NCBI GenBank assembly: GCA_038998625.1
Contig: JAWADS010000018.1
Coordinates: 1 to 6,461 of the forward strand
Origin: Candidatus Aenigmatarchaeota archaeon
GTDB taxonomy: Archaea > Aenigmatarchaeota > Aenigmatarchaeia > CG10238-14 > SCSR01
Length of the DNA stretch: 6,461 nucleotides
Direction: 5' to 3'
In this document: one piece after another, positions 1 through 6,461 of the stretch
How the letters are laid out: every line of letters begins with the position of its first letter
How positions within the stretch are numbered: the stretch's first letter is position 1
Translations under genes and position numbers: made by a program
Notes under the pieces: model-generated
What the model saw: the letters and a program-made list of their open reading frames with translations, nothing else
Database searches by the model: none
Told to the model about the DNA's origin: nothing

Positions 1-946
1 TTATAAAATCATAAACTTTTATTAATACCGGCTTTTTAGGATAGTTGTACTTTTCTATAACTTTTTTAATAAAACTATTTTTTTTATAAAATTGAGGAGC
101 TGGATAATATTTTAAAGGATCAACCCTCAATGCTTGTTCTGCCAGTAATGGCATAGCAACTTTAATTTTTTCTAACATTATTTGAGTTATTTCTTTTTGT
201 GTTGATGGTATGTCTGGATGTTGCGAATCTCGAAAGAATTGAATAAAACCCTCTAGACTGCTCGCCACAATTATGTTGCTAGCCTGATATAAAGGAAATA
301 ATCCCCTACAAACTTCTGTTGATCGGGTTAAGGATTTTTCCTCCAAAGCTTCTTCTCTAGTTTTTTCATCATAATTTCGAATGTAGGAATTTTTTAATCT
401 ATCTCTCACCAAATCATAAACTTTCTCAAAAAGTTTTTCACGAAGATAGTTTAACTCTCCAAGCTTATTTTGAATTTTTATTTTCCATCTTTCCGGAATA
501 TTTCGTGGTAATGTAAAACCTCTTGCCCCTACTCTTCTTCCAGATTCTTGAAGAGGATTAATGAACTGATATGCACAAATCTGCAAAGTGAAGGCCCTTG
601 GCACATTTTTTAAAACAAATACAAGAGGGGGTAAATCAGGAATGGAAGCATGCCCCCTACCTACACTATCTTCCAATATTTTTCTCTCTTTCTTTTTTAC
701 ATAATCCAAAATTTTTATTTTATTATCATAAGTTTCGTCTTGTTCATTATATCTAAATTTGCTTATTCCTTTTTGAACTTGTTTTTTGAAAGCTTCTAGA
801 GGAGTGGAAGCTTCATAAGTCATTGTTGCTCCATATGCGCATAGCTCATCCGGGCCAAAGGAGAATTCCAAACCATCAATTAAAATAATATCATTAGGAG
901 CAAAATAAAAAGATTCAATATATGGTTCCAACAAATTAACTTGCAT
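1..946 (-). CDS. thyX: FAD-dependent thymidylate synthase (ThyX)-like protein, cut off at its 3' end by the window edge; probably the N-terminal degenerate domain of a tandem-domain ThyX
   Basis: Manual translation from ATG at 946 (MQVNLLEPYIESFYF...) is open for 315 codons to the window edge. ThyX-like motifs occur in order: SVGRGHASIPD (GHxSxxE), PRAFTLQICAYQFINPLQESGRRV (position of RHRxxSxxxxSxR) and EVCRGLFPLYQASNIIVASSLEGFIQFF (EdARxxLPxxxxTxxxxxxNxR-like). Confidence 0.7.
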   Translation of the reverse strand, partial: MQVNLLEPYIESFYFAPNDIILIDGLEFSFGPDELCAYGATMTYEASTPLEAFKKQVQKGISKFRYNEQDETYDNKIKILDYVKKKERKILEDSVGRGHASIPDLPPLVFVLKNVPRAFTLQICAYQFINPLQESGRRVGARGFTLPRNIPERWKIKIQNKLGELNYLREKLFEKVYDLVRDRLKNSYIRNYDEKTREEALEEKSLTRSTEVCRGLFPLYQASNIIVASSLEGFIQFFRDSQHPDIPSTQKEITQIMLEKIKVAMPLLAEQALRVDPLKYYPAPQFYKKNSFIKKVIEKYNYPKKPVLIKVYDFI

Positions 947-970
947 CTATTTTTAAATTGAATTAAAAAT

Positions 971-985
971 TTAAATAATTTTCAT
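971..985 (-). promoter_or_regulatory. Putative BRE/TATA promoter for the thyX-like gene (leaderless transcript)
   Basis: The minus strand reads GAAAA-TTATTTAA about 26-33 nt upstream of ATG 946, typical archaeal spacing. The AT-rich background lowers specificity. Confidence 0.4.
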
Positions 986-990
986 CAAGT

Positions 991-1008
991 TAAGAATTTT
1001 AATTCTTA
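991..1008. promoter_or_regulatory. Perfect inverted repeat TAAGAATT-TT-AATTCTTA overlapping the likely tRNA TATA box (TTTTAATT, 997-1004)
   Basis: 8-bp arms (991-998 and 1001-1008) with a 2-nt spacer, in the divergent thyX/tRNA intergenic region. Confidence 0.4.
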
Positions 1009-1037
1009 GTAAAAATAAAATATTATATTACTCCATT

Positions 1038-1128
1038 GCCCCGATAGCTCAGCTGGCTAGAGCACGTGCATGGTAAGCTGTAATAAAACTTACAAACGGG
1101 GTCGCGGGTTCGAATCCCGCTCGGGGCT
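1038..1128 (+). tRNA. tRNA-Thr(GGT), intron-containing, CCA not encoded
   Basis: Acceptor stem GCCCCGA/TCGGGGC; D stem GCTC/GAGC; anticodon stem CGTGC/GC^ACG with loop AT-GGT-AA; variable loop GGGTC; T arm GCGGG-TTCGAAT-CCCGC; discriminator U73, typical of archaeal tRNA-Thr. The mature length is 74 nt after removing 1079-1095. Confidence 0.95.
1079..1095 (+). other. 17-nt archaeal tRNA intron at position 40/41 with an hBHBh' splice motif
   Basis: Central 4-bp helix GTAA(1073-1076)/TTAC(1090-1093); 3-nt bulges GC^T (1077-1079) and AA^A (1094-1096); inner pairs GT/AC closing loop AATAAA; outer pairs G1072-C1097 and U1071.G1098. Confidence 0.88.
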
Positions 1129-1281
1129 TGGTAAAGGATTTAGACTCCTTCATATTTGGTTTATATAAGCGAGAAAATGAGGATGATGGCTTAAACATAT
1201 TTATTTTTTACGCAGGCTGAAGTGTTTAGTTAAGTTTGTAAATAAAAAAATAAAAAACTAGATTTTCTATAGAGATAAAAT

Positions 1282-1989
1282 ATGATAATAGCTGCAGTTA
1301 GTGATGTGCATACTCCAAGATATTTTGCTGAATTTGTTCTAGCTTTAGATAAAATGAATATAATCCCAGATTTGTTTTTGATAGCAGGAGATATGATTGA
1401 TAGGGGAGAAGTAAATGAATATGAAAAAATTTATAATGCTTTGTTTGGAAAGATAACCTGCCCTATTGTAGCTTGTTTTGGAAATCAAGAATATTCTCAA
1501 ATAAGAGAAGAATTAAAACAAAAATTTAAGGAAATAAGATTTTTGGACGATCAAAGCATAGTGGTAGAAGTTAGTGGAACTAAAGTTGGAATTTTTGGCA
1601 CTACTGGTTGTTTAGACACGCCAACAGGATGGCAAAAGGCAAATGTTCCCAATATAGAACAAATCTATCAAACAAGATATAATTTAGCTGACAAACAACT
1701 GCAAAGATTACCAGCTTCCTACAAAATTTTATTAATGCATTATGCCCCCACTTATAAAACTTTAGAGGGTGAAAATCCAAGGTTTTTCTCAACCCTGGGC
1801 TCCCAATATTTCGAAAATATTTTACTTAAAAGAAAACCAAATTTGGTAATTCATGGTCACAGCCATAGAGGCACAGCAATGGCATGGATTGATACTGTGC
1901 CTGTATTTAATGTTGCTTTTCTAGTTAATAGAAAAATTGTAATAATTGACACTGAAAAATTAAAGCCCGGGCTAGCTAAATTTGTTTAA
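1282..1989 (+). CDS. Calcineurin-like metallophosphoesterase (Icc/Mre11-like superfamily)
   Basis: All five metal-binding motifs are present in order: SDVH, AGDMID, FGNQE, LLMHYAP and IHGHSH; 235 aa. Confidence 0.9.
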   Translation: MIIAAVSDVHTPRYFAEFVLALDKMNIIPDLFLIAGDMIDRGEVNEYEKIYNALFGKITCPIVACFGNQEYSQIREELKQKFKEIRFLDDQSIVVEVSGTKVGIFGTTGCLDTPTGWQKANVPNIEQIYQTRYNLADKQLQRLPASYKILLMHYAPTYKTLEGENPRFFSTLGSQYFENILLKRKPNLVIHGHSHRGTAMAWIDTVPVFNVAFLVNRKIVIIDTEKLKPGLAKFV

Positions 1990-2036
1990 AAATATTTTCT
2001 ACTCATAAAATCTCGGAATAATTTTAAGAAAAGGTT

Positions 2037-2108
2037 GCCCTTACCCTGTGCTCCTGTTTTCATTACTAGCTTCAGCTAATGTTTGACAGGGGCTTTGGAG
2101 GTAAGGGC
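2037..2108. ncRNA. Unidentified structured RNA candidate (72-nt long hairpin)
   Basis: GC-rich island in an AT-rich spacer with nested stems: GCCCTTACC(2037-2045)/GGTAAGGGC(2100-2108), GCTCCTGT(2050-2057)/ACAGGGGC(2086-2093), CATT/AATG and an AGC-TTCA-GCT apex. Confidence 0.6.
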
Positions 2109-2121
2109 TAAAATATAATAT
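2109..2121 (+). promoter_or_regulatory. Putative BRE/TATA promoter for valS (leaderless)
   Basis: AAAA-TATATAAT, with the TATA (2114-2121) at -30 to -23 relative to ATG 2144; no SD precedes the ATG. Confidence 0.45.
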
Positions 2122-2143
2122 TTTTAAGAAATATTAAAAGATT

Positions 2144-4477
2144 ATGCTGTTCGAACCTAAGTTAACTGATAAAAAATGGGATATAAAAAATGAAAAAAAT
2201 ATTTTTCGCCTATGGCAAGAAAAAAAGGTATTTCGATTTAATATGAATACAAAAGCAGAAATATTCAGCATTGATACACCACCACCTTATCCCTCTGGAA
2301 GACCTTGGCACATTGGAGCTGCAGCCCACTATTCTCAAATAGATATGATAGCAAGAACTGCAAGAATGTTAGGGTTTGAAACTTATTTCCCTATAGGTAT
2401 AGATAGAAATGGCATACCTGTGGAAAGGTATACGGAAAAATTATATGGAATAAAACTTCAAGATACCCCAAGGGAAAAGTTTATTGAGCTTTGTAAAACT
2501 TCTTTAGATGATTTAGAAGCAGAGATGATTCAAATAATGAAGAACATGGGCTTATCAGGGGATTTTGATAATTATTATAGAACCGATTCAATAGAATATA
2601 GAACCTTAACTCAATCCACTTTTATAGAGCTCTGGAAAAAAGGTTTAATTTACGAGGCCACTAGACCCAATAATTTTTGTTATGATTGTGGTACAACAAT
2701 AGCAGATGCGGATGTGGTATATAAAGATTTGCCAACTCAATTAGTTTACATTAAATTTAAAATTAAAGGAAGTGAAGAGAGCATTGTAATTGCCACCACT
2801 CGACCAGAGCTTTTATGCTCTTGCCAAGCAGTAATAGCAAATCCTAGGGATGAAAGATATAAAAAATTCTTCAACAAGAAAGCAATAATTCCAATTTACC
2901 AACGAGAAGTTCCCATTATTCCTCATAGCTCTGCAGACCCCAATTTTGGAAGCGGTTTGGCAATGATTTGTAGCTATGGAGATTTAACAGACGTCAGACT
3001 TTTTAGAGAGCTAAAGTTAGATGAAATAATCGCTATAAATACACAAGGGAGACTCACAGAAGTTGCAGGAAAATATGCTGGATTAAAAGTTGAGGATGCT
3101 AGAAAAGCAATAATTGAAGATTTAGAAAAAGAGAAGTTAGTTGTAAAAAAAGAAAATATAGTGCATCACACCCCAGTTTGCGAAAGGAGTAATGTGCCTA
3201 TAGAAATTATTCCAATGAAAGAATTTTATCTGGACCAACTTAACTTCATACCAATTTTAAAAAAGATTCAAAAAAAAATAAAATTCCATCCAGAGAAGCA
3301 TAGGCAAAGGTTAATAGATTGGATGAATTCTTTAACCATAGATTGGCCTATCTCAAGAAGAAGATATTATGGCACTGAAATTCCCATATGGTATTGTGAA
3401 AATTGTAATGAGCCGCATTTACCAAAATCAGGAAGATATTATCAGCCTTGGAGGCAAAAGGCTCCATTTAAAAAATGCAAAAAATGTGGGAACAAAACTT
3501 TTATTGGTGAAACTCGAACTTTTGATACATGGTTCGATTCAAGCATTTCCCCCCTTTTTATTTCAAAATTTATGAAAGATAAAAGATTTTTCACAAAATT
3601 CTTTCCAACTTCTTTAAGACCACAGGGAAAAGACATAGTTAGAACTTGGCTTTATTACACATTACTAAGATGCTATCAGTTAACCAAAAAAATTCCTTGG
3701 GAACATGCTTGGATAATGGGTTATGGTGTGGATGAAAAAGGAGAAAAGATGAGCAAGAGCAAAGGAAATGTAATAGATCCTTTTCCGATTATAGAAAAAT
3801 ATGGCGCCGATGCCTTTAGATTTTGGTCTGCCCAAGAAGCAAGTTTAGGAGAAGATTTTCGATGCTCCGAGGAAAGAATAAAAAATTCAGGAAAATTTTT
3901 AACTAAATTATGGAACTTGGCAAGATTTATTTCTATGTTTCCTCAACCAAAAAAAGCAAAATTATTACCTAGCGACAAATGGATTTTAGCTGAATTAAAT
4001 AAAACTATAGCAGAAGCTCTGAAAGGATATGAAAATTTTAATTTTTTCATTCCTGCCACTAAAATGAGAGAATTCACGTGGAATGTTTTCGCAGATCATT
4101 ATATCGAGATGATTAAACCAAGAGCCTATGGTGATAGATTTAATAAAGCTGAACAACAAGCTGCATGGTTTACTCTACATACTTGTTTAAAAAATATTTT
4201 GGTTATATTGGCACCGATAATTCCTTTTATAACAGAATATATATGGCAAGCTCTTTACAGCAAAAAAAGCCTTCATTTGCAAAAGTTTCCAACAAAAATA
4301 AAAAGATCCAAAAATTTTGAAAGGCTAACCCCAAAAATTATTGAATTTAATTCAAAAGTTTGGAGCTTAAAGAAAAAAATGAGATTAACATTGAAAGATT
4401 CTATAGAAGCAAAAATACCTAAAGAATTAAAAATATTTGAAAAGGATTTGAGGGCTATGCATAACATTAAGCCTTAA
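2144..4477 (+). CDS. valS: Valine--tRNA ligase, archaeal type
   Basis: Class Ia motifs FSIDTPPPYPSG-x2-WHIGA (HIGH variant), editing domain ATTRPELL, DWPISRRRYYG, FDTWFDSS, RPQGKDIVRTW and KMSKSKGN; CxxC pairs; short C-terminus lacking the bacterial coiled coil; 777 aa. Confidence 0.96.
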   Translation: MLFEPKLTDKKWDIKNEKNIFRLWQEKKVFRFNMNTKAEIFSIDTPPPYPSGRPWHIGAAAHYSQIDMIARTARMLGFETYFPIGIDRNGIPVERYTEKLYGIKLQDTPREKFIELCKTSLDDLEAEMIQIMKNMGLSGDFDNYYRTDSIEYRTLTQSTFIELWKKGLIYEATRPNNFCYDCGTTIADADVVYKDLPTQLVYIKFKIKGSEESIVIATTRPELLCSCQAVIANPRDERYKKFFNKKAIIPIYQREVPIIPHSSADPNFGSGLAMICSYGDLTDVRLFRELKLDEIIAINTQGRLTEVAGKYAGLKVEDARKAIIEDLEKEKLVVKKENIVHHTPVCERSNVPIEIIPMKEFYLDQLNFIPILKKIQKKIKFHPEKHRQRLIDWMNSLTIDWPISRRRYYGTEIPIWYCENCNEPHLPKSGRYYQPWRQKAPFKKCKKCGNKTFIGETRTFDTWFDSSISPLFISKFMKDKRFFTKFFPTSLRPQGKDIVRTWLYYTLLRCYQLTKKIPWEHAWIMGYGVDEKGEKMSKSKGNVIDPFPIIEKYGADAFRFWSAQEASLGEDFRCSEERIKNSGKFLTKLWNLARFISMFPQPKKAKLLPSDKWILAELNKTIAEALKGYENFNFFIPATKMREFTWNVFADHYIEMIKPRAYGDRFNKAEQQAAWFTLHTCLKNILVILAPIIPFITEYIWQALYSKKSLHLQKFPTKIKRSKNFERLTPKIIEFNSKVWSLKKKMRLTLKDSIEAKIPKELKIFEKDLRAMHNIKP

Positions 4478-4478
4478 T

Positions 4479-4493
4479 CGGAAAATTTATTAA
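4479..4493 (+). promoter_or_regulatory. BRE/TATA promoter for the aRF1 transcript
   Basis: CGGAAAA-TTTATTAA directly after the valS stop predicts a start near 4516, just before ATG 4521. A second TTTATTAA lies at 4497-4504. Confidence 0.55.
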
Positions 4494-4520
4494 GGTTTTA
4501 TTAACTAAAATATAATCTCA

Positions 4521-4589
4521 ATGCGCAAAGATGAGAAGGATGTTGAATGTAGAGCAACTAAAAAGGAAAAAATTTTGATTTTTAGCTAG
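4521..4589 (+). other. Upstream mini-ORF in the aRF1 leader, MRKDEKDVECRATKKEKILIFS* (22 aa, TAG); an overlapping second uORF at 4531-4578 reads MRRMLNVEQLKRKKF* (TGA)
   Basis: These are the first ATGs downstream of the predicted promoter, and both are out of frame with aRF1. Translation is inferred, not shown. Confidence 0.4.
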
Positions 4590-4597
4590 GGGGATCT

Positions 4598-5686
4598 ATA
4601 TTTAGCGAAAAGGAACTTCTACAATTAAGAAAATTGTTGAAAGAATTGGAAAAAATTAAAGGTAGGCACACAGAGCTAGTCTCTGTTTACATCCCTAGCG
4701 GAGCAAATTTAATTGATGTAATAAATCAACTTCAAGAAGAGAAGGGCACTGCTAGCAATATTAAATCTAAAAACACTAGAAAAAATGTTCTCTCTGCTTT
4801 GGAAAAAATAATTCAGCATTTAAAAACCTTTAGACAAACTCCCCCTAATGGTTTGGTTGTTTTTTGCGGAAATGTTTCACCAGTAGAAGGAAAAGAAGAT
4901 ATAAAACTTTGGAGCATAGAACCTCCGGAAAGAATGAATGTAAAAATTTATTGGTGCGACCAAGTGTTTGTTCTCGAGCCTTTGCGAGATTTATTTAGAG
5001 AAAGGGATGTGTATGGTTTGGTGGTATTAGATGCTAGGGAAGCTAACATAGGTTTATTGAAAGGTAAAAGAATTATTTCGCTTAAACACTTGGAATCGAC
5101 TGTTCCTTCAAAAAGCGTGAAGGGTGGTATGTCACAAATGAGGTTTGATAGGTTAAGAGATGATGCAATAAATGAATTTTTAACTAAGGTTGGCGAGGTA
5201 TCTAATCAAAACTTTCTCAATCAGAGAGATCTGAAAGGTATATTAGTAGGCGGCCCAGGTCCAATTAAGGATCGTTTTGCTAAAGAAGATTACTTAAATT
5301 ATCAGCTTAAGAAAAAAATTTTGGCAGTTAAAGATACTGGCTACACAGGAGAAGCAGGTTTGGAAGAATTGGTAAAAAGGAGTGAAGACATAATAAAAGA
5401 AACTGCTCTAGCTAAAGAAAGGGAATTACTTTCTAAATTTTTCAAAGAAATAAAAGAAGAGGGAAATGTTGTTTATGGTAAAGAAAAGGTTATGCAAGTG
5501 TTAGAAACTGGTGTGGCTGAAATATTGCTAATATCAGAAGAATTTGAAGGGGATTTGGAAGAAATCATAACTAAAGCCGAAAATTATGGAGCAAGAACTG
5601 AAATTATTTCTACAGATACTCAAGAGGGGAGACAGTTTTTGAAACTAGGGGGAATAGCAGCTTTTCTAAGACACAAATTAAGTTAA
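4598..5686 (+). CDS. prf1: Peptide chain release factor aRF1 (eRF1 family), GGMSQ variant; true start uncertain (ATA 4598, TTG 4634 or a recoded entry)
   Basis: KGRHTELVSVYIP, TASNIKS, YWCDQVF (YxCxxxF), GGPG, GLEELV and C-terminal LGGIAAFLR. The frame is open back to TAG 4583-4585, and SEKELLQLRKLLKEL upstream of the called TTG resembles the usual aRF1 first helix. SD-like AGGGGGATC lies at 4588-4596. Confidence 0.93.
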   Translation: MFSEKELLQLRKLLKELEKIKGRHTELVSVYIPSGANLIDVINQLQEEKGTASNIKSKNTRKNVLSALEKIIQHLKTFRQTPPNGLVVFCGNVSPVEGKEDIKLWSIEPPERMNVKIYWCDQVFVLEPLRDLFRERDVYGLVVLDAREANIGLLKGKRIISLKHLESTVPSKSVKGGMSQMRFDRLRDDAINEFLTKVGEVSNQNFLNQRDLKGILVGGPGPIKDRFAKEDYLNYQLKKKILAVKDTGYTGEAGLEELVKRSEDIIKETALAKERELLSKFFKEIKEEGNVVYGKEKVMQVLETGVAEILLISEEFEGDLEEIITKAENYGARTEIISTDTQEGRQFLKLGGIAAFLRHKLS

Positions 5687-5691
5687 ATAAA

Positions 5692-6087
5692 TTATTCTTT
5701 TTGTTTTTCACTAATTAAAATTGCATTGACAACTCCATCTTGCCCTGGCCGAGAGGTAACCTTTGCATTTCCTAATTCTGTTTTAATAATCGCGCCTCTA
5801 GTAATAATTTTTCTTCTCACAAAATGTGGATTAGCTGGATTTTCTATTACATCTAGAATTTTTACTTTCTTCACAACTTTATTGGCAGTATCAATAACAT
5901 TAGCATATTCACAAGCATAAGCTTTTAATTTTTTTCCTCCACCCTTCGTTCTTTTTAAAACTTTTTTATCTTTTCCAAGTTTTGTATATATAGGTAAACT
6001 ACCCAGTTCATATTTCCTTTTTTTCCTAGCCAATTTGATTATCCCGCCTGTAGCTTTTCTTCCTTTTTCACCGTGCCATACGGCCAT
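5692..6087 (-). CDS. rps8e: 30S ribosomal protein S8e
   Basis: MAVWHG..RKATGG..RKKRKYELG, RTKGG, ENPANPHFVRRKIITRGAII and VTSRPGQDGVVNA; SD-like AGTGA 4 nt before the ATG. Confidence 0.97.
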   Translation of the reverse strand: MAVWHGEKGRKATGGIIKLARKKRKYELGSLPIYTKLGKDKKVLKRTKGGGKKLKAYACEYANVIDTANKVVKKVKILDVIENPANPHFVRRKIITRGAIIKTELGNAKVTSRPGQDGVVNAILISEKQKE

Positions 6088-6140
6088 AAAATCACTAATT
6101 GCTAGCTATTAAATCTAAACATTTTAGCTTTTAGCTAAAT

Positions 6141-6156
6141 CTTTATATATCTTTTT
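6141..6156. promoter_or_regulatory. TATA element in the divergent rps8e/Lsm intergenic region
   Basis: TTTATATA (6142-6149) on the + strand; the - strand reads AAAAGA-TATATAAA, BRE+TATA-like and oriented toward rps8e. Confidence 0.45.
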
Positions 6157-6194
6157 ATTCAAAAGAATTTAAAATAATTAAAGGAAAGGCAAAC

Positions 6195-6428
6195 ATGGCC
6201 GATAGACCCATAGATGCGTTGGATAAGGCGAAAGGGAAAAGAGTTCTCATTAAACTTAAGAATGGGGAAGAAATTAGCGGTATTTTAAAGGCTTTAGATT
6301 TGCATTTAAACATCTGGCTAGAGGATGCAGAAATCACAAAAAATTCTGGCGAAAATCCCAATAAGGTTAAAATAGGTACTTTGCTTGTTAGGGGAGATAC
6401 AATTGTCTACGCTAGTCCTGCAACATAA
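6195..6428 (+). CDS. Sm-like archaeal protein (SmAP1/Lsm)
   Basis: N-terminal RPIDAL, Sm1 motif VLIKLKNG..GILKALDLHLNIWLEDAE and Sm2 motif GTLLVRGDTIVYASP; 77 aa. Confidence 0.95.
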   Translation: MADRPIDALDKAKGKRVLIKLKNGEEISGILKALDLHLNIWLEDAEITKNSGENPNKVKIGTLLVRGDTIVYASPAT

Positions 6429-6461
6429 ATAATTGCACTATTTAAAATCTAAAAGAAAAAA

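What the first reader, a model, noticed from the sequence alone, without database searches (positions are those of the whole stretch)
4521..4636. aRF1 lacks a canonical start and follows uORFs, a stop cluster and a prfB-like slippery-stop cassette: candidate termination-sensing autoregulation
Seen: the aRF1 frame is closed by TAG at 4583-4585 and has no ATG/GTG before the conserved N-domain, although aRF1-like sequence begins near 4604. The promoter-proximal ATGs (4521, 4531/4540) open short out-of-frame uORFs. Within 30 nt there are four stops covering all three frames: TTT TGA (4576), TTT TAG (4583), AGC TAG (4587) and ATT TAG (4603). All five complete genes in the window end in TAA, whereas these stops are TGA/TAG. 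The last stop sits in AGG GGG ATC TAT ATT TAG C, and a +1 slip (AUU to UUU) lands exactly in the aRF1 frame (TTT AGC GAA AAG). Known: bacterial prfB autoregulates through AGG GGG TAT CTT TGA C, a +1 frameshift at a stop codon. Inference: aRF1 synthesis here may depend on slow termination, through readthrough, frameshifting or coupled reinitiation at a non-AUG ATA (4598). Caveats: reaching the cassette in that frame needs readthrough of TGA 4576 or an earlier +1 slip on the T5 run, and the SD spacing is 3 nt longer than in prfB.
Basis: partly seen in the sequence, partly recalled or inferred. Interest (0 to 1): 0.8.

Follow-up and report, generated by a model that had tools for sequence, protein, structure and literature searches.

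The report
Release-factor gene needing a frameshift
The gene for the protein that ends translation in this tiny hot-spring archaeon has no normal start codon. It begins instead with a conserved ribosome-binding site, an ATT codon and an immediate stop codon, so it can probably be made only when ribosomes slip one base at that stop, which would let the cell sense its own supply of the factor.

Summary
The aRF1 frame is closed by TAG 4583 and has no ATG or GTG before its conserved N-terminus. The sequence AGGGGGATC-TAT-ATT-TAG-C puts aRF1 in the +1 frame.

The same cassette (Shine-Dalgarno-like GGTGR/AGGGA, 5 nt, ATT, stop, usually C) heads the aRF1 gene in 17 of 40 relatives and in at least 56 of 371 genomes of the phylum (Aenigmatarchaeota). 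I checked 55 of these with their upstream DNA. Relatives without the cassette have ATG at the same position. In this genome aRF1 is the only such gene. Contigs from four public runs agree with the window base for base.

Best reading (0.55): initiation on AUU places a stop in the A site, and a +1 shift that competes with termination gives prfB-like feedback with a one-codon ORF1. The main rival is a 3-10 codon mini-ORF with a tRNA-Ile slip. There is no RNA or protein evidence.

I found no paper on this. A 2012 paper states that such recoding is absent from archaeal RFs. This scan noted the same phenomenon earlier in another genome (e1-2382775).

Side finding: the catalytic GGQ reads GGMSQ here.

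The parts
2144..4477 (+). valS (valine-tRNA ligase), the upstream neighbour. In several relatives its stop codon abuts the aRF1 SD.
   Evidence: NCBIfam NF009687 938 bits. Synteny seen.
4521..4589 (+). uORF of 22 codons (ATG 4521 to TAG 4587-4589). Not conserved.
   Evidence: Absent from relatives.
4531..4578 (+). uORF of 15 codons (ATG 4531, internal ATG 4540, TGA 4576-4578), in the same frame as ATT 4600. Not conserved.
   Evidence: Absent from relatives.
4583..4585 (+). TAG that closes the aRF1 frame five codons before TTT 4601.
4588..4596 (+). Shine-Dalgarno-like AGGGGGATC. In the register of the relatives' GGTGR it ends 5 nt before ATT.
   Evidence: Logo of 35 loci: G at -9 in 34/35 and G at -7 in 32/35. 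All 20 further loci fetched show the same layout.
4600..4602 (+). ATT, invariant. Proposed near-cognate initiation codon and P-site codon of the shift; ORF1 would be this single codon.
   Evidence: ATT in 55 of 55 cassettes. It occupies the position of ATG in ATG-type relatives: 20 codons before GRHTE and 4-6 nt after the SD.
4603..4606 (+). TAG stop of ORF1 plus the following C, a poor termination context.
   Evidence: Stops in 35 loci: TAA 21, TAG 13, TGA 1. The following base is C in 43 of 55 cassettes, against 22 of 270 natural stops in this genome.
4601..4603 (+). TTT, the codon occupied after the +1 shift. It is the first codon of the aRF1 frame.
   Evidence: In L032, L033 and L113 an in-frame TAA directly precedes it.
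4604..5686 (+). aRF1 coding sequence in the +1 frame, from AGC 4604 to stop TAA 5684-5686.
   Evidence: TIGR03676 aRF1 437 bits, cut-off 234.7. PDB aRF1 4af1 E 1.4e-70. Single copy in the genome.
4634..4636 (+). TTG, the first canonical in-frame start. Rejected as the start.
   Evidence: No SD upstream. It would cut helix alpha1, which aligns to PDB aRF1/eRF1 from residue 5 of the 4604 protein. The codons before it evolve as coding sequence. Several relatives have no such codon.
5123..5137 (+). GGMSQ in place of the GGQ catalytic motif (side finding).

Best explanation
Making aRF1 in this archaeon, and in about half of the genomes of its order, requires a +1 ribosomal frameshift at a conserved AUU-stop site.

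Proposed steps:
1. The Shine-Dalgarno-like element (AGGGGGAUC here, GGUGR in most relatives) places the near-cognate start codon AUU 4600 in the P site with initiator tRNA.
2. The A site then holds a stop codon (UAG here) in a weak context, with C following.
3. If aRF1 is plentiful, it terminates this one-codon start-stop ORF and no aRF1 is made.
4. If aRF1 is scarce, the paused ribosome shifts +1 (AUU to UUU, keeping the central U-A35 pair), reads AGC 4604 next, and makes full-length aRF1 (Met-Ser-Glu-Lys-Glu...).

The result is negative feedback like that of bacterial prfB, compressed to a single-codon ORF1.

Shown here: the conserved cassette, the lack of any other usable start, coding constraint from codon 2, and uniqueness in the genome. 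Inferred: initiation on AUU, the shift itself, and the feedback.
For: 1. There is no in-frame ATG or GTG. The frame closes 5 codons upstream of TTT.

2. Cassette counts. It occurs in 13 of the 30 relatives' loci first fetched. It occurs in 17 of the 40 relatives whose N-terminus is visible, and in 35 of 111 distinct loci. It occurs in at least 56 of 371 phylum genomes: 54 were read by eye from the pattern matches, and G019 and G023 are known from loci L012 and L017. All 20 further loci, fetched because they matched the pattern, show SD-5nt-ATT-TAR with the aRF1 frame closed 2-10 codons upstream and no ATG.

3. Positional homology. ATT sits where ATG-type relatives have ATG, 20 codons before GRHTE and 4-6 nt after the same SD.

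4. ATT, T, A and R are invariant, while the 5-nt spacer and the region further upstream vary.

5. In L032, L033 and L113 a TAA directly precedes TTT in the aRF1 frame. That excludes any in-frame upstream start.

6. The codons after the site evolve as coding sequence. In 11 close pairs, 61 codons differ synonymously and 41 non-synonymously. These codons align to helix alpha1 of solved aRF1/eRF1 structures.

7. The stop context is C in 43 of 55 cassettes. The second codon is AAC 12 times and AAT once, although AAC makes up only 34% of Asn codons elsewhere in the same genes. After natural stops of this genome C is the rarest base, 22 of 270.

8. In this genome aRF1 is the only long ORF with SD-ATT-stop at its 5' end and no in-frame start. 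ATT and TTT starts are not enriched after SDs genome-wide.

9. The gene with the stop-dependent site is the one whose product reads stop codons.

10. The sequence is reproduced without change in contigs of 4 runs.
Against: - There is no RNA, ribosome or protein evidence.
- Initiator tRNA would re-pair with UUU through one base pair only.
- A near-cognate start multiplied by a frameshift looks inefficient for an essential single-copy gene.
- The SD is at a normal initiation distance. GGTGR-to-ATG spacing peaks at 4 nt in this genome and ATT lies at 5 nt, so unlike prfB the SD is not placed to push the ribosome forward.
- In 22 of 35 loci the GTG inside GGTGR is in frame with ATT three codons upstream, and 4 of 35 have an ATG 7-11 codons upstream in that frame. 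A short ORF1 is therefore possible in many relatives, and the strict 5-nt spacing would also fit that.
- Kin are not independent. The tree's well-supported branches require only one origin.
- The feedback is argued by analogy only.
Confidence: 0.55

Rival explanations
1. Mini-ORF variant. The frameshift and feedback are the same, but ORF1 is a 3-10 codon ORF. It would start at the GTG inside GGTGR, at an upstream ATG in some relatives, or at ATC 4594 here. The slipping P-site tRNA would then be elongator tRNA-Ile on AUU, exactly as tRNA-Leu slips on CUU in prfB.
For: GTG lies in frame three codons before ATT in 22 of 35 loci, and an ATG lies 7-11 codons upstream in 4 of 35. The strict 5-nt spacing keeps GTG in frame. 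tRNA-Ile(GAU) re-pairs with UUU better than initiator tRNA would.
Against: 13 of 35 loci, including this window, lack that GTG, and in the same-genus relative L026 a TGA lies between GTG and ATT. The AGGGA/GGGGA-type loci keep the 5-nt spacing (8 of 10) without any GTG. No SD precedes the GTG. ATG-type relatives use the same GGTGR as an SD at 4-6 nt. In this window the ATT frame has no canonical start after TGA 4576.
Confidence: 0.18
2. The +1 frameshift is real but constitutive. The cassette only sets a low, fixed level of aRF1 and does not sense aRF1 activity.
For: Same structural evidence as the best explanation. No experiment shows a response to aRF1.
Against: A stop codon is invariant at the A-site position (55 of 55), is biased to a weak context (+4 C in 43 of 55), and occurs only in the release-factor gene of the genome. 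A merely weak start would not need a stop codon.
Confidence: 0.1
3. There is no frameshift. Translation starts in the aRF1 frame at a non-canonical codon, either ATA 4598 as the first reader suggested or TTT 4601.
For: ATA is a listed table-11 start. TTT lies 6 nt from the SD, within the 4-6 nt range of ATG-type relatives.
Against: The in-frame codon before TTT is ATA in 3 of 35 loci, a stop codon in 3 of 35, and otherwise GTA, GCA, GAA, GGA, CTA, AAA or ACA. This reading does not explain the invariant A before TTT or the invariant A-R after it. TTT is not a known start, and TTT is not enriched after SDs in this genome.
Confidence: 0.07
4. aRF1 simply starts at TTG 4634, giving an N-terminally shorter protein.
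For: It is the first canonical in-frame start.
Against: No SD precedes it. The 10 codons before it are homologous to helix alpha1 and evolve mostly synonymously between this genome and its same-genus relative: 6 synonymous and 3 non-synonymous codon differences in 19 codons. Relatives such as L004, L011, L023 and L032 have no ATG, GTG or TTG anywhere between the cassette and GRHTE.
Confidence: 0.04
5. Ribosomes translate the uORF from ATG 4531/4540, read through TGA 4576 or slip on the T5 run, and then frameshift at ATT TAG.
For: The ORFs exist.
Against: None of these features is present in relatives that carry the cassette. The spacer is specific to this genome. The route needs two rare events in series.
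Confidence: 0.03
6. Sequencing or assembly error, or a pseudogene.
For: MAG contig; homopolymer runs lie nearby.
Against: Contigs of 4 runs show zero differences. The arrangement is conserved in 55 independent assemblies. The gene is single-copy and otherwise intact.
Confidence: 0.01

Closest known systems
Bacterial prfB (RF2) autoregulatory +1 programmed frameshift (SD, CUU UGA C)
   Same: The gene encodes the class-I release factor. A stop codon read by its own product sits at the shift site. The P-site codon is NUU followed by U, so a +1 slip lands on UUU. C follows the stop. A G-rich SD-like element lies upstream. The element is patchily present among relatives.
   Different: aRF1 is not homologous to RF2. 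ORF1 is probably a single near-cognate start codon (AUU) rather than about 25 codons with an AUG. The slipping tRNA would be the initiator. The SD is at initiation distance (5 nt after GGUGR) rather than 3 nt. The stop is TAA or TAG (34 of 35 loci), not TGA.
Mimivirus/Megavirus class-I RF gene (R726/mg280) with a frameshift plus a readthrough (PMC3521657; passages read)
   Same: An eRF1/aRF1-family release-factor gene whose expression needs recoding at stop codons, interpreted as autoregulation.
   Different: That gene is viral and has two internal events within the coding region. The case here is cellular, with one event at the very start of the gene. That paper states that such mechanisms are absent from archaeal and eukaryotic homologs.
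infC (IF3) AUU start-codon autoregulation in bacteria (recalled, no call)
   Same: A translation factor gene uses a near-cognate AUU start as part of a feedback on its own activity.
   Different: infC has no stop codon or frameshift, and it senses initiation fidelity rather than termination.
Start-stop elements (a start codon followed at once by a stop) in eukaryotic 5' UTRs (PMC13338717; search listing and start of the abstract only)
   Same: A one-codon ORF that holds a ribosome with a stop codon in the A site and involves no elongation.
   Different: Those elements are upstream repressors, and the main ORF has its own AUG. Here the start-stop would be the only entry to the main ORF, through a frameshift.

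Membership tests
aRF1/eRF1 class-I release factor | Full-length match to the curated aRF1 model above its cut-off | tested here: met
   TIGR03676 437.1 bits against a cut-off of 234.7. PDB aRF1 4af1 E 1.4e-70.
aRF1/eRF1 class-I release factor | Stop-codon recognition motifs NIKS and YxCxxxF | tested here: met
   TASNIKS and YWCDQVF are present in the translation. The motif names are recalled and are also named in PMC3521657.
aRF1/eRF1 class-I release factor | Catalytic GGQ motif | tested here: not met
   The motif reads GGMSQ, with the Gln two residues later. All 31 cassette loci where this region is visible have GG[MW]S[QA] or GGM followed by an intein. A GGxSQ form is described for the VLRF-1 families (PMC6514570).
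prfB-type autoregulatory +1 frameshift cassette | The gene product recognises the stop codon at the shift site | tested here: met
   The gene is aRF1, which is omnipotent for the three stops by established knowledge. The stop at the site is TAG here and TAA, TAG or TGA in relatives.
prfB-type autoregulatory +1 frameshift cassette | P-site codon NUU followed by U, so that +1 gives UUU | tested here: met
   ATT T in 55 of 55 cassettes. prfB has CTT T; the consensus YTT_TRA_C is given in PMC3711429.
prfB-type autoregulatory +1 frameshift cassette | Weak stop context (C after the stop) | tested here: met
   C in 43 of 55 cassettes, against 22 of 270 natural stops in this genome.
prfB-type autoregulatory +1 frameshift cassette | SD-like stimulator about 3 nt before the shift codon | tested here: not met
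   An SD-like element is present, but 5 nt after GGTGR, which is a normal initiation distance.
prfB-type autoregulatory +1 frameshift cassette | Upstream ORF1 with its own canonical start, about 25 codons long | tested here: not met
   The ATT frame in the window has no canonical start after TGA 4576. 10 of 35 loci have none at all. The others have only the GTG within the SD or, in 4 of 35, an ATG 7-11 codons upstream.
prfB-type autoregulatory +1 frameshift cassette | Frameshift frequency falls when the factor is abundant | not testable with these tools
   Needs reporter or in-vitro assays. No RNA run holds the locus.

The most novel reading that the evidence does not exclude
A cellular aRF1/eRF1-family release factor is autoregulated by a programmed +1 frameshift carried out by initiator tRNA on a one-codon start-stop ORF (SD, AUU, stop, C). 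This would be an archaeal reinvention of the prfB logic in its most compact possible form. It is present in at least 56 of 371 Aenigmatarchaeota species genomes and is gained or lost repeatedly against ATG.
Probability: 0.5. Interest if true: 0.88.

Novelty: new variant of a known kind. Interest (0 to 1): 0.8.

Why it matters
Feedback control of release-factor synthesis by frameshifting at a stop codon is a textbook case in bacteria. A 2012 paper stated that it is absent from archaeal and eukaryotic release factors (passages read).

A conserved archaeal counterpart would have three consequences:
- It would show convergent evolution of the same control logic on an unrelated protein.
- It would give a natural system for studying frameshifting by a ribosome that holds only an initiator tRNA.
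- It would correct gene calls. These aRF1 genes are bound to be annotated as truncated or broken.

It also co-occurs with an altered catalytic loop (GGxSQ instead of GGQ). That raises the question of whether termination is unusual in this phylum.

Tried and rejected
- **Conserved RNA structure around the site.** RNAalifold on 35 cassettes (-25 to +65) gave no consensus pair, and single-sequence z-scores average 0.08. No stimulatory structure was found.
- **A tRNA with a four-base anticodon.** ARAGORN calls the tRNA at 1038-1128 'gtaa'. It is a normal tRNA by Rfam (47.9 bits). By hand it reads as tRNA-Thr(GGU) with a 17-nt intron in the 3' half of the anticodon stem. GUAA is not complementary to the shift site.
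- **Alternative genetic code.** valS and the other genes in the window are open under table 11 with no internal TGA or TAG.
- **Transcriptional slippage.** The T run is only 3 long. This was judged unlikely and is not testable here.
- **RNA evidence.** No RNA holder is listed for the stretch.
- **Earlier notes of this scan.** Nothing by place or by sequence. One note turned up by words.
- **Literature.** Searches for aRF1 + frameshift + autoregulation; archaea + release factor + programmed frameshifting + prfB; Aenigmarchaeota + release factor + frameshift; start-stop + frameshift + release factor + AUU; and aRF1 + programmed ribosomal frameshift + archaea. None found a description of this.
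- **Phylum pattern scan.** The pattern is loose and its reversed control also hits often. Its tally of 137 of 371 genomes is not used. Only matches that I read as aRF1 5' ends are counted.
Full report
**What is in the window.** The window is a whole 6.5-kb contig of a 469-kb, 19-contig genome that is 92% complete and 32% G+C. Record titles of close relatives name the lineage as Candidatus Aenigmatarchaeota, a DPANN phylum. Runs that hold the DNA are hot-spring metagenomes. The genes are a thyX-like fragment, a tRNA, a phosphoesterase, valS, aRF1, ribosomal protein S8e and an Sm-like protein. The aRF1 assignment is firm: TIGR03676 scores 437 bits against a cut-off of 235, and solved aRF1/eRF1 structures match from residue 5 of the protein that begins at 4604. 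It is the only aRF1 in the genome.

**The observation.**
- The aRF1 frame is closed at TAG 4583.
- It then reads L G G S I F S E K E L L Q L R K L L K E L ..., with no ATG or GTG. The first canonical start is TTG 4634.
- Two short out-of-frame ORFs start at 4521 and at 4531/4540.
- Stops at 4576, 4583, 4587 and 4603 close all three frames.
- AGGGGGATC TAT ATT TAG C lies at 4588-4606, with the aRF1 frame one base to the right of ATT.
- Contigs assembled independently from four public runs cover 4380-4900 with no difference. They come from two studies and may be the source samples.

**What relatives show.** I fetched aRF1 loci from 40 relatives of the same order and from the 80 best matches in a species-level genome collection. 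I anchored each on the conserved GRHTE motif.
- Of the 40 relatives whose N-terminus is visible (41 genomes searched; G009 has only a C-terminal fragment), 17 have the window's arrangement, 22 have ATG and 1 has TTG.
- After removing duplicates, 35 of 111 distinct loci have it.
- The cassette is a G-rich Shine-Dalgarno-like element (GGTGR in most; AGGGA or GGGGA in ten, including the window), then five bases, then ATT, a stop codon and usually C. The aRF1 frame starts at the TTT that overlaps ATT and the stop.
- In the logo of 35 cassettes, ATT, T, A and R are invariant. G at -9 occurs in 34 of 35 and G at -7 in 32 of 35. The spacer and everything upstream of the SD vary freely.
- The TTT codon lies 20 codons before GRHTE in most loci. 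That is exactly where ATG-type relatives have their ATG, and those relatives carry the same SD 4-6 nt upstream.
- Among the 68 loci with an in-frame ATG, only one (L079) has a chance ATT-stop in that frame.

**Census of the phylum.** A pattern scan covered 371 genomes of the phylum. Reading the listed matches by eye, I counted 54 genomes in which the match is the aRF1 5' end in the cassette frame. G019 and G023 are known from loci L012 and L017 but cannot match the pattern. That gives at least 56 of 371; 20 further matches were not listed. By family the counts are f4 18 of 23, f1 27 of 70, f5 9 of 19, f7 1 of 1, and one genome (G263) from another order. I fetched 20 of the new ones with upstream DNA. 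They were chosen because they matched, so they are not an unbiased sample. All 20 show SD, 5 nt, ATT, TAR, with the aRF1 frame closed 2-10 codons upstream and no ATG. No locus whose record title names another phylum has the cassette. The one apparent exception is L035, a MAG titled as a gammaproteobacterium whose aRF1 groups with Aenigmatarchaeota.

**Phylogeny.** On a quick tree of the N-domain (122 columns, poorly resolved) the trait needs 7 changes. The well-supported branches force only one. Genera differ from one another (for example g6 10 of 11, g24 0 of 6). Within genus g5, three genomes have the cassette and one has ATG.

**Why the other starts fail.**
- *TTG 4634.* It has no SD and would cut the first helix of the N-domain. 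The codons before it evolve as coding sequence: across 11 close pairs, 61 codons differ synonymously and 41 non-synonymously in the first 18-19 codons after the site, while the 29 nt upstream of the SD are mostly unalignable. Several relatives have no ATG, GTG or TTG at all between the cassette and GRHTE.
- *ATA 4598 or any in-frame upstream codon.* The codon before TTT is not conserved. It is ATA in 3 of 35 loci and a stop codon in 3 of 35 (L032, L033, L113). In many loci the TGA of GGTGA closes the aRF1 frame two codons before TTT.
- *The uORFs and the stop cluster.* They belong to a roughly 110-nt spacer that only this genome has. In its same-genus relative, and in several others, valS ends right before the SD.

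**Mechanism.** What all cassettes share is an SD at initiation distance from ATT, with a stop codon as the very next codon. In this genome GGTGR-to-ATG spacing peaks at 4 nt (19 cases) with 5 cases at 5 nt. The aRF1 genes of ATG-type relatives use 4-6 nt.

The simplest reading is that AUU is a near-cognate start codon. The ribosome then holds initiator tRNA in the P site, has an empty E site, and has a stop codon in the A site. aRF1 can end this one-codon ORF. If it does not, a +1 shift puts UUU in the P site and AGC 4604 in the A site, and aRF1 is made. The product would have the same length as in ATG-type relatives.

AUU is the only AUN codon that keeps the central U-A35 pair after a +1 move onto a stop codon's U. 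This is inference from codon-anticodon rules.

The stop looks tuned to be slow. C follows it in 43 of 55 cassettes, whereas C is the rarest base after natural stops in this genome (22 of 270). The second codon is AAC 12 times and AAT once, although AAC makes up only 34% of Asn codons in the rest of the same genes. The binomial p is 2e-5, which overstates the case because kin are not independent. TAG is used in 13 of 35 cassettes but ends only 21 of 270 long ORFs here.

In this genome no other long ORF begins this way. No conserved RNA structure accompanies the site. The one gene with a stop-dependent entry is the gene for the stop-codon reader. That is the main argument for feedback. It is an inference by analogy with prfB.

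**Main uncertainty.** In 22 of 35 cassettes the GTG inside GGTGR is in frame with ATT three codons upstream. In 4 of 35 an ATG lies 7-11 codons upstream in that frame. ORF1 could therefore be a mini-ORF with tRNA-Ile as the slipping tRNA, which is closer to prfB.

Three points argue against this as the general rule:
- 13 of 35 cassettes, including the window, lack that GTG, and L026 has a stop between GTG and ATT.
- The AGGGA/GGGGA-type cassettes keep the 5-nt spacing without any GTG.
- The same element serves as the SD for ATG in relatives.

The SD is not at the short, strained distance seen in prfB. Initiator tRNA would re-pair poorly. Nothing here measures expression.

**Comparison with what is known.** The logic matches bacterial prfB. 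The consensus YTT_TRA_C with an upstream SD is given in PMC3711429 (passages read). Membership fails on two points: ORF1 length and start, and SD spacing. The protein is also unrelated to RF2.

The only recoding reported for an eRF1/aRF1-family gene that I found is in Mimivirus and Megavirus, which have a frameshift plus a readthrough inside the gene. That paper says such mechanisms are absent from archaeal and eukaryotic homologs (PMC3521657, passages read).

Five full-text searches found no description of an archaeal aRF1 frameshift. The library lacks most subscription journals. I rate this a new variant of a known kind. This scan had already noted the same phenomenon on other DNA (e1-2382775).

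**Side findings.**
- The catalytic GGQ reads GGMSQ here (5123-5137).
- Across loci, all 31 cassette-type aRF1s where this region is visible have GG[MW]S[QA] or GGM followed by an intein. 39 ATG-type loci from other lineages have GGQS.
- A GGxSQ loop is described for the VLRF-1 families (PMC6514570, passages read).

Noticed in passing
window 5123-5137; relatives' loci L003-L111: The universally conserved GGQ catalytic motif of aRF1 reads GGMSQ here, and GG[MWFY]SQ in Aenigmatarchaeota relatives. Three loci have no Gln at either position (GGMSA in L006 and L011, GGWSA in L092). Outgroup lineages keep GGQS (39 loci). A GGxSQ loop is known from the VLRF-1 families (PMC6514570). All 31 cassette-type loci where this region is visible are of the non-GGQ type.
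   Followed up: partly
L026, L030-L033, L045, L053, L056, L085 (relatives); rows with open frames of 540-936 aa: Many relatives carry an intein-like insertion exactly in the catalytic loop (GGM | C...), with the extein resuming at SQ. The window's gene has none.
   Followed up: no
window 1038-1128 (+): ARAGORN reports this tRNA gene with a four-base anticodon 'gtaa' and a length of 91 nt. Rfam scores it as a tRNA (47.9 bits). By hand it reads as tRNA-Thr(GGU) with a 17-nt intron at a non-canonical place in the 3' strand of the anticodon stem, so the four-base anticodon is an artefact.
   Followed up: partly
window 4478-4587: A roughly 110-nt AT-rich spacer with TATA-like words lies between valS and the aRF1 SD. 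It is absent from the same-genus relative, where valS ends 12 nt before the ATT. It holds the two non-conserved uORFs.
   Followed up: partly
window about 5540-5560 (aRF1 residues about 317-320): Most relatives, and Halobacterium aRF1 (4af1), have about 35-45 extra residues in the C-domain at this point. The window's aRF1 and a few relatives (G007, G011, G014, G039) lack them, as does Aeropyrum aRF1 (3agk).
   Followed up: no
L013, L015, L006, L019, L021-L025 (relatives): The NIKS stop-recognition motif varies in some Aenigmatarchaeota aRF1s (QNVKSR, QNVKDK). The window has the canonical TASNIKS.
   Followed up: no
genome G000 (all contigs): Stop-codon use in ORFs of at least 200 codons is TAA 193, TGA 56, TAG 21. 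The base after the stop is A or T in 216 of 270. SD-led starts (GGTGR) are few and sit mostly 4 nt before ATG.
   Followed up: yes

What the first reader, a model, noticed from the sequence alone, without database searches (positions are those of the whole stretch)
5123..5137. Release factor with GGM-S-Q in place of the catalytic GGQ
Seen: the catalytic loop reads KSVK-GGMSQ-MRFDRLR (ggt ggt atg tca caa) where aRF1/eRF1 have GGQSxxRFxRLR. CAG to ATG needs two base changes (CAA needs three), so a single sequencing error is unlikely. The stop-recognition motifs (NIKS, YxCxxxF) are intact and the gene lies among core translation genes. Known: the GGQ Gln is the catalytic, N5-methylated residue of class I release factors, and GGxSQ-type loops are described for divergent aeRF1-superfamily offshoots (baeRF1 and VLRF1-type proteins). 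Inference: this is either a main release factor with a shifted or replaced catalytic Gln (possibly methylase-independent) or a specialised paralogue.
Basis: partly seen in the sequence, partly recalled or inferred. Interest (0 to 1): 0.78.

Follow-up and report, generated by a model that had tools for sequence, protein, structure and literature searches.

The report
Release factor without its catalytic glutamine
The only translation release factor of this tiny archaeon carries methionine where all textbook release factors carry the catalytic, methylated glutamine, and this is an inherited trait of many archaeal lineages that have also lost the enzyme that methylates that glutamine.

Summary
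Codons 5123-5137 read GGT GGT ATG TCA CAA, so the loop is KGG-M-SQMRFDRLR. The Met aligns without a gap to the Gln of GGQ in solved aRF1 structures.

It is not an error. None of the 120 closest database homologues has GGQ.

It is not a spare paralogue. The genome (469 kb, 91.8% complete) holds one eRF1-type gene and no bacterial RF domain.

In 147 sampled genomes of the phylum, named Aenigmatarchaeota by source labels, the third residue is Q in 63, W in 45, M in 35, Y in 2, A in 1 and F in 1.

This state follows the Gln methyltransferase Mtq2. An NPPY-bearing Mtq2 was found in 58 of 63 GGQ genomes and 0 of 84 non-Q genomes. Outside the phylum it was 0 of 6 against 4 of 4.

A tree needs at least 6 well-supported Q/non-Q changes.

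Best reading: a working main release factor in which a bulky hydrophobic residue replaces methyl-Gln. The Gln two residues downstream probably helps.

Seven literature searches found no report of this. The mechanism is inferred, not shown.

The parts
4634..5686 (+). aRF1 gene (350 aa from the TTG at 4634; the frame is open from 4586)
   Evidence: Pfam eRF1_1, eRF1_2 and eRF1_3 all over cut-off. NCBIfam TIGR03676 aRF1_eRF1, 431.5 bits against cut-off 234.7. AF2 model pLDDT 85.6; best folds are aRF1 3vmf_B (TM 0.74) and eRF1 5lzt (TM 0.76).
5123..5137 (+). Catalytic-loop codons G164 G165 M166 S167 Q168 (GGMSQ in place of GGQSx)
   Evidence: M166 aligns to the Gln of GGQ in 4af1 and 3agk.
5141..5158 (+). 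RFDRLR, the conserved basic start of the helix after the loop
   Evidence: R170 and R173 are invariant and R175 nearly invariant in 44 aligned relatives.
4757..4768 (+). NIKS stop-codon recognition motif
   Evidence: N42 and K44 are invariant in alignment A2.
4949..4969 (+). YxCxxxF stop-codon recognition motif (YWCDQVF)
   Evidence: Y106, C108, Q110 and F112 are invariant in A2.
2144..4477 (+). Valine--tRNA ligase, upstream neighbour
   Evidence: NF009687, 938 bits against cut-off 738.
5692..6087 (-). Ribosomal protein S8e, downstream neighbour
   Evidence: PF01201, 136.7 bits.
6195..6428 (+). LSm (Sm-like) protein
   Evidence: PF01423, 70.7 bits.

Best explanation
This is the organism's single, working class-I release factor (an aRF1 orthologue). 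It recognises stop codons through intact NIKS and YxCxxxF motifs. It inserts a still strictly conserved Gly-Gly loop into the peptidyl-transferase centre. The canonical, N5-methylated Gln has been replaced by a bulky hydrophobic residue: Met here, and Trp, Phe or Tyr (rarely Ala) in related lineages. Inferred mechanism: peptidyl-tRNA hydrolysis still depends on the GG backbone geometry and on the main-chain NH of the third residue. The hydrophobic side chain takes over the packing role that methyl-Gln normally plays in the catalytic pocket. The Mtq2 methyltransferase then has no substrate and has been lost, or its loss selected for the replacement. The Gln two residues downstream (Q168, giving the GGxSQ register also seen in VLRF-1-type relatives) probably supplies part of the polar, water-positioning function in most lineages, but it is not indispensable. 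Shown: the sequence state, its inheritance, the single copy, and the co-distribution with Mtq2. Inferred: that release is still catalysed by this loop, and how.
For: (1) Single copy. In the 469-kb genome (91.8% complete) the three eRF1 domain models each hit only this gene, and there is no RF-1 (bacterial) domain.

(2) Orthology and fold: TIGR03676 at 431.5 bits; the fold matches aRF1/eRF1.

(3) Purifying selection on the loop. G164, G165, S167, R170 and R173 are invariant in 44 relatives down to 46% identity. 0 of the 120 nearest homologues has Gln at position 3.

(4) Lineage trait. Of 151 sampled genomes of the phylum the loop was read in 147: Q 63, W 45, M 35, Y 2, A 1, F 1. Every genome read in the window's order (families f1, f2, f4-f7) is non-Q.

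(5) Link to Mtq2. TIGR00537 was over cut-off in 60 of 151 genomes. I then inspected the sub-cut-off and borderline hits (G063 and G127 have NPPY; the 87.5-bit hit in G039 reads NGPT and has no NPPY). After that, 58 of 63 GGQ genomes have an Mtq2 against 0 of 84 non-Q genomes. Family f20 is mixed and follows the rule: G102, G063 and G127 have GGQ with an NPPY enzyme, and 11 GGW genomes have none.

(6) Outside the phylum there are three more non-Q lineages. They are a GGWSQ clade labelled Micrarchaeota/Iainarchaeum, a GGFSQ Thermoplasmata MAG, and the GGWSQ 'Euryarchaeota archaeon UBA186'. 0 of 6 of these genomes have Mtq2 over cut-off, against 4 of 4 GGQ neighbours at 125-146 bits. Five of the six were searched for a further eRF1-type gene (the mixed bin G164 was not); each has one strong aRF1 hit, and NIKS was confirmed directly in one of them.

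(7) Recurrence. On a tree of 160 aRF1 N-terminal parts, 12 Q/non-Q changes are needed, of which at least 6 are forced by starred branches.

(8) All three stop codons close long frames in this genome: TAA 239, TGA 87 and TAG 29 of 355.

(9) Literature. PMC5799190 (passages) states that any Gly mutation abolishes release and that the Gln side chain has a packing role. [quoted passage not shown]

(10) The +2 Gln. In the phylum SQ follows 62 of 68 non-Q loops but only 4 of 57 GGQ loops. In the wider set the figures are 19 of 23 against 20 of 82.
Against: No biochemical datum exists for any of these proteins; activity is inferred from conservation.

The Mtq2 association rests on few independent events. 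Inside the phylum there are only 2 contrasts on well-supported branches (4 on all branches). All go the same way, but the sign test gives p = 0.5. The three outside lineages were tested in genomes of unknown completeness.

5 of 63 GGQ genomes showed no Mtq2 (85-91% complete). One non-Q genome (G039) has an over-cut-off HemK-like hit, which lacks NPPY.

Trm112 does not follow the pattern. It is kept in many non-Q genomes (f4 10 of 10, f14 11 of 12).

Published work calls the Gln essential in vivo and universally conserved (PMC6144793 and PMC5799190, passages). An H. volcanii GGA mutant was tested there only as a methylation substrate.

For the +2 Gln: 6 of 68 non-Q loops in the phylum, and 9 of the 114 intein-free homologues among the 120 nearest, have GGxSA or GGxSS with no Gln in the loop. 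Many ordinary aRF1s (A. pernix, Pyrococcus, Methanobrevibacter) are GGQSQ. The paired test is not significant (p at least 0.125).
Confidence: 0.78

Rival explanations
1. Register shift. Gln168 (GGxSQ) is the true catalytic glutamine. The loop enters the peptidyl-transferase centre two residues out of register, as proposed for the GGxSQ loops of the archaeal and actinobacterial VLRF-1 families. Met166 would then be only a spacer.
For: SQ follows 62 of 68 non-Q loops against 4 of 57 GGQ loops in the phylum, and 19 of 23 against 20 of 82 in the wider set. All 6 non-Q loci found outside the phylum read GG[WF]SQ. In independent pairs the +2 Gln goes the same way in 3.2 pairs and the other way in 0. 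The GGxSQ motif of aVLRF-1/acVLRF-1 is described with its Gln as the predicted catalytic residue (PMC6514570, passages). A NIKS-less aeRF1 paralogue in genome G167 has KKGGWSQARFQR. The few GGQSQ genomes in the phylum (G044, G053, G069, G136) look like a two-Gln intermediate.
Against: Lineages with GGMSA, GGMSS or GGWSA have no Gln in the loop yet keep a single aRF1. The +2 Gln is common in ordinary GGQ aRF1s (72 of 120). The loop length is unchanged, and in the AF2 model Q168 is the first residue of the long helix rather than the loop tip. Position 3 is not free to vary as a spacer would be: it is almost always M, W, F or Y. The paired test is not significant.
Confidence: 0.3
2. The factor has lost hydrolytic activity. 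It only recognises stop codons, and the nascent chain is freed later by a free peptidyl-tRNA hydrolase (Pth2) after the ribosome is split or the peptidyl-tRNA drops off, in the way Pelota-type rescue works.
For: Pth2 is present (141 bits). Pelota-type relatives show that the fold can work without a catalytic Gln (PMC6514570, passages).
Against: The GG pair and the flanking K...GGxS..R..R are strictly conserved, unlike the decayed loops of Pelota and most baeRF-1 families (PMC6514570). The splitting factor ABCE1 was not found in this genome, nor Pelota, so the split-first route lacks its known machinery here. Every protein of the cell would have to pass through a slow rescue route.
Confidence: 0.06
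3. It is a specialised paralogue, and a canonical GGQ aRF1 sits in the unassembled roughly 8% of the genome.
For: The genome is 91.8% complete in 19 contigs, so absence cannot be proven.
Against: All 41 relatives searched, and all 84 non-Q genomes of the phylum sample, show the non-Q gene as their aRF1. Some of these are assemblies of 3 to 9 contigs (G073, G054, G104, G006, G020, G024). None of the 120 nearest homologues has GGQ. The gene lies among core translation genes.
Confidence: 0.02
4. Sequencing or assembly artefact.
For: None beyond the rarity of the state.
Against: ATG differs from CAA or CAG at two or three bases. The same state occurs in over a hundred independent assemblies from several sources.
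Confidence: 0.005

Closest known systems
Canonical archaeal/eukaryotic class-I release factor aRF1/eRF1 (NCBIfam TIGR03676; structures 3agk, 3vmf, 4af1, 1dt9)
   Same: Three-domain architecture and fold, NIKS and YxCxxxF, the Gly-Gly pair, the S..RF.RLR helix start, loop length, a single copy, and a setting among translation genes.
   Different: The third motif residue is Met (Trp, Phe, Tyr or Ala in other lineages) instead of the N5-methylated Gln that the literature calls universally conserved. The modifying enzyme Mtq2 was not found.
aVLRF-1 / acVLRF-1 families of the aeRF-1 superfamily (Burroughs and Aravind 2019, PMC6514570; Pfam PF18859)
   Same: A GGxSQ loop motif (paper passages). There is a weak Pfam acVLRF1 match on the middle domain (41.9 bits).
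   Different: The paper describes aVLRF-1 as lacking the C-terminal Pelota-type domain and having an N-terminal coiled coil, and acVLRF-1 as lacking the stop-codon domain. The window protein has all three classical domains with NIKS, and it scores far higher as eRF1_2 (138.8 bits).
Pelota/Dom34
   Same: The same superfamily, and no catalytic Gln.
   Different: Pelota has an Sm-like N-terminal domain, no NIKS and an unconserved loop. The window protein scores 98.8 bits against the pelota model, cut-off 177.65, and its loop is strictly conserved.
Mtq2(HemK2)-Trm112 methylation of the aRF1 GGQ Gln (H. volcanii, PMC6144793)
   Same: The GGQ-bearing members of the same phylum keep an NPPY Mtq2 of about 195-230 aa.
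   Different: The paper states that Mtq2 orthologues occur in all archaea and proposes that aRF1 Gln methylation is general. Here the substrate Gln is missing in 84 of 147 sampled genomes, and no NPPY-bearing Mtq2 was found in any of the 84.

Membership tests
aRF1/eRF1 class-I release factor | Three domains (eRF1_1, eRF1_2, eRF1_3) and the aRF1 fold | tested here: met
   Pfam 65.6, 138.8 and 72.0 bits. TIGR03676 at 431.5 bits against cut-off 234.7. Foldseek TM 0.74-0.76 to 3vmf_B and 5lzt.
aRF1/eRF1 class-I release factor | Stop-codon recognition motifs NIKS and YxCxxxF | tested here: met
   NIKS at 4757-4768 and YWCDQVF at 4949-4969; invariant in A2.
aRF1/eRF1 class-I release factor | GGQ catalytic motif with Gln at the third position | tested here: not met
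   GGM; the Met aligns to the Gln of 4af1 and 3agk without a gap. By descent it is the aRF1 orthologue. By the functional signature it is a variant, so I file it as a new variant of the kind and not as an ordinary member.
aRF1/eRF1 class-I release factor | It is the cell's release factor (single copy, no alternative) | tested here: met
   One hit for each eRF1 domain model and none for RF-1, in a 91.8%-complete genome.
aRF1/eRF1 class-I release factor | Catalyses peptidyl-tRNA hydrolysis at stop codons | not testable with these tools
   Needs an in vitro release assay.
VLRF-1 clade (aVLRF-1/acVLRF-1) | GGxSQ loop | tested here: met
   GGMSQ; motif as described in PMC6514570.
VLRF-1 clade (aVLRF-1/acVLRF-1) | No C-terminal Pelota-type domain plus an N-terminal coiled coil (aVLRF-1), or no stop-codon domain (acVLRF-1) | tested here: not met
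   eRF1_1 with NIKS and eRF1_3 are both present.
Pelota/Dom34 | Sm-like N-terminal domain, no NIKS, pelota model over cut-off | tested here: not met
   TIGR00111 at 98.8 bits against cut-off 177.65, covering only residues 129-349. NIKS is present.
Substrate of Mtq2-Trm112 | Gln of GGQ available, and the enzyme encoded | tested here: not met
   No Gln at position 3. TIGR00537 best hit 18 bits against cut-off 87. No Trm112.

The most novel reading that the evidence does not exclude
The glutamine of the 'universal' GGQ motif is dispensable for translation termination in living cells. Archaea have replaced it at least six times independently with Met, Trp, Phe, Tyr or Ala, each time together with loss of the Mtq2 glutamine methyltransferase. 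This would mean that the essential contribution of methyl-Gln is hydrophobic packing in the peptidyl-transferase centre, which a genome can hard-wire with a hydrophobic residue. It would also mean that a Gln two residues downstream (GGxSQ) opened the way, through a GGQSQ intermediate.
Probability: 0.55. Interest if true: 0.92.

Novelty: new variant of a known kind. Interest (0 to 1): 0.85.

Why it matters
GGQ is the one motif shared by the unrelated bacterial and archaeo-eukaryotic release factors. Papers read here call it universally conserved and state that Mtq2 orthologues occur in all archaea (PMC6144793 and PMC5799190, passages). Whole archaeal lineages that live with GGM, GGW or GGF and without Mtq2 are a natural mutagenesis experiment on two open questions. 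The first is what the Gln side chain does in peptide release. The second is why it is methylated in all three domains of life. The paired loss of substrate and enzyme is a testable prediction that can be checked by loop swaps in a genetically tractable archaeon. The result also matters for annotation, because motif-based checks would flag these essential genes as inactive. It gives an evolutionary route (GGQSA to GGQSQ to GGxSQ) that links classical aRF1 to the GGxSQ loops of VLRF-1-type rescue factors.

Tried and rejected
- **Assembly error:** rejected by 120 of 120 homologues without Gln.
- **Second aRF1 or bacterial RF in the genome:** not found.
- **Altered genetic code:** a crude count shows all three stops closing long frames. 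No further test was made.
- **Trm112 as a second marker of the methylation system:** not informative. It is kept in many non-Q genomes and was found in only 12 of 31 f1 genomes.
- **Statistical proof of the Mtq2 link by independent contrasts inside the phylum:** only 2 to 4 contrasts, p = 0.5. I therefore report it as a near-perfect co-distribution over few events, plus three lineages outside the phylum.
- **Paired test for the +2 Gln:** directional but not significant.
- **Taxon names for the GGW, GGF and GGA proteins from cluster look-up:** none were given. Names came from the search for related loci instead.
- **Sub-cut-off HemK-like hits in non-Q genomes:** inspected. They lack NPPY (NGPT, NCPF, NRPF, NLPF, NPPF, NPPI) and look like paralogues. 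A GGQ genome (G122) has a similar-scoring second hit beside its true Mtq2, which I did not inspect.
- **AF2 model:** gives the fold but cannot say how the loop sits in the ribosome.
- **Shaw and Green 2007** on Gln mutants is not held. What I say about modest in vitro defects of Gln substitutions in bacterial RFs is recalled and not cited.
Full report
**Observation.** The window is a whole 6,461-base contig (C18) of a 469,094-base genome in 19 contigs. The genome is 91.8% complete with 0.28% contamination and has 31.6% G+C. Source labels on close homologues and earlier notes of this scan place it in Aenigmatarchaeota (DPANN).

The gene at 4634-5686 (+) encodes a 350-residue protein with eRF1 domains 1, 2 and 3. 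It scores 431.5 bits against the NCBIfam aRF1 equivalog model, cut-off 234.7. Codons 5123-5137 read GGT GGT ATG TCA CAA. NIKS (4757-4768) and YWCDQVF (4949-4969) are intact.

Against solved aRF1 chains the Met aligns, with no indel, to the Gln of GGQ (4af1, 3agk). An AlphaFold2 model built on 44 relatives has mean pLDDT 85.6. It matches aRF1 and eRF1 structures (3vmf_B TM 0.74, 5lzt TM 0.76). The loop block has lower confidence (pLDDT 69), and the long helix begins at Q168.

**Not an error, not a spare copy.** The 120 best homologues in the 5.8-billion-protein collection (54-100% identity) split as follows:
- 103 GGMSQ
- 7 GGMSA
- 2 GGMSS
- 2 GGFSQ
- 6 GGM followed directly by an intein
- 0 GGQ

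In the window's own genome the three eRF1 domain models each hit this gene only. No bacterial RF-1 domain is present. All 41 nearest genomes have a match to this protein. The extra matches listed are C-terminal pieces of the same gene or Pelota-like hits at 27-38% identity. A crude count shows all three stop codons closing long frames: TAA 239, TGA 87 and TAG 29 of 355.

**Extent of the trait.** I searched 151 genomes drawn evenly from the phylum with a 100-residue piece spanning the loop. I fetched the matching DNA for the 146 other genomes with a hit and read the loop. Four genomes gave no hit.

Of the 147 loops read, the third residue is Q in 63, W in 45, M in 35, Y in 2, A in 1 and F in 1. 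Every genome read in the window's order is non-Q:
- f1: 29 M and 2 Y
- f2 and f7: M
- f4: 9 W and 1 A
- f5: 3 W and 4 M
- f6: F

Families f10, f14, f15 and f22 are GGW. Family f20 is mixed, with 11 W and 3 Q.

In a search of 1.84 billion representative proteins, the best 150 plus 23 added proteins gave 160 classifiable aRF1s: Q 123, W 15, M 13, F 6, A 2, S 1. Thirteen rows were dropped because they were fragments or no motif was found.

On a maximum-likelihood tree of their N-terminal roughly 175 residues (loop excluded), 12 Q/non-Q changes are needed. At least 6 of these are forced by branches with SH-aLRT of 95 or more. The tree is a quick search on a short alignment, so 12 may be inflated.

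**Link to the glutamine methyltransferase.** The HemK2/MTQ2 model TIGR00537 is over its cut-off in 60 of the 151 genomes. A typical hit (G075) is a 195-residue protein with the NPPY signature. It scores 196.7 bits on TIGR00537 and 225 bits on NF011529.

Crossing this with the loop state gives:

| Loop state | Mtq2 over cut-off | Sub-cut-off hit | No hit |
|---|---|---|---|
| GGQ (63) | 56 | 2 | 5 |
| Non-Q (84) | 1 | 4 | 79 |

I inspected the doubtful hits:
- The two sub-cut-off hits in GGQ genomes (G063, G127; about 80 bits) carry NPPY and look like divergent Mtq2.
- The single over-cut-off hit in a non-Q genome (G039; 87.5 bits against 87) is a 368-residue protein reading NGPT at that place.
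- The other sub-cut-off hits in non-Q genomes read NCPF, NLPF, NPPF or NPPI, and a second, sub-cut-off hit in G039 reads NRPF.
- A GGQ genome (G122) has a second hit of similar score (79 bits) beside its true Mtq2. I did not inspect it, but it suggests these are paralogues.

The corrected table is 58 of 63 against 0 of 84. The five GGQ genomes without a hit are 85-91% complete.

The caveat is relatedness. On a tree of the 100-residue fragments only 2 independent contrasts lie on well-supported branches (4 on all branches). All go the same way, but this is too few for a sign test (p = 0.5).

I therefore looked outside the phylum. A scan of GTDB species genomes returned 80 aRF1 loci, of which 74 are GGQ, 5 GGW and 1 GGF. 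The non-Q ones are:
- four related genomes labelled Micrarchaeota or Iainarchaeum, one of them in a mixed bin labelled Bacteroidetes
- a Thermoplasmata MAG (GGFSQ, about 2.0 Mb)
- 'Euryarchaeota archaeon UBA186' (GGWSQ, about 1.6 Mb)

None of these 6 genomes has Mtq2 over cut-off (best 24-58 bits). All 4 GGQ neighbours tested have it (125-146 bits). Completeness of these genomes is not given.

I searched five of the six for further eRF1-type genes (not the mixed bin G164). Each has one strong aRF1 hit. NIKS was confirmed directly in one of them (G167), and one frame check picked the wrong frame. Their second eRF1_2 hits are Pelota-like, except one NIKS-less paralogue described below.

Trm112 does not track the trait. 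It is over cut-off in 97 of 151 genomes and kept in many non-Q families. It was not found in the window's genome. This fits its known service to several methyltransferases (PMC6144793, passages).

**The rest of the loop.** Within the phylum, three positions change together:

| Position | Non-Q loops | GGQ loops |
|---|---|---|
| Residue at +2 | Gln in 62 of 68 | Gln in 4 of 57 (29 Ala, 24 Ser) |
| Aromatic residue after the Arg | Tyr in 60 of 68 | Phe in 50 of 57 |

The window's own protein keeps Phe. The four GGQSQ genomes (G044, G053, G069, G136) suggest a two-Gln intermediate.

Against a strict take-over by the +2 Gln:
- GGMSA, GGMSS and GGWSA lineages exist.
- GGQSQ is common in ordinary aRF1s, including A. 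pernix, Pyrococcus and Methanobrevibacter (72 of 120).
- The loop length is unchanged.
- The paired test on the 160-protein tree is directional but not significant. Of 5 supported pairs, 3.2 go the same way and 0 the other way, with p at least 0.125.

**Mechanism.** What is shown: the gene is the single aRF1 orthologue, its Gly-Gly pair and flanks are under strong constraint, its canonical Gln is gone, and the Gln methyltransferase was not found wherever the Gln is gone.

What is inferred: the loop still works in the peptidyl-transferase centre. PMC5799190 (passages) summarises three points. Any change of the glycines abolishes release. The Gln side chain has a packing role. [quoted passage not shown]

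A Met, Trp, Phe or Tyr at this place keeps the main-chain NH and can fill the pocket without methylation. The +2 Gln may replace the lost carbonyl. I put about 0.78 on a working factor without the canonical Gln. Within that, about 0.3 goes to a true register shift to Q168.

The dead-factor alternative (release by Pth2 after splitting) is unlikely. The loop is conserved, unlike in Pelota. Neither ABCE1 nor Pelota was found in this genome, although Pth2 is present.

**Comparison with what is known.** The closest kind is classical aRF1/eRF1. The protein meets every tested feature except the Gln of GGQ.

Burroughs and Aravind (PMC6514570; passages read) state that classical aeRF-1 domains carry GGQ. 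[quoted passage not shown] The window protein shares that motif but not their architectures.

van Tran et al. (PMC6144793; passages read) show that H. volcanii Mtq2 methylates Gln187 of aRF1 and that deleting it slows growth. [quoted passage not shown] The data here contradict that generalisation for more than half of the sampled genomes of one phylum and for three lineages elsewhere.

**Literature.** Seven full-text searches found no paper describing an aRF1 without the Gln, or Mtq2 loss in DPANN. Among the listed papers from the searches pairing GGQ with DPANN or DPANN phylum names, the only one holding both is PMC6514570, where Aenigmarchaeota appears once, in a figure legend. The only relevant hit for the motif strings was the GGxSQ sentence above. 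The library lacks most subscription journals, and I read no supplements, so prior mention elsewhere cannot be excluded.

**Verdict.** It is a new variant of a known kind of protein, with a clear and testable evolutionary and mechanistic story. The biochemical conclusion remains an inference.

Noticed in passing
Homologues P0046, P0077, P0079, P0085, P0096, P0119; loci such as L091, L098, L108, L109; not in the window: Many aRF1 genes carry an intein inserted exactly between the third motif residue and the Ser (GGx|C...). This is seen in 22 of 147 phylum genomes, in 12 of 41 relatives with open frames of 539-936 aa, and in about 55 of 160 representatives, both GGQ and non-Q. Pfam intein/Hint domains are listed for the six proteins. 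Two searches found no paper on an aRF1 intein.
   Followed up: partly
Whole genome G000 and the phylum sample: ABCE1 (RLI), usually regarded as universal in archaea (from memory), was not found in the window's genome: no Fer4_RLI hit, and NF009945 best 24 bits against cut-off 469. It is over cut-off in only 92 of 151 sampled genomes of the phylum. It is missing from several assemblies of 3 to 8 contigs, and this is independent of the Q/non-Q state. Pelota was also not found in the window's genome.
   Followed up: partly
window 4586-4636: The aRF1 frame is open from 4586. The residues upstream of the called TTG start (…IFSEKELLQLRK) resemble the N-termini of relatives that start 4-12 residues earlier with ATG. 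No ATG, GTG or TTG lies there. The true start may be the TTG at 4634 or a non-standard codon; this is unresolved.
   Followed up: partly
window 1038-1128 (+): A 91-base tRNA gene with an intron. ARAGORN cannot name its anticodon; Rfam tRNA scores 47.9 bits. Earlier notes of this scan describe intron-bearing tRNAs as common in this genome.
   Followed up: no
L291 (G167:C26), about 1093-2229 in locus coordinates: A second aeRF1-superfamily protein without NIKS, with a C-terminal CxxC...CxxC element and the loop KKGGWSQARFQR. It lies in the same genome whose NIKS-bearing aRF1 also reads GGWSQ. It may belong to the GGxSQ (VLRF-1-like) group. This raises the question of loop exchange between paralogues.
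   Followed up: no
L185, L191 (G039, G114); L186, L187, L192 (G039, G043, G142): Two HemK-like methyltransferase groups without the NPPY signature occur in non-Q genomes. One is about 370-390 aa with an N-terminal extension (NGPT/NCPF). The other is about 230 aa (NRPF/NLPF/NPPF). They score 62-88 bits on the MTQ2 model. Their targets are unknown.
   Followed up: partly
window 5141-5146 and phylum loops: The aromatic residue after the loop Arg switches from Phe to Tyr together with the loss of Gln: Tyr in 60 of 68 non-Q loops, Phe in 50 of 57 GGQ loops. The window's own protein keeps Phe.
   Followed up: partly
window 2-946 (-): An open-ended ORF with only a weak ThyX (Thy1) match (40.2 bits) and no NCBIfam hit at E 1e-10 or better. 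It is a divergent thymidylate-synthase-like protein.
   Followed up: no
window 5540-5686: The window's aRF1 is a short form (350 aa). Relatives of about 390-440 aa carry an insertion with CxxC pairs in the C-terminal domain that is absent here and in the 354-365-aa relatives.
   Followed up: no
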